Origin: Gemmatimonadales bacterium
GTDB lineage: Bacteria; Gemmatimonadota; Gemmatimonadetes; Gemmatimonadales; GWC2-71-9
Direction: 5' to 3'
DNA length: 64,000 bases
NCBI GenBank assembly: GCA_965250155.1
Contig: OZ252291.1
Location: forward strand, 2,125,669-2,189,668
The position numbers and the translations under genes are program-made. The notes beneath the pieces were generated by a model that was not told the origin of the DNA, ran no database searches, and saw only the letters and a list, made by a program, of their open reading frames with translations. Below are positions 1-64,000 of the stretch, piece by piece. Position 1 is the stretch's first letter. Each line of letters opens with the position of its first letter.

Positions 1-54
1 GCTCCCGCAACGGCAGCCGGATCTCACGGAGCGTCAACGTTCTGAGAGTTACTG

Positions 55-924
55 TCATGGGCGTGTCTTGGATGGATCCCCTGTCGAGAGATAGTAATAG
101 CCCCGATCCAGGCCCTGGTCACGACGAAACCCCACGATAGCATAATCGTGATCCATGTACCACAGCAGTACCTGGCGAGTAACCGCACGCCAAGTGAGCG
201 CGCTCTCGGGATCGGCTCGCTTGATCGACTGGATGTCTAGTGGGATCGCAACCCGAAGGGACGGAGGCGTGGGGGACGCTCCATGGTGCGGCACGGGCTC
301 GCCATTTGCTTCGGCATCAACCGTGGGACTGGCAACATCGAGTTCGGTTGCTTCCACGGCTTCACCGCGAAGGATTCTCTCGACCTGTGGATCGTCGAGT
401 CTCCACTCGACCACAAGTCTGTCCGTGCCCAAGCCGCTGTGAAGCTCGCTACCGGTGTTGCTGCCGTACATATCGGGGATGTACTCGATGGGACGGGCCC
501 CCAGGAGGTTCATGTTCAGGTGTGCGTTTCCCGCAATGAGAGGGTCATACGTCCAGAACGCCACGTCGATGCCTGCGGCCAGGAGCAGCTCTCGCTGTAG
601 GGCCTTGAGGCGCCGGCCTATTCCGATTCTGCGGTATTCCGGGTACACGGCGAGCATGTGGGACCAGTGGGCGGGGCGTCCGTCTCTCAGTCCGCTGATG
701 CCGTATACGAATCCGATTAGCCGCTCGTCGGTGTCAAAAGCGCCCGCCGCAACGCCCCCCACCTTCTGGCTGATCTGAAGTATCGAGGCAGGAACACACT
801 CTGTGAAGTCGTGCCCCCAGGTATCAAGCTGCAGTTTGACGCACTGCTCGTAATCGTTCCTAGTCTCAAACGGACGCAATACGATTTCGGCCTGGTCGGA
901 CCGGGGTGTGTCACCGGAACTCAA
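55..924 (-). CDS. GNAT-family acyltransferase (COG3375-like, D-amino acid N-acyl/succinyltransferase type)
   Basis: Motifs WSHMLAV-P-YR-GIG-LK, WTYDPL--NA-LN, GL-TDRLVVEW. Start moved to the TTG at 924, which overlaps the upstream stop (TTGA). Confidence 0.8.
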   Translation of the reverse strand: MSSGDTPRSDQAEIVLRPFETRNDYEQCVKLQLDTWGHDFTECVPASILQISQKVGGVAAGAFDTDERLIGFVYGISGLRDGRPAHWSHMLAVYPEYRRIGIGRRLKALQRELLLAAGIDVAFWTYDPLIAGNAHLNMNLLGARPIEYIPDMYGSNTGSELHSGLGTDRLVVEWRLDDPQVERILRGEAVEATELDVASPTVDAEANGEPVPHHGASPTPPSLRVAIPLDIQSIKRADPESALTWRAVTRQVLLWYMDHDYAIVGFRRDQGLDRGYYYLSTGDPSKTRP

Positions 925-2039
925 GCTTGCGTCTCCTGCCGAACGCCAATACCGGAGCGGCGCCGGATTTTCCATATCCCCAACGTCAGGACCGGCGCTA
1001 CGAACACTATCAAGAAGAGCCACGTGAGGGTGCCGTATCCCTTCGCGATGAGGTTGATCAGGCCGAAGCTCGCAACCAGGGCTCCGATCACCAGCAACGT
1101 CAAAGCGATCACGGGACGGGCATATGCACGGAGTTCTATTCCCTCTTCACGAAACCGTGTTGCCAGACGTTCGTTGACGGCGTGAATCATCCCGGTTCCG
1201 GTCTCGATGAGCGTTCCGAACAAGACGATCTGGAAGGTAAGCTGAAATGCCCGAGAGCCGAGAATATTGAGCAGGAAATTGGCCGGGATCGCCTCTCCCA
1301 GGATCTCCGGGTATTGACCGACCATCGCGAGGTAGAACAGAAGCGCCGAAAACATGGCGATGGGTCCGGTGAGGAGCCCCGCGCCGACCGCTTCGCGTCG
1401 CGTTTTGGCGTGGCGTATGGTAAACAGAATGGCAGGGATGAGCGCCAGGTTATACGCCGCGTATTCGATGCCTCCTACGATCCAATCTGTGTCGAGACTC
1501 GCTGCGCCGAATCCGGAAACGATGTCTGGGCCAAACCGCATGAAGCACCAAACGAAGAGCACGAGGTAGACCGCATACAGCACAAAGGACCACCCGGCGA
1601 AGAACTTTTCGATGACGGCGGTGCCGCGAAACGCGAGAAACCCCACGGCGATCATGATGGTGATTACACCGAAGGCGTAGGGGAGGCCGAACGTCTCCTC
1701 CAAGATGCTCCCGGCGGCTGCGGCGATGACGGCGAGGACGATCAACAGGAGCCCGAAATAGCAGATTTCGTATAGAAACCATGCCCCTCCCAGAAGGTGC
1801 TGGAAAAAGCTGCGGTAGTCGTAGCTGCCGTACATGCGGGCGAGTTCGAAGCTCGTAGCGGCTACTGCGCTCCAGATGACCGTCGACACCAGGACCATGG
1901 ACAGAAGCCCGCCGAGCGGGCCCCTGGTGAGAAAAAACTCGGCCAGCTCGCGGCCGGTGCCGTAGCCCCCCGCGATTACAACCGATTGAAAGATGAAACC
2001 CGGTAGAAAATAGCGTTTGAAGACCGACTCTCTAATCAA
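921..2039 (-). CDS. YkvI-like multi-pass membrane protein (putative amino acid transporter)
   Basis: About 10 hydrophobic segments; N-terminal VIAGGYGTGRELAEFF motif typical of the YkvI/COG3949 family. Confidence 0.8.
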   Translation of the reverse strand: MIRESVFKRYFLPGFIFQSVVIAGGYGTGRELAEFFLTRGPLGGLLSMVLVSTVIWSAVAATSFELARMYGSYDYRSFFQHLLGGAWFLYEICYFGLLLIVLAVIAAAAGSILEETFGLPYAFGVITIMIAVGFLAFRGTAVIEKFFAGWSFVLYAVYLVLFVWCFMRFGPDIVSGFGAASLDTDWIVGGIEYAAYNLALIPAILFTIRHAKTRREAVGAGLLTGPIAMFSALLFYLAMVGQYPEILGEAIPANFLLNILGSRAFQLTFQIVLFGTLIETGTGMIHAVNERLATRFREEGIELRAYARPVIALTLLVIGALVASFGLINLIAKGYGTLTWLFLIVFVAPVLTLGIWKIRRRSGIGVRQETQA

Positions 2040-2124
2040 AGCCGCCTCGCTTGATCTTTGACTCCACAGAGACCACGATTAGTGACCATCGCAAGAGAGT
2101 CCGACCTCCCGTCAAGGAAAACGT

Positions 2125-2388
2125 ATGCGTCTGCTCATCTGCGTTCTGCTGTCGTTGCTCCTGGCCGCCGGATGCTCACTGGGCCAAGGGAACATCGCAG
2201 CGCGAAGCGGCTATCGCGAGGTGGCGGAGCGCCTCACGAATTTCATTCGCCACGAGATGGCTGACAAGGGGCTGCCTGCCCTATCGATCGTGCTGGTGGA
2301 CGACCAGGAAACGGTTTGGGGGAGGCCCCCACGTTTCAGCTCGGCATGGCACCTGCGGGATAGGCGAGTTGGCCTGCACGCGACATGA
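2125..2388 (+). pseudogene. N-terminal remnant of a beta-lactamase-family serine hydrolase lipoprotein fused to an unrelated tail
   Basis: Lipobox LAAGC, then FIRHEMADKGLPALSIVLVDDQETVW; no SxxK catalytic region; ends ATGA on the next gene. Confidence 0.6.
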
Positions 2389-3350
2389 GGCAGATTGACG
2401 TACGCCGTGCGGCGGAGAGGATCACACTGCTGGCGCGACAAACGCCCGTCGTGCCTGCGCCGATACTGTCGACGCTATTGGGTGGGATCTCCGCATGGCT
2501 GAAGCTGGAGAACCTGCAAGTCACCGGGTCGTTCAAGGTGAGGGGCGCGGCGAACAAGATCGCATCGCTGGACAAGAAGGACAGGGAGCGCGGCATCGTG
2601 ACGTGTTCCAGCGGCAACCACGGTCGGGCCGTCGCCTACGTCGCCGAGGCGTTGGCGATTCCTGCGACTGTGTGTGTTCCAGAGTGGGTCGATCCGGTGA
2701 AGCTCGAGGCTATACGGCAACACGGAGCGGAAGTGGTGCTTCACGGTGCGACCTATGATGACGCGGAAGCGCGCTCATTTGAAATCCAGCAAGAGCGTGG
2801 GCTCGCCTACGTGCACCCCTTCGACGATCCACTTGTTATCGCGGGGCAGGGGACGATCGGCCTCGAGTTGGTGGAACAGATCCCCTCGTTGAGGACAGTC
2901 GTGGTACCGCTGTCGGGCGGCGGTTTGATCGCAGGGATTGCCAGCGCCGTGAAGGACTGGGATTCGGATTGCCAGGTTATTGGAGTCTCCGCCAAGAACG
3001 CGTCCGTCATGTACGAGAGTCTCAGGGCTGGTGCTCCGCGGGCTGTTCCGGAGAAGGAAACGATCGCCAGCGCACTTGCCGGAGGGATCGGTATCGACAA
3101 TCGTCATTCGTTCGACCTCGTTCGAGAGTTGGTGGATCAGCACGTACTCGTGTCGGAAGAGGAGATTCGTGAGGCGATGCGTTTCGCTGCCTCGGAACAC
3201 AATGTGGTGGTGGAGGGAGGGGGAGCGGTAGCAATAGCTGCCGTCTTATCCGAGAAACTCGTCGATCTGAGTGGGGATGTTGCCCTCGTGGTGAGCGGTG
3301 GAAATGTGGATCCGTCGCTGCTGGCCGAGGTACTGACCGCGGCGCGTTAG
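2385..3350 (+). CDS. PLP-dependent threonine/serine dehydratase (catabolic, EutB/serine racemase-like)
   Basis: KLENLQVTGSFKVRGA (PLP lysine), SSGNHG, PLSGGGL, SGGNVD; no ACT domain. Confidence 0.9.
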   Translation: MRQIDVRRAAERITLLARQTPVVPAPILSTLLGGISAWLKLENLQVTGSFKVRGAANKIASLDKKDRERGIVTCSSGNHGRAVAYVAEALAIPATVCVPEWVDPVKLEAIRQHGAEVVLHGATYDDAEARSFEIQQERGLAYVHPFDDPLVIAGQGTIGLELVEQIPSLRTVVVPLSGGGLIAGIASAVKDWDSDCQVIGVSAKNASVMYESLRAGAPRAVPEKETIASALAGGIGIDNRHSFDLVRELVDQHVLVSEEEIREAMRFAASEHNVVVEGGGAVAIAAVLSEKLVDLSGDVALVVSGGNVDPSLLAEVLTAAR

Positions 3351-3402
3351 CCGGTAGGGGTTGGTGGCCGCCCGCCTACCCCGGTCTTTCCCTCTTGTCG
3401 CC

Positions 3403-3618
3403 GGCCGGCTCGGCGACGGCACTACCACCACGAAAATGACTCCGGTGCTTGTCTCTGGGGGGCTCAGCTTCGCCTCGGTGAGCGCCGGCGAAACGCACAC
3501 GTGTGGGGTCACGACCGGTGGGGACGCGTACTGCTGGGGGGACAACTTTGAGGGCCTACTCGGCGATGGCACGACAACCAACAGCAGTGTCCCGGTGCGC
3601 GTCTCTGACCCGACCTAG
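3403..3618 (+). pseudogene. C-terminal fragment of an RCC1/BLIP-II repeat protein
   Basis: GRLGDGTT...SAGETHTCGVTTGGDAYCWGDN..G.LGDGTT = about 1.5 RCC1 repeats; no credible start. Confidence 0.75.
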
Positions 3619-3678
3619 GAGCAGAACAACACTGGCTATGTATCACGTTGGGCGGGTCCAAACGATCCGCCCTTCGTG

Positions 3679-3745
3679 CGTCCCCGAAGCGTTCGGGGCT
3701 TTGGCTGGTTGGGCCAGATCCCGCAGCGCCTCTCGCTCGGGTTGC
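3679..3745 (-). repeat. Integrase 3'-tail plus hairpin, copy A (most diverged)
   Basis: Minus strand reads QPEREALRDLA then CAA where copies B/C have TAG, followed by gccccgaacg; homologous to 4743-4849 and 6027-6124. Confidence 0.6.
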
Positions 3746-3802
3746 ACCTGTCTGCGGGCCTTTCAGCCCGAGATGTGCCCACGTTACGCCTGCCGTACCG
3801 CC

Positions 3803-3873
3803 GCAACTCTTGCGGCCCCGTGTACCACGCTTCATGTTCACGTCCTGGACGGTGGCCGATCCTGGCCCCGCCG
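3803..3873 (+). repeat. Promoter-like/leader repeat, copy 1
   Basis: Aligns with 4101-4172; TTGCGG-N17-CATGTT then cggtggccgatcctggccccgccg. Confidence 0.65.
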
Positions 3874-4100
3874 CCGTAGTAGACGCCCCCCGCTTGTTGG
3901 TGGGTGAGCAGCAGCGCTACCGACTTGCCGTGAGGGAAGAGTTCTTCACGGTCTACCAGAGTCCCAGCGCAGTCATTGCGGAATTGGAGACCCGATTCGT
4001 AGCGCGAGAGTTGCGTGACAACCCACAAAGATGGCTCTTGCTTGGTCGTGACGGACCGCCCGTTTTTGCTGCGGGGATACACCTCGGGTTATGTATCGTT

Positions 4101-4172
4101 GCAACCTCTTGCGGGCCTGTGTACTCAGCGTCATTCTCTTGTCCTAGTCGGTGGCCGATGCTGGCCCCGCCG
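4101..4172 (+). promoter_or_regulatory. Promoter-like/leader repeat, copy 2, upstream of the secreted protein gene
   Basis: TTGCGG(4109)-N17-CATTCT(4132), hairpin-like leader, then GGAGG SD and ATG at 4198. Confidence 0.55.
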
Positions 4173-4197
4173 TTCCCTTCACGCAATGGAGGATCTC

Positions 4198-4725
4198 ATG
4201 CGCGCTACAACACTTCTGATAGCGGTAGCTATAGCTCTACCCTCGTCACTCACGGCTCAGGATGATGTCATTCTCAGCGCGATGAGCGCCGACCCTCTCT
4301 CTATCTCCTACGCCGCGCGCATCACGACATGGGATGGGACGGTCGTACGGGAGGGGAACAACGGGTGGACCTGCCTGCCCGATCGCCCGGACACACCGGG
4401 GAACGATCCGTGGTGTGTGGACGAGACGTGGCTCGGTTTCATCGATGCGTTGGTCAACGGCAGAGAGCCGAACTACACAACTCTGGGTACCGCGTACATG
4501 CTTATGGGCGACACCCCGGTGAGCAACACCGACCCAGCGGCGACGGAGATGACCACTGAGGCGGATTGGGTCGAAGGTCTCGGGGCGCACCTCATGATGC
4601 TCGTTCCCGATAAGAACGCCCTGCGTAACATTTCCACCGATCCATATAATGGTGGACCGTGGGTCATGTGGCCCGACACGCCTTACGCCCATGTCATGAT
4701 CCCGATCGCCAGCTACTCGAGGTAA
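4198..4725 (+). CDS. Secreted hypothetical protein
   Basis: GGAGG SD, signal peptide MRATTLLIAVAIALPSSLTA, conserved-looking GWTCLPD-P-TPG-DPWC and HLM/HVM motifs. Confidence 0.8.
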   Translation: MRATTLLIAVAIALPSSLTAQDDVILSAMSADPLSISYAARITTWDGTVVREGNNGWTCLPDRPDTPGNDPWCVDETWLGFIDALVNGREPNYTTLGTAYMLMGDTPVSNTDPAATEMTTEADWVEGLGAHLMMLVPDKNALRNISTDPYNGGPWVMWPDTPYAHVMIPIASYSR

Positions 4726-4742
4726 GACGGGAGGTGTTCAGG

Positions 4743-4849
4743 ACCCCGAGCGTCCCAGCGGCGTTCGGGGTTTTGGCTGTCTAGGCGAGGTCTCGCAACT
4801 CGTCTCGTTTGGGTTCCTGCTCCACCAAGGCCCGCAGAAGGTGTCGGGC
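4743..4849 (-). repeat. Integrase 3'-tail plus hairpin, copy B
   Basis: Minus strand LRALVEQEPKRDELRDLA-TAG(4781-4783), then hairpin accccgagcg/cgttcggggt; near-identical to copy C. Confidence 0.85.
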
Positions 4850-4879
4850 ACGGCGCTGCAACTCCGGCTGGCAGCAGCA

Positions 4880-5040
4880 CTAACATGCAGCGTGCCGGGC
4901 AAAGCAGCAAACCACGGCGTGCCGTTCGGCGCGCGGCAGACCACTCGTCGTGATCGCCTCGAGATCCTCCTGCGCAATCCCGACCTGTTTACCAATCGCC
5001 ACGTGTGCCGCCGTGCAGTGAGTGGCAGGAGTTGAGGACC
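4880..5040 (-). pseudogene. AhpD/carboxymuconolactone decarboxylase family fragment
   Basis: With one extra base removed it reads VLNSCHYCTAAHVAIGKQVGIAQEDLEAI (N-C-x-YC-x-x-H motif); both ends missing. Confidence 0.65.
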
Positions 5041-5203
5041 GCCACCGTGAGCTGGAGCGGTGACTCACCAACCGCTCGTGTTCCTCTTTGTTCCACTTCC
5101 GCTCCGGAACTCGCCGCTGGTGCCGCGTGTTACCCTAACGAGATGTAGAGAATCATGGCGCGTCGCAGTGCGCCATCGGGTACGACCTGGAAAGGACAGA
5201 GAC

Positions 5204-5947
5204 ATGCAGGCATATACACTTCGTAACGTACTGAGCTCGTTCGTAGTGCTTGCCATCGCAGGGTGCGCCTCCCTGAAGGTCCGAACGGACTACGATGAGC
5301 TCGCATCATTTGCCGAGCTGCGCACGTATGATTGGGTCGACCAGGGGGTGCATGAACCCCTTGTGGCCGACAACGGAGATGGATACTCCACCAACGGAAA
5401 CGGCTCCGGCAGCGCGGAGCCCGCGATCCATAGCCCCATCCTCGAGCGGCGCATTCGAGGCGAGATCGATAGTGAGCTCGCGCGTCTGGGCTACCGAAGG
5501 GACGCGTCAGGCGCGCCGGACTTCCGAGTCGCCTTCAAGGTGCTCACGGAGAAGGAAACGGATACCTACTCCGGAGGGTACGGAGGGTCCTACAGCCCAT
5601 ACTCCTTCGGGCATGGTCATTTCGGCCACGGTGGCTTCGGGCACGGTGGCTTCGGGCACGGTGGCTTCGGGCACGGTGGCTTCGGGCACGGTGGCTTCGG
5701 ACACGGTGGCTTCGGACATTTGGGCCTCTCACCGTACTACGGGTCATCGTACTACGGGCCCGCCATCGTGCGACAGTACGTGCGAGGCACCTTGGTGCTG
5801 GACATCGTCGACGGCCGCATGAATGAGCTCATCTGGCGCGGTTGGGCAACGGATCGATTAGACGACGATCCCAAGCCAAAGCAGGTTCGGCACTACGTGA
5901 CCGCGGCGGTGCAGAAGATTCTCGAGGAGTTCCCCCCGGCCGGCTAG
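5204..5947 (+). CDS. DUF4136-family lipoprotein with His/Gly repeat insertion
   Basis: Lipobox LAIAGC, VRTDYD..ASF...RTYDW, Y..GTLVLDIVDG..NELIWRG, ILEEFPP C-terminus. Confidence 0.85.
   Translation: MQAYTLRNVLSSFVVLAIAGCASLKVRTDYDELASFAELRTYDWVDQGVHEPLVADNGDGYSTNGNGSGSAEPAIHSPILERRIRGEIDSELARLGYRRDASGAPDFRVAFKVLTEKETDTYSGGYGGSYSPYSFGHGHFGHGGFGHGGFGHGGFGHGGFGHGGFGHGGFGHLGLSPYYGSSYYGPAIVRQYVRGTLVLDIVDGRMNELIWRGWATDRLDDDPKPKQVRHYVTAAVQKILEEFPPAG
5606..5725 (+). repeat. 15-bp coding tandem repeat, 8 units (FGHGH, FGHGG x6, FGHLG)
   Basis: ttcgggcacggtggc unit repeated with third-position variants. Confidence 0.95.
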
Positions 5948-6026
5948 GACAATGGTCGACATGGTGCACCGCCTCAAGGTTGGTTCCTTCAGGGCCACCC
6001 CCTCTCATCCTGGCCTCGGGCGTAAT

Positions 6027-6055
6027 GCCCCGAACGTCCCAGCGGCGTTCGGGGC
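6027..6055. terminator. GC-rich hairpin between convergent DUF4136 and integrase genes
   Basis: Perfect 10-bp inverted repeat gccccgaacg / cgttcggggc with 9-nt loop; no clear U-tract. Confidence 0.55.
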
Positions 6056-6064
6056 CTTGGCTGT

Positions 6065-6433
6065 CTAGGCGAGATCCCTCAACTCTTCTCGTTTGGGTGC
6101 CTGCTCCACCAGGGCCCGCAGGTGTTCTCGGGCCAGGTGGGTGTACTGCATGGTAGTCCGAAGATCAGCGTGACCAACCGCCTCTTTCACGTGCACGGGG
6201 TTCTGACCGTCGGCCAGCCATGCCGTCACTCGACGGTGCCGGAGATCGTGCTGAACGAAGTCGGACGGAAGCTTGGCGCGCTTGGTCGCGGTCCTGAACG
6301 CATCGTACAGCGAGCGGATACGTTCTCCCTTCTTGTGATGTCGGCGTGAGATCGTGTGATGGAAGATCCAGGGCGAGGGCTGACCGTTGTATTGTGCGAA
6401 GCGGTAGCGGGCGAAATGCGCATTCTCGGCCCC
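6065..6433 (-). pseudogene. Tyrosine recombinase/phage integrase, C-terminal catalytic fragment (not in ORF track)
   Basis: Open frame without a start: ...SPWIFHH...DFVQHDLRHRRVTAWLADGQNPVHVKEAVGHADLRTTMQYTHLAREHLRALVEQ...RDLA*; HxLRH, GH and catalytic Tyr present, N-terminal part absent. Confidence 0.9.
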
Positions 6434-6435
6434 CT

Positions 6436-6795
6436 ATGCCGATGGTGCCGGCGGCGGAGATGGCCGCACGCCTCGAGGAATTGTCTCCAGTTGGAGACAC
6501 GGCGCCCGACGGTGCACTGGCACCAACACCAACGTGGCAAGAACGTCTATGGACCGCTCCACCGGAAACCCGGATCGGCCGGCAGGAGCTGCTCGACGCG
6601 GTGGGCCGATCGGAGAATTGGCTTTACCGACACACCGGCGTGAAAGCTAAGTGCTCACGGATCCCGTGTCGGAAGCTCGATGGCGAGCTCGTGTTCCTGG
6701 TGGGTGAGGTGCGCCAGTGGATACTTGAGCACGAGGAAATGGTCATGCCAGGGCGGACGGCGCCGTTAGTCGGTCCCATGAGACGGCGCGCGTAA
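6436..6795 (+). CDS. Excisionase/AlpA-like HTH DNA-binding protein (possibly 5'-truncated)
   Basis: IGRQELLDAVGRSENWLYRHT...IPCRKLDGELVFLVGEVRQWI resembles a winged-HTH xis fold; adjacent to the integrase fragment. Confidence 0.65.
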   Translation: MPMVPAAEMAARLEELSPVGDTAPDGALAPTPTWQERLWTAPPETRIGRQELLDAVGRSENWLYRHTGVKAKCSRIPCRKLDGELVFLVGEVRQWILEHEEMVMPGRTAPLVGPMRRRA

Positions 6796-6797
6796 GA

Positions 6798-8768
6798 TTA
6801 CGATGCAATCAACGCGTTTAAATCCTTGAACACACGTTCAAATCGTTCGAGGGCCTCATCAATACCCGGAAGCTGCTCAACCTCCGACCGCTTGAGCGTC
6901 ATCAGGTACTCGACAGGCATATAGTGATTGAACTCGGAGAATCCGGGAGGCAGAAGGCAGCAATGGTTCTCAACCTCTTTGACGACTCTCTCGGGTGCAT
7001 TTTCCGGTTTGGTTGCCGGTAAGCGGTGACTCTCCGGCAATTCCATTGCGGCGTTGGTCAACTCGATATACATAGGGCGGCCTATTAGGTCCTCGATATC
7101 GGATTCGTCCTGCCCAGAATATGTGCTTGTGCGCAAGACATGTCCGGTAGGCAAAAGGCCAGTATTCTCGAGCCGATCGATTGTCCCCTTCTGGCCGTCA
7201 TGGTAATCCGCAAACACGGCGATCTTGAGTTCACGGCCGCTGAAGAGAGTGACGAAGCTGCTGATCTTACTGGCACCCTCGGCAGGGCACACCGCCCATC
7301 GCAAATCAAGACTTTCACGGTCGTGGTGTGCAAGTTGACGAGAGAACCAGTCAAAGAGCGCCCGCTCGGTTGGCCCCTCTACCACCACCACATAGGGGCC
7401 TACAAAAAGCGTTTGCGCCATATTGAAACCCAGGATTCCCTGTAGTGGAAACAGGGTGTCTTTGTCCCGACTCAAAATCCGCTCGCCAACTTTCGTTCCT
7501 TTGATTTCCTCTATGAACTCGCCATTGCTTTGCCGCACCTTCACGACGACATCTTCAACCGTGCGTAGCGAGTTGATATTCTCGATGTCCAACATAAATG
7601 GTGAGTGGGCGGTGTAGATTACTTGATGATGCGGCCTCAGTTTTTCGTTGATGTAACGAATTAGGTCCTCTTGTGCACGACCGTGCAAGGAAAGGCCCGG
7701 TTCGTCGAGCAGTAGAATGAGGTCCTTGTTGAACCGCTGCTTCATCTGCGAGAACCATACGAGAAACGAAAAGAACCATATGAATCCATGACTTCGATAC
7801 TCAAAGCTCACCGTGGCCCGATGTCGAGTGTTGAAGATGCGTGTATTGAATACAAACCCCGTATTGAACGGTGGTGGATCATTTGGTTTTGCCTTGTCGT
7901 ATCGGAATCGGACCTCCAGGTACTGATTCTGTGACCAGTAATTCCGGACCTCGTCAGTCAGGGCCGCCTCGACCGACTCTAGTTCCATGATGAGCTTCTC
8001 CAGTTGGTCAATCCCTTCGATTTCCTCAAGACTGGTGCTCGTCATTTCGAGAAGTGCTAGAAAGATCTTGTGTTCGATGTTGAGGGTGTTTTCGTCTTTG
8101 CGCTGTTTGATGTCGTCTAATGACAGGCGACCAGGAAGGTGATCATAGTTTCGGAAATGGATGAAAAGCGGGAGGCGTTCTGCTAAACGACCTTGAACAA
8201 ACGCGTGTACTTCTTGATCAGGGAAGATTGAAGTAAGGCGTTGTAATAGCTGGCTCTGCTTGTCGGTCGGTGATTCGATGGCTTTCAAGCTGGAGACCAA
8301 ATCTGGTATGGAACTAGCATTCGTTAGAGGCGCCTTGTCAGATGCATTGAAGTCGGCAGCGGTGACGTAGGAGTCGACGACCCGCCCCTCGTTCAGGTCG
8401 AAAGTCCATACCAGTGTGTTCTCATAGCCTTTGGATACGATAATCTCACGGCTATCGAGGCATCCGGGACCCAATGTTTCCTCTAGGTCAGCGACATCGG
8501 CATCGGAAAGCTCCCAATAGGTTGTCAATATCGTGGCAGGTGTTCGCTCCCGGCGCTGCTTATACGTCGCCAAGTGCCGCCGGGGGAATTCTTCCTCAAT
8601 GAAATTCCTCGCGTCAGATTCGACCGGATTGAGTTTATAAAGGGCCTCCAGAAGGGCAGTCTTGCCAGCTTCGTTTTTCCCCACGAGGCACGTAACCTGG
8701 TCGACGGTGAATTCGTTGGAGTCCTCGACGCATCTAAAGTTTTCTACTCTGATCTTGGTCAACTTCAT
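6798..8768 (-). CDS. OLD-family ATP-dependent nuclease (ABC/AAA ATPase plus TOPRIM), putative anti-phage protein
   Basis: MKLTKIRVENFRC start with AGGAG SD; Walker A GKNEAGKT, Walker B LLLDEP, H-loop YTAHSP, TOPRIM VVEGPTE and FADYHD, DIED; AT-richer than flanks. Confidence 0.85.
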   Translation of the reverse strand: MKLTKIRVENFRCVEDSNEFTVDQVTCLVGKNEAGKTALLEALYKLNPVESDARNFIEEEFPRRHLATYKQRRERTPATILTTYWELSDADVADLEETLGPGCLDSREIIVSKGYENTLVWTFDLNEGRVVDSYVTAADFNASDKAPLTNASSIPDLVSSLKAIESPTDKQSQLLQRLTSIFPDQEVHAFVQGRLAERLPLFIHFRNYDHLPGRLSLDDIKQRKDENTLNIEHKIFLALLEMTSTSLEEIEGIDQLEKLIMELESVEAALTDEVRNYWSQNQYLEVRFRYDKAKPNDPPPFNTGFVFNTRIFNTRHRATVSFEYRSHGFIWFFSFLVWFSQMKQRFNKDLILLLDEPGLSLHGRAQEDLIRYINEKLRPHHQVIYTAHSPFMLDIENINSLRTVEDVVVKVRQSNGEFIEEIKGTKVGERILSRDKDTLFPLQGILGFNMAQTLFVGPYVVVVEGPTERALFDWFSRQLAHHDRESLDLRWAVCPAEGASKISSFVTLFSGRELKIAVFADYHDGQKGTIDRLENTGLLPTGHVLRTSTYSGQDESDIEDLIGRPMYIELTNAAMELPESHRLPATKPENAPERVVKEVENHCCLLPPGFSEFNHYMPVEYLMTLKRSEVEQLPGIDEALERFERVFKDLNALIAS

Positions 8769-8837
8769 GGGGGCGCTCCTGTGTTTGTGCCCGCCCTGGG
8801 GGCAAATGGTCTTTGATTCGACCGCATTTTCTTTTTT

Positions 8838-8859
8838 TTGTGTCCAATGTTGTGTCCAA
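8838..8859. repeat. 10-bp direct repeat TTGTGTCCAA x2, putative integrase arm-type site
   Basis: 8838-8847 and 8850-8859, about 60 bp from the tRNA 3' end. Confidence 0.55.
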
Positions 8860-8918
8860 CGGCTGGCGCCGCGGCGAAATGGCACAGTGCTGGGAGCGTG
8901 TAAGTCGTTGCGTGACAA

Positions 8919-9005
8919 CGGAGAGGGAGGGATTCGAACCCTCGAAGGCCGCAAGACCTTACCGGTTTTCGAGACCGGCTCCTTCAACCACTCGGACACC
9001 TCTCC
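8919..9005 (-). tRNA. tRNA-Ser(CGA)
   Basis: GGAGAGG/CCTCTCC acceptor stem, anticodon arm CCGGT-CTCGAAA-ACCGG, long variable arm, GGTTCGAATCC T-loop, discriminator G; CCA not encoded. Confidence 0.97.
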
Positions 9006-9051
9006 CAGCGACGCATAATAGAGGGATGGGTAACCTCTTTCCAGGGCTGTT

Positions 9052-9405
9052 ATGTGGAACATTCTGGTTGCGATCGAGCTTAGGGATCTACTGAACCTGG
9101 ACATTCTACATCGGAGCCGGACGCATCGGCCAGGCGGTGGCACGCCGCGCTCTCTGATTCGGAATGTCTATCCTTTATATGGACCAATCCCCGCAACCCG
9201 TCTTCGAGGCAGAAACCGGCGCCCGGCGAGCGACGATGGACGAATTGTTGCAAGACAGCCTCTCGTCGCTCATCCGCGTGTGGTGTGCGTGCCACATCTG
9301 GGCAGTGCCACTCGGCACACCCGGGCCGCCATGGCGAACCTGGCGGCCCGCAACGTCCGGGCTGTGCTGGCGGGCGACCCGCCGATCACACCGGTTCCTC
9401 GTTGA
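9052..9405 (+). pseudogene. D-2-hydroxyacid dehydrogenase (glyoxylate/glycerate reductase type), internally deleted
   Basis: One frame gives IGAGRIGQAVARRAL*FGMSILY...DELLQDS; another gives HPRVVCVPHLGSATRHTRAAMANLAARNVRAVLAG; most of the gene is missing. Confidence 0.85.
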
Positions 9406-9430
9406 CCTCATGGCCTTGCACCCCTAACTT
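9402..9430 (+). promoter_or_regulatory. Sigma70-type promoter of pyrR-pyrB-pyrC
   Basis: TTGACC-N17-TAACTT, 11 nt before the pyrR ATG. Confidence 0.7.
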
Positions 9431-9441
9431 CCGCGGCGACT

Positions 9442-9996
9442 ATGAGCGTTGCAGACGAACGCAACACCCTCCTCGACGCCCGTGATATCGCGCGGGCGAT
9501 ACAGCGTATGGCCAAGCAAGTCGTCGATTTCGCTGGCGGTACCGACCGCTTGGTATTGGTCGGTATCCAGCGGCGTGGTGTGGACCTCGCCCGGCGGCTG
9601 GGAACCCTCATCGCCGACGGCGCGGAGACGGTCATACCCAGGGGAGAGTTGGACATCACCCTATACCGTGACGACCTGCAGACCATCGGTCCTGCCCCAG
9701 TGGTGGGGAGAACCGATATCCCCATGGAGCTGACCGACCGGTGCGTGATGATCGTGGACGACGTCCTGTATACGGGCCGCACCGTGCGAGCGGCCCTTGC
9801 CGTGCTCACCGACTTCGGGCGCCCGTCCAGAATCGGCCTGTGCACGCTGATCGACCGGGGGGGACGGGAGTTGCCGATCCAAGCCGACATTGTAGGGGAA
9901 ACCGTGGACGCCGAACCCGGTGACCGTGTAGACGTCCTGTTGGAGGAACGCGACGGCAGAGATGCCGTAGTACTGGTCCGAGGGTCGGAGGAATGA
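9442..9996 (+). CDS. pyrR: Bifunctional pyrimidine regulator/uracil phosphoribosyltransferase
   Basis: [37 protein letters not shown]. Confidence 0.95.
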
Positions 9997-10991
9997 TACG
10001 CGACTCTTCCTCCTCCGCCCCATCCCTGGGGAAAGATCTCCTAGGCCTCGAACCTCTCTCCGCAGATCAAATCCGACTCGTCCTCGACACCGCAGAACCG
10101 TTCAAAGAAGTCAGCGAACGGGCCATCAAAAAAGTCCCGACTCTTCGCGGTAAGACAATCGTAAACCTGTTCTACGAGGCCTCCACACGAACGCGCCTGG
10201 CGTTCGAGTTCGCCGAAAAACGGCTATCGGCGGATACCGTGAACATCGCGGGGGCGGGCTCTTCGGTGGAGAAGGGTGAGAACCTGGTCGATACGGCGCG
10301 CAACCTCGAGGCGATGCGGATCGATATGGTTGTCATCAGGCATCCGGCGTCGGGCGCCGCCGGCTTCCTGGCCGATCGCATTCCATCCAATGTGATCAAC
10401 GCCGGTGACGGTTGCCACGAACATCCCACTCAGGGATTGCTCGACCTGCTGACCATTCGCGACAAGTTGGGCCGCATCGAAGGGATAAGAGTCTGCATCT
10501 GCGGAGACATACTGCACAGCCGCGTGGCCCGCAGCAACATCTGGGGCTTGCTGAAGCTCGGCGCAGAGGTGGCTGTATGCGGCCCCGGGTCTCTGCTTCC
10601 CCGGGGCATCGAGGAGCTGGGCGTACATGTCTTCCGGCACCCGGAAGAAGCCATCGAGTGGGCGGACGTGTTGAACGTGTTGCGACTCCAGCTGGAACGA
10701 ATGCAGGCGGGCTACATCCCGTCTCTGGATGAGTACTACCGCGTGTACGGAATCACCCAGAAACGCCTCGAGCGTGCTCCACGTGACGTGTTGATTCTCC
10801 ACCCGGGGCCCATGAACCGGGGCGTGGAGATCGACTCGATGGTCGCAGACGGACCGCACAGCGTGATCCTGCAACAGGTGACGAACGGTATCGCCGTCCG
10901 CATGGCCGTGTTGTACCTCCTCGCAGGAGGCACACCGGAGCGGGCCGATGTGGCCAAGGCCGAAGATGCGCCGGCCGGAGTCAGACGATGA
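9993..10991 (+). CDS. pyrB: Aspartate carbamoyltransferase catalytic subunit
   Basis: [34 protein letters not shown]. Confidence 0.97.
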
Positions 10992-12274
10992 GGCCGGTCT
11001 TGTTGAAAGGCGGGAGGGTGATCGATCCCTCTCGGAAACTGGATCGGGCAGCCGACGTGCTGATTCAGGACGGCCGGATCGCGGCGGTGGAATCGAACGT
11101 GACCGCCCCCGAAGGTGCCGAAACCATCGACGCATCGGGGATGGTGGTGGCCCCCGGTCTGGTCGACGTGCACGTGCACCTCCGGGAACCGGGCAATGAG
11201 GAGGCGGAAACCGTAGCTACGGGAGCGCGGGCGGCCGCGGCGGGGGGCTTCACGTCTGTCTGCGCTATGCCCAACACCGACCCTGTCACCGACAACCAGG
11301 CGGCGATCGGGTTCATCGTCAAGCAGGCAAACGCGGCACAAAGTGCCCGCGTTTTTCCCTACGGCGCAATCTCTATCGGCCAGCGAGGCGAGCATCTGGC
11401 CGAGTTCGCCAAGCTGATTGAAGCGGGAGCGATTGCGTTCAGCGACGACGGGCACTCGGTGCTGTCCAGCCATCTCATGCGAACGGCCCTCGAATACGCC
11501 CAGGCCTTCGGCATCCCGGTGGCCGATCACTGCGAAGAGCCGTCCCTCGCAAAGGGGGGCGCGATGCACGAGGGTGTGGTCTCTACCCGACTCGGGCTCA
11601 AGGGAATCCCGGCTGCCGCCGAGGAGATCATGGTGGCGCGGGATGTGATACTGTCGGAGCTCACCGGCGGGCACGTCCACCTCTGTCACATCTCCACCAA
11701 GGGCAGCGTGGACATCATCAGACGGGCGAGGGAAAACGGCGTGAACGTGACCGCCGAGGTCACTCCCCATCACCTGACGCTGACCCATGACGAGTGTGAA
11801 GGGTACAATACCAACGCCAAAATGAATCCGCCTCTTCGTGAGGAAGCCGATGTGGTGGCGTTGCGGGAAGCACTCAAAGACGGCACCCTCGACATGATCG
11901 CCACGGACCACGCGCCCCACCATTACGAGGCCAAGGAACGGGACTTCGACGATGCCCCCCTCGGCATCGTCGGCTTGGAGACGGCTCTGGGGCTCGGCGT
12001 CAAGGAGCTGGTGAACGGCGGGGTGCTGAGCTTGCTGGAACTGATGAGGCGGATGAGCACCGAACCCGCCAAAGCGTTTCACTTGGACGCCGGGACGCTC
12101 GAACCCGGAAAACCGGCCGACCTGGTGATCTTCGATCCCGGCGCGACCTGGACAGTTGATCCCACGGGGTTCTATTCCAAGAGTCGCAATACCCCCTATA
12201 CGGGCCATGTGCTCACAGGCCGGGTCGAGCGCACTATCGTTGGCGGGCGGACGGTGTTTCAGCGGGACTCATAA
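10988..12274 (+). CDS. pyrC: Dihydroorotase
   Basis: [29 protein letters not shown]. Confidence 0.96.
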
Positions 12275-12277
12275 GCG

Positions 12278-12966
12278 ATGTCCGACGCGGCTCGCCGCAT
12301 GGCCGAATGCTGCCGACGACTGGCGGACCTCGGACTCATAGCGGGAGTAGCTGGAAATATCTCGGTGCGCCTGGCGGAAGACCGGGTGCTGGTGACGCCG
12401 AGCGGTCTCATCAAGGCCGACCTTGGGTCGGAGGACATGGTCGAGGTGGATTTGGCCGGTGAGGTGATTCGGGGGCGGCACCCCCCGTCCGCCGAGCTGG
12501 GCTTGCACCTGCGGATCCTGCGGTCTCGGGGAGACGTCACGGCGGTCATCCATGCCCACCCCCGGTGGCTACCGGGATGAGCATCGCCGGGCAGGAATTC
12601 GATTGGGATGTGCTCCCCGAGATGGTATTTTTAGTCGGCCGGGTGCCGGTCGTGCCCTATGGTGCTCCGGGCACCCGGGAACTGGCAGAGCGAATCGATC
12701 CGTTCATCGAGGGGCACGACACGTTGATTCTGGCCAACCATGGCGCCGTGTCGATGGGAGCGTCGCTGGATGAGGCACAGATCCGTATGGAGACCTTGGA
12801 GCACAGCGCCAAGATTGTTTTCACCGCCCGGTTGCTTGGTCGGGTGAACCACCTTTCACGGGACGAGGTGCGGCGGTTGGAAGGCCTGCGACGAAATCGC
12901 GACCGTTCACGAGGGCTGCCCGACAGCCCCGCCCCGGGGCACCGCGAGCCCCCGAAGGAGTCTTAG
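12278..12966 (+). pseudogene. Class II aldolase/adducin family protein with a 1-bp deletion frameshift (or sequencing error)
   Basis: GNISVR..TPSG..PSAE..H..HAHP in one frame continues as ATG..LANHG in another; break at the C5 run 12559-12563. Confidence 0.75.
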
Positions 12967-13827
12967 ATGCCGAGACGTTCACCAAGATCCTCGGAAGACG
13001 TCGAAAAGCTCCTGGACGAACGCCAGGCAATCACTGAATGGCTGGAGCGTCTGGCACTCACCGGCGATGATCCTTCGGATGACGTTCGGTCCAAAGTGCG
13101 GGAGGATTACGAGACGCGCCTAGAAGCCGTGAGCGAGGGCCTCCAGGGCTATGCGGACGAGTTGAGCAGCGCCCTTTCGAAAGAGACGCAAAAGCGAACG
13201 GACCTCTTGGGAAGGGAGCAGAAGGCAGAGGAGCGTCTCACCGAGGCCAAACTGCGGCACGCCGTTGGCGAATACGAGGACTCTCGGTGGAACGATATCC
13301 ATTCGGAGATTCTCGGCGAGCTCGTCAAGATGCGTGAGGGATTGAAGGCCGCCGGGAAAGAGATCGACCGGCTGGAAGACGTGCTATCGAGTATCGATCG
13401 GCAGCCCAGGGTGGATGAGGCGGATCGGGGGGAGTCCGAGGAGGAGCGAGTGTCACTCGCCGAGCTCGAGCCGGAGCCGGACGAGGCCGAGGTCGCAAAA
13501 GGCGGTGCCGAGAAGAAGAGGAAGCCGGCCGGGAGGGCGAGCGGTCAGGCGGAGGCCTTTGACGATCTGGCATTCCTGAAGAAAGTGGCGCCGGAAACGG
13601 CTGGGAAAAGGCGGAGGTCCGGGGCTATGTTCAAGCCGCTCGGGGAAGCCGGTACGGCAGCGGATAAGCCCGGTTCCACCGTGACCGCACCTGAGGGGAA
13701 GCCCCAAGTGGGTCCTATTGAAGACCCTACGGCCAAGAAGACTTTGAAGTGTCAGGAGTGCGGGGCGATGAACCGCCCCACGGAGTGGTACTGCGAGAGC
13801 TGCGGCGCGGAACTCGCGGCCGTTTAG
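12967..13827 (+). CDS. Coiled-coil protein with C-terminal zinc ribbon
   Basis: Long charged helical N-terminus; C-terminal CQECGAMN-PTEWYCESCG. Confidence 0.8.
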   Translation: MPRRSPRSSEDVEKLLDERQAITEWLERLALTGDDPSDDVRSKVREDYETRLEAVSEGLQGYADELSSALSKETQKRTDLLGREQKAEERLTEAKLRHAVGEYEDSRWNDIHSEILGELVKMREGLKAAGKEIDRLEDVLSSIDRQPRVDEADRGESEEERVSLAELEPEPDEAEVAKGGAEKKRKPAGRASGQAEAFDDLAFLKKVAPETAGKRRRSGAMFKPLGEAGTAADKPGSTVTAPEGKPQVGPIEDPTAKKTLKCQECGAMNRPTEWYCESCGAELAAV

Positions 13828-13830
13828 TTG

Positions 13831-14085
13831 CTAACCCTTCGACTGAATCAGTTTCCGGAGGCGGGACTTCGTGCGAGCTGCCATGTTCGGATGGATCAGG
13901 CGCTTGTGCGCCGCGCGATCCAGAAGCTGCTCGACCGTGCGAAAAGCGTCCTGGGCTTCGGCACCCGTTCCGGCTGCATGCACACGCTTGAGAGCGGTGC
14001 GCAAAGTGGACCGCTGTGCTTTGTTACGGAGTCGGCGCCTGTCACCCTGACGCATCCGTTTCTTTGCAGACCTCAAATTGGGCAC
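13831..14085 (-). CDS. rpsT: 30S ribosomal protein S20
   Basis: MPNLRSAKKRMRQ...RNKAQRSTLRT...LIHPNMAARTKSRL. Confidence 0.95.
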   Translation of the reverse strand: MPNLRSAKKRMRQGDRRRLRNKAQRSTLRTALKRVHAAGTGAEAQDAFRTVEQLLDRAAHKRLIHPNMAARTKSRLRKLIQSKG

Positions 14086-14135
14086 GAATAGTTCCTCTGG
14101 ACTTCAGCTCGAACCAACCAAAAAATCGGAGGCGA

Positions 14136-14164
14136 AAGGTATTCCGCGACTGCTGATGAGTCAA
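14136..14164 (-). promoter_or_regulatory. Sigma70-type promoter of rpsT
   Basis: Minus strand TTGACT-N17-TACCTT. Confidence 0.7.
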
Positions 14165-14226
14165 GACGGTGACAGACTGCATCCAGAACTCCGCATGCGG
14201 CGCGGCACCCACCTCCCGGACGTTTC

Positions 14227-14916
14227 GTGAGCCAGCTAGGCGAATTTCTCCTCGTGCTCCCGGTGCTCGTCATGTCCATGGTGGCGCACGAGTATGCCCA
14301 CGGGTATGCGGCCCTTCGTCAGGGGGACGGTACGGCGAAGGCGCTCGGACGGCTGACCATGAATCCCCTCAAACATATCGATCCGTGGATGAGCGTTCTC
14401 CTGCCGGCCATGTTGTGGTTCGGCTCGGGTGGGCGGTTTCTCTTCGGCGGTGCCAGGCCGGTACCAGTGAACCCCCGTAATTACCGTCAATACCGACGTG
14501 GCGATATCATCGTATCGCTGGCGGGGATCGCAACGAACCTGGTGTTGGTGGTGGTGTTCTGGGTGTTGGCCGCCGTGGTTGGCGTGGTCGGCGCAGGGGC
14601 AGGAGCGGGAAGGGGAGCGTTTGTGGTGTTGCAGGGCGTGATGTATTGGGGGATATGGTTCAACCTGCTACTCGCCAATTTCAACTTGATCCCGATTCCG
14701 CCCCTGGATGGGTCGCACGTGCTGTATCATCTCCTCCCGGCGGAAATCGGGTTAAGATATCGGCAGCTATCGCGCTACGGCATACTCATCATCATAGTGA
14801 TGATATTCTTTTTCCCACGGGCCCTGTTCCTATTGCTTCTCCCGGCGATCTTCACTCTCCGGCTGGCGATGGCCACGATCAGCCCGTTCGCCCTTACGCC
14901 GTTCGGACTGTTCTGA
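14227..14916 (+). CDS. Site-2 protease family (M50) membrane metalloprotease
   Basis: HEYAH zinc motif, NPLKHIDP, FNLIPIPPLDG. Confidence 0.92.
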   Translation: MSQLGEFLLVLPVLVMSMVAHEYAHGYAALRQGDGTAKALGRLTMNPLKHIDPWMSVLLPAMLWFGSGGRFLFGGARPVPVNPRNYRQYRRGDIIVSLAGIATNLVLVVVFWVLAAVVGVVGAGAGAGRGAFVVLQGVMYWGIWFNLLLANFNLIPIPPLDGSHVLYHLLPAEIGLRYRQLSRYGILIIIVMIFFFPRALFLLLLPAIFTLRLAMATISPFALTPFGLF

Positions 14917-14917
14917 C

Positions 14918-15655
14918 ATGAGCGTGCGAATCATTGATCCGAGCAGCGACAAGCCGTTCGTCGTCGAGCTGGATTCGTTCTCCGGGCCACTCGATCTGTT
15001 GCTCCATCTCATCCGCGAGCAGGAAATCGACATCGCGGACATTCCCATCGCGAGTATCGCCGATCAGTTCTTCTCAGTTATCCGGGATCTCGGTTTGAAC
15101 CAAGCTGCCGAGTATCTGGAGATGGCGGCCCGACTGTTGAGAATCAAGATCCAGATGCTGCTGCCACGGTCGCTCGACGATGACGAATGGGAGGATCCCC
15201 GGGCAGAATTGGTGAGGAGGTTGCTGGAATACGAGCAAATCCGTGAGGTGGCCGATTGGCTTTTGAGTCGTGCATCGGCGCGGGCGGAGCAATTCCCCAG
15301 AGGTTGGGTGCCGCCACCGCCCGATCCGCTGCCGCCGGAGATCGTGATCGACCTGGAGCAAGTGGTTCGAGCCGTCGAGGAGGTCATCGAAGGCATGGCG
15401 CAGCCCGTGATCCACCGGGTGGTTACCCGACCACTCGACGTCGAGGGGGCTACCGCCCGCATTCGCGCGATGTTGGCCGGCCGGCAACGGCTTGATTTTC
15501 GCGAGCTAGTCGGCGAGCGTCCCCATGTGTCGGTGGTCATGTCCGTGCTGATCGCGCTCCTGGAACTGGCGCGGCTCGGCGAAGCACGAATCAGTCAGGC
15601 AAAGGCGTTCGAGGAACTCAGGATCATTGGTGAACCATCTCACGAAGCTGGTTGA
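14918..15655 (+). CDS. scpA: Segregation and condensation protein A
   Basis: FSGPLDLLLHLI, AAEYLEMAA..IK..LLP, ALLELAR. Confidence 0.93.
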   Translation: MSVRIIDPSSDKPFVVELDSFSGPLDLLLHLIREQEIDIADIPIASIADQFFSVIRDLGLNQAAEYLEMAARLLRIKIQMLLPRSLDDDEWEDPRAELVRRLLEYEQIREVADWLLSRASARAEQFPRGWVPPPPDPLPPEIVIDLEQVVRAVEEVIEGMAQPVIHRVVTRPLDVEGATARIRAMLAGRQRLDFRELVGERPHVSVVMSVLIALLELARLGEARISQAKAFEELRIIGEPSHEAG

Positions 15656-16298
15656 GGCCGCGCTGTTCTCGGCCGCTCAGCCCCTGTCACTGGCGGATCT
15701 AAAGGCGCTCGATCCCGACTTCGGACCGGGCGAACTGCGAGAGGCCGTGGACGCTCTCCGGGAACATTATGAGTCTCAGGACCATGCCTTCGAGCTGGTA
15801 GAGCTGGCTGATGGTTTCCAGTTGCTCACCCGGCGAGAATATGCGGAGGCCATCACCCTAGCCCGGATGGTGAGCCGGCCGCGGAAGCTGTCCGGGGCTG
15901 CGATGGAAACGCTGGCGATCATCGCCTATCGGCAGCCCGTCGGTCGGGCCGAGATCGAGGAGATCCGCGGTGTCGCAGCCGACGGTGTGTTGAAGTCGTT
16001 GCAGGAGCGGGGCTTCATAGTTGTGACCGGCCGGGGCGAGGGGTTGGGGCGCCCGCTCCTGTACGGCACGACGCCCCGGTTCCTCCAGATGCTGGGACTC
16101 ACGGAGATATCGGAGCTGCCTCGTCTGGATCAGCTGTCGGTGGCGCTCCGCCCGTTGGGGGCCGAGCTGCCGTCGGGTACTGAATGGGAACCTGGCCGGG
16201 CGATGGCCGCGGAAACCCCGAGTCCCGAACGGGAAGAGGCCGAAAACACCCCCGCCCCCGCCCCCTCCCGAGTCGAGGAGGAACTCCAGGAGTCGTGA
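15630..16298 (+). CDS. scpB: Segregation and condensation protein B
   Basis: EAALF, LSGAAMETLAIIAYRQPVGRAEIEEIRGV, GRPLLYGTT. Confidence 0.94.
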   Translation: MNHLTKLVEAALFSAAQPLSLADLKALDPDFGPGELREAVDALREHYESQDHAFELVELADGFQLLTRREYAEAITLARMVSRPRKLSGAAMETLAIIAYRQPVGRAEIEEIRGVAADGVLKSLQERGFIVVTGRGEGLGRPLLYGTTPRFLQMLGLTEISELPRLDQLSVALRPLGAELPSGTEWEPGRAMAAETPSPEREEAENTPAPAPSRVEEELQES

Positions 16299-17041
16299 CC
16301 CGCATGCGGCTGCAGCGGGCCTTAGCGCGGGCGGGAGTGGCCTCACGCCGTGGGGCGGAAGAAATGATCGCGGCCGGGCGAGTGCGCGTGAACGGGGTCG
16401 TGGCAGAGTTGGGGTTCACCGTAGACCCGGCGGTCGATGCCATAACGGTTGGTGGCCGCCGGGTCAGGCCCGTCGAAACGGCGTGGATTGCGTTGCATAA
16501 ACCCCCCGGGTACGTCGTCACCCGCCGCGATACAGAGGGTCGTTCCACCGTATTCGATCTGGTGCCCGACCTGCCGGGTCTCACGTATGTGGGGCGATTG
16601 GATGTGGCGACGACAGGTCTTCTCCTTCTCACCACCGACGGGGAGGCAGCTCACCGCCTCACCCATCCCCGGTTCGCGGTGGAAAGGACCTATCGCGTTG
16701 ACGTTCGTGGCCGGCCGGCGGACCATATTCGCCGCGCCTTGAAGGAGCCGATTGTGGTAGACGGTCGCCGCGTCGATATCGTGCGATATTGGGTTCGGGA
16801 GACCGGGCGGGGCACAAGCGAGATGATGCTCGTGTTGACCGAAGGACGGAACCGAATCGTCCGCCGTGTATGCGACCAGCTCTCGTTGAGAGTGAGCCTG
16901 CTCGTTCGATTGAGCCACGGACCGGTCAGGCTGGGCCGGTTGGCGCCGGGCGATTGGCGATATTTGACGACCAGCGAAATCCGATCGATTAGCGCCGGTC
17001 ATTACCACCAGAGTTCAAGGAAAGATGGATCTCGAACATAA
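16295..17041 (+). CDS. rluB: Pseudouridine synthase, RsuA/RluB family with S4 domain
   Basis: RLQRALARAGVASRR, HKPPG, VGRLD..TTGLLLLT, EGRNR; follows scpAB. Confidence 0.85.
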   Translation: MTRMRLQRALARAGVASRRGAEEMIAAGRVRVNGVVAELGFTVDPAVDAITVGGRRVRPVETAWIALHKPPGYVVTRRDTEGRSTVFDLVPDLPGLTYVGRLDVATTGLLLLTTDGEAAHRLTHPRFAVERTYRVDVRGRPADHIRRALKEPIVVDGRRVDIVRYWVRETGRGTSEMMLVLTEGRNRIVRRVCDQLSLRVSLLVRLSHGPVRLGRLAPGDWRYLTTSEIRSISAGHYHQSSRKDGSRT

Positions 17042-17099
17042 AACTAGCGCCGGTCATTACCACCAGAGTTCAAGGAAAGATGGATCTCGAACATAAAAC
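16990..17099 (+). repeat. Perfect 55-bp tandem duplication
   Basis: tagcgccggtcattaccaccagagttcaaggaaagatggatctcgaacataaaac at 16990-17044 and 17045-17099. Confidence 0.95.
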
Positions 17100-17363
17100 G
17101 GTACTCATCCTCGGGGGAAGCGGTTTGGTAGGCTGGCCGCTCGGGGGTGGGTGGACGTGTGCCCGTCCGGATGTGACGTGTGGATAGGGAGGGCCAGGCG
17201 AATGGTAGAGCAGGCGGAGGCGCGGACGCACTCGATGGAGGGGAGGGGGTCTGGCAGCGACCTGGACTGGGCGGCACTCGAGCCGGAAGACGCGATTGCC
17301 CCGGCGCGGTTCGCCAGGTGGGTATTCAGGTATGAGGATGGTGGTGAGCGGATCAAGCGCTGA
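17080..17363 (+). pseudogene. Hollowed short-chain dehydrogenase-like gene (N- and C-termini only)
   Basis: SD plus MDLEHKTVLILGGSGLVG (Rossmann start), then in another frame ...PARFARWVFRYEDGGERIKR*. Confidence 0.65.
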
Positions 17364-17459
17364 CGGGTTGCGACGCTGGGGCCCTTGGCGCGGTAAACAG
17401 ACAAGCACCGCCGCAGTGGGAATGCGGTGGGCGGCGATTCAATGGGGAGGATGCCGGCA

Positions 17460-18434
17460 GTGACTTCACGTGCCGTAAAATCGAGCGATTCATCGCTGAC
17501 GAGTGCCGTGGTGCAAGAGGTGGCCAAGCGTGTTGTCGGCCAGGAGGCGATGCTCGAGCGGCTGTTGATCGGACTCTTGACCGGAGGACACATCCTTCTC
17601 GAAGGAGTGCCTGGGTTGGCGAAGACCCTGGCGGTTTCGTCGCTGGCCGAGACGATTCGTGTGGTGTTCCACCGCATCCAGTTTACGCCCGATCTGCTTC
17701 CCGCAGACATCATCGGAACGATGGTGTTCGATCAAAAGACGAGCGAGTTTTATGCCAAACGCGGACCGCTGTTTGCGAACATCGTTCTTGCCGATGAGGT
17801 AAACCGCGCGCCGCCGAAGGTGCAGGCCGCGTTACTGGAGGCCATGCAGGAAAAGCAAGTCACCATCGGTGGGGAGACCCACGAACTGGCGGAACCGTTT
17901 CTGGTTCTCGCAACGCAGAATCCCATCGAGCACGAGGGAACCTATCCGCTTCCCGAGGCGCAACTCGACCGTTTCATGCTAAAGGTCCATGTCGGTTATC
18001 CCACTCGTGAAGAGGAAAAGGAAATTCTCTGGCGGATGGCGGGAGGTCAGCCCATCCCGCTCGCCGTCGTCGCGGAGCCCGCCGATCTGATGGCGCTGCG
18101 CGCGTCGATCGCCGAGCTGTACATGGACCAAAAGATCGTGGATTACATCGTCGATGTCGTGCGTGCGACCCGTGAGCCGCAAACAATCGGCTTGCATGAT
18201 CTCAAGGCGCTCATCGCCTACGGAGCCAGTCCACGCGCATCGATCTACCTGGCGCAGACGGCGCGCGCTCATGCGTTTTTGCGCGGCAGGGCATATGTCG
18301 TTCCCGAAGACGTCAAAGCGATGGCTCCAGACGTGTTGCGACACCGTGTGCTGTTGACGTTCGAGGCCGAGGCCGAGGACGTCACCTCCGATGGGATCAT
18401 CGCCAAGATATTGGAGGCGGTGCACGTCCCATGA
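17460..18434 (+). CDS. moxR: MoxR-family AAA+ ATPase
   Basis: GHILLEGVPGLAKT, RIQFTPDLLPAD, LADEVNRAPPKVQAALLEAMQE, ATQNPIE. Confidence 0.95.
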   Translation: MTSRAVKSSDSSLTSAVVQEVAKRVVGQEAMLERLLIGLLTGGHILLEGVPGLAKTLAVSSLAETIRVVFHRIQFTPDLLPADIIGTMVFDQKTSEFYAKRGPLFANIVLADEVNRAPPKVQAALLEAMQEKQVTIGGETHELAEPFLVLATQNPIEHEGTYPLPEAQLDRFMLKVHVGYPTREEEKEILWRMAGGQPIPLAVVAEPADLMALRASIAELYMDQKIVDYIVDVVRATREPQTIGLHDLKALIAYGASPRASIYLAQTARAHAFLRGRAYVVPEDVKAMAPDVLRHRVLLTFEAEAEDVTSDGIIAKILEAVHVP

Positions 18435-19327
18435 GCCGTACCTCCCCGATCGTTGGGGCGGAGGTCCTGAAGCAAGTCAAGCGAATCGAGCTCCGCACAC
18501 GCCGGCTGGTGGGGTCTCTTTTTGCCGGAGAGTACCGGTCAGTATTTCGCGGCCAAGGCATCGAGTTTGCCGAAGTACGTGCGTACCAGCACGGCGACGA
18601 TTTCCGCGCGATCGATTGGAACGTATCCGCGCGGATGGGACATCCCTACGTAAAACTCTTCGAGGAAGAGCGCGAGCTAACACTCTTGCTGGTCGTGGAT
18701 CGATCGGGTTCTGTGGAGTTCGGTAAGCCGGTGCGGAAGGCAGAGCGGTCAGTGGAGATCTCGGCGGTGCTCGCGCTTGCCGCCGCCCGCAATAATGACC
18801 GCGTGGGCGCGTTGATTTTTTCGGACGACATCGACCACATTATACCGGCGGCAAAGGGCGGGAAGCACGCCCTGCGGGTGATTCGCGACCTGCTGGCATT
18901 CGAGCCGGTCAACCGGGGAACCAATCTGGCGCTGGCGCTGGCATATGCAGCCAAGCTGTTGCGCCATCGCGGCATTGTCGTGGTACTGTCGGACTTCCGA
19001 GCGACGGGATGGGAGGAGCAAATGCGTCGTCTCGCAAGGAAGCACGAGGTGGTGGCGATCTCAGTTGACGACCCCCGAGAGCAGGCACTTCCCGACGCCG
19101 GATGGATCGAGCTGGTAGACGCAGAAGAGGGACGGCGGATGCTGGTGGATACCTCGAGCACCGGCACGCGCATCAGCCTCCAGGTGGCGGCTGAGGAAGC
19201 GCGTCTTGCACGTGCGCGAGCGTTGGAACGCTCGCAAGTAGATCACATCGTACTCCATACGCACGTGCCGTACGCTCAAACATTGCTGAAGGCGTTCGAG
19301 ATGCGGGCGAGGCGATTCCGTCGATGA
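18431..19327 (+). CDS. DUF58 domain protein
   Basis: G-G-EFAEVRAYQ-GDD-R-IDWNVSAR, FEEERE, D-SGS. Confidence 0.92.
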   Translation: MSRTSPIVGAEVLKQVKRIELRTRRLVGSLFAGEYRSVFRGQGIEFAEVRAYQHGDDFRAIDWNVSARMGHPYVKLFEEERELTLLLVVDRSGSVEFGKPVRKAERSVEISAVLALAAARNNDRVGALIFSDDIDHIIPAAKGGKHALRVIRDLLAFEPVNRGTNLALALAYAAKLLRHRGIVVVLSDFRATGWEEQMRRLARKHEVVAISVDDPREQALPDAGWIELVDAEEGRRMLVDTSSTGTRISLQVAAEEARLARARALERSQVDHIVLHTHVPYAQTLLKAFEMRARRFRR

Positions 19328-20175
19328 ACACGGTTGTCGGTACGCTACTGCTGGTACAGGTGTGGAGTGTTGCGCCGACGCGGTCGACCATTGGCGATAC
19401 TGTCGTCCTCGAACGGGAGATCGAAGTGGCGGATCCGACCGCCAGCTTGCGGCTCGCCCCCATTGAGGGCTCTCTGTTGGTAGAGCCGTTGGCCGGACCT
19501 GAAGCGATAACCGCATCGGATGGATTCATCGTGCGGTACGTCGTGGCGTTGTTCGAGACGGGCGATCACACCATTCCTATGCCCGATATCGAGCTGGTGT
19601 ATCCCACCGGCCGACTGGAAACACGGGTGGGAGGAGAGGCGTTCGTCACAGTGCTGTCGGTGCTGCCGCAGGGAGAGTCTCTGCCCGCGCCCCGCGCCTC
19701 GCGCGAGCCGATTCCGAGAAACGTTTTTCGGACGGCGCCAGCAATACTCTTGGTGGCGGGAGTGGTGGTGTTGACGGTCGGATGGGGATTGATGCGAAGA
19801 AGGTCTCGGGTGCGCCCAGTCTGGGCAGGCCTTGGGAAGGGGGGCGAAGACGCTTCCCCTCCCGTGTCTCGCTGGATAGCTGCGGGAGAGCCGAGAGCGG
19901 TAGCCACGGTGACGACGCATGAAATGCGGGCCCGTGTGCAGCAGCATGTTCCGGAGGCAGAGCCGTCGCTCGATTTGGACGACTGGTTGCATACGGTTGA
20001 AGCGCACCAACCGAACTGGCCGTTGCGTGAATTGTCGGAGGTCATGCAGGCCCTCGAGCGGGCGAGCTTTGCACCAGCCATTCCCAGTGATGTGATTGCG
20101 TTGACGGACGAAGCGCAGGTGATCGTACAGACGATCGAGGAATCGGAGTCGGTGTCTGAGGAGGTGGAGGAGTAA
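19324..20175 (+). CDS. Bat-operon associated single-pass membrane protein
   Basis: Ig-like N-terminus and one TM helix; translationally coupled between the DUF58 and vWA genes. Confidence 0.7.
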   Translation: MNTVVGTLLLVQVWSVAPTRSTIGDTVVLEREIEVADPTASLRLAPIEGSLLVEPLAGPEAITASDGFIVRYVVALFETGDHTIPMPDIELVYPTGRLETRVGGEAFVTVLSVLPQGESLPAPRASREPIPRNVFRTAPAILLVAGVVVLTVGWGLMRRRSRVRPVWAGLGKGGEDASPPVSRWIAAGEPRAVATVTTHEMRARVQQHVPEAEPSLDLDDWLHTVEAHQPNWPLRELSEVMQALERASFAPAIPSDVIALTDEAQVIVQTIEESESVSEEVEE

Positions 20176-21152
20176 TGTTCGCCCGTCCGCTGATTTTCGT
20201 GCTGTTGCTGGCGATCCCAGTGTGGTGGTGGCGCCGTCGCCGTTCCCGGCAACCGGCTGCCGAGTACAGCGACCTCCGCCAGCTGGCTACAGTGGCAACA
20301 ATGCGTCGGTGGGTCGGCGAGGTACCAGCCAGCCTCCGCAGTGTTACTCTGGGAGCGTGGATCATTGCGGCAGCCGGTCCCCAAAGCGCGGTCGAGCCAG
20401 CCGAGATCACGCGGGAAGGTATTGCCATCGCATTGGTGGTCGACGTTTCCAGTAGCATGCTGGCGGAAGACTTCGCTCCCTCCAACCGTCTCGATGTCGC
20501 CAAAGAACAATCCATCGCCTTCATCCGTGCACGCCGTTTCGATCGGATCGGGTTGGTGGCGTTTGCCGGTGAAGCGCTCACGCGGATTCCGGTGACCGTG
20601 GATTACGCCGTGCTGGAGCAGGCAGTGCTCGATCTTCGGATAGGTGAACTCGACGACGGAACGGCTATCGGCACGGCGATCGCGACCGGGGCCAACAGGC
20701 TGCGCCGGGTCGAGGGGAGGAGCAAGGTGATGGTACTGATGACCGACGGTGAGAACAACCGGGGTCGAATCGATCCACGAACCGCGGCCGAAGCGGCGGA
20801 ACGCGTGGGGATTCGCATCTACACTATCGGCATCGGTACGGTGGGCGAGGCCCGCACACCCATCGGTACGGGAATTGGCGGCCGGCTGCGGTATCAGACC
20901 CTGCCCGTGCGAATCGATGAGGAGCTGCTCCAAGACGTCGCGGAGAGCACAGGCGGTCGATATTTCCGTGCGACTGACGCTGAGGCCCTGAGCCGCATCT
21001 TTCAGCAAATCGACCAGCTGGAGAAAACGCCGGTGGAGATCACGCGGTTTACGCAGCACAATGAGGCCTACCGTATTCCCCTGTTGATCGGGCTGGCTGC
21101 GCTGGCGCTAGAACTCATGATTGGTGCCACCGTCGTGGTGCGGGTTCCGTGA
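20175..21152 (+). CDS. batA: vWA domain protein, BatA-like
   Basis: N-terminal TM, DVSSSM MIDAS, DRIGLVAFAG, GTAIG, TDGENN. Confidence 0.85.
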   Translation: MFARPLIFVLLLAIPVWWWRRRRSRQPAAEYSDLRQLATVATMRRWVGEVPASLRSVTLGAWIIAAAGPQSAVEPAEITREGIAIALVVDVSSSMLAEDFAPSNRLDVAKEQSIAFIRARRFDRIGLVAFAGEALTRIPVTVDYAVLEQAVLDLRIGELDDGTAIGTAIATGANRLRRVEGRSKVMVLMTDGENNRGRIDPRTAAEAAERVGIRIYTIGIGTVGEARTPIGTGIGGRLRYQTLPVRIDEELLQDVAESTGGRYFRATDAEALSRIFQQIDQLEKTPVEITRFTQHNEAYRIPLLIGLAALALELMIGATVVVRVP

Positions 21153-22768
21153 TCTCGTTCGATGCGCCCTTCGTCTTGTATGCCGCGCCGGTGGTGGCCT
21201 TGTTCATTGTCGGTCTTGCATTATGGGCGCGCTCTTCCCGAGTGCGGCACGCCCTGGTGTGGTCGGACGACATAGGAGCCGTCGCGCGACAGACGGGACG
21301 TTGGGGTGCGGTGGCATTGGGCGTTACAGCGCTGTTGGTGAGCACGGCGCTCGCAGGTCCGCGGTTCGGACGCCGCGTCGTCACGACCGAAACCAAGGCC
21401 CTCACAATGGTGCTGGCGGTCGACATATCGCGCTCCATGCTGGCCGAAGACGTTCGGCCATCGCGTCTCGGACGGGTACAACGCGAAGCACGGCGGCTGG
21501 TTCAGGATCTCAGGGGAGACCGTATCGGGCTGATTGCGTATGCCGGTCGCAGCTTCATCCTGTCTCCCCTCACAGTAGACGACGGTGCGCTGCAACTCCT
21601 GATCGATGGGCTGGCTCCCGACATGGTGAGCGCGGGTGGCACGGAATTGGCCGTCGCACTCGACCAGGCTCGACAACTGTTGCTGGCCGGCCCGGGTGTC
21701 GCCGATCGCGTCCTGGTGCTGTTTACCGACGGTGAAGCGCACGACTCGCTGTCGCAGATTTTGTTGGCTGCGGAACGACTGCGACGTGATGGGATCCAGC
21801 TGGTCGTGATCGCCGAAGGGGGGGCGGTGCCCGTCGGAATACCACTTCGCGACCCCAACGGAGTGTTGACCGGCTACCAAGAAGACCTGGACGGAAACTT
21901 GGTCCAAACGTGGCGCCGTAATGACATCCTCTCAGCCGTCGTGGCTGCGGCGCGAGGCGCGCTGGTTCCCGCGGGACTAGGAGACCAGGCGGGTGCGGTT
22001 CGCGACCTGGTCGATTCCTTCAAGCGAGCACCGCAGGCCACAACGACTGCGGCGCAAGACATCTCCAGGGCATGGATCCCGCTGTTGATCGCGGTGGGGG
22101 TTTTGCTGTTGCAAACCTACACGCGTCGTACGGCGGCGCTTGCCGGGATCGCGTTCTTGCTGGTGGCGCCACGCACGGCGGTCGGTCAATCCACATTGAG
22201 CGACGCCGATCGGGCCTGGCGTGACAGCCTCTTTGCCGAGGCCGCCGACCTGTATGAGGCGCAGACCATGTCACGACAGGGAGGCGACACCGCTTGGCTG
22301 AACCTCGGCACGGCGGCGCTTGCCATTGGGGACACCGCTCGCGCCGGTCCGGCGCTCTTGCACGCCGCGGAGTCATTCGATCCGGAATTGCGGTTTCGGG
22401 CCTTGTTCAACCTCGGTCTGCTCTTGCTGCGACTCGCGGAGGTCGACGAGTCGAATCGCCAAGCGTACCTCGACGAAGCGCGACGCCGCTACCGCGAGGC
22501 GTTGCTCCTGAGGCCCGGGGACGAGGACGCCAAGTGGAATTACGAGGTGACTGTGCGGTCCACACCACCACAGAGCGGCGGTGGCCGACAACCGCCGCCG
22601 ACGGGTAGAGAGCAAAATGATCCCCGGGGAGATCCCCAGACCGGTCTGAGCCGCGAGCAGGCAGAGCAGATTCTCAACTCCATGTTGGCGGAAGAGCACG
22701 AGACGCTGGATAAGATCAATCGACGGCGCGCCCAACCGCGCCAAGCAATGCGGAGGAAGAATTGGTGA
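21149..22768 (+). CDS. vWA plus TPR protein (BatB-BatC-like fusion)
   Basis: DISRSM, DRIGLIAYAG, TDGEAH, then TPRs (WLNLG, FNLG, DAKWNYE) and an AEQILN tail. Confidence 0.8.
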   Translation: MISFDAPFVLYAAPVVALFIVGLALWARSSRVRHALVWSDDIGAVARQTGRWGAVALGVTALLVSTALAGPRFGRRVVTTETKALTMVLAVDISRSMLAEDVRPSRLGRVQREARRLVQDLRGDRIGLIAYAGRSFILSPLTVDDGALQLLIDGLAPDMVSAGGTELAVALDQARQLLLAGPGVADRVLVLFTDGEAHDSLSQILLAAERLRRDGIQLVVIAEGGAVPVGIPLRDPNGVLTGYQEDLDGNLVQTWRRNDILSAVVAAARGALVPAGLGDQAGAVRDLVDSFKRAPQATTTAAQDISRAWIPLLIAVGVLLLQTYTRRTAALAGIAFLLVAPRTAVGQSTLSDADRAWRDSLFAEAADLYEAQTMSRQGGDTAWLNLGTAALAIGDTARAGPALLHAAESFDPELRFRALFNLGLLLLRLAEVDESNRQAYLDEARRRYREALLLRPGDEDAKWNYEVTVRSTPPQSGGGRQPPPTGREQNDPRGDPQTGLSREQAEQILNSMLAEEHETLDKINRRRAQPRQAMRRKNW

Positions 22769-25104
22769 ACCTCCTCCTGGCTCTAGCGGTGGCGATCCAG
22801 CAGCCGCAGGTGGACGCTACAGTGAACCGGACCGAAGCCGAGGTCGGTGACGAGATCGTCGTCACCATCAGCGTCACCGCCGACGGCGGGGTCACCACCG
22901 AAGTTTCGGTCCCACCGTTTTCCGATCTCGACCTCACCGGAACCAGCCAGTCGTCAGTGTTCACGTCGATGGGCGTGCGCGGGAGGCGGGAGACGACATG
23001 GCAATACCGCTTCCGCGCTGCAGCGCCGGGCCGCGCGGTAATCGGTCCTATTCGCGTTCGCGTTGGGAGCGACTTCATCGATGCCGGAGAACTGTCGGTA
23101 ATGGTGACTGCCGTGGGTGGTGAAGGCGGTACGGAGTTTCATGAACGGCTTGCCGAAATCGTCGATGCAGCTCCGAATCCGGGAGACGCCGCCGACGTGA
23201 CCGTACAGGTGATCCCGTCGCGCGACACGATTGTTCTGGGTGAGCAACTGGACCTGGTGGTCGTGGCATGGTTTCCCCGAGACATACGCTCCCGGCTTCG
23301 AACCCGCCCCACGCTGACGCCCCCGGAACTGCAGAGTGCCTGGACTTATCCCCGCACCGCTGGCCTCGACGTGGCCAACACACGCGTCGTGGACGGACGC
23401 CGGTACGACCTGTTCGTACACCACCAAGTTGCGTTTCCCCTCACCGCCGGAGAGTTGCGAGTGGGACACGCAACGGTGTCGTACAGTCTCCCGTTACGGA
23501 CCTCCATCCTCAGCCGCGAATTGCCCCAGGAGGTTCAGAGCAAAGACACGACCGTCGTCGTGCTCCCCCAACCGCTCGAAGGTAGGCCTCGGCCGTTCAC
23601 CGGGGCGGCGGCGCGCAACCTGGAGTTCACCGTAACCGTCGATACCGTTGATTTTAGGATGGGAAATGCCAGCACCATCACTGCAAAGGTCACCGGAGAG
23701 GGCAACGTCTCGCTGTGGCCGAAACCCGAGTTCCGGTGGCCCGAAGGCGTGAGGGTGTACGAGGGTCGAACCGCTGTAGACATCGTCACCGAGAACGGTA
23801 TGATTGGCGGCACCAAGACCTTCACCTATCTCGTGGCACCCGAGTCTACAGGGACCTACGTCATTCCTCCAGCGACCTACAGCTATTTCGCACTGGACTC
23901 CGGACGGTATGTGCAGGCGACCGCGCCGCGAGTGCGGCTCGTAGCTCGCGCCGTACGCCCGAGTGCGCGGCGTGACGTTCGGCCGCCTCCGATCATGCCA
24001 CGTCGAGGCGCCACAGCTCTCGAAGACCTGGGGAGCTGGATTCGCTTGTGGATGCTGGGCTTGATCGCCGGTCTGCCTCCACTCCTCGCCTGTCTCGCGC
24101 GTGTCGGCGCTGCAATCCGCCGCCGCCGCAAACCCGTAGAGCGTACGCGCGCCAAGGGTCCCGCTCTGGAGGTGCTCGAGCAGGAGTTCCGTGCGAATAT
24201 GGAGCGGCTGGTGCCCGACATGGACGCCCGGGAAGGGGACGGCCTGCCTGCGGCCTTGCGGGCTGCCGGTGTCGAAGCGCCGGTGGCCACGCACGCATCC
24301 AGGGTGCGCGATCGGCTGCGGCAAGCGTTGTACGGTCCGGAAGGCACATCAGACCCGCTCGAACTCCGCGCCGAAGTGCACGAGGTGCTGCGGGCGTTGC
24401 CTGGGGGACGGCACCGAAGCCGACGGATGGTCCGCGCAGCCGGATTGGCGGGGGTCCTGGGCATGATCTGGGCGGGCGCCGCCTCGGCCCAGTCCACGAC
24501 GGCGGAACAGCTCTACGAGGCTGGCGCCTTTCGAGCCGCAGCAGACAGTTTCCTCATCCGGGCGTCGCAAGAGCCCGCCGACCCGTCGCAATGGTTCAAC
24601 GCAGGTGCTGCCCTCTTCGGCGCCGGCGAGGAAACCGCCGCTCGCGTTGCGTGGGTCAAGGCTGCGCGGGTCGCTCCCCGGAACGGCACGGTGCGAGCAG
24701 CCTTGCAGTTGGTCCCTCCGGTCAACTCTCACGCGCGGACCAATACATGGATTGCGCCGGTTACGGTAATGGAATTGGCGCTGGTGGGGACGATCCTATG
24801 GGTTGTGGGTTGGTTGACCTACACCTTCTCTGCGCGTGCGCGGCGGGCGCTGCCGGTTGCCGCCTTCGGGTTGGTGGTTGCCGGCCTGGCCGCGTATCTG
24901 CATGACCGCTACACCGAACCCGTTGGGCTGGTTCTGGTCCCGAACGTCGCAGTTCGCGAGGCGCCGTACGGCACTGCCCAGGCAACCACCCGATTTGCCC
25001 AGGGGGCTGACGTGCGTATCGAACGCAGCGAAGGCGCGTGGCTACTCGTCAGGAGGGCAGGGTACCGGGGTTGGGTCCTCTCGGCCGAGGTCGGCAGGCT
25101 GTAA
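22762..25104 (+). CDS. BatD-like protein fused to TPR/SH3 (BatE-like) module
   Basis: Repeated Ig-like BatD segments, TM, TPR (WFNAG), C-terminal SH3-like GWV. Confidence 0.75.
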   Translation: MVNLLLALAVAIQQPQVDATVNRTEAEVGDEIVVTISVTADGGVTTEVSVPPFSDLDLTGTSQSSVFTSMGVRGRRETTWQYRFRAAAPGRAVIGPIRVRVGSDFIDAGELSVMVTAVGGEGGTEFHERLAEIVDAAPNPGDAADVTVQVIPSRDTIVLGEQLDLVVVAWFPRDIRSRLRTRPTLTPPELQSAWTYPRTAGLDVANTRVVDGRRYDLFVHHQVAFPLTAGELRVGHATVSYSLPLRTSILSRELPQEVQSKDTTVVVLPQPLEGRPRPFTGAAARNLEFTVTVDTVDFRMGNASTITAKVTGEGNVSLWPKPEFRWPEGVRVYEGRTAVDIVTENGMIGGTKTFTYLVAPESTGTYVIPPATYSYFALDSGRYVQATAPRVRLVARAVRPSARRDVRPPPIMPRRGATALEDLGSWIRLWMLGLIAGLPPLLACLARVGAAIRRRRKPVERTRAKGPALEVLEQEFRANMERLVPDMDAREGDGLPAALRAAGVEAPVATHASRVRDRLRQALYGPEGTSDPLELRAEVHEVLRALPGGRHRSRRMVRAAGLAGVLGMIWAGAASAQSTTAEQLYEAGAFRAAADSFLIRASQEPADPSQWFNAGAALFGAGEETAARVAWVKAARVAPRNGTVRAALQLVPPVNSHARTNTWIAPVTVMELALVGTILWVVGWLTYTFSARARRALPVAAFGLVVAGLAAYLHDRYTEPVGLVLVPNVAVREAPYGTAQATTRFAQGADVRIERSEGAWLLVRRAGYRGWVLSAEVGRL

Positions 25105-26846
25105 TGGGTCGTATCGTCATTCTACCAGATGCGGTGATCGGTCAGATTGCGGCCGGCGAAGTGGTGGAGCGTCCCGCATCTGTTGTTAAAGAACTCATCG
25201 AGAATGCGTTGGACGCCGGCGCAACGGCCATAGAGATCGCATTGGAGGCCGGCGGGAAGACGTCCATCACCGTGAGTGACGACGGAACGGGGATGGACCG
25301 AGACGATGCGGTGCTGGCAATCGATCGACACGCCACTAGCAAGATTACGTCGGCCTCGGACCTCATCGGCGTCGCCACACTCGGCTTCCGCGGCGAGGCC
25401 CTCTCCGCCATTGCGTCGGTTTCGAAATTCGAGCTGGAAACGGCCCCTGACGAGAACGGCGCTTCATCGGCAGCCACGCGTCTCATAGTGGAGGGAGGTC
25501 GCCTCAAAGATGTGCAGCCCACGGCGCGACGACGCGGAACGACGGTGCGGGTGAGGCGGCTGTTCTTCAACGCACCGGCGAGGCGGAAATTTCTCCGCAC
25601 GTCGGCCACCGAGATGCGTGCAACAGTTGCTGCAGTTTCTGTGCTCGCCTTCATGCGCCTGGACGTGTCCTTCAAGCTCACCAACGACGGGCGCTTGTTG
25701 ACCGACGCTCCCCGAGTCTCTGCCTTGGGGGATCGCATCGAATCGCTGTTCGGTCGATCCCTTGCCGAAGGACTCATCCCCGTGGACCATCATGCCGGCG
25801 CTGTCTCCGTGCGCGGATTCATCCAACGTCCGGCCGATGCCAAACCCACGGGACGCAAAGCGTTTCTCTTCGTCAACGGGCGCCCGTTCCGCGATCCCTT
25901 TGTGGTAAGGGCGGCGGAAGTCGGCTATCGAGCAACGATTCACCCTGGGTCCCGACCTACGATGTTCCTCTCACTCGCCGTTCCAGGTGACGCCGTTGAC
26001 GTGAACGTCCATCCGAGCAAGCTGGAAGTGCGGTTCCGCGACCGTCGCTTTGTAGAGGCTACTGTGGAAGAAGCCGTGCGGTGTGCACTGGGTCAGATTG
26101 GTGCCGCTGCCGTCGTGCGTCAGGGAGCGGATCGGCTTCCAGAAGCCGCCGCCGCGTGGGCAGGGGCAGGGGCTGGGTATCCGTCGCGCTCTCCCGAAGG
26201 GTCACGAGGCAGTGCTCCCTCGTTGTTCGGGGTCGAACGGTATGCTCCCGCACACGGACCGGCGGAGTTATTTGCAGCCGACGGAGGGTTTCTCCAGATC
26301 TTTGACACGTATATCGTGATGCAGACACCCGACGGCCTGGCCATCGTGGATCAGCACTCCGCTCACGAACGGGTACTGTACGAGGCGACTATGAGCCAGT
26401 TGAATGGAGAGGGCGCTCCGTCTCAACGCTTGCTTCTCCCTCTCACGGTGGATTTGGAACCACGCGAGCTTGAGGCCGTCGAACAAAATCGTGCCCTGCT
26501 GGACGCCATTGGATTTGAGGTGGAGGAGTTCGGAGGTCGGTCGGTCGTTCTCCATGCCGTACCGAACCCGCACCCACGATTCGACGCCCGGCGGTGTTTC
26601 GAGGAAGTGGTAGCCGACTTCGCCCGGGGCCGCTTTGGAGGCTGGAATAACCAACTCGAGCGGTTTGCGGCAACGTACGCCTGTCGCGCTGCAATCAAGG
26701 CCGGTCAGGTGCTAGAGCAGCGAGAAATCGGCACGCTTCTGCGGCGACTCTTTGGGTGTCAACTGCCACCGCATGACGTGCACGGACGTCCCACGATCGT
26801 ACAGCTTCCGCGAGAGGAACTGGAGCGCCGCTTTGGGCGGGGCTAA
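25104..26846 (+). CDS. mutL: DNA mismatch repair endonuclease MutL
   Basis: IAAGEVVERPASVVKELIEN, TLGFRGEAL, DQHSAHER, ACRAA, HGRP. Confidence 0.97.
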   Translation: MGRIVILPDAVIGQIAAGEVVERPASVVKELIENALDAGATAIEIALEAGGKTSITVSDDGTGMDRDDAVLAIDRHATSKITSASDLIGVATLGFRGEALSAIASVSKFELETAPDENGASSAATRLIVEGGRLKDVQPTARRRGTTVRVRRLFFNAPARRKFLRTSATEMRATVAAVSVLAFMRLDVSFKLTNDGRLLTDAPRVSALGDRIESLFGRSLAEGLIPVDHHAGAVSVRGFIQRPADAKPTGRKAFLFVNGRPFRDPFVVRAAEVGYRATIHPGSRPTMFLSLAVPGDAVDVNVHPSKLEVRFRDRRFVEATVEEAVRCALGQIGAAAVVRQGADRLPEAAAAWAGAGAGYPSRSPEGSRGSAPSLFGVERYAPAHGPAELFAADGGFLQIFDTYIVMQTPDGLAIVDQHSAHERVLYEATMSQLNGEGAPSQRLLLPLTVDLEPRELEAVEQNRALLDAIGFEVEEFGGRSVVLHAVPNPHPRFDARRCFEEVVADFARGRFGGWNNQLERFAATYACRAAIKAGQVLEQREIGTLLRRLFGCQLPPHDVHGRPTIVQLPREELERRFGRG

Positions 26847-27756
26847 GCCGACCGTCCTCGTGCTGGTTGGACCAACTGCCGTCGGCAAGACCGCGCTCGC
26901 CGCCGCGCTCGCCGATCACTGGCCAGTTACCGTCATCTCGGCCGATTCGCGACAAGTATATCGTCGTCTGGACATAGGGACGGGAAAACCTACGGCCGAC
27001 GTGTTACGGTGTGTCCCGCACATCGGGTTGGATATGGTCGACCCCGGCGAACGCTACAGCGCGGGGCAGTACGCGCGCGACGCGACGCGATGGTTGACGG
27101 AGATCGCTCCTTCCCGACGACCGATCGTGATCGGCGGAACCGGGTTCTATATTCGGGCGCTCGTTGACGGGTTGTTTCGAGAGCCGCCCATTGACGCGGA
27201 GGTGCGGCAGAAGTTTCGTGCTTGGGCGGCCAACGCAACGGCGCTCGGTGCTTGGGCAGCACGACTCGACCCGGAATACAGTGGAGGGGGCAGGCAACGA
27301 GCCGCCCGAACGGTAGAGGTTGCCCTGCTGACGGGTAGGCCGCTGTCCGTATGGCAACGAGAAGCGAAGGCGGAAGGGGCCATGCGGCCTTGGTACGTCC
27401 GGCTCACAGCTCCGCGGCGTTTCTTACACGCGCGCATCGCAGCACGGGTCCGGGCAATGCTGGAAGCGGGATGGGTGGATGAGGTGCGACAATTGCTTGC
27501 GTCGGGGGTGGCTCCGGACGCCGCCGGCCTGGACGGGGTCGGGTACCGAGAGGTGATATCGCATCTTCAGGGCGCTATTCCCGCCCATCGACTCGCTGAA
27601 GCCATTGCGACGAGCACCCGGCAGTATGCCAAGCGCCAGGAAACTTGGTTTCGTCACCAACTGATAGGACATCCCGTAGTGACGTTGGACGCTACCGATC
27701 CTCCAAACGTTTTGGCGCGGAGGGTCGTCGAATTATGGGAGGACAGAGAAACCTGA
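26833..27756 (+). CDS. miaA: tRNA dimethylallyltransferase
   Basis: GPTAVGKT, SADSRQVY, DIGTGKP, GGTGFY, YAKRQETW. Confidence 0.95.
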   Translation: MGGAKPTVLVLVGPTAVGKTALAAALADHWPVTVISADSRQVYRRLDIGTGKPTADVLRCVPHIGLDMVDPGERYSAGQYARDATRWLTEIAPSRRPIVIGGTGFYIRALVDGLFREPPIDAEVRQKFRAWAANATALGAWAARLDPEYSGGGRQRAARTVEVALLTGRPLSVWQREAKAEGAMRPWYVRLTAPRRFLHARIAARVRAMLEAGWVDEVRQLLASGVAPDAAGLDGVGYREVISHLQGAIPAHRLAEAIATSTRQYAKRQETWFRHQLIGHPVVTLDATDPPNVLARRVVELWEDRET

Positions 27757-28877
27757 TGCGCATTGGGATTACTTGTTATCCCACGTACGGAGGATCCGGT
27801 GCAGTGGCCACCGAGCTGGGGCTCGAATTGGCCCAGCGGGGCCATGAGGTGCACGTCATTGCCTATGCCTCTCCCTTTCGGTTGCCGAGGTTCGCGAAGA
27901 ACGTCTATTTCCACGCCGTCGACGTCAGCGCGACCTATCCCCTCCTGGAGTACTTCCCGTATTCTCTGGCGCTTGCAGTGAAACAGCATGAGGTGGCGCT
28001 GCGTGAGCGGTTGGACGTGCTTCATGTCCACTACGCCGTACCCCATGCAACGGCGGCGTTCCTGGCCCGTGAGATGACCGGCGAGGAGCATCCGCTGAAG
28101 ATCATTACCACCCTGCATGGAACTGACATTACGCTCGTCGGGAAAGAGCAGTCGTTTTTCACCGTCACGAAATTTGCTATTGAGCGCTCGGATGCGGTAA
28201 CTGCGGTGTCGAATTACTTGCGTGACGAAACATATCGCGCGTTTGGATGCGACGAGTGCGGCATCAAGATGATTCACAATTTCGTCGACCTGAACACGTA
28301 CCAACCAGTTGAGGAGCGACCCCACGGCTTTGGCCCGCCAGGTGCCAAGATATTGGTGCACACATCCAACTTCCGGCCTTTGAAGTGCGTGCCGAACGTG
28401 GTGCGGATCTTTCAGCGAGTTCGGGAAGAAGTTCCCGCTGTGCTGGTTCTCGTTGGAGACGGCCCCGAGCGACCCGAAGCAGAGGCCCTGGTCGAACAAC
28501 TGGGGTTGCAGGATCACGTCCTCTTTCTGGGCAAGCTGAACATGGTTGTGGACGTGTTGCAGTCCTGTGATCTGTTTCTCCTGCCGAGCACGTCGGAGTC
28601 GTTCGGATTGGGAGCCCTGGAGGCGATGGCTTGCGGCTTGCCGGTGGTGGCGAGCGACGTGGGTGGCTTGCCGGAGGTGGTGCGCGACGGCGCGACGGGG
28701 GCGCTCCACCCTCCCGACGATCTCGACGGGATGGCTCGCAGTGCCATAGCCCTGCTGGGCAATCAGCAGCGCTGGTCTCGGGCGAGCGAAGCCGCTGTCG
28801 CTCGGGCGAGCGAATTCTCCGCGGATCGCATCGTGCCCCAGTACGAAGCTCTCTACGAAGACGTGGTTCGGGGATGA
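27756..28877 (+). CDS. bshA: N-acetyl-alpha-D-glucosaminyl L-malate synthase
   Basis: MRIGITCYPTYGGSG, HVHYAVPHA, TTLHGTDITLVG, SNFRP, ESFGL. Confidence 0.92.
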   Translation: MRIGITCYPTYGGSGAVATELGLELAQRGHEVHVIAYASPFRLPRFAKNVYFHAVDVSATYPLLEYFPYSLALAVKQHEVALRERLDVLHVHYAVPHATAAFLAREMTGEEHPLKIITTLHGTDITLVGKEQSFFTVTKFAIERSDAVTAVSNYLRDETYRAFGCDECGIKMIHNFVDLNTYQPVEERPHGFGPPGAKILVHTSNFRPLKCVPNVVRIFQRVREEVPAVLVLVGDGPERPEAEALVEQLGLQDHVLFLGKLNMVVDVLQSCDLFLLPSTSESFGLGALEAMACGLPVVASDVGGLPEVVRDGATGALHPPDDLDGMARSAIALLGNQQRWSRASEAAVARASEFSADRIVPQYEALYEDVVRG

Positions 28878-29662
28878 GCTGGTGGGAGGGAATGTTGTTG
28901 GGTGTGGTCCAGGGGTTAACGGAGTTCCTGCCGATATCGAGCTCGGGCCATCTCGTGGTTGTGCAAGCGGCGCTGGGAATCACGACACCCGGTGTTGTGA
29001 TCGAGGTCGTGCTGCACGTCGCGACGTTGCTGGCGGTGGTTATCGTGTACCGGAAGGTGCTTCGGCGGTTGGCCGGTGGCGCAGTCGTGGGGCATCGCAC
29101 CGCTTGGCGGTACATCGCGCTGCTGGCGATCGGCACCGTACCGGCCGCTCTGGCCGGCCTGTTCCTGGAGGAATGGTTCGAGCGGACATTCCAGTCCCTG
29201 TTGCTCGTTGGCCTGAATTTTCTCATCACTGGTACCGTATTGTGGAGCACGCGGGGGAGAGTCCGGCACGCAGACAGACCTTCTCCCAGCACGAAAGGAG
29301 CGTTCGGGATCGGCATGGCTCAGGCACTGGCCATCTTGCCGGGGATATCACGGTCGGGAACAACGGTGGCGGCCGCTCTTTGGTTGGGGGTGGATCCCGT
29401 CCGCGCCGCCGAGTTCTCGTTCCTGCTCGCCGTTCCAGCCATCGCCGGGGCCGCGGTGCTGCAGATTCCCAACCTGTCCGGCGGCTTGGCGTCCGCCGGA
29501 GCGTTGCCGGTTGCCGCAGGTTTCTTAGCAGCGCTGGTTTCGGGCGTCGCGGCAATACGCCTGTTGATCTTTCTCTTGCGGAACAAGGCCTTCCATCGAT
29601 TCGCGCCGTACTGCTGGGGTATCGGCGCCATCACCATCCTGTTCGCGTCGCTGGGAATGTGA
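28874..29662 (+). CDS. uppP: Undecaprenyl-diphosphatase
   Basis: GVVQGLTEFLPISSSGH, PGISRSG, EFSFLL. Confidence 0.95.
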   Translation: MSWWEGMLLGVVQGLTEFLPISSSGHLVVVQAALGITTPGVVIEVVLHVATLLAVVIVYRKVLRRLAGGAVVGHRTAWRYIALLAIGTVPAALAGLFLEEWFERTFQSLLLVGLNFLITGTVLWSTRGRVRHADRPSPSTKGAFGIGMAQALAILPGISRSGTTVAAALWLGVDPVRAAEFSFLLAVPAIAGAAVLQIPNLSGGLASAGALPVAAGFLAALVSGVAAIRLLIFLLRNKAFHRFAPYCWGIGAITILFASLGM

Positions 29663-30399
29663 AGTACGACGGTCTCGACGCTACGGCGTTGTCGGCCCGC
29701 CTGGGAGCCCCGAACTGTGTCGCCCTCGAGCAAGTGACCAGCACGCTCGACATCATCCACCAGCTTGCCGAGGAAGGGGCGCCACGTGGAACGCTGGTGC
29801 TGGCGGATGAGCAGGTGAAGGGCAGGGGCCGGCAGAGTCGTCACTGGCACAGCCCCAGGGGATCCGGGGTTTGGCTGGGTAGTCTCCTGCGTCCTGCCGC
29901 GCCGGTAGAGGGTGGAGTGTTGGCGATTCGCGCTGGAATTTGCCTGGTGCGGGCGCTCGCAGATCTCGATGTCGTGGCGAAGCTCAAATGGCCCAATGAC
30001 ATAATGGTTCACGACCGCAAGCTGGCGGGTATCCTGTGCGAGGCCCGATGGAGCGGACAGCAAGTGTTGTGGGTGGCGTTGGGTATTGGAATCAACGTGC
30101 ACGGTTCTCTCCCCAGGGAGATTGCGGATCGAGCAATCGCGCTGGACGAGGTCCTACCCGGTATCGGCCGGCTCAAAGTGTTGGATGCGCTGATGCCGTG
30201 GCTGCGTGAACTGGCCGATCGGCCGACGCTGGGCGAACAGGAGTGCTTCGAGTTTGGGCGGTGTGACTGGCTTGCCGGCCGGCCCGTGCTCGAGCCGGTT
30301 GCTGGTACCGCACGGGGGATCGATTGTGACGGAGCGCTCTTGGTCGAGACGTTGGAGGGCATCGAACGGGTGGTGGGAGGAACCATTGTCAGCGCGTGA
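29659..30399 (+). CDS. birA: Biotin-[acetyl-CoA-carboxylase] ligase (no HTH)
   Basis: Q-KGRGR-SR-W-SP, LKWPNDI, KLAGIL-E. Confidence 0.92.
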   Translation: MKYDGLDATALSARLGAPNCVALEQVTSTLDIIHQLAEEGAPRGTLVLADEQVKGRGRQSRHWHSPRGSGVWLGSLLRPAAPVEGGVLAIRAGICLVRALADLDVVAKLKWPNDIMVHDRKLAGILCEARWSGQQVLWVALGIGINVHGSLPREIADRAIALDEVLPGIGRLKVLDALMPWLRELADRPTLGEQECFEFGRCDWLAGRPVLEPVAGTARGIDCDGALLVETLEGIERVVGGTIVSA

Positions 30400-31357
30400 T
30401 CTTCCGGTGTGGTCGCGCGGCGTAGCCTTTTTGCTCGTGTTGATCGCCGCGTGGTATGTACCGCGTTCAGATTCGCTGGCCACCCTCGCGGGTTATTCGG
30501 CGCCGGAACTCGGCGCCGGCGTGGTGGCCGCTTCCCTGCTGCTGGGCATGCGGCTGCCCCTCGATTTGTGGCCGCAACAACCTGAGCGAGAGCGATTCTC
30601 GCTGCCGTTCGCCTTGCTGCTCGCGGTTGTGATGGGTGGACTGATCGTGATGTCGCGATCGAGCGGCATCCCGGGTTCCCTCGCCGAGTCCGATCGTGGG
30701 CTCTTGGTAGCGATCGTAGTTGGTGGTACCGCATGGGCCCTCGGATGGGGTAAGATTCGGCAGCGAGCCTTTCTGGGATGGTTCGGCGTCGCTGCGGCCG
30801 TTGGATTGGCGCCACTGATCGCGAAGATCATCGCGGCGGCTCTGGAGCAAGAGGGACTGCCACCACTGGAGTTGGGAACGTTCTTCCAGGTCGGTGCTTT
30901 TTTCCTGGTCGCCGGCACCGCTGGAGCGCTCGTGACGCAGGAACTCGCTTTTCGCCGTGTGATGATCGGGCAGGCGGGAGATGCAGGATTGGCCCTCGTG
31001 CTGATCTCAGCATTAGCGTTTGGGGCATGGCTTGCGGTGGCGCCCGATCCGCCGGGCGGTGCACTTCAGGCCGCGACCTGGGGCACCCTGCAGGGAGTGG
31101 TGCTCGGCTCACTCTATGCGTTGTCCCGCTCGCTGCTGGTTCCGGCCCTGTATCACGGAGTCTCCACCGCCGGGTCGCGGGCGTTCGATCTCGCATCCGT
31201 GCCGGTGGAAGGGACGATGTCCTTCAACGACCACGTGATGGCAAGGAGGGTGGCGACTGGGATCGTGGCTGCCATGTTAGCCTATCGAGTGAGCCGGCGG
31301 TCGGGATTCATCGGTCTCCTCAAACGACGACACGCGACAGATGCTGCTAGCGATTGA
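30386..31357 (+). CDS. Multi-pass membrane protein, CPBP/CAAX protease-like (degenerate)
   Basis: Many TM helices; TQELAFRR and SLLVPALYHG resemble CPBP motifs. Confidence 0.6.
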   Translation: MSARDLPVWSRGVAFLLVLIAAWYVPRSDSLATLAGYSAPELGAGVVAASLLLGMRLPLDLWPQQPERERFSLPFALLLAVVMGGLIVMSRSSGIPGSLAESDRGLLVAIVVGGTAWALGWGKIRQRAFLGWFGVAAAVGLAPLIAKIIAAALEQEGLPPLELGTFFQVGAFFLVAGTAGALVTQELAFRRVMIGQAGDAGLALVLISALAFGAWLAVAPDPPGGALQAATWGTLQGVVLGSLYALSRSLLVPALYHGVSTAGSRAFDLASVPVEGTMSFNDHVMARRVATGIVAAMLAYRVSRRSGFIGLLKRRHATDAASD

Positions 31358-32120
31358 CATCGGAAACTCCGAGATCACCCTAGGGTTGTTTTCCGCTGAC
31401 CGAGCTGTGACACAGTGGCGGATGACAACCGTCACGCTGCGCACGCCCGACGAATGGATGAGCACGCTGACGGCGTACTTGGTGCAAGCCGGACATTCTC
31501 CAAACGAAGTGCGTGCTGTCATCTGTGCTTCGGTGGCTCCGGCGGTGACACAGGCCCTCATGGAAGGGGTGGAGAAGGCGGTGGGGATCGCACCGGTGTT
31601 GGTCGGCCCCGAATCCGAACTTCCCATCGAGCTGGACGTGGAAGAGCCGATGACGGTGGGCGCGGATCGGGTGGTCAATACACTGGCGGCCTCTCAATTG
31701 TATCACCGGGACACGATCGTTGTGGATTTTGGGACGGCGACCACGTTCGACTGTATCACCGCCGACGGTCGGTTCATCGGAGGGGTCATCGCTCCGGGCA
31801 TCCGAACCGCCGCCGGTGATCTCGCCCGCAAGACCGCCAAGTTGCCTGCCACCGAGCTCACCCCTCCGCCCAGAGTCATTGGGCGGCGGACCGAAGACTG
31901 CGTTCGTGCTGGAGTGCTGTTCGGCGGCGCGGATGCCACCGATGGACTGGTGAGACGTATCAAGGCCGAGTGGCCGAACAAGTCGGTGCCCTTTGTCGTC
32001 GCGACCGGAGGTTTGGCCCCTCGCATGGCCCAGCTGTCTGAGGAGATCGACGAGATCGAGCCAGGCCTCACCTTGATCGGGTTGCGGATTGCGGCGGGTT
32101 ACCTGGGACTGAAGTGGTAA
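31341..32120 (+). CDS. coaX: Type III pantothenate kinase
   Basis: LLAIDIGNS, VGADR, VVDFGTATT, GGVIAPG, ATGG. Confidence 0.95.
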   Translation: MLLAIDIGNSEITLGLFSADRAVTQWRMTTVTLRTPDEWMSTLTAYLVQAGHSPNEVRAVICASVAPAVTQALMEGVEKAVGIAPVLVGPESELPIELDVEEPMTVGADRVVNTLAASQLYHRDTIVVDFGTATTFDCITADGRFIGGVIAPGIRTAAGDLARKTAKLPATELTPPPRVIGRRTEDCVRAGVLFGGADATDGLVRRIKAEWPNKSVPFVVATGGLAPRMAQLSEEIDEIEPGLTLIGLRIAAGYLGLKW

Positions 32121-32130
32121 CGCCGGGCCA

Positions 32131-32159
32131 TTGAATTGAAGGCCGCCCGGCGCTAACTT
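32131..32159 (+). promoter_or_regulatory. Sigma70-type promoter
   Basis: TTGAAT-N17-TAACTT upstream of the ATG at 32192. Confidence 0.6.
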
Positions 32160-32191
32160 GCGGCGGCTCGGAGCGACTGGAGACATCAGAG

Positions 32192-32806
32192 ATGACATCT
32201 GTCGGAGAATCAACAGCGGTTGCAGACTCGGACTGGCGAACGATTGTTCGCGCCGGGGTGCAGCTTGGGGTCGTTACCGCGGTAGGCATCGCGGTTTTTG
32301 CGCTCTTGTCTCGCGGGATGGTCGGCACTACAGAGATCATTGTGCAATCGGTGTTGGTTTTGGTAGGCGGGGCCGTCTTTGCCTACGTCCCGTCGATGCT
32401 GCTTCGTCCACGGGACACGGACGGCATCGCTTGGGCTGCGATGATCGGGCTGCTCGGTGCGCTGGTGTTCACAGTCATCGACACCGGGCTCTTGCGTCCC
32501 GTGAACCTGTACCATTGGACCTGGGACGCCATTGGCGGCGGCAGTGGTTTTTGGTACATCCCGGTGTGGTGGATGGGAGCGGTGTTCTTGGCGTGGTTCG
32601 GCGCGTGGGTGGTAGCAGCGAGTTCGCGCCACACGGAAGCCGGCATCCTGGCCATCGCGGGGCAGAGCGTGGGGATTGGGGTGGTGCTGGGTGGGATCTT
32701 GATGGCGACCGGTGTCGTGCCCTTCCATAGCACTGGATTCGCACTGGCGTTCGCGGTCGGGTTGCTGTTGCATGTTCCTCTCGCCGGAGTGATGCACAAG
32801 GGGTGA
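32192..32806 (+). CDS. Hypothetical membrane protein
   Basis: About 6 TM helices; YHWTWDAIGGGSGFWYIPVWW motif. Confidence 0.75.
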   Translation: MTSVGESTAVADSDWRTIVRAGVQLGVVTAVGIAVFALLSRGMVGTTEIIVQSVLVLVGGAVFAYVPSMLLRPRDTDGIAWAAMIGLLGALVFTVIDTGLLRPVNLYHWTWDAIGGGSGFWYIPVWWMGAVFLAWFGAWVVAASSRHTEAGILAIAGQSVGIGVVLGGILMATGVVPFHSTGFALAFAVGLLLHVPLAGVMHKG

Positions 32807-33105
32807 TCTTTGTAACCCGGAGAATCATCAGGTCGGTTGGTTGGCTGCTCACGCCGTTCGCTGCGTGGGCAGTTTCTTTTTTGGGGGCCTGGGCCGGCGC
32901 GCGCATCGGGCGTTTTGTGGAGTCTCCACGATGGGCCTTGGCGTTGCTCATCCTTGGTGCCGCCGTGGGGGCGTTCGCCGGCGCCGGTGCCTGGGTGTGG
33001 GGATTGCGACGGGCTTGGCACAGCGCGCTGCGACTCAAGCGAGAGCGGTTGATGCGTGAGAGGGCCGAGAGGAGAGAAAGTGAAGGGGATGCGGGAGTGG
33101 AATAA
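32803..33105 (+). CDS. Hypothetical small membrane protein
   Basis: GTGA coupling, two TM helices. Confidence 0.6.
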   Translation: MIFVTRRIIRSVGWLLTPFAAWAVSFLGAWAGARIGRFVESPRWALALLILGAAVGAFAGAGAWVWGLRRAWHSALRLKRERLMRERAERRESEGDAGVE

Positions 33106-33170
33106 GTCTGGCTTCGCTGCGTACGGGCGGTATTTTCTTTATCTCATCCTTCACATTCGAGAAAAATGCC

Positions 33171-33994
33171 ATGTGCGTACTCAGATTCGTGGTCGCGACG
33201 CTGGTGGCGGTCACGCCGGGGCTCGTCGCGCAGAACGCGCAATTCGAAACCACCAAGATCGCGGACGGCGTCTACCAATTTCGCTGGGAGTCGCACAACA
33301 GCCTGTTCGTTGTCACTTCCGATGGGGTTGTGGTGATCGACCCTATCTCGACGGATGCGGCTCGACAGCTGGCATCTGAGATTCGCAGCGCGGCACCGGG
33401 CGCTACACTCCGGGCCATCGTGTACAGCCACGACCACGACGACCACGCCACCGGCGCGAGGGTGCTGCGAGAGGAATTCGGCGGGTCCATACCGGTGTTT
33501 GCTCATGAGAACGCGTGCCCCAAGATCGCCGCCGCCGCGAGCGCCGAGCTACCACCGCCGGATGTCACTTTTTCGCAGCAGCTCACCTTGCATTTTGGCG
33601 GATGGAGGCTGGAGTTGCATTACCTGGGCAAGAGCCACAGCGACAACATGGTGGTGGCGTTGCTCCCGGACGCCCGGGTCGCGTTGGATATCGCTCCCTT
33701 CCGGACTACCATTTCCCCGAGTTCTTCCAAACGCTAGACCGGCTGCGGTCACTCGACTTTGACACAGTCGTGTTCGGTCACGGCCCACCAGGAGATCGCG
33801 CGTCGATCAATCGTCAGATACGCTACTACACGGATCTTCGACGAGCCCTGACCGAGGCCGTCGGCCAAGGTCTCTCGGAGGATGAGGCGGCGGCTCGCGT
33901 CCGGTTGCCGGTGTATCGTGATTGGGATGCCTATGGCGACTGGTTCGAGCTGAACGTGCGCGCGATCTACCGTTGGCTGGTGTCCTCGGGATGA
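33171..33994 (+). pseudogene. Secreted MBL-fold metallo-hydrolase, frameshifted near 33685
   Basis: YSHDHDDH, GKSHSD in one frame; VGYRSLPD..VFGHG in another; the metal-binding Asp segment is missing at the junction. Confidence 0.8.
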
Positions 33995-34617
33995 TTGCTC
34001 GACGCCTTCCTCTGTTGCTCGTTGGTGTGATGCTGGGCGCCATGATGATGTGGTCCGGCGGAGCGTCGGCTCAAACGCCGACGCGCGACGCAGCGACACC
34101 ACTGAAAACCGCGGCAGCCAGGACGATGGATCCGCCGGTGATCGACGGCATCCCGGATGAGGACGTATGGCAAGCGGCAGCGGTGATTTCTGGTTTTGTG
34201 CAGAACGAACCGTTTGAGGGTCGTGCGGAGACCGAGCGGACGGAAGTGAGGATTTTGTATGACGATAATGCCGTGTATGTGGCGGCGTGGATGTTCGACG
34301 CCGATCCGTCTGCGATCGTGCTCGGCGAGACGCGACGTGACGCCGACCTCTCGGATACGGATGCGTTGCTGATCGTGCTGGATACCTATCTCGATCGTCA
34401 GAGCGGATTTGTATTCGGTACGACACCGGCAGGCATCGAGTACGACGGCCAGGTCATCAAGGAGGAGCAGGGAGGGTTTGGCGGCGGCTTTGGTTCCGGC
34501 GGTCCTCACCAGCAGCGCGGCTCGGGTGGTGGCTTCAACGTCAACTGGGACGGGAGTTGGGATGTGGCGACCTCCCGCGACGGCGGAGGCTGGTACGCAG
34601 AGTTCCGTATTCCTTTA
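33991..34617 (+). pseudogene. CBM9/DUF5916-type secreted protein, N-terminal fragment
   Basis: PVIDG..DE.VW, RTEVRILYDD, LDTYLDRQSGFVF, WDGSW..AT....GWYAEFRIP, then truncated. Confidence 0.75.
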
Positions 34618-34963
34618 ATATCTCAACGCTCAAGGCATCCCTCGAGATGTTCGAGGAGGTGGGGATGGAGGCGTTGCGGCGCAAGTCGGTGGCGCTCACA
34701 GGATACCTGGAAACGCTGCTGCACGGGCTGGCGTCGGACAGGTTAGAAATCATCACTCCGGGAGACCGTGAAGCCCGCGGTTGCTGGCTGTCGCTCCGTG
34801 TCCGGAACGGGGCGCAGAAAGTGTTCATAAGCTCGCCGACCGCGGTGTCGTGGTAGACTTTCGCGAACCCGACGTAATCCGGGCGGCGCCGGTTCCTCTG
34901 TACAACACCTTTGAGGATGTGTTGGTGTTCGTGGATGAATTGAAAAGGGCGCTGATTGGGTAG
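34618..34963 (+). pseudogene. kynU: Kynureninase C-terminal fragment with frameshift
   Basis: LKASLEMFEEVGMEALRRKSVALTGYLE..IITP..RGC-LS and GVVVDFREPDVIRAAPVPLYNTFEDV. Confidence 0.85.
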
Positions 34964-34967
34964 AACG

Positions 34968-35218
34968 ATGCGTCTGGGAACTGTCGTGTTGAGGTCTTTG
35001 ATATTGAAGAGGTTACTCGACGTTCTAAACGCTCACACGACCTCTTTGCTTCGTCTGACCTCGAGACACACGGCGCGTGCTTGCGGTACGACATGGCAAT
35101 CCTGGAAGGACTCGTGCTGAGACACGTTCCCCCGGGAGCATACGAGCTCATTGCGCTGCCGTTGAGATTGGTTGGCTTCGACGCCAGTCCCGTGAGAGCC
35201 GTATTGAGGGAGTTATAG
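34968..35218 (+). pseudogene. kynB: Kynurenine formamidase (cyclase family) remnant (not in ORF track)
   Basis: [53 protein letters not shown] ending at 35218. Confidence 0.85.
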
Positions 35219-35545
35219 GTTCTTGGGTTTGGGTTGTGGGGTCATTCCCGAAACGGCACGCAATCCTTTCTTGCGCCAATAGAGGGCGAGTCCGTACCAT
35301 GAGAGGTCCGGCGGCGCCCCAAGCTCATACGCTCCCACCTGTTCCTCGCTCAACACCTCCCTGAGATGCGCCAGCACCCGCTCGCCGAACCGGGCGGCCC
35401 GGGCCGCGTCGTCGCCCTCTTCGAGCAGTGATTTCCGCACGCGAGCACTCCAGGCGATCAATCGTTCCTCGAGGAGTGCTGCGTGGTGTTCCACGTCTGT
35501 GGCAGGCCCGAAGTGCGTCACGAACAGCCGCTCGGGCCGCCACAC
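35213..35545 (-). pseudogene. MBL-fold hydrolase C-terminal fragment
   Basis: WRPERLFVTHFGP...LSWYGLALYWRKK. Confidence 0.7.
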
Positions 35546-35640
35546 AGTCGCGGAATTCGGCGCCCCAGGTTTCCCGCTGGAGTTCGACGCAGGCCCGGTA
35601 ATCGTCGATGGTTTCGAAGAGGCAGATGGGACAGTAGGGA
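35545..35640 (-). pseudogene. N-terminal fragment of a COG3375-like GNAT paralogous to 55-924
   Basis: FETIDDYRACVELQRETWGAEFRDCV versus FETRNDYEQCVKLQLDTWGHDFTECV. Confidence 0.7.
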
Positions 35641-35713
35641 AGCTGGGGACCGCGGGATATGCCCCCACGGCCGCCGTGTTTCGTAGATTGTATGAAATGG
35701 CGCCGAAGAGGAT

Positions 35714-36291
35714 ATGTGGCGGTGGCGGCGGTCAGCCGGGCACCCTGTCTCTCGACAAGACCTCGTTGGAGGGGACGAAGCGGGTCCACGCGTTCGCGAA
35801 CCGCACGCCCGGGGGCAGGCGGTCTACGAAGCCCCAGGAGCGGCAGTTTTCACGGCGGAATTCGAGCTCGATGCCCCTAAGGTGCTCGAGTTCATAGGTG
35901 AGGGGCCGCTCGGCTACGAGCACGCGATGCAGCGTGCCGTGAAGCGGATGTTGGTGGTTCCCGGAGAGGATATTCTCGGCGACGGTGTGTTGCTCGAACT
36001 CCACGGATTCATCGTCGAGTTGATCGAGCCCAAAACGCCGGCCAGCGGTGGAACGGTCACCGTCACGGCTCGAGTGCGGCTGCTTTGCGGTTGTCCGCCC
36101 GGGGGGGCTCTGGGACGCCGACGGGAAGTGTCAAGGCGCGGCTGTATGAAGGGACTCGGGTCATACGGGAGGCTATCTTGGAGTATGCCGGGGAGCCAAA
36201 CATGTTCACCGGTGCTATATCTCTCCAGGATGCAGGCCCGAACGCCAGGCTGGTGGTGCTCGCCAACGACGCGGGGCGAATTTTGGGATGA
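35714..36291 (+). pseudogene. Degraded conserved hypothetical protein with CGCP motif
   Basis: VVPGEDILGDGVLLELHGFIV...RLLCGCP, then frame change to VKARLYEG...YAGEPNMFTG; 5' end missing. Confidence 0.6.
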
Positions 36292-36428
36292 ATATGGGTG
36301 CGAGGGTAGGGAGTCGGCCCTGAAGTCGTGAATACCTGGGGTGTGCGCTTCGTCACTACTTCATTGGTTCGATTGTTGTACCCTCTCAGGCATCCGTGCT
36401 CGCTTCTCATCTTTACAGGGGGTTCGCT

Positions 36429-36818
36429 ATGAGATCGGCACTGTCTTGGATCCCGATGGTCGTGATCGGACTCGCCGTGCCAGGCGGAGTTCGGGCTCAG
36501 CTATCCGTCGAGGAATCCGCCATCGCACTCGATGTCATCGATCGTATGCCTGTTGGATCCGACTCCACCTTCGTTGCGAGCGTAGGGCGCGTCTATTGTT
36601 GGACGCTCGTCGCAGGAGCCGAAGGGGAGGTGGCGATCCACCACGTGTGGTTCCAGGGCGATCAGGAGATGGCCGATATTGAGCTTCGCATCGGCGGGTC
36701 TCCGTGGCGCACTTGGAGCAACAAAGCCATTGTGCCGGAGTGGACCGGTGCTTGGCGAGTTGAGGTTCGGGACTCGGCGGGGAACGTGATTGAGACGATT
36801 CGGTTCACCGTCCAGTGA
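36429..36818 (+). CDS. DUF2914 domain secreted protein
   Basis: Signal peptide; VYCWT, IHHVW, WRTWSNK, GAWRVEV. Confidence 0.85.
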   Translation: MRSALSWIPMVVIGLAVPGGVRAQLSVEESAIALDVIDRMPVGSDSTFVASVGRVYCWTLVAGAEGEVAIHHVWFQGDQEMADIELRIGGSPWRTWSNKAIVPEWTGAWRVEVRDSAGNVIETIRFTVQ

Positions 36819-36823
36819 GCAAG

Positions 36824-36904
36824 GAGCGGTGAGCAGGGAGCAGGCCACCCACTGCACCGCCGATGTTTGGTGGAGTAGGCCGGCCCGCTCTCTGCTCACC
36901 GCTC
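36824..36904. terminator. Long inverted repeat between convergent DUF2914 and dcd genes
   Basis: gagcggtgagcagggagc (36824-36841) pairs with gctctctgctcaccgctc (36887-36904), 17 of 18 positions. Confidence 0.6.
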
Positions 36905-37463
36905 ACAGCTTCGGCAACGTCACCCCTTGTTGCGCCTGGTACTTCCCCTTCTTGTCCTCGTACGACACTTCGCATTCATCATCCCGGTCCGCCTCGAAAA
37001 ACAACACTTGGGCGATGCCTTCGTTGGCGTATACCTTGGCGGGGAGAGGTGTCGTATTGGAGATCTCGAGCGTAACGTGCCCCTCCCACTTAGGCTCGAA
37101 CGGAGTAACGTTGGTGACGATACCGCATCGTGCATAAGTACTCTTCCCGACGCATACGGTCAGCACATTGCGGGGAATGCGGAAGTACTCCACCGACCGG
37201 GCCAGGGCGAACGAATTGGGTGGGACTATGCATACGTCGCCCTCGAACTCGACAAAGGAACCCGCCTCGAAATTTTTTGGGTCGACAATTGCCGAATTGA
37301 CGTTCGTGAAGATCTTGAACTCACTCGCGACTCGCATGTGGTACCCGTAGGAAGACACACCGTAGCTGATGGCACCGGAGCTGATTTGCCGGTCCGCGAA
37401 CGGCTCTATCATGCCTTGTTCCAGCGCCAGCTTCTTGATCCATCGGTCAGACTTGATCGACAT
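36903..37463 (-). CDS. dcd: dCTP deaminase
   Basis: [53 protein letters not shown]. Confidence 0.93.
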
Positions 37464-37601
37464 TATGATTCACGTGGGTTGTGTTGGGAAAACTCAAGCC
37501 GTTTGGCTATGCTGTGAGGCAATCGACCACGTTGCTACAGGTAGCCATCGGCGGGCCCGTAAAGATACGGTGTGGCATCGGTTACGCTACTTGAGCGCCG
37601 C

Positions 37602-37630
37602 TTGACCCTCGTAGGGCCCTTAGGTAGTTT
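37602..37630 (+). promoter_or_regulatory. Sigma70-type promoter of the nuo operon
   Basis: TTGACC-N17-TAGTTT. Confidence 0.7.
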
Positions 37631-37641
37631 TTTGCCCAACA

Positions 37642-37657
37642 CGTGAAAATTTTCACG
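37642..37657. promoter_or_regulatory. Rex-like operator
   Basis: Perfect palindrome CGTGAAAATTTTCACG matching the GTGAA-N4-TTCAC core, between the -10 box and the nuoA ATG. Confidence 0.7.
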
Positions 37658-37669
37658 AGCTAACGGGCA

Positions 37670-38026
37670 ATGATTCAAGAATACATCCCGATTCTGCTCT
37701 ATCTCGGGTTCGTAGTTGCCACTGCCATCGGCATGTTGGTGTTTTCCCATATCTTGTCGCCCCGCCGCCCCACAAAAATCAAGGCCTCACCCTACGAATC
37801 CGGCATGCCCCCGTTGGGAAGCACCCGGGAGAGGTTCAGTGTTAAGTTCTACCTCATCGCGATGCTGTTCATCGTGTTCGACATCGAGGTGGTGTTTCTG
37901 ATCCCGTGGGGCGTTCAGTTCAGGCAACTGGGTCTCACCGGGTTCGTGGCTATGGCTATCTTTATCCTGGTCCTCGAGGTCGGCCACGCGTACGCGTGGA
38001 AGAGAGGGGCCCTCGAATGGGATTAG
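37670..38026 (+). CDS. nuoA: NADH-quinone oxidoreductase subunit A
   Basis: [25 protein letters not shown]. Confidence 0.95.
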
Positions 38027-38646
38027 ACCAACAGGAGCGGAGCGACTCCGGCGGCACCGAATCCGTCGTATCGTCGATTTCGCCTAATTGGGTTACCACC
38101 AGGCTCGACTTCCTGGTCAACTGGGGTCGATCAAACAGCTTGTGGCCCATGCCTTTCGGGACGGCCTGCTGCGCCATCGAGTTCATGGCGACGGCCGCGA
38201 GCCGGTACGACTTGGCGCGCTTCGGCATGGAACGGATGAGTTTTTCGCCGCGGCAGGCCGACGTCTTGCTCTGCGCCGGACGCCTTCCCTTCAAGCTGGC
38301 GTCGGTAATTCGCCGGATTTACGACCAGATGCCGCAACCCAAATGGGTGATTTCGATGGGGGCGTGCGCTTCCACCGGGGGTATCTTCGATAACTACGCA
38401 ATGGTGCAGGGCATCGACACGGTGATCCCCGTGGATGTGTACGTACCGGGCTGCCCTCCTCGTCCTGAAGGGCTCCTATATGGCATTCTGATGCTGCAGA
38501 AAAAGGTCCGCGGGGAAACGCTTGCCGACAGTTCCTTGCGGGACGAGCAGGAGCTGGATGGCCAGGGATTGCGGCTCCCACCGAGTTTGGTGGACGAACT
38601 CTCGGAGCCCTTCGGTAACTCCATCCATCAAACCCGTTCAGGGTAA
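38017..38646 (+). CDS. nuoB: NADH-quinone oxidoreductase subunit B
   Basis: [25 protein letters not shown]. Confidence 0.96.
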
Positions 38647-38651
38647 TCCCA

Positions 38652-39275
38652 TTGAATCCCACAGTTCAGGCGCTCCGGAGCAAATTCCAGGGGGCGATCG
38701 GCCGCGCTGCCGTGTCCTGTGGCGACACCATCGTCTACGTGAAGGCAGCCAACCTCTCTGAAGTGATGGCGTTTCTCAAAGAGGGGCCCGACCAGGAATA
38801 CAACTATCTCGTCGACATCACCGCCGTCGAATATCGGGATCCTGAGCGCCCGCTGGAGATGGTGTACGAACTTTTCTCGTTGGCACGTCGGGCGCAACTG
38901 CGCGTCAAGGTGGAGCTCGATAAGTCCGACGAACTCGTCGTCGATTCGCTGGTGCCGTTGTGGAACGGGGCGAATTGGTTGGAAAGGGAGGTCTTCGACA
39001 TGTTCGGGGTGCGGTTCGCCGGTCATCCCGATCTGCGGCGCATCTTGATGTGGGAGACCTATGCTGAGGGCCATCCGTTACGCAAGGATTTCCCGTTGCG
39101 GGGACGCTTTTCCCGTGCCGAGCAGGTGCGTCAGGCGTTGAACGCAAACCCCGAAGCCCACTATTCCATGGAAGAGATTTCCATCGCTCAGGCATACCAC
39201 GAAATTCCAGCGGAGATGCGAGAGCGGCTCGCGCGAGGTGAGCGGGGAAAGATTGCCGAGCCGGAGAACTCCTGA
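38652..39275 (+). CDS. nuoC: NADH-quinone oxidoreductase subunit C
   Basis: [31 protein letters not shown]. Confidence 0.95.
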   Translation: [207 protein letters not shown]

Positions 39276-39277
39276 CG

Positions 39278-40582
39278 ATGGGCACGAAACGCACGATCGA
39301 ACTTGAGGTCGCCACGTCCGGCGTCGACGCACAGGGGAAAGCCGCCCGGGTTCCCCTGGGGGTTGCAGACCAGACCGGCGTCGGGATCCTGACCGATCGG
39401 GAAGAGCCCGCACTCGGTGGCGACCACATGCTGGTGAATATCGGTCCCCAGCACCCCGCAACCCACGGTGTTCTGCGTTTGGTGGTGGAACTCGACGGGG
39501 AAGTGGTGGTGCGGGTCATTCCGCATATTGGGTACTTGCACAGTGGGTTTGAAAAACTCGGCGAGTACCGCTACTACAACCAGATCGTGCCGCTCACCGA
39601 CCGGATGGACTATCTCGCGCCGATGTCCAACAACGTGTGTTTGGCTCTGGCGGTCGAAAAGCTGATGGGCATCGAGATCACGGAGCGCTGCAAGGTTCTT
39701 CGGGTCATCGCCTGCGAGTTGAGCCGGATCATCTCGCACCTCGTGTGGTTGGGTACGACAGCGATCGACCTCGGGGCCTTCACCCCGTTCCTCTGGTGCT
39801 TTCAAGAGCGAGAGCGGGTTTACAACCTCCAGGAGATGTGGACGGGCGCCCGGCTCACGACGAGCCTGACTCGGGTTGGCGGATTGATGGCCGATATCCC
39901 CGACGGGTTCACTGAGGGAGTGCGCGAGTTCTGCTCCACCTTCCCGAAGACGATGGACGAGACAGATCGCTTGCTCACGCGCAACGGCATCTGGTGCGGG
40001 AGAACGCAAGACATCGGCATCTTGACCGCCGAGGAAGCGATCAACTACTCGCTGTCGGGTCCTATGTTGCGGGCGAGCGGCGTGCCGTACGACGTGCGGA
40101 AAGACCGACCGTACCTCGACTATGAGACTTACGATTTCGAGGTCCCCGTCGGTGAGAAGGGCGATGTGTACGACCGCTATTTGTGCCGGTTCGAAGAGAT
40201 GCGCCAGTCGGTACGGATCCTCGAGCAGGCGCTCGATCGTCTCCCGGACGGTCCTATCAACGTGGATGATTCCCGTGTGTCGCTTCCGCCGAAATCAGAG
40301 GCGATGAACGACATGGAGGCGATGATCTTCCACTTCAAGCAGGTGATGGAAGGGATCGAGGCGCCGGTGGGCGAGGCGTATATGCCTATAGAAGGACCGA
40401 AGGGCGAGCTTGGCTACTACTTCGTGTCAGATGGAACTGCCAAGCCGGTGCGATTCCGGGTCCGACCCCCGGCGTTCATCAATCTCGCCTCGCTGCCTAA
40501 AATGGCCGAGGGGCACTTGCTGTCTGATTTGATCGCAATCAACGCGAGCGTGGACATTGTAATGGGAGAGGTGGATCGATGA
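39278..40582 (+). CDS. nuoD: NADH-quinone oxidoreductase subunit D
   Basis: GPQHPATHGVLR, GYLH, DRMDY, GEVDR. Confidence 0.96.
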   Translation: MGTKRTIELEVATSGVDAQGKAARVPLGVADQTGVGILTDREEPALGGDHMLVNIGPQHPATHGVLRLVVELDGEVVVRVIPHIGYLHSGFEKLGEYRYYNQIVPLTDRMDYLAPMSNNVCLALAVEKLMGIEITERCKVLRVIACELSRIISHLVWLGTTAIDLGAFTPFLWCFQERERVYNLQEMWTGARLTTSLTRVGGLMADIPDGFTEGVREFCSTFPKTMDETDRLLTRNGIWCGRTQDIGILTAEEAINYSLSGPMLRASGVPYDVRKDRPYLDYETYDFEVPVGEKGDVYDRYLCRFEEMRQSVRILEQALDRLPDGPINVDDSRVSLPPKSEAMNDMEAMIFHFKQVMEGIEAPVGEAYMPIEGPKGELGYYFVSDGTAKPVRFRVRPPAFINLASLPKMAEGHLLSDLIAINASVDIVMGEVDR

Positions 40583-40655
40583 CGGGAAGTGAGATAGACG
40601 GACGGACAGTTGGACGGAGGCGGCGTACGACTGCGCATCTGTTGAGAATGATGTA

Positions 40656-41150
40656 ATGGAGCAGACTGCCGCATACTCGCAGGTTTTCGTCGGCGACAAT
40701 CGTAAGCGCTTGGATGAGGTACTGGCGCGCTACCCAGCCAAGCGGGCTGGGCTGCTTGCGGCGTTGTGGATGGTACAGGAGCACCACGGTTGGGTTTCCG
40801 ACGAAGCCATGGCCGAGACTGCCGATGTGTTGGGGCTGACGCCTTCCTACGTCAAGGGCGTTGTCACTTTTTACACGATGTACCACCAGCATCCGGTGGG
40901 TAAGACCTTCGTGCAGGTTTGTACCACCACTCCATGCAACATTTGTGGCGCCGAAGGCGTGGTGGAGGCCTTTCTCGAGCATACAGGCTGTGGCGATCTT
41001 GGCGCGACGTCGCCGGACGGAAAGTTCACGGTGATACAGGTGGAATGTCTCGGCGCGTGCGGATTCGCGACGCCGGTGATGATGAATGAAGACGTGATCG
41101 AGGGCGTGACGCCCGAAAAGGTGCCCGACCTCGTGAAGCAATACTCCTGA
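40656..41150 (+). CDS. nuoE: NADH-quinone oxidoreductase subunit E
   Basis: TFYTMY, CTTTPC, ECLGAC. Confidence 0.94.
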   Translation: MEQTAAYSQVFVGDNRKRLDEVLARYPAKRAGLLAALWMVQEHHGWVSDEAMAETADVLGLTPSYVKGVVTFYTMYHQHPVGKTFVQVCTTTPCNICGAEGVVEAFLEHTGCGDLGATSPDGKFTVIQVECLGACGFATPVMMNEDVIEGVTPEKVPDLVKQYS

Positions 41151-41152
41151 CT

Positions 41153-42469
41153 ATGGGATACCCACACAAGCCACACGAGAAGGAGACGGTCATCCTCAGC
41201 GAATACTTCGGCGATGCCGAAGCACGTTCGTATGATGGCTGGGTGAAGCGCGGCGGCTACAAGGCCTTGAAAGCCTCGTTGGGGATGCAGCCGGCTGAAG
41301 TCGTGGAGATCGTCAAGAGTTCCGGGCTGCGCGGTCGCGGCGGAGCCGGATTCCCGACCGGCGTGAAGTGGTCGTTCATGCCGAAAGAGAAATCCAAGCC
41401 TCACTACCTCTGCTGTAATGCAGACGAAGCAGAGCCTGGCACGTTCAAGGACCGGGAGATCATGCGGTGGACACCTCATGCCTTGATCGAGGGGTGTGCC
41501 ATAGCCCAATACGCGATCCAGGCAGAGATCACGTACATCTATATAAGGGGCGAGTTCACGGAGCCCCTGCACATCATGCAGGCCGCATTGGACGACGCGT
41601 ACGGGAACGGTGTGCTGGGTGACAATGCCATGGGCAGCGGGCAGCGGCTGGATATGTATATCCATCGAGGGGCCGGAGCGTACATCTGCGGCGAGGAAAC
41701 CGCGCTCATGAATTCCATCGAGGGCCAGCGTGGCAACCCGCGCATCAGGCCGCCGTTCCCGGCGGCATCCGGCGTGTTCGGTATGCCCACGACGATCAAC
41801 AATGTCGAGACGTTGGCCGCCGTGCCGCACATCGTCAACCGCGGCCCCGAATGGCACAAGGGTCTCTCGCTGAACAACGAGAAGAGTTGCGGCACGAAGT
41901 TGTTCAGCGTCGCGGGACACGTACAGCGACCCGGCAACTACGAAGTCACAATGGGTTTTCCGCTAGGTGAGCTCATCAACGATCTCTGCGGTGGTATGCG
42001 TCAGGGACGGACGCTCAAGGCCTGCATACCCGGTGGCTCATCGGTGCCCATGCTCAATAGAGAGGAGACCGAGAGCTGCTTGCTCGATTACGAAGGCTGT
42101 GTGGAAAAGGGCACGATGCTGGGGTCCGGTGGCGTGATCGTGTTTGATGACAGCGCGAACATGGTGTATCAGACCATGCTGCTGGCCCGCTTCTATGCGC
42201 ACGAGTCGTGCGCTCAGTGCACCCAGTGTCGCGAAGGAACCGGGTGGACCGTTCGCATCCTCGAACGGATTTTGGCCGGTCAAGGTGAGCAAAAGGACCT
42301 GGATCTGCTGTTGGACCTCGCGGATCAAATGACGGGCAAGACGATTTGTGTGCTGTCTGATTCGTGTGCAGCCGTAGTCATCAGCGCAATCAAGAAATTC
42401 CGCAACGAGTTCGAAGCCTACATCGCCGGCACACGCGAGCCCGCGGTGGTCGCGGCAGGGGTGGGGTGA
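41153..42469 (+). CDS. nuoF: NADH-quinone oxidoreductase subunit F
   Basis: GRGGAGFPTG, NADEAEPG, YICGEETAL, ESCAQCTQCREG. Confidence 0.96.
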   Translation: MGYPHKPHEKETVILSEYFGDAEARSYDGWVKRGGYKALKASLGMQPAEVVEIVKSSGLRGRGGAGFPTGVKWSFMPKEKSKPHYLCCNADEAEPGTFKDREIMRWTPHALIEGCAIAQYAIQAEITYIYIRGEFTEPLHIMQAALDDAYGNGVLGDNAMGSGQRLDMYIHRGAGAYICGEETALMNSIEGQRGNPRIRPPFPAASGVFGMPTTINNVETLAAVPHIVNRGPEWHKGLSLNNEKSCGTKLFSVAGHVQRPGNYEVTMGFPLGELINDLCGGMRQGRTLKACIPGGSSVPMLNREETESCLLDYEGCVEKGTMLGSGGVIVFDDSANMVYQTMLLARFYAHESCAQCTQCREGTGWTVRILERILAGQGEQKDLDLLLDLADQMTGKTICVLSDSCAAVVISAIKKFRNEFEAYIAGTREPAVVAAGVG

Positions 42470-42474
42470 TATCT

Positions 42475-44049
42475 ATGGCAGATCAGGAACTCGTCACACT
42501 AACTATCGAGGGGGTCGAGGTCAGTGTTCCCAAGGGAACGATGATCTTGGAGGCTGCCAAACAAGCGGGGGTGTTGATACCGCACTATTGCTATCACCCG
42601 GGCCTCCCGATTGCCGGCGTGTGCCGTATGTGCCTCATCGAGGTCGAAGGGACGCCGAAGCTGCAGATCGGCTGTGCGATGGAGGTGGCGCAGGGACAAG
42701 TCGTCAATGTGTTCGGCGATGAGGCGCTCAAAGCCAGAGAGTCCGTGCTGGAGTTCTTGCTCATCAATCATCCTCTCGATTGTCCCATTTGCGATCAGGC
42801 TGGGGAATGCGAGCTGCAAAACTACGTGTTCCAGGAAGGCCGATCCAACACCAGGTATGCCGAGTACGCCAAGCGGTTCAGTCCGGTGGAGGATTTCGGT
42901 GGGGATGTACTTTACGTGCCCAATCGCTGCATTCTGTGCACGCGTTGCGTGCGGTTCATGGAGCATGTCGCTGACGAACCGGTACTCAACGTCAGTGAGC
43001 GAGGTGACCGTGCTTTCATTGGCATCCATCCGGACGCGACGCTAGACCACGAGTGGGCCGGAAACGTGGTAGACCTCTGTCCGGTCGGCTCTCTGATTTC
43101 CAAGGATTTTCTTCACAAGGCCCGGGCCTGGGAGCTCGACAGAACGCCGAGCGTGTGCACCGGCTGCTCCCAGGGCTGCAACATCAATATCGATACGCGA
43201 AGCGATGTGGTGGTTCGCGTCAGGCCGAGGCCCAACCCTGAAGTAAATCGGCATTTCATCTGCGATACCGGTCGCATGCATTATCGCTGGATGAATCGGG
43301 GAGACCGCATCGAGGCCCCGTTGATATCGCGGGGCGGAGAGCTGCAGGCGGCAGATTGGGATCACGCGCTCAGCGAGGCGGCGCGACTCGTGAGCGGCTC
43401 GAGTGGACGGGCGGTAGTGCTGGTTTCTCCGAACGCGTCTAACGAGGCGATGTTCCTTGCCAAGAGGCTCGTGGCCCAGTTCACAGCGACTCTGTCTTTC
43501 CGGGTGGAGCGGGTGGACGGTGAGATTCCGCTCAGCGGCGTGCCTGGCTTGGCGCTTCGAGCCGAACGTGCGGCGAACGTAGCCGGGGCGACGGCGTTGG
43601 GCTACCGAGACGACTTCGACGCTGCAGTGCAGGCCATCGAAGGGGCCTCCCTCGTCATTGTGGTGGACGATGATCTCGAGGGTGTGAGCCGCGAGGCGCT
43701 CCAGAAGGCGGTCAACGCCGTGTACCTCGGCACGGTTCTGCCGGATACGGCGCGGCGAGCGAGCCTGGTCCTGCCCGTGGCAAACACTGCAGAAGAAGAC
43801 GGCACGTTGGTGAATCGCGACGGGCGCGTGCAGCGGTACCTGCAAGCCAAGCCTGCGCCCGGCATGGCGCGACCGGCTTGGTGGGTCTTGGGGGAGGTGC
43901 TCAAAGAGCTAGGCCGGGGCGAGTCGCTGTTCAGCGCCGACGAAGCGTTTGCGCTGGTGGCGGAAGCCGAAGGTCCGTTCCGAGGACTCAGCTATGCGAA
44001 CCTCGGCATGCACGGAAGAACTGTGTCTGAAGCGAGAGTGTCGGTGTGA
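42475..44049 (+). CDS. nuoG: NADH-quinone oxidoreductase subunit G (short form)
   Basis: CYHPGL..CRMC, HPLDCPICDQAGEC, CILCTRC, CTGCSQGC. Confidence 0.93.
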   Translation: MADQELVTLTIEGVEVSVPKGTMILEAAKQAGVLIPHYCYHPGLPIAGVCRMCLIEVEGTPKLQIGCAMEVAQGQVVNVFGDEALKARESVLEFLLINHPLDCPICDQAGECELQNYVFQEGRSNTRYAEYAKRFSPVEDFGGDVLYVPNRCILCTRCVRFMEHVADEPVLNVSERGDRAFIGIHPDATLDHEWAGNVVDLCPVGSLISKDFLHKARAWELDRTPSVCTGCSQGCNINIDTRSDVVVRVRPRPNPEVNRHFICDTGRMHYRWMNRGDRIEAPLISRGGELQAADWDHALSEAARLVSGSSGRAVVLVSPNASNEAMFLAKRLVAQFTATLSFRVERVDGEIPLSGVPGLALRAERAANVAGATALGYRDDFDAAVQAIEGASLVIVVDDDLEGVSREALQKAVNAVYLGTVLPDTARRASLVLPVANTAEEDGTLVNRDGRVQRYLQAKPAPGMARPAWWVLGEVLKELGRGESLFSADEAFALVAEAEGPFRGLSYANLGMHGRTVSEARVSV

Positions 44050-45257
44050 CGCCGGAGCTCAAGGGTTTTATTCTCCTTTCGTTGATCAAGATCATCGTCG
44101 TGTTCTCGGTGATGATGGTGGGCGTGATGATGGTCATCTGGATGGAGCGACGGGTCAGCGCTTGGAAGCAGGACCGCTTGGGTCCCAACCGGGTCGGGCC
44201 CCAAGGGTTGCTTCAGTCGGTGGCGGACGGCATCAAGAATTTTGCTAAAGAAGAGCTGTGGCCGGCCCAAGCCAACAAGTTGCTCTTCGTGTTGGCGCCG
44301 GCCTTGTCGTTCATCCCTGCCATGCTCACGTTTGCGGTCATCCCGTTTGCGGCTCCGCTGCCCGTAAACTTCGATTTCACGGTGCCGATCCTCGGGCAGT
44401 TCGTTCATGCCGGCCCGATGCCCATGATGATCGCGGACTTGCCCATCGGCATGTTGTTCATCGTGGCGATTGGCAGCCTTTCCGTATACGGAATCGTGTT
44501 GGCTGGTTGGTCGTCCGCCAACAAGTATTCGTTGTTGGGAGGCCTGCGGGCGAGCGCCCAGATGGTGAGTTATGAGGTGGCCCTCGGCTTCAGCTTCGTC
44601 GGCGTGCTCATGCTGACCGGCAACGTCACCCTCCCGGAGATCGTGGCCCATCAGCAAGACTCTGTGTGGTTTGCGTTCGCGCTCACTCTGGGATTTATCC
44701 TCTTCTTCATAAGCAACCTGGCGGAAACCAATCGGCTGCCGTTCGACCTGCCCGAGACTGAGTCGGAGCTCGTAACAGGATTCCACACCGAATACAGCTC
44801 GATGAAATTTGCCATGTTCTTCATGGCGGAATACACCCATATCATCACAGGGTCGGCTCTCGTGGCCACACTCTTTCTCGGCGGGTGGGACATTCCGTTC
44901 ACGTCATGGGATTCCGGTGATCCGACGGTGTTGAAGTCGCTCCTGACCCTGGCGTTCTTCGTGATGAAGACGCTGTTCTTCATCTACGTCTTCATCTGGA
45001 TTCGTTGGACGCTGCCGCGATTTCGCTTCGATCAGCTCATGCAACTCGGTTGGAAGTTCATGCTCCCAGTGCTTCTGAGCTATATCCTGATTCTCGGTGC
45101 TACCGTTCTGGTGCTCGACGGCATCGGTTGGTCGAGCGGACTCCGCTACGGCGCGGCTCTGTTCGTCATGAACGCCGTTCTGGCATACATCGTGTTCTTT
45201 CTTCTCGACAACAACCGCCTGCTGTTAGGGCGCACGCACAGGGAGGTGGGAACCTAA
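44046..45257 (+). CDS. nuoH: NADH-quinone oxidoreductase subunit H
   Basis: ERR..Q-RLGPNRVGP, SYE, AETNRLPFDLPE, RFRFDQ. Confidence 0.96.
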   Translation: MTPELKGFILLSLIKIIVVFSVMMVGVMMVIWMERRVSAWKQDRLGPNRVGPQGLLQSVADGIKNFAKEELWPAQANKLLFVLAPALSFIPAMLTFAVIPFAAPLPVNFDFTVPILGQFVHAGPMPMMIADLPIGMLFIVAIGSLSVYGIVLAGWSSANKYSLLGGLRASAQMVSYEVALGFSFVGVLMLTGNVTLPEIVAHQQDSVWFAFALTLGFILFFISNLAETNRLPFDLPETESELVTGFHTEYSSMKFAMFFMAEYTHIITGSALVATLFLGGWDIPFTSWDSGDPTVLKSLLTLAFFVMKTLFFIYVFIWIRWTLPRFRFDQLMQLGWKFMLPVLLSYILILGATVLVLDGIGWSSGLRYGAALFVMNAVLAYIVFFLLDNNRLLLGRTHREVGT

Positions 45258-45763
45258 TGGCCATCACCATCGTGACGGTACGGCGACCGGAGGGCGATGT
45301 CAGCTATCTCAGGGCTACGCTGAAGGGTATGGCGTTGACGTTCAACCATCTCTTCCGCAAGAAGGTCACCATGCAGTACCCGGAACAGAAATCGGACGAT
45401 ACGTGGAAGATTTCGGCTCGCTGGCGCGGTACCCATCGCATGCTCACGGACGAACAGGGTCGGGCGAAGTGCGTGGCCTGCGGTCTCTGTCCGCAGGTGT
45501 GTCCCGCCAACTGCATCAAGCTGGTTCCAGGAGAAGACGAGGAGGGCAACCGCTACCCCCTCATTTACGAGATCGACGAATTCCGGTGCGTGTTTTGCGG
45601 CTACTGTCAGGAAGTCTGTCCCGAAGAAGCCATTCACGTCGGCGTGCATTACGAAAATGCCGAATACGAGCGGGAACGCTTCGTGTACGATCTGGAGCGG
45701 CTGTGTGCGCAGACACATCCGGTGTCCACCCTGTGGGATCCGTCCGATCCCAAGGGCGAATAA
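45257..45763 (+). CDS. nuoI: NADH-quinone oxidoreductase subunit I
   Basis: Two CxxCxxCxxxCP motifs. Confidence 0.95.
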   Translation: MAITIVTVRRPEGDVSYLRATLKGMALTFNHLFRKKVTMQYPEQKSDDTWKISARWRGTHRMLTDEQGRAKCVACGLCPQVCPANCIKLVPGEDEEGNRYPLIYEIDEFRCVFCGYCQEVCPEEAIHVGVHYENAEYERERFVYDLERLCAQTHPVSTLWDPSDPKGE

Positions 45764-45767
45764 AGGA

Positions 45768-46283
45768 ATGCTGGAAGCCGTTTTCTGGGGCCACGCTGTG
45801 ATCGCCATCGTATCCGCGCTGCTCTGCGTAACGCGGCGGAGTCCGGTGGCGAGCGCATTGTGGCTGATCATGACGTTGTTCGCGACAGCAGTAATGTTTC
45901 TGCTGCTGGACGCACACTTCATTGCCGCGCTGCAGGTGATGGTATATTCCGGCGCGATTATGGTGCTGTTCCTGTTCGTGATCATGTTGCTGAACCTGGG
46001 CGACCAGTCGGTGACGGACATGAAGGGATGGTTCGGCCGCATGGTTGGGTTGGCTTTGGGCGTGTTCGTGGCGGTGGAGCTGTGGGTGATCACGAAGGTG
46101 GCGCCTGTCGACCAAATTCGCCTACCCGCTGGCGAGTTGGACCGCATGACGGTCGACGAGGGTGTGATCGGCCTGGTCGCTCAGGCTCTGTACACCACCT
46201 ACCTGCTGCCCTTCCTGCTCACTGCTATTCTCTTGCTCGCGGCGATCGCGGGAGCCGTCGTCCTGGCCAAGCGGAGAGTCTGA
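45768..46283 (+). CDS. nuoJ: NADH-quinone oxidoreductase subunit J
   Basis: QVMVYSGAIMVLFLFVIMLL. Confidence 0.94.
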   Translation: MLEAVFWGHAVIAIVSALLCVTRRSPVASALWLIMTLFATAVMFLLLDAHFIAALQVMVYSGAIMVLFLFVIMLLNLGDQSVTDMKGWFGRMVGLALGVFVAVELWVITKVAPVDQIRLPAGELDRMTVDEGVIGLVAQALYTTYLLPFLLTAILLLAAIAGAVVLAKRRV

Positions 46284-46580
46284 ATGCTGCTCGGTCCTGC
46301 CCTCGGCGTTTCGGCGATTCTGTTCTCGATAGGCGTGCTCGGCGTGCTGATCAGACGCAACGCGATCATCATCTTCATGTGCGTCGAATTGATGCTCAAC
46401 GCCGTGAACCTGTCGTTCGTGGCGTTGGCACAGCAGCTCGGTACGGACGGTCAAGTGTTTGTCTTCTTTGTTATGACCGTGGCTGCAGCGGAAGCGACCG
46501 TGGGCTTCGCCATCATCATAGCGATCTACCGTCATAAGGAAACGCTCGACTTGCAGAACTTGAACCTGCTTCGAGGATAA
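46284..46580 (+). CDS. nuoK: NADH-quinone oxidoreductase subunit K
   Basis: [19 protein letters not shown]. Confidence 0.95.
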
Positions 46581-48556
46581 TGCCCAGCTCGGTGTCAATG
46601 ATCTGGCTCGCGGTGCTCCTGCCGTTCCTGGGCTTTCTGGCGAACGGTTGGTTGAGCTTCTTCCGGCCGGACGCGAAACGCGCCGTGAGTGTAATAGGCG
46701 TCGGTGTTCTGGTCGCCTCCTTCATCTCCGCTCTTGCCGGGGTGGTGGGACTCGTGGGGGCCGTACATGACGTGCCCTACATCGTGCACATGTGGTCGTG
46801 GATGCCGGTTGGTGAGCTGCAGGTCGATCTGGCGTTCCAGGTCGACGAGTTGTCGGCCGTCATGCTCATGGTAGTGACCGGTGTCGGTGCCCTGATCCAC
46901 GTGTTCAGCGTGGGATACATGCGTGAGGACAGATCGTACCCACGGTATTTCGCCTACCTGAACCTGTTTGTCTTCTTCATGCTGGTGCTGGTGCTCGGCG
47001 CCAACTTTCCGGTCCTGTTCGTCGGGTGGGAAGGGGTGGGTCTCTGCAGCTACCTCCTCATCGGGTTCTGGTTCGACGACGAGGCCAAGGCGACTGCCGG
47101 TAAGAAGGCGTTCATCATGAACCGGATCGGCGACTTCGGGTTGCTGTTGGCCATGTTCATGATTTTCCGGGCGGTTGGGTCGTTGGATTTTCTGGAGGTC
47201 TTCGAGGCCGCGCCGGCCGCGTTCGTCACCAACGGACCTGAGATCACGCTCATCACACTCTTTCTCTTTCTCGGCTGCATCGGTAAATCTGCCCAGATCC
47301 CACTCTACACCTGGCTCCCGGACGCCATGGCAGGTCCCACGCCGGTGTCCGCACTGATCCACGCGGCAACGATGGTGACGGCTGGCGTGTACCTAATAGC
47401 CCGCACCAATGTGCTGTTCGCGATGGCGCCGGTCTCCGGAGCAGTGGTAGCCCTGGTGGGTGCCGTCACCGCCCTATTCGCCGCGACGATCGCCCTCAAG
47501 CAGTGGGATATCAAGAAGGTTCTGGCGTATTCCACGGTGTCGCAATTGGGATACATGTTCGTCGGTGTGGGCGTGGGCGCCTACGCGGCCGGAATCTTTC
47601 ACCTCGTTACGCACGCGTTCTTCAAGGCGCTCTTGTTTCTTGGCGCTGGGAGCGTGATTCACGTCATGCATCACGCGTACCAGCACACGCACAGCGGTGA
47701 AGACGCTCAAGATATGCGGAATATGGGCGGCCTCGGGAAGTTCATGCCGTGGACCGCGGCGGTCATGTGGGTCGCGACGCTTGCGATTGCCGGGGTGCCG
47801 GGACTCTCGGGGTTCTTCTCGAAGGATCAGATACTGGCAGAAGCCTTTGCGCGTGGCCAGGACGCGTTCTTGTTCTACGTGATTTGGGCTCTCGGAGCCG
47901 TAGCGGCACTGCTCACGGCGTTCTACATGACCCGCCTCATGCTCTACGCCTTCCACGGGCCCAATCGCACTGGTGAGGCGGAAGCGAAACACCTGCATGA
48001 AGCACCCTGGGTGATGACGGGCCCGCTGGTGGTGCTCGCCGCGGGAAGTGTGCTCGGCGGTTTCCTCAACCTGCCGCACGTGTTGCCGGGGGCAGAGTGG
48101 CTGGAGCGTTGGCTCGAGCCGGTTACTGAAGGGTCTGTGCCGTATCTGTCGGAAGCGCATCTGTCCGAGGGATTGGAGTGGGGCCTCATGGGGCTCGCTA
48201 CGTTGATCGCTGCGGTGGGCATGATCGCTGCCTGGTACTTCCTGAAGCCGGATCGCCTCGGGGCGGCGAAAGCCGCGCCTGCGGAGACCGGTGTCCAGCG
48301 CGTCTTACTGAACAAGTATTATGTCGACGAACTGTACAACGCACTGATCGTACGGCCCACCGACTGGGTGTCACGCAAAGTGCTTTGGAGGATCATCGAT
48401 ATGGGTGCCATCGACGGCGCCGTCGTTCACGGTGCCGCCAAGGTGGGCCGGCTGTTGGGGTGGATCGGGACCCGGTTCCAAACCGGGAATCTCGGTACTT
48501 ACGTGGTGCTGTTCGTCATAGGAGTGCTCTTCGTCCTGAGTGCGGTGGCGGGGTGA
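46580..48556 (+). CDS. nuoL: NADH-quinone oxidoreductase subunit L
   Basis: [44 protein letters not shown]. Confidence 0.96.
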   Translation: [658 protein letters not shown]

Positions 48557-48563
48557 GGGCGAG

Positions 48564-50141
48564 ATGAGCGGGTTCCTTGCGAGTATTGGGTACGGGCAGT
48601 GGGTGCTCGAAGCCATCATGTTCGTTCCGCTGCTCGGTGCTCTCATTGTCATAATGGGACCGAGCGGACAAGCGAAGAAGATCGCGCTTTGGTTCGCGCT
48701 CGTCGAGTTCGTCTTGTCGCTGGGGTTGTGGTGGGCGTTCGACCAGGGCACGGCGTCGATGCAGTTCGAGGTCTACCACGAGTGGATCCCGGCGTGGGGG
48801 ATCGCATATCACCTGGGCATTGACGGCGTGTCATTGTTCATGGTGTTGCTCACCACCTTCATGATGCCTCTCACGATCCTTGGTAGCTGGAACTACATCA
48901 AGGAGCGGGAAAGCCCGTTCTATGCCCTCATGCTGGTGCTCACCACCGGCATGTTGGGTGTATTCGTTGCCCTCGACATGTTCCTGTTTTACGTATTCTG
49001 GGAGATTATGCTGATCCCGATGTATTTCATCATCGGGGTGTGGGGTGGTGCAAGACGGCTCTATGCCACAATCAAGTTTTTCATGTTTACATTTTTTGGG
49101 TCGCTGCTCATGCTGGTGGCGATCCTCGTTATGTATCGCGTGGTTGGGCGCGAGACGGGCGATTACTCCTTCAGTTACAGTCATCTGCTGCATAACACAC
49201 AGTATCTGGGACAGTGGGCCTTCTGGTTGTTCGGCGCCTTCTTCCTGGCGTTCGCCATCAAGGTCCCCATGTTCCCGTTTCACACCTGGCTGCCCGACGC
49301 GCACGTTGAGGCGCCTACCCCCGGATCGGTCATCCTAGCGGGAATCCTCTTGAAGATGGGTGCGTACGGATTCCTGCGGTTTGCCGTACCCTTCTTCCCT
49401 CACGTTGCACTCGACCCCACGGTTGTTGTGATCGTCGTCACGCTTGCCGTGGTGGGAATCATTTACGGTGCGCTGGTTGCGCTGGTGCAGCCGGATTTCA
49501 AGAAACTCGTGGCGTATTCGTCTGTGAGCCACCTGGGGTTCGTGATGCTCGGGATCTGGGCCCTGACGCTGCAAAGCATTCAGGGCGCCATCGTCATCAT
49601 GATCAACCATGGCATCTCGACTGGCGCACTCTTTTTCATGGCGGGCATGATGTACGAGCGACGTCACACTCGGGAGATTGCCGACTTCGGCGGCATCGCG
49701 AGAGTGGTGCCTGCCTTCGCGGCCATCCTCACGCTCGTGGCCCTGTCTTCGATCGGCTTGCCGGGTACGAACGGCTTTGTGGGTGAATTCTTGGTGCTGA
49801 TCGGGTCGTTCCGTCAGTATCCGGTGGCCACGGCGATCGCCACGACCGGGGTCGTCTTCGCGGCCATGTATCTCTTGCTCGCGCTGCAGCGGGTCCTCTT
49901 TGGGAAGTTGGATAACCCCGCCAACGAGAAGATGCAGGATCTCTCGATCCGCGAGCTATTCGTGTTGGGCCCGCTGGTGGTATGCATCGTGTGGATTGGG
50001 TTATATCCCGCGCCGATCTTGCGCCGAGTTGAGGTGTCAGCGCAAGCATTGGTGACACAGGTACGCGACCAGGTACGCGTGCAGGCCAAAGGGATTCCCG
50101 GGGAACAGCAGCCGCTAGGCAAGCTTGGAGACGACGAGTAA
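48564..50141 (+). CDS. nuoM: NADH-quinone oxidoreductase subunit M
   Basis: FWE..PMY, KVPMFPFHTWLPDAHVEAPT, AYSSVSH. Confidence 0.96.
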   Translation: MSGFLASIGYGQWVLEAIMFVPLLGALIVIMGPSGQAKKIALWFALVEFVLSLGLWWAFDQGTASMQFEVYHEWIPAWGIAYHLGIDGVSLFMVLLTTFMMPLTILGSWNYIKERESPFYALMLVLTTGMLGVFVALDMFLFYVFWEIMLIPMYFIIGVWGGARRLYATIKFFMFTFFGSLLMLVAILVMYRVVGRETGDYSFSYSHLLHNTQYLGQWAFWLFGAFFLAFAIKVPMFPFHTWLPDAHVEAPTPGSVILAGILLKMGAYGFLRFAVPFFPHVALDPTVVVIVVTLAVVGIIYGALVALVQPDFKKLVAYSSVSHLGFVMLGIWALTLQSIQGAIVIMINHGISTGALFFMAGMMYERRHTREIADFGGIARVVPAFAAILTLVALSSIGLPGTNGFVGEFLVLIGSFRQYPVATAIATTGVVFAAMYLLLALQRVLFGKLDNPANEKMQDLSIRELFVLGPLVVCIVWIGLYPAPILRRVEVSAQALVTQVRDQVRVQAKGIPGEQQPLGKLGDDE

Positions 50142-51703
50142 TGGGAATGGTGGTGGATCTCGCGACGCCTGCAGGCCTGTTTTGGGGCATGCTCCCGGAG
50201 GTCGTGCTCACCGGGTGGGCCTTGGCGTTGATGCTGGTTGTGGGGTGGCGTCACAGCGGGGAAGAGGACCAGCGGTTCGCCGGCCAGCTCGCGTTGGCAG
50301 CTCTCGTGAGCACGCTGTTCGCCTTGTGGTGGCTCTGGGCCAAGGATGCGCGGCCCGACGGCATCGCGCTGATGATCGCGTTGGATGGCTTCCGGTACGC
50401 GTCGTCCACCATCTTCCTCCTGGGTGCCATCATGACGGTAATGCTGTCGCTCGGTTACGTTGGGCGCGAACGCATTCACACTCCCGAGTATTATCTCCTC
50501 ATCCTCTTTGCAACGATCGGTATGATGGTCATGTCGGCGGCGGCCGACCTGATCGTGCTGTTCCTGGGGCTGGAGATCATGTCCGTCTGCGTGTATGTAC
50601 TGACGGGCATCAACCGTAAGAGCGTGTTCGGAGCCGAGGCCGCGCTGAAATATTTCCTGTTGGGGGCATTCGCATCGGGGTTCGTGATTTACGGCATTGC
50701 ACTCATCTACGGCGCCACCGGCACGACCAACCTCACACTCATCGCCGTGAGGATCACCAACCTGGGGCTGCAATCCAACGGCATGCTAATGGCCGGCATT
50801 GGATTGCTGATCATCGGATTCGCGTTCAAGGTGGGAGCCGTGCCGTTCCACATGTGGACCCCGGATGTGTACGACGGGGCGCCGACGCCCATCACGGGAT
50901 TCATGGCGGCTGCGGTCAAAGCAGCAGCGTTTGCCGCGTTGATGCGCATCATGGTCCACTCACTCGGCGAGTCGATCGGTACGTGGCAGAACGCCGTGTG
51001 GTGGCTGGCCGTCGTCACCATGCTCGGCGGCAACCTCATGGCCTTGGCGCAGCGGCATCTGAAACGGATGCTGGCGTACAGCTCGATCGCCCACGCCGGA
51101 TACCTGCTCACGGCGGTCGTCAGTGGGACGGAGACAGGAGCGGCGGCCTACCTGTTTTATGCCCTCGCCTACACCCTCGTCACCCTCGGCGCGTTCGGCG
51201 TGCTGGCGGTCGTGGGCCGCAACGGCGAGCGCGACGTGCGTATCGACGACCTGGCGGGTCTGGCGGCGAAGCAACCCTGGATAGCCTTTGCCATGGCGGT
51301 GTTCATGTTGTCGCTGTTGGGTTTCCCCGGCACCGCCGGCTTCATGGCCAAGTGGTACGTTCTCATGTCTGCCATCGAAGCGGATCAGTGGACGCTCAGC
51401 ATAATGCTCGTCTTGGCCAGTGTGGTATCCGCGGGCTACTACCTACCGGTGGTCATGGAGATGTACATGAACCCGCCCATCACGGAAAAGGCACACCAGG
51501 AGAGCGTGGCGGTCGGCGCAGGGCGGTGGGTCATCGGAGCGACGGCGGCGCTGCTGCTGCTCTTCGGTTTCTTCCCGGGCCGACTGATGGATGTGTCGCG
51601 CTCGAGCAGCGATGATCTGAAGCCCTCGGTAGCCTTCACCTACAATGACACCAACGACTCGGGCGACGGTTTCCTGAAAGAGTTCACCGCGGGTGAACGC
51701 TGA
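50141..51703 (+). CDS. nuoN: NADH-quinone oxidoreductase subunit N
   Basis: EAALKYF, FK-AVPFH-WTPDVY-GAP, KRMLAYSSIAH. Confidence 0.96.
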   Translation: MGMVVDLATPAGLFWGMLPEVVLTGWALALMLVVGWRHSGEEDQRFAGQLALAALVSTLFALWWLWAKDARPDGIALMIALDGFRYASSTIFLLGAIMTVMLSLGYVGRERIHTPEYYLLILFATIGMMVMSAAADLIVLFLGLEIMSVCVYVLTGINRKSVFGAEAALKYFLLGAFASGFVIYGIALIYGATGTTNLTLIAVRITNLGLQSNGMLMAGIGLLIIGFAFKVGAVPFHMWTPDVYDGAPTPITGFMAAAVKAAAFAALMRIMVHSLGESIGTWQNAVWWLAVVTMLGGNLMALAQRHLKRMLAYSSIAHAGYLLTAVVSGTETGAAAYLFYALAYTLVTLGAFGVLAVVGRNGERDVRIDDLAGLAAKQPWIAFAMAVFMLSLLGFPGTAGFMAKWYVLMSAIEADQWTLSIMLVLASVVSAGYYLPVVMEMYMNPPITEKAHQESVAVGAGRWVIGATAALLLLFGFFPGRLMDVSRSSSDDLKPSVAFTYNDTNDSGDGFLKEFTAGER

Positions 51704-51724
51704 CGACATCTTTGTGACTGTGAA

Positions 51725-53089
51725 ATGAAAGTCTCCCCATCCATCTTCCGGCAATATGACATCAGGGGTGTGGTGGGCGATGAGCTCGACGCACAGGTGG
51801 CGCATGCGATCGGCCGGGCCGTAGCCACAGACGCACGACAGAGTACGGGCAAGGCCGCGCGCCTCGCAGTGGGCCGAGACAACCGGCCCAGCGGTGAGCT
51901 GCTGGCGCACGCGCTGGGAGACGGCATGGCGGCGGCTGGCGCGACGGCGATCGACATCGGCATGTTGCCGACTCCGGCGCTCTACCTAGCGCTGCATGAA
52001 CTCGGCGTGGATGGCGGTGTGCAGGTCACCGGCTCCCATAATCCACCTCAGTTTAACGGCTTCAAGATGGTGGTAGGAGGTGTAACGCTACACGGTGAGG
52101 ACGTTCAGGAATTGCGGCGGTTGATTGAGGATGACGCGACGGACGACGGCGCCGGGAGCCTCGAGGTCGAAACCACTGTACTCGAGAGGTATTCGGCTGC
52201 AATCCTAGAACGCAACGGGCCGCTGGCTAGGCCCATTCGCGTCGTCGTGGACTGCGGCAACGGCGTGACGAGTCTCGTTGCGGAAAGGGTCTTGTCCCGA
52301 CTTGGCGCTGATGTAACGCCGCTGTTCTGCGAATCGGACGGCACGTTTCCCAATCACCATCCCGATCCCACGGTACTGGAAAATCTCACCGATCTGCAAG
52401 AGGCCGTGCGTCGTGGGAGAGCTGCGCTGGGCATTGCGTTTGACGGTGACGGAGATCGCATCGGCGTCGTGGACGAGCGCGGCGAGGTTGTTTACGGCGA
52501 TAAGCTGCTCGCGCTCTTCGGCAGGGATCTGGTGCAGCGGTTGGGCGATGGGCACTCGGTCATTTTCGACGTCAAGTGCTCCGACGTTCTTGCCGGTGAT
52601 CTGGAGAAATCCGGTCTCCAACCGGTGATGTGGAAGACGGGGCATTCGCTCATCAAGGCCAAGATGAAGGAGTTGGGATCGCCGCTGGCGGGTGAGATGA
52701 GCGGCCACATGTTCTTTGGTGGGGACTACTACGGCTTCGACGACGCACTGTTCGCGGCAGCGCGACTGTTGGATTATCTGGCCAAGATGAACGAGCCGGT
52801 CTCCGTCATGTTGTCCAACCTGCCGCAACGCTGCTCCACGCCTGAGTTGCGGGTGGACTGTGATGACGACAGGAAGTTCGACATCGTGGCCCGGGCCGTC
52901 GAGCACTTTTCATCCAGGTACGAGACATCGAATATCGATGGTGTGCGGATTTCGTTTGCGGACGGCTGGGGTCTCATCCGAGCATCGAACACGCAGCCGG
53001 TGCTGGTGATGCGGTTCGAGGCGGGGAGTGAAGAGGGCCTGCGGTCGTATCGTGGTGAGGTTGAGGAATGGCTAGAACGTGAGATGTGA
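51725..53089 (+). CDS. Phosphomannomutase/phosphoglucomutase
   Basis: FRQYDIRG, TGSHNP, FDGDGDR, GEMSGH, RASNT. Confidence 0.95.
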   Translation: MKVSPSIFRQYDIRGVVGDELDAQVAHAIGRAVATDARQSTGKAARLAVGRDNRPSGELLAHALGDGMAAAGATAIDIGMLPTPALYLALHELGVDGGVQVTGSHNPPQFNGFKMVVGGVTLHGEDVQELRRLIEDDATDDGAGSLEVETTVLERYSAAILERNGPLARPIRVVVDCGNGVTSLVAERVLSRLGADVTPLFCESDGTFPNHHPDPTVLENLTDLQEAVRRGRAALGIAFDGDGDRIGVVDERGEVVYGDKLLALFGRDLVQRLGDGHSVIFDVKCSDVLAGDLEKSGLQPVMWKTGHSLIKAKMKELGSPLAGEMSGHMFFGGDYYGFDDALFAAARLLDYLAKMNEPVSVMLSNLPQRCSTPELRVDCDDDRKFDIVARAVEHFSSRYETSNIDGVRISFADGWGLIRASNTQPVLVMRFEAGSEEGLRSYRGEVEEWLEREM

Positions 53090-53206
53090 GAGGGGAGAAG
53101 GGAGAGGGCCCCACCCCGGCATGTTGTAATCTTTTTCCCCTTCCGCCTTTCTGTACTTCCGGCCATCCGTCCTACCTGTTCGCTGGCAAATCCAACGCCC
53201 TCCGAT

Positions 53207-53470
53207 CTACGATCCGTCCGCCTTGATCACGCGCTCGATTTTCTGCGCATTGCTGATATCATCGAGTGGATTGCCTTGCAACAAGACCATATCGGCCAGT
53301 TTTCCCTCATCGATCGAACCCATGTCCCGTTCCTTCCCGAGGAAGATGGCGGCGTTGAGGGTGCCGATACGTATGGCTTCCAACTCGGGTATGCCGCCGG
53401 CGCCGATATTCTCGTAAATGGTGTAGCGGTCGGGAGGGGTGGTCTTGAGACGGTCGAGATGGTTTGCCAT
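53207..53470 (-). pseudogene. In-frame chimera: Ser/Thr kinase N-terminus plus amidohydrolase C-terminus
   Basis: MANHLDRLK...DRYTI...IGAGG joined to GIPELEAIRIGTLNAA.FLG....GSI..GKLADMVLL..NPL.DI. Confidence 0.7.
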
Positions 53471-53582
53471 GGCGCAACGAAATTAGGACGTTCTCAGGCT
53501 TTCGGCGAGGGGACGGCCTCCGGGGTTCCGGCAAGGGCTCCCTGGAAGCCATATTAACCACATGAGAGAACCACGCAGCAAC

Positions 53583-53816
53583 ATGCGACTCGCCCGCGCC
53601 TGCTCCCTGTTGGTCTCGCTATGGTAGCTGGGTTGTGTGGCCCGCAACGACGTCTCACCCAACATCGTGCTCATCATCATCGACGACATGGGTTGGGTCG
53701 ATACCGGCGTGTACGGCAGCACGTTTTACGAGACTCCGAACATCGATCGGCTTGCTGAGCGTGTTGACGCGCGCATGCCGACCCCCAACCCCGACTGGAG
53801 GCCACCCGAGCGCTAG
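53583..53816 (+). pseudogene. Hollowed sulfatase gene
   Basis: Signal peptide with [32 protein letters not shown] joined in frame to the C-terminal [12 protein letters not shown]; CxPxR site absent. Confidence 0.8.
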
Positions 53817-53933
53817 ATGGTCACCTCCCGACCTCCCCGCCTCCCCATGTTTAGCGCGGGATGGCGCGCAACTCCGCGTTCGTCCGCGTAGCTAAGGGGC
53901 GGTGAGGGAGCGGCTAGGTAGACATTAACCAAG

Positions 53934-54575
53934 ATGCAGCGCGCTGCCCGTTACCCCATCCTTCTTTCCCTCTGTTCGACGTCTCTGGTCGCGCAGAGCC
54001 CGGCCCCCTTCGATACCACGTTGGTGGGACAGTGGCCCTACTCCGCCATGCACACGCTGTTCGAGAAGACGATCTTCAAGGTGGACGTACTCACCTTGGA
54101 CGTCCGGTTCGGCCCCGAGCCGGCAAGGCGGCTGGAGGCGCTTGTGGCGGGCCGACGGTATTCCTCTTCGCTCGCCGATTCGATCGCCGCCGTCGCGGTA
54201 GACGCAAGAGACGCATGGGCTCGCCTTCGCTTCGAGCGCAACGTGAGTCTCGTTCGGTTTCTCGACGGCATTCGTAAGAATTTTAAACGTGCTCTGCAAA
54301 CAGGCATTATCGACGCCGACTCGTACGATGATATCTCGAGAGATCTTCCCGTTTGGTATCAATTTCTCGCAGCAGACGGAATACATGATGGAGACGAGAT
54401 GTTCTATCGTATCAGGGGCGACACGCTGCACACGGTATACCGCTCTGTAACGGGCGAAATGCTCCTCGACCAAATCGACATAGGTCCCGAACGACGCCTC
54501 TCCGTGCTGGGCGGGTACTTTGCCCCGAAATCAGATTTTAGGAAGGGTCTCATCAAGTCACTCTTCGAGAACTGA
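53934..54575 (+). CDS. Secreted hypothetical protein, possibly chalcone-isomerase-like fold
   Basis: Signal peptide; KTIFKVDV, ARLRFERNV, GD..FY pattern resembles CHI-like proteins (weak). Confidence 0.65.
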   Translation: MQRAARYPILLSLCSTSLVAQSPAPFDTTLVGQWPYSAMHTLFEKTIFKVDVLTLDVRFGPEPARRLEALVAGRRYSSSLADSIAAVAVDARDAWARLRFERNVSLVRFLDGIRKNFKRALQTGIIDADSYDDISRDLPVWYQFLAADGIHDGDEMFYRIRGDTLHTVYRSVTGEMLLDQIDIGPERRLSVLGGYFAPKSDFRKGLIKSLFEN

Positions 54576-54590
54576 AACTCACTGGTAAGC

Positions 54591-55454
54591 ATGATTACCG
54601 CGTCCCATCAGCCGAAGGTCGCTGACGTCGCTCGACACTACGACGAAGTCGACCCCTTCTACCGGGAGCTTTGGGGCGAACATCTCCATCACGGTCTCTG
54701 GCTCACGGGGGATGAGGGATCCGACGAGGCGGTCCGACAGCTGGTCGACCTCGTGGTCGAGCAGGCCGGCATTCGCCCCGGTCATGTAGTCTGCGACGTG
54801 GGCTGTGGGTATGGAGCCACGGCTCGCATCCTCTCAGGCGAGTTTGGAGCGAGCGTTATCGGCTTCACCGTTTCGGAAGCGCAATACGTCTATGCGTGCG
54901 GTCGCATGGACGATCAACCCAATTCTCCTCGTTACGTGCTCGGTGATTGGCTCGGTAACTATATCGCTCCAGATTCGTTCGACGTCGTCATGGCTATCGA
55001 GAGCACAGAACACATGGTGGACATGGGACGCTTCCTGTCCGAAGTAGCCCGCGTTCTTCGGCCTGACGGGCGGCTCGTCATCTGCGCTTGGTTGTCTTCT
55101 GACCGGCCGGATCGCTGGGAGGTTCGGCATCTGCTGGGGCCGATTTGCGAGGAGGGGCGACTGGCTGCGCTCGTGACGGCAGACGAGTATCGTGCGGAGT
55201 TGAGGGCTGCCGGTTTCGTTGACGTTGTGTGCCAAGAGCTTACACGACGAGTGAGACGCACCTGGAATGTGAGCCTCGGAAGGATGCTTCACCGGATGCT
55301 CACCCGCCGCTCGTCGTGGGAATACCTGCTCGATCCCAGGAACGCCTCTCGGATATTTGCCCTCACCGTGCTCCGCATTTGGCTGGCGTACCGCACGGGC
55401 TGCTTGAGGTATGGGCTCTTGAGCGGCACCAAACCGGAGCCTGCAAGAGCGTGA
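54591..55454 (+). CDS. Class I SAM-dependent methyltransferase (tocopherol/sterol C-methyltransferase-like)
   Basis: HYD....Y..LWGEHLHHGLW, DVGCGYG, ESTEHM, RVLRPDG. Confidence 0.88.
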   Translation: MITASHQPKVADVARHYDEVDPFYRELWGEHLHHGLWLTGDEGSDEAVRQLVDLVVEQAGIRPGHVVCDVGCGYGATARILSGEFGASVIGFTVSEAQYVYACGRMDDQPNSPRYVLGDWLGNYIAPDSFDVVMAIESTEHMVDMGRFLSEVARVLRPDGRLVICAWLSSDRPDRWEVRHLLGPICEEGRLAALVTADEYRAELRAAGFVDVVCQELTRRVRRTWNVSLGRMLHRMLTRRSSWEYLLDPRNASRIFALTVLRIWLAYRTGCLRYGLLSGTKPEPARA

Positions 55455-55466
55455 GGCAGAAGATCT

Positions 55467-55516
55467 CCTGCCTCCCCTGCCTCCCCTGCCCCCCTGCCCC
55501 CCTGCCCCCCTGCCTC
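55467..55516. repeat. Short tandem repeat (CCTGCC(T/C)C(C)), about 5.5 units
   Basis: cctgcctcc x2, cctgcccc x3, cctgcctc directly after the methyltransferase stop. Confidence 0.85.
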
Positions 55517-55632
55517 TGCTGCTTCCCCCAGACCTCGCTTCCACCCAACGGAGATGCATCCGGCTCGTACTATTCGGTAACTTCAGTGAACTATCGTTGC
55601 CACCAATAGATTCTCTGCTTCTAGGAGGAGAT

Positions 55633-56160
55633 ATGCGGTCCGCACGCAACAATACGATCGGCGTTTGGTATCTGTTTGGCGCAGTGCTGGCCCTGTTGCT
55701 GCCCGCCATCTCCTTGCTCAGAACACGGTCAAGCCGGTGCTTCATGGCAGGCATTGGGTGGCTATCACCGGCAAGCCATTGGGTGCGACCGCCGGGGCTA
55801 TCATGTTCCTGAAGGGTGGCAATGCAGTCGATGCCGCAGCCGCCATGCTGGCTGCAACGGCGACGATGTACGACGTACTCAGTTGGGGGGGCTAGACGCA
55901 GGCTTTGATCTACAATCCGAATACCGGGAAGGTCACTGGCATCAATGCGTTGGGCGCCGCTCCCACCGGGGCCACGCCGGAATTCTTCCGGGAGCGGGGA
56001 ATGGCCTATCCATCTGCCTAGGGGCCCCTCGCCGCCGTAACGCCGGGCACCCCGGGAGGGCTTCTGGTGATGCCGGCGGAGTACGGAACGTTGAGTCTCG
56101 AGGCAGTGCTGGAGCCCGCTATGCAGATGGCGGAGGTTACTCCATCGATGCACAGACAAC
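55633..56160 (+). pseudogene. Gamma-glutamyltransferase family N-terminal remnant
   Basis: KPVLHGRHWVAITGKP..GGNAVDAA..LSWGG*..APTGAT..*GPLAAVTPG; two TAG stops, frameshifts, 3' truncation. Confidence 0.85.
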
Positions 56161-56602
56161 GCCATCTTCTTTGATTGGGAGCACGGCACGATGTGGGGTG
56201 GATCGAGTAACTTTGGCGAGGATTATGGTATTGCGTGGTAGCGAAGTGTGATCGGATTGCTCTAACCCTGAATGTCACGATACCTGCGCAGTAGCGGCCG
56301 CGTTCTTCTGCTCACGCGCATGTGGCGGTCCACCGTAGGCCACCAGCGTGGCGCCTATAGCCGTCTCAATCTCCAGATCCCTCGATAGCGTTCCGTGATC
56401 GTCGCGATAACGGCATCCTTCCTAGGCACGGCTCCGGTGGGTAACGTGTGGTGGATTGTACGGTCGGTGTTGCTTCCCGATTGAACAGCGACGGGTACCT
56501 TGAGAGCATCGACATGTGCGGCTACCGTAAGTCGGCAACTCTCGAATCTTCAACAAGGGGAGGATCGATGTCAGTTGAGGAAGGAAAGGCCGCGCTTAGA
56601 GG

Positions 56603-59191
56603 ATGACCCCCAGAAGCCGTTGGCTGAGCGCTGGGATCGTTGCCATCGTCGTGGTATTGCTCCTTGGTCGGTGGCTTGCCGTCGGAACCGCCGATCGTCT
56701 GTGGGCGGAAGCCCTCGGCGTAGGTGACACACACGCCGCCATTGCCCGAATGCGTACCCTCTTGTTCCTGTCGACGTTTGCCGGAGCAGCACTGTGGTGC
56801 CTTGGGAATCTCTACCTCGTCTACCGGTCGATTGGCTCGGTCACCGTACCGAGGCGTTTGGGAAATATTGAGATCGTCGAGGCCGTACCGCGACATTATC
56901 TGTTCATCGGATTCGCTGCGCTCGGCTGCGGCTTGGCCCTGTCCCTGTCCTTCGGGTCGGGAGAATGGTGGTATGCCCGGACGCTCGCGGCAAGCGGGAC
57001 AACAGTCGGACTGAGTGATCCCATCCTGCAGCGAGATGCGTCCTATTATCTGTTTTCACTGCCTTGGACACGCACCTTGCATGGCTACGTGACCTTCTTG
57101 GCGGCAGTCATGCTCGGTGTGTCGCTGATCTTGTATACGGCGGTAGGAGCGGTGCGTGGTGGGAAACGCCGTATCGAAGTCCACGACCAAGCACGCCGCC
57201 ATCTCGGCGCATTGTTCGCGGTCTTTGCACTGACACTGGTATGGGGATATCGGCTGGAGCCGGCGGAATACCTCGCCGGCGTGCACAACGTCCCTTACGA
57301 CTCCGTGCTCGTAGACGTGCGGTTGCCAACGGCGCGCCTGCTGAGCGCAGTGGGCTTGCTAACATGCGCCGCATCTCTCCTGTGGATCAGATTCGCCCGC
57401 CCCAGCTTGGTGTTGTTCGGTTGGGGGGCCTTGGCGGTGCTTTCGTTCGTCGGGCACTATTTGGCTCCTGCCGTGGCGGCCGGCGTGCGAACCGATGTCG
57501 AACTTCAGTCTGATATCCTATCGGATGCTCGAGAAGACTTTACGGCGTACGCCTACGGCCTCCACAGCGCCAAGCGACGGGTCAGAACGTCGCCGCGCGC
57601 CGGTCCGGAAGCCAGCCCCAGAGGTGCAGCCGAACTGGACGCTCCCATCCTATGGGATGAATCTGCCGTTAACGGACTCCTGAATCGCGTGGCAAGAGGA
57701 GAGTCCTATCTGGGCTTCACATCCTCTTCCCTGGGCAGCTACCGCACGTCGGAAGAGCGCAACGTTCCAGTGGTGATCGGTGTTCGGGAGGTGAACCTCA
57801 CCGTTGCGCGGGCGGTCGATCCTGCTTTTTCATGGGAACGAGTTCACCTCCACCCTTATAGCACGGTTCCGGGTATCGTGGCTGTACGTGCCGACCTGGT
57901 GTCTCCCGATGGGGGGCCGCTCTATGTACCGGATCTGCAACGCCCTGATTCGGTCGTGACCCCCGTGACCGACGTAATCCTCGCCGGCCCTGATTTGTTG
58001 TTCGGTCCGACCACGGGACAGTTCGCGGTCGTATCGGAGCGGTCGGTGGCCGGGGTATCGCTGGGCGGCTTCTTGCGCCGGTTGTCCCTCGCGTGGAAAC
58101 TCCAAAGTTCAAAGTTGCTCACGTCGCCGGCTGTGGAGGCGTCCGCGGTCGTTCTTTGGCACAGGGCTGTGCGCGAGCGACTGGAATCGTTCGCGCCGTT
58201 CGCCACTTTCGGAAACCCTCGACCGGTTGTGGTCGACGATCATCTGTGGTGGGCAGCCTTTGGATATGTTGCGTCCAACAGCTTCCCCCTTTCCGCTCGC
58301 TCGCGGTGGCAGGGTGGGGGAGTGGGATACCTACGAGCCGGTTTCGTCGGAGTCGTCGATGCTGCGACCGGCGAGACGTCGGTTTTTCTGCTTCCGGAAG
58401 CCGATGTCGTGAGTAAGGCTTGGGCAAGGTGGGCGCCCGACATGGTATCGCCGTGGTCGAGGATGGCCGACGGCCTTCGGGAGCATTTGGTGTACCCGGA
58501 AGCGCTATTCCGCACTCAGCTTCAATTGCTCCGTGACCGAGACGCACCCCGGCGTCCGGGGTTCTTGGGACGCCTGCAGGCGCAGCGTGGAGAGGAAAGC
58601 CCCGGCGGCGACACCTTTTGGTGGCTCTCTTCTGGCCCTGCGGGCAAGAATGCCCGGCTCCGACGGCTATCGACTCTCCAGGCGGACGATCCACCCCGTC
58701 TTGCTGGGTTGGTCGAAGGTGTAGTCGATGAGACGGGACCTGTCTTGACCGTCCATCGATTCCGCCAACTATGGGAGTTGCCTAGCCCCGCACGCACGGC
58801 CGGTCGCTTTGTTGCCGAACGCGGGGTCGACGTCGGAATCGTCGGGCCGCTCAAGACCGTTCCTGTGGGCGATGGCGTCCTGTCGCTGCAATCCACGTAC
58901 CTGAACCCGGTTGGCGAGGACAGCTTGCCGGTGCTGGTCAGTGTCGCGGTGCAGTGGGTCGGCGCCGTTGGGGTAGCGCCGACGTTCGATGCCGCGCTCG
59001 CCGAGGCACTGGTGTCTGACCGCAGTGCCGGAATGGTCTCGACCGACTGGGTGGCGGCCCGCAGCTGGTTCGGCCGACTCGATGCAGCCCGGCAGTCAGG
59101 CGACTGGATCGCCTTCGGCAGAGCCTATGAAGAACTTCGCAGACTCCTGATCGGCGACAGTATCCCGTGTCGCGGGCCGGGTTGCTCCTAA
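56603..59191 (+). CDS. UPF0182 family membrane protein
   Basis: DPIL.RD..YYLFSLP, several TMs, R.V.ERL...APF, HL.YPE.LF..Q, GDW.AFG.A..EL. Confidence 0.88.
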   Translation: MTPRSRWLSAGIVAIVVVLLLGRWLAVGTADRLWAEALGVGDTHAAIARMRTLLFLSTFAGAALWCLGNLYLVYRSIGSVTVPRRLGNIEIVEAVPRHYLFIGFAALGCGLALSLSFGSGEWWYARTLAASGTTVGLSDPILQRDASYYLFSLPWTRTLHGYVTFLAAVMLGVSLILYTAVGAVRGGKRRIEVHDQARRHLGALFAVFALTLVWGYRLEPAEYLAGVHNVPYDSVLVDVRLPTARLLSAVGLLTCAASLLWIRFARPSLVLFGWGALAVLSFVGHYLAPAVAAGVRTDVELQSDILSDAREDFTAYAYGLHSAKRRVRTSPRAGPEASPRGAAELDAPILWDESAVNGLLNRVARGESYLGFTSSSLGSYRTSEERNVPVVIGVREVNLTVARAVDPAFSWERVHLHPYSTVPGIVAVRADLVSPDGGPLYVPDLQRPDSVVTPVTDVILAGPDLLFGPTTGQFAVVSERSVAGVSLGGFLRRLSLAWKLQSSKLLTSPAVEASAVVLWHRAVRERLESFAPFATFGNPRPVVVDDHLWWAAFGYVASNSFPLSARSRWQGGGVGYLRAGFVGVVDAATGETSVFLLPEADVVSKAWARWAPDMVSPWSRMADGLREHLVYPEALFRTQLQLLRDRDAPRRPGFLGRLQAQRGEESPGGDTFWWLSSGPAGKNARLRRLSTLQADDPPRLAGLVEGVVDETGPVLTVHRFRQLWELPSPARTAGRFVAERGVDVGIVGPLKTVPVGDGVLSLQSTYLNPVGEDSLPVLVSVAVQWVGAVGVAPTFDAALAEALVSDRSAGMVSTDWVAARSWFGRLDAARQSGDWIAFGRAYEELRRLLIGDSIPCRGPGCS

Positions 59192-59221
59192 TAGGGTCGG
59201 CCTTTTACCTTCACTCGCCTC

Positions 59222-60175
59222 GTGGATACGATTGCAGACACTATTGTCGTTGCCCTGGGCGGAAATGCCCTGGCGCCGGCCGGAGAGCGCGCTACCGTTT
59301 ACGATCAGTTTCGTCACACGCGCCAGTCGCTCGAGGCCGTCGTGAAACTGGCTGCCGAGGGATGGCGGATTGCCATCGTTCACGGAAACGGACCGCAAGT
59401 CGGCGATGCGCTGAAGCGCAACGAGCTTGCGCGGCGCACTGTAGAGCCGCTGCCATTGGGTGTGCTGGTTGCTGGAACGGCTGGCTGGATTGGTTACATG
59501 GTGCAGCAGTCGTTGCAGAACGCGCTGCGACGTCTTGCCATCGACCGGCAGGTGCTGACCGTCATCACGCAAACCGTGGTCTCGCGCAACGACCCGCGAC
59601 TCCGCGATCCAACGAAGCCTATTGGCAGCGTGCTTTCTGAAGATGCAGCAGCGGATCTGCGGTCGCGGGGTGTTGTGGTGGGTAAGGATGGATCGGGTCG
59701 CTTGCGACGTTGGGCTCCAAGTCCCACGCCGATCGACATCGTCGAAGCTGAAGCCGTCAGGCAGTTGGTGGACGAGGGCAAGATAGTCGTGGCGGCTGGG
59801 GGTGGTGGACCGCCGGTATATCGCGATCCTACGACGGGCTGGGAAGGGGTCGATGCCGTTGTCGACAAAGACCGCACGGCGGCAGTCCTAGGGAACCGGC
59901 TCGGGGCGGATACGTTGCTCATCCTGACCGATGTACAGGCCGTCTATCGGAACTGGGGAACGGACCATGCAAGTCCGATCCCGCACATGACGGTCCCGGA
60001 GGCAAGTGACTTGCTGGAAACCGGCCAACTCGGCCGAGGCAGCATGGCACCAAAGCTCGAGGCGGCGGTCACATTCATCCAGCAGGGCGGACGCCGCGCA
60101 GTGATAGCGGATCTGACACACGGGGTGGCGGCCATGAATGGCGAAACCGGAACGACGATTTGGGGAGATCATTGA
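59222..60175 (+). CDS. arcC: Carbamate kinase
   Basis: VVALGGNAL, HGNGPQVG, PTKPIG, GGGGPP, AVVDKD, GSMAPK. Confidence 0.95.
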   Translation: MDTIADTIVVALGGNALAPAGERATVYDQFRHTRQSLEAVVKLAAEGWRIAIVHGNGPQVGDALKRNELARRTVEPLPLGVLVAGTAGWIGYMVQQSLQNALRRLAIDRQVLTVITQTVVSRNDPRLRDPTKPIGSVLSEDAAADLRSRGVVVGKDGSGRLRRWAPSPTPIDIVEAEAVRQLVDEGKIVVAAGGGGPPVYRDPTTGWEGVDAVVDKDRTAAVLGNRLGADTLLILTDVQAVYRNWGTDHASPIPHMTVPEASDLLETGQLGRGSMAPKLEAAVTFIQQGGRRAVIADLTHGVAAMNGETGTTIWGDH

Positions 60176-61315
60176 GTGAATCTTCATGAATATCAGGCGC
60201 GCGCGCTGCTGAAAGCCGCTGGAGTTACCGTGCCAGACGGCGATGTCGCTACTACACCGGATGAGGTGGAAACCATTGCGCGCGCCATGGGCGGCGCGGT
60301 CGTGATCAAGGCCCAGGTCCATATTGGTGGCCGGGGCAAAGCCGGCGGCGTCAAGCTCGCCGAAAACGAGGCTGAAGCACGGGCTGCGGCCGAAAAAATC
60401 CTCGGCATGACGATAAAGGGTCTCACAGTGAACAAGGTGCTTGTGGCACCCGCGGCGAAAATCACGTCTGAGAGTTACGTGGGCGTCATCGTCGATCGGG
60501 AATCGCAGCGCCCTGTTATCATGGTGAGCCCCGAGGGTGGTGTGGACATCGAGGAAGTGGCGGCGAAAACGCCCGACAAGATTTTCCAACTCGCGATCGA
60601 CCCGCGTTTTGGACTGATGTCGTATCAGGCTATGTCCCTCGCGTTCAAGCTCTACGACGACTTGAAGCAAGTGCGTCAGGCGGCGGTCGTGATGCAGCGG
60701 TTGTACCAGGCGTTCGTTGATGCCGGCGGGTCCCTCGCCGAGATCAATCCTTTGATTACGAACGACGAGGGCACGGTGCTTGCGTTGGACGCGAAGATTT
60801 CTGTTGACGACAACGAACTCGACCGCAAGCCGGCGATCGCCGAGTTGCGTGACCTGTCGGCGGAAGCGGAATCGGAAATAGAAGCACGTGAAGCTGGACT
60901 TTCCTTCATCAAACTCGACGGCAACGTCGGCTGTTGCGTTAACGGGGCCGGTCTGGCCATGGCGACGATGGATCTGGTCAAGTATTACGGCGGAGAGCCG
61001 GCCAATTTCCTCGACATCGGTGGCAGTAGCAATCCCGAGAAAGTCGTCACGGCGCTTGAGATCATCGGCGCCGATTCCAACGTGAGGAGTGTGTTGTTCA
61101 ACATCTTCGGCGGCATTACTAGGTGCGACGATGTGGCCAACGGCATCGTGGCGGCGACGAGTCAAACGTCGTTCGAACTCCCGCTGGTGATTCGTTTGAC
61201 GGGGACCAACGAGAAGCTGGCCGTGCAGATCTTGGAAGAGGCAGGCTTCAGTGCGTTGACCGACATGGACGAGGCGGTTGAGAAGGCGGTGCAGATCGCG
61301 AAGGAGGCCGCATGA
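60176..61315 (+). CDS. sucC: Succinyl-CoA synthetase beta subunit
   Basis: [37 protein letters not shown]. Confidence 0.97.
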
Positions 61316-62181
61316 GCATCTTCGTCGATCGAGATACCAAACTGGTCGTTCAAGGCATCACGGGTCGCGATGGATCGTTCCACACGAGCCAGATGATGGA
61401 GTACGGCACGCAGGTGGTGGCGGGAGTGACGCCCGGCAAGGGAGGCCAACGCTTCAACCGCACCGTGCCCGTGTTCGACACCGTGGCGGATGCGGTAGCG
61501 GAAACCGGCGCCAACGCCTCCGTCATCTACGTCCCGGCGCGGTTCGCGTCAGATGCAATCTACGAGGCAGCCGATGCCGGCATCGAGCTCATCGTCTGCA
61601 TCTCTGAAGGCGTACCGGTGCTGGATATGACCCGTGTGATCCCGTTCCTACGGGAAAAGGGGACGCGCCTTATCGGGCCCAATTGCCCGGGAGCTATTTC
61701 CCCGGGTCGGTCGAAGGTCGGGATCATTCCAGGTCCAATTTGCCGGGAGGGGAAGGTCGGTGTGGTGTCTCGCAGTGGCACCCTGACGTATGAAATCATT
61801 CACCAACTCTCCGAGAACGGCTACGGTCAGTCGACCTGCGTCGGCATCGGCGGCGATCCCATCATTGGGACCAATTTCATCGAATGCCTGGCGGCCTTCG
61901 AAGCCGACCCTGACACCGATGCGATCGTCCTGATCGGAGAGATCGGGGGGACCGACGAGCAGCAAGCTGCGCAATACGTCGCTGACTACGTCACGAAACC
62001 CGTGGTGGGCTTCATTGCCGGACAAACCGCGCCCCCGGGGCGGCGCATGGGCCACGCCGGGGCTATTATCTCTGGGTCCAGCGGCACGGCAGCCGAGAAG
62101 ATGGCGGCGCTGGAGTCGGCAGGTATCTGCGTGATGAAACGGCCTGCAGACGTGGTTTCCCTCTTGAAGGAGCGACTCTGA
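61312..62181 (+). CDS. sucD: Succinyl-CoA synthetase alpha subunit
   Basis: [28 protein letters not shown]. Confidence 0.97.
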
Positions 62182-62185
62182 TCCG

Positions 62186-63127
62186 GTGAACCTCCGTGAC
62201 CTCCTGGCGCCGGAACGGATCGTCATTCCGCTTCCGGCAAAGACTCTCCACGACGCAGCCGAGCAGCTCATTGCCTCGTTCGTCGAAACGGGCATGGCGT
62301 CGGAGGCGTCGAAGTTGGTGGCCCGTGTGAGTGAAACACCGGTCGGCGAGGCTCTCGCCGTGGGTGAGGATGCCTTCATTCTCCACGTCCGTTCGACTTC
62401 GATGGACTCGGTCAGTGCCGCCCTTGGCGTGACGGCCGAGCCCGTGAGCCTCGTGCAGGAATCCGAGAAATCGGCTTGCATTGTGGTGGTAGTCGCCGGA
62501 CCGCCGAAGGACACCGCCACGTTCCTGCAGGCGGTCACCGGGTTCGCTCAAGCGCTGGCAATGGAGGGGGTGCCGTCGGCGATCCTCGCGGCGTCGAGTG
62601 CTGAGGCCGTTGCAGAGATTTCCGCTCTCATGGATGTCGAGCTCCCGGACGTGATCCTGGTAGGCGACGTGATGCGCCGCAAGGTGCGGTCGGTGACCCC
62701 GGAGACCACGCTGGCCGAAGCGGCTCGGATGATGACTCGCTACCATCTGGGATCGATTCCGGTGCTATCCGAGGACGGGGAAGTGTTGGGCATGGTGAGC
62801 GGTCGTGACCTGCTGGCATTGACCCTTCCCCGCTACCTCAAGGAGGCCAGAACCGGCGTCGGCCGGGGCAGCGGCGGGACGGCCCTGGAGGAGGTGGACG
62901 GGACCGGGGCTGGAGCCGGGGCGGGGGTGGACGTGGATCCCGAAAATCTCCCGGTCCGCGAGGTGATGGACCGTAGCGTCCTGTGCCTCTCGGAGGATCA
63001 AAGTCTCGCCGATGTGGCGGGCTTGATGGTCGCGAAGGACACCGACCGCTACCCGGTGGTGCGAGAAGGCATTCTGGTCGGAATGCTCACTAGAGGTGGT
63101 GTAGTCCGCCTTCTGTTCGGACCCTGA
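62186..63127 (+). CDS. PTS EIIA(Ntr/Fru)-like domain fused to a CBS pair
   Basis: N-terminal L.DLL.PERI..PL...AFILH.R EIIA pattern; two CBS motifs (V.DVM...V, PVV...LVGMLT). Confidence 0.8.
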   Translation: MNLRDLLAPERIVIPLPAKTLHDAAEQLIASFVETGMASEASKLVARVSETPVGEALAVGEDAFILHVRSTSMDSVSAALGVTAEPVSLVQESEKSACIVVVVAGPPKDTATFLQAVTGFAQALAMEGVPSAILAASSAEAVAEISALMDVELPDVILVGDVMRRKVRSVTPETTLAEAARMMTRYHLGSIPVLSEDGEVLGMVSGRDLLALTLPRYLKEARTGVGRGSGGTALEEVDGTGAGAGAGVDVDPENLPVREVMDRSVLCLSEDQSLADVAGLMVAKDTDRYPVVREGILVGMLTRGGVVRLLFGP

Positions 63128-63147
63128 ACCAACCATATCCGAGTCTG

Positions 63148-63570
63148 ATGCTAACTCTAGTGATCATCAAGCCAGACGCTGTAGGGAGCGGCCTGGCGGG
63201 AAAAATCATCGCCCATTTGGAGGCCCAAGGTTTCGTTGTGCGGGCGGTACGTATGACTCGGCTCTCAAAGTCCCAAGCCCAGGCGTTCTACGAGGTCCAC
63301 CGGGAACGCCCGTTCTTCGGCTCGCTGGTGGAATACATGACCTCGGCACCGTGCATTCCGATGGTGCTGGAGCGGGACGATGCCGTCAGTCACCTTCGGA
63401 CCGTCATCGGAGCAACCGATCCCGCCGAGGCGGCCGACGGCACCATTCGCAAGCTCTATGCAGAGTCGAAGGAGCGGAACGCAATCCATGCGTCGGACTC
63501 CCCGGAAAACGCGCTGCGAGAAATCGGGTTTTTCTTTTCGGGGGCCGAACTGGGGCTGTCGGCGGGGTAG
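63148..63570 (+). CDS. ndk: Nucleoside diphosphate kinase
   Basis: TL.IIKPDAV, FYEVH..RPFF, GTIR, NAIHASDS. Confidence 0.97.
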   Translation: MLTLVIIKPDAVGSGLAGKIIAHLEAQGFVVRAVRMTRLSKSQAQAFYEVHRERPFFGSLVEYMTSAPCIPMVLERDDAVSHLRTVIGATDPAEAADGTIRKLYAESKERNAIHASDSPENALREIGFFFSGAELGLSAG

Positions 63571-63579
63571 CTCGGCGCG

Positions 63580-63608
63580 TTGACCCGAGTGTCAGTGCCC
63601 GATAGGTT
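63580..63608 (+). promoter_or_regulatory. Sigma70-type promoter, near-leaderless, of the DUF177 gene
   Basis: TTGACC-N17-TAGGTT, 8 nt before the ATG at 63617. Confidence 0.7.
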
Positions 63609-63616
63609 TACAGGCT

Positions 63617-64000
63617 ATGTTGTCGGTGCAAATTGGTGCCCTCGATCGCGGCCCGGTGGAGGTATCGGGCATGGTTGCCAGCGACGACTCGTTGTTCGAC
63701 GATGTGGGCTTCGAACTAGGGGAATCGGTTCGGGTTTCGGGACGTCTTTCGGGTGCCAGCGTGGGCCGGTTCTATTGGAAGGGACGCATTGCCACGACCG
63801 TTGGCGCCACGTGTCGGAGGTGTCTCGCTTCCACTGCGTTGGAGATCGACGCGCGGGTCGATGCGATGTTCACAGAAAGCCAGGATGCCGAGGACCCGTC
63901 CGAGTACGCGGTCCCCAAGGGTGCCGGCCTCATCGATCTGCGCGAGGTGATTCGCGAGGAGTTGATTCTCGCAACCAGGCAGTTCGTGTTGTGCCGCGAG
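63617..64000 (+). CDS. yceD: DUF177/YceD family protein, partial (runs off window)
   Basis: MLSVQIGAL...ATCRRCL...IDLREVIREELILA..FVLCRE. Confidence 0.85.
   Translation, partial: MLSVQIGALDRGPVEVSGMVASDDSLFDDVGFELGESVRVSGRLSGASVGRFYWKGRIATTVGATCRRCLASTALEIDARVDAMFTESQDAEDPSEYAVPKGAGLIDLREVIREELILATRQFVLCRE

Follow-up and report, generated by a model that had tools for sequence, protein, structure and literature searches.

Three integrase 3' ends joined to a hairpin repeat beside tRNA-Ser(CGA) in a Gemmatimonadales bacterium: a probable mosaic island relic

The window analysed here, a stretch of 64,000 nt from a Gemmatimonadales bacterium, carries a strain-specific block of 5.56 kb (3355-8915; coordinates are window positions unless marked "genome"), flanked by a threonine dehydratase gene on the left and tRNA-Ser(CGA) on the right. 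The closest relative, G001, matches the window at 2362-3354 and again at 8916-11448 with a flank identity of 92-94% (94% for its contig C226 against 2362-3354); homology stops at 3354 and restarts at 8916. The variable block ends 3 nt beyond the tRNA-Ser 3' end. In place of the 5.56 kb, G001 has an unrelated 1.28 kb. This comparison bears out the proposal of an initial annotation that the tRNA-Ser(CGA) locus is a variable hotspot, and an insertion at a tRNA 3' end whose content differs in a close relative is what characterises a tRNA-targeting island. The features of the block and its borders are as follows.

2385-3350, plus strand: threonine dehydratase-like gene (open reading frame), the conserved left flank
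3361-3618, plus strand: RCC1-repeat fragment of 85 aa, convergent on tail A (Pfam RCC1, E 2.5e-13)
3679-3707, no strand: HP_A, degenerate copy of a genome-wide hairpin repeat
3709-3760, minus strand: tail A, ~12 recognisable integrase C-terminal codons (PEREALRDLA), stop lost (translation, similarity score)
3795-3885, plus strand: D4a, a promoter-like D4 repeat (~19 D4 copies in the genome)
3895-4154, no strand: non-coding-looking fragment, 90% copy at genome 5245-5503, with copies in four congeners
4093-4172, plus strand: D4b, D4 repeat copy directly upstream of the exported-protein gene
4198-4725, plus strand: gene for a 175-aa protein with a signal-peptide-like N-terminus (translation; no Pfam match)
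4744-4781, no strand: HP_B, hairpin repeat with a short T-run on the cargo side
4781-4849, minus strand: tail B, 22 integrase C-terminal codons and stop, cut at the recurrent B-type edge (minus-strand translation)
4939-6059, plus strand: DUF4136 module, 91% copy of genome 69605-70636
5204-5947, plus strand: DUF4136 lipoprotein gene (Pfam), with 15-nt tandem repeats at 5590-5733
6028-6059, no strand: HP_C, hairpin repeat (z = -3.3)
6065-6430, minus strand: integrase stump (copy C), the last 121 aa, which include the HxxR and Tyr region (Pfam PF00589)
6436-6795, plus strand: 119-aa gene divergent from the integrase gene, 72% nucleotide identity to G004:C122
6798-8768, minus strand: OLD-family ATPase-TOPRIM nuclease of 656 aa, defence-type cargo adjoining the tRNA (Pfam, PADLOC)
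8919-9005, minus strand: tRNA-Ser(CGA), its 3' end the right boundary of the variable block

Like islands that target tRNA genes by means of lambda-type tyrosine integrases, the block has a PF00589 fragment, a small divergent gene and defence cargo beside a tRNA 3' end. The OLD-family gene matches AAA_15 (8e-26) and OLD-like TOPRIM (2e-6) in Pfam, and AriA (2e-27) and Old (6e-24) in PADLOC. The 119-aa gene, for which Pfam, PHROG and PADLOC return no match, may encode an excisionase or DNA-binding regulator; a homologue is kept beside an intact integrase gene in G004. The stump covers positions 88-171 of the 172 in PF00589 (E 6e-11) and belongs to a tyrosine recombinase catalytic domain, with a stop just upstream at ~6433 and the N-terminal ~two thirds missing; intact relatives have 378-447 aa. 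A tblastn search of the genome with the tail and the fragment found no intact paralogue that has this tail, none is present in the 8 congeners, and a search of viral contigs with the integrase fragment found no relative. With no intact integrase at the locus and no such paralogue in the genome, the accretion platform envisaged in the initial annotation is not supported as a working one. In relatives the integrase gene lies at the island edge, with a tRNA-derived repeat 48 to ~170 nt beyond its stop (G083, G005). In G004 a 43-nt tRNA-Val repeat marks the bounds of an island of 6.2 kb that is still intact, and a tRNA-derived distal repeat is present in G004, G007 and G083.

In contrast to these intact relatives, bounded by tRNA-derived direct repeats, the block described here has a stump for an integrase and is neither bounded nor subdivided by any such repeat. 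A repeat search within 3000-9500 gave no convincing tRNA copy, nor a direct tRNA repeat at the distal boundary, and the tRNA-Ser fragments of G007 match the window solely at the tRNA itself. As no tRNA-Ser 3' repeat (attR) was found inside the block, the classical boundaries of the island or islands are missing. An Rfam scan of the same interval placed the tRNA alone above threshold, D4 and HP matching no family. A 10-mer that the tRNA-Ser variable arm shares with the beginning of D4a was considered as a possible att core and dropped: it has 24 occurrences in the genome, and short tRNA matches arising by chance are plentiful.

The distal part of the block is punctuated by three direct copies of the integrase 3' end together with the hairpin, at 3675-3760 (A), 4744-4849 (B) and 6028-6133 (C). 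The repeat search recovers them as a three-copy direct family (3675-3743, 4747-4815 and 6031-6099; 75-77% identity to copy A) and as a 106-nt pair (4744-4849 and 6028-6133) at 88% identity. Tail B, in translation, ends in ...LRALVEQEPKRDELRDLA followed by a stop; tail A has CAA where B and C have TAG, and its similarity, though weak, exceeds that of all shuffled sequences (local score 27, null maximum 25). The tail is the genuine C-terminus of this integrase family: a G005 integrase ends in ...DLRSLVETKEDLKELAI, and in the metagenome contig L094 the same tail and HP follow on from the catalytic Tyr region. The three co-oriented units described in the initial annotation are therefore real, as repeat search and minus-strand translations agree, and only the innermost continues into an integrase. 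The genes said to face the tails (RCC1 fragment, secreted protein and DUF4136) are also as described, with Pfam support for RCC1 and DUF4136. The two halves of the unit differ in distribution, in that the ~65-nt coding tail is restricted to this locus in this genome, whereas the hairpin half is scattered genome-wide. Among 21 HP copies tested, a tail follows the hairpin in three, all at this locus; a candidate fourth tail after the HP at genome 2728159 was rejected as not significant (score 13). The excess of synonymous differences between B and C reported earlier is not demonstrable, with three synonymous and two non-synonymous codons among the 18 sense codons of a 57-nt stretch. Variable columns by codon position across seven tails number 7, 3 and 8 (chi-square p = 0.31), too little statistical power for deriving once-functional alleles from synonymous changes.

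The hairpin itself has a wider distribution. HP is a 32-nt repeat with a conserved loop sequence, present in 22-23 copies in the genome and in all nine genomes of the genus (this one and 8 congeners), which corrects the initial annotation, where it figures only as part of the tail unit. Its copies are concentrated in integrase-bearing islands, not chromosome-wide, and integrase matches lie near most D4/HP clusters. The stem-loop (-15.9 kcal/mol, z = -3.3) is found 18-80 nt beyond the cargo stops, and is followed by only CTTTG or TTTTG; a simple terminator scan, which requires five T, makes no call, the T-run being too short. HP may act as a terminator. Similarly, the D4 consensus carries promoter-like hexamers while a simple sigma-70 scan calls no promoter in D4a or D4b, and we infer that D4 is a promoter with a leader. 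Seven same-strand pairs of D4 and HP, 0.57-1.33 kb apart, enclose unrelated genes, most with signal-peptide or lipoprotein-like starts. Among 12 listed rows for metagenome contigs, 7 have an HP end linked to a D4 start across only 1-19 letters, and bins that contain HP or D4 rise to depths of 600-6000 in two metagenome runs from marine sediment, compared with roughly 0-400 in other bins. Flanks reassort across HP: one left-flank family of five copies has partners from three right-flank families, and three right-flank families each pair with two distinct left flanks. The earlier suggestion of recombination through the hairpin is thereby strengthened.

The cargo genes are co-oriented and convergent on the integrase gene, and two are preceded by a D4 repeat. 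The + frame of the fragment at 3895-4154 has no Pfam match. D4b, the 175-aa gene and HP_B together make up a module (4106-4773) that is 92-93% identical to G001:C116 and G007:C180, at a different, mutually syntenic locus, whereas the core flanks of G007 are only 71-76% identical. At genome 2211946-2212083 lies the remnant of a deleted module, with 100% identity over 84 nt, and by this sequence match module 4106-4773 is a copy from the 2.21-Mb locus of the same genome. The DUF4136 module ends on one side exactly at HP and on the other inside a minus-strand gene. Matches at different loci for 4106-4773 and 4939-6059 uphold the view that the cargo segments have separate origins. In assembled contigs from the organism's own run a single joint was found, 3889 to 4745, consistent with the paralogous D4-HP junction (genome 2728100-2728196). 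A joint between 6146 and 8918 in the metagenome contigs was set aside, as it had only 20 letters on one side. Given direct repeats spaced 1072 and 1284 nt apart, one could imagine that tail, HP and gene were duplicated locally in tandem by unequal crossing-over, followed by divergence and gene replacement. We regard this as very improbable, however: the inter-repeat DNA holds nothing homologous between the units, copy A is merely 75-77% identical to B and C, and copies in other genomes match B at least as well as its neighbour C does (88% for G007 and 97% over 71 nt for G002:C13, compared with 88% for C).

The edges of the truncated tails recur. B-type tails reach 63-72 nt upstream of the stop in six contexts (this window, G007:C66, G002:C13, G002:C4, L089 and L091) with unrelated DNA upstream, and a second edge class lies 37-48 nt upstream of the stop in six further instances, all tail instances coming from one genus and seven short metagenome contigs and being not necessarily independent. 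No tail edge falls between ~72 nt and the 366-nt stump. The region of copy A (3675-3888, ~220 nt) is 78% identical to a composite of tail and D4 in G002:C13, and this composite is also present in the metagenome contigs L090 and L092; a pattern scan of genome contigs for the tail unit gave no copies beyond those in G007 and G002. Truncated tails that share one fixed 5' edge but differ in the DNA upstream of it turn up again in other genomes, so that, in line with the initial annotation, they are not the product of random decay. The idea of three integrases decaying in place is weakened: with a match to A in the G002 composite, and with B-type twins in G007, G002 and metagenome contigs, A and B were probably imported ready-made, as pre-formed junction units of tail and HP. 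We consider it improbable that three whole islands integrated serially at tRNA-Ser and that each decayed by random deletion to the last integrase codons and one cargo gene. The locus does differ between the closest relatives, and G007:C66, with two 55-nt tRNA-Ser 3' fragments and several integrase fragments in tandem, is such a graveyard; here, however, no tRNA-Ser fragments lie between the units, and ends that agree within ~10 nt across six contexts are not what random deletion would produce. The composite of copy A and D4, moreover, pre-exists in other genomes, and cargo was copied from other loci of the same genome.

Taken together, we lean towards reading 3355-8915 as a decayed strain-specific integrative island at the tRNA-Ser(CGA) 3' end. 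It would be a mosaic relic from a family of islands found across the genus, its pieces stacked where conserved junction sequences recombined. The tRNA-proximal part would be the remains of one element, comprising the OLD-type nuclease, the small divergent gene and an integrase gene cut to its last 121 codons, and the distal part (3361-6060) a patchwork of short modules that circulate from island to island within this Gemmatimonadales genus. Typically such a module consists of a promoter-like D4 repeat, one exported-protein gene and HP, the last serving as the seam at which modules are joined and reassorted. Because the integrase gene sits at the outer end of the island in this family, its 3' end would come to lie right beside an HP seam, and the tails would thus be fossils of integrase 3' ends still attached to HP. 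The ready-made units A and B may then have been stacked, each with its cargo, downstream of the resident integrase gene, presumably by recombination at HP or the tail, whether homologous or site-specific. As no intact integrase is present, the array is most likely inert today.

Homologous recombination at HP accounts for the HP seams, but it fails to explain why the truncated tails have a fixed 5' edge, since the sequences beyond that edge have nothing in common. It is conceivable, if rather doubtful, that the ~100-nt unit from the fixed integrase 3' edge through HP is the attachment site of the integrase family, at which small integrase-less modules with such units dock serially, each new tail displacing the old one distally, much as in an integron or an array of cis-mobilizable elements but with a different site architecture. 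The 5' edge fixed within ~10 nt in six contexts with unrelated upstream DNA, and the existence of two edge classes, argue for such a site, as do the three co-oriented local copies of which only the integrase-proximal one is complete. Conservation of the HP loop is what a crossover spacer would show, whereas a terminator alone would not call for it, and members of the integrase family place their att repeat 48 to ~170 nt from the integrase stop. Those repeats, however, are demonstrably tRNA-derived in the relatives, no intact integrase carries this tail in the nine genomes, the same cargo modules are found elsewhere without tails, and the DUF4136 "cassette", a partial and ragged copy, breaks off within a gene at its far end. 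Inverted repeats picked out visually around the tail edge were set aside as evidence: RNAalifold predicts a small imperfect hairpin starting at the edge, with neither covariation nor a convincing core-type inverted repeat within the tail itself, and the sole compensated pair among 24 predicted lies in HP. We think it unlikely that marine Gemmatimonadales carry an undescribed cassette system in which a tyrosine integrase family moves and stacks single-gene modules of D4, gene and HP at a docking site of ~100 nt (the last 20 integrase codons and HP), and just as unlikely that each docking renews the integrase tail and pushes the old one downstream, so that the three tails would form an ordered record.

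In integrons the cassettes lack promoters, share one orientation and depend for transcription on a single promoter beside attI, and each is followed by an attC site, an imperfect palindrome of 57-141 nt with R''/R' boxes. The array described here likewise has co-oriented single-gene units beside a tyrosine recombinase gene and a conserved imperfect-palindrome repeat between genes, but it lies downstream of the integrase gene and is convergent on it, its cargo has its own promoter-like element and its hairpin measures 32 nt. By eye, RYYYAAC and GTTRRRY boxes are absent from both the 32-nt HP and the tail with HP. An integron also has an IntI-type integrase, with the IntI-specific insertion, beside its array; that reading was rejected, the local integrase not being IntI (TIGR02249 score of 37.8 bits against a cut-off of 265); the only IntI-like gene of the genome (genome 797136-798075) is frameshifted, in two pieces of ~210 bits each, and lies 1.33 Mb away. 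Titles and abstract openings of the papers retrieved on Gemmatimonadota, integrons and attC gave no account of such repeats, which is not to claim their absence from print. REP/BIME elements are intergenic palindromic repeats, partnered in the REP/RAYT system by a RAYT (Y1) transposase, and HP resembles them as a short GC-rich palindrome with ~22 dispersed copies at gene 3' ends and as a rearrangement hotspot. That reading was also rejected: PF01797 (Y1 transposase) has no match in the genome, rated 96% complete, and HP copies cluster in integrase-bearing islands. Rhs, CDI and T6SS effector loci undergo C-terminal displacement and leave orphan arrays of 3' fragments, an incoming new 3' end with its cargo pushing the old one downstream as could be the case here; in this array, however, the displaced piece is a non-catalytic tail of 20 codons with no partner immunity gene, and no selective reason for swapping tails is apparent.

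A further parallel is with the ssrA islands of Dehalococcoides, described as tandem genomic islands or cis-mobilizable elements built by accretion at one target gene (PMC3146451). Features in common are a variable region that follows a gene for a small RNA on its downstream side and contains several islands in one orientation, with repeats of a gene's 3' end as their limits. Many of the islands have no integration module, and an att repeat embedded in the integrase gene is described, the last also speaking for an attachment site in the tail (PMC3146451). By contrast, the repeated 3' end here belongs to the integrase gene itself, plus the hairpin repeat, and not to the tRNA; each unit measures only ~1.1-1.3 kb and carries a single gene, and the recombinase is a defunct tyrosine enzyme. 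In an accretion array every unit is flanked by co-oriented copies of one att sequence. Here co-oriented copies of tail and HP, candidate att sites, flank the two inner units; the local integrase is truncated and no cognate enzyme able to act in cis or in trans was found.

If the fixed-edge unit of tail and HP is a recombination site, it would represent a second, independently evolved case, besides integrons, of single-gene accretion beside a tyrosine recombinase, and the system would belong to a phylum that is common in marine sediments but has been little studied. On the ordinary reading, too, the junction repeats D4 and HP account for the mosaic make-up of islands in this genus, and 3' gene stubs beside repeats need not signify local decay. 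D4 and HP also provide markers for finding such islands in metagenomes, where they are very abundant.

A repeat search of the window, which covers G000:C1:2125669-2189668 of a genome (G000) consisting of one contig of 3.13 Mb, returned a direct repeat family with three copies (3675-3743, 4747-4815 and 6031-6099), and, together with alignment, a 106-nt repeat pair of 88% identity (4744-4849 and 6028-6133). The features concerned, with the genes on their tRNA side, are as follows.

3675-3743 (repeat), minus strand: integrase tail, copy A; about 12 recognisable codons on translation, stop lost
4744-4849 (unit), minus strand: integrase tail, copy B; 22 codons plus stop on translation
6065-6430, minus strand: integrase tail, copy C; C-terminal 121 residues of a tyrosine recombinase, PF00589 positions 88-171, E 6e-11
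6798-8768, minus strand: OLD-family ATPase-TOPRIM nuclease; Pfam AAA_15 and OLD TOPRIM, best PADLOC matches AriA, Old and GajA
8919-9005, minus strand: tRNA-Ser(CGA)

Minus-strand translation places a stop codon immediately upstream of the copy C fragment; the similarity of copy A is weak, yet above that of all 630 shuffles. Convergent on the tails are genes for an RCC1 fragment, for a protein of 175 aa that begins like a signal peptide and matches nothing in Pfam, and for a DUF4136 lipoprotein. Within the latter, seven 15-nt tandem repeats (5590-5733) encode (GHGGF)n, a stretch for which 15- and 60-nt length variants occur among metagenome contigs. The initial annotation was therefore correct in its observation of three integrase 3' tails facing convergent genes. 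Its proposal that synonymous differences point to distinct once-functional alleles carries no statistical weight: copies B and C differ at 3 synonymous vs. 2 non-synonymous codons, and variable columns across the tails number 7, 3 and 8 by codon position (p = 0.31).

The closest relative, G001, matches the window at 2362-3354 (94%) and 8916-11448 (93%), and between these flanks has a different stretch of 1.28 kb that encodes an exported cupin-like protein and contains, in reversed orientation, one variant of HP, a hairpin repeat. As this homology ends at 3354 and resumes at 8916, the strain-specific block is 3355-8915, and the locus beside tRNA-Ser(CGA) is a hotspot of variation. The block itself yielded no tRNA-Ser fragment. 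Reading from tRNA-Ser, the order is the OLD-family nuclease, a 119-aa gene divergent from the integrase gene, and the integrase stump. The nuclease, a single gene directly downstream of the tRNA, is a candidate anti-phage defence cargo, and the 119-aa gene has no family match in Pfam, PADLOC or PHROG. The congener G004 also has a small gene divergent from the integrase gene, within an intact 6.2-kb island that has tRNA-Val at one end and, at the other, 43 nt repeating the 3' part of this tRNA. Elsewhere in the window (21294-21388, plus strand), ARAGORN predicts a tRNA of 95 nt whose type is undetermined and whose "anticodon" has two bases; it might be an unusual tRNA, e.g. for selenocysteine, or a false call.

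The hairpin had been taken as part of an integrase-specific unit, a view that its distribution contradicts, HP being scattered genome-wide and most copies lacking a tail. Window positions 6020-6165 give 33 matches in the genome, nearly all limited to the first 40 bases, and a focused genome search yielded 22 copies of a 32-nt element whose loop is conserved and which is followed on one side by CTTTG or TTTTG; it has matches in all nine genomes of the genus, G000 included. Matches to the coding tail in G000 are the three local copies only; a tail follows 3 of the 21 HP copies tested, and all three at the window locus. A search of the G000 genome for a Y1/RAYT transposase found none. When the 80-nt flanks of HP copies were clustered, the right partners of one left-flank family (five copies) proved to be three different families and a single unique flank, and three right-flank families, the tail among them, had two different left partners each. 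HP is accordingly a seam, such reassortment of flanks being the product expected of recombination within or at HP; homologous and site-specific exchange fit it alike, and it does not tell them apart.

A second dispersed repeat, the promoter-like D4, has around 19 copies in G000, with members in the window (3795-3885 and 4093-4172, the family matches covering 3807-3873 and 4106-4172) and elsewhere, for example at 62095, 1369975, 2339499 and 2700-2728 kb. Its fuller consensus of about 150-170 nt has sharp edges on both sides, contains -35/-10-like hexamers and is without a match in Rfam. The genes downstream of D4 are unrelated to one another, and most of their products start with a signal-peptide or lipoprotein-like sequence; the repeat has listed matches in at least 7 of 8 congeners, and marine-sediment metagenome contigs contain it in great abundance. 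The two repeats co-locate: seven same-strand D4-to-HP pairs, 0.57-1.33 kb apart, enclose genes that are again unrelated and mostly begin with signal-peptide or lipoprotein-like sequences, and most D4/HP clusters have PF00589 matches nearby. In two marine-sediment metagenome runs, bins with HP or D4 reach a depth of 600-6000 vs. roughly 0-400 in other bins. Among metagenome contigs aligned at >=90% likeness, the HP end abuts the D4 start with 1-19 letters between them in 7 of the 12 rows shown, which speaks to the existence of this adjacency and not to its frequency. At G000 2728100-2728196, D4 is joined directly to HP via a shared CCCCG, an "empty" module, apparently left when a deletion at microhomology removed the cargo gene. 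A gene for a protein with zinc-ribbon, transmembrane and SH3-like parts is repeated at G000 2211319-2211813, 2717055-2717621 and 2375821-2376285, is divergent from D4 in several islands, and shows 74-88% nucleotide identity among copies and to G001 and G007.

Several pieces of the block have close copies outside it. The module at 4106-4773 (D4, gene and HP) has counterparts of 92-93% identity in G001 and G007 that lie in a different, mutually syntenic context corresponding to G000 2.211-2.212 Mb, where G000 has a deleted remnant only (100% identical over 84 nt); because the core flanks of G007 show only 71-76% identity, the module was exchanged or is unusually conserved. Positions 4939-6059 copy G000 69605-70636 at 91% identity, with one end exactly at HP and the other cutting a minus-strand gene, and 3895-4154 has a 90% copy at G000 5245-5503. 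Judged by these alignments, the cargo pieces have their origin outside the block.

In this integrase family the tail is the ordinary C-terminus: a 378-aa integrase of G005 ends in related sequence, and in metagenome contig L094, which begins within an integrase gene of this tail type, the catalytic Tyr region continues into the same tail and HP. A pattern scan located three tail loci in genome contigs and seven in metagenome contigs; with those from the searches of the genus added, the instances can be grouped by tail length. In six truncated, B-type tails (window copy B, G007:C66, G002:C13, which is without HP, G002:C4, and metagenome contigs L089 and L091), homology to the intact gene reaches no further than 63-72 nt before the stop, and beyond this edge the upstream DNA is unrelated in all six; the G002:C4 tail, with a 5-nt deletion, adjoins a threonine dehydratase homologue. 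Six further instances are shorter (37-48 nt), and four of these, window copy A among them, have D4 at the same relative position and therefore look like one lineage of HP, short tail and D4 spacer. Copy C (366 nt) and L094 excepted, the instances collected include none of intermediate length. Six independent, uniform breakpoints along a 1.2-kb gene would not cluster within 10 nt, with the proviso that the instances are all drawn from a single genus and a small number of short contigs, so that independence is not assured.

This fixed edge is the best argument for tail plus HP being an attachment site that overlaps the integrase 3' end and is used for serial docking, and a partial precedent exists in the Dehalococcoides ssrA islands, for which passages of PMC3146451 describe an att repeat embedded in the integrase gene and interpret islands without integration modules as cis-mobilizable elements. 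We nevertheless consider such docking unlikely: an intact integrase with this tail was not found in G000 or eight congeners, the DUF4136 piece has ragged edges, modules occur elsewhere without tails, no structural covariation was found in the tail part, and assembled contigs aligned to the window contain no supporting junction. In relatives, the att repeat is found a short way behind the integrase stop: at 48 nt in G083, while G005 has a tRNA-like fragment about 170 nt behind it. The G083 integrase (L113, G083:C3, 9830-11122) ends 48 nt before tRNA-Cys. Exact repeats of the 5' half (38 nt) and the 3' half (36 nt) of this tRNA lie on opposite sides, at distances of 9.3 and 5.8 kb, which suggests two islands using two halves of one tRNA gene. 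G007:C66 is a graveyard of the classical type, containing two tRNA-Ser fragments of 55 nt; between two of its integrase fragments lies a toxin-antitoxin-like pair (L031, 3789-4537), by eye an HTH protein of XRE type and a small protein resembling RelE/HigB.

The simplest account of the block, to which we lean with some reserve, is a mosaic relic. One decayed element would lie beside tRNA-Ser and, distal to it, a stack of modules that derive from the island pool of the genus, with conserved junction sequences joining them; the tails would be fossils travelling with HP, because the integrase gene lies at the outer end of the island. For copies A and B, import as ready-made units is most likely. 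The array is not an integron, because the local integrase is not IntI, and a frameshift divides the only IntI-like gene of G000 (TIGR02249; 797136-798075, minus strand), 1.33 Mb away, into two parts scoring about 210 bits each. In its way of working the array is closest to accretion arrays at tRNA or tmRNA genes, although here the repeated 3' end belongs to the integrase gene and comes with a dispersed hairpin. The mosaic relic leaves unexplained why the B-type tails share a fixed 5' edge, the one real oddity of this system and worth a wider census.
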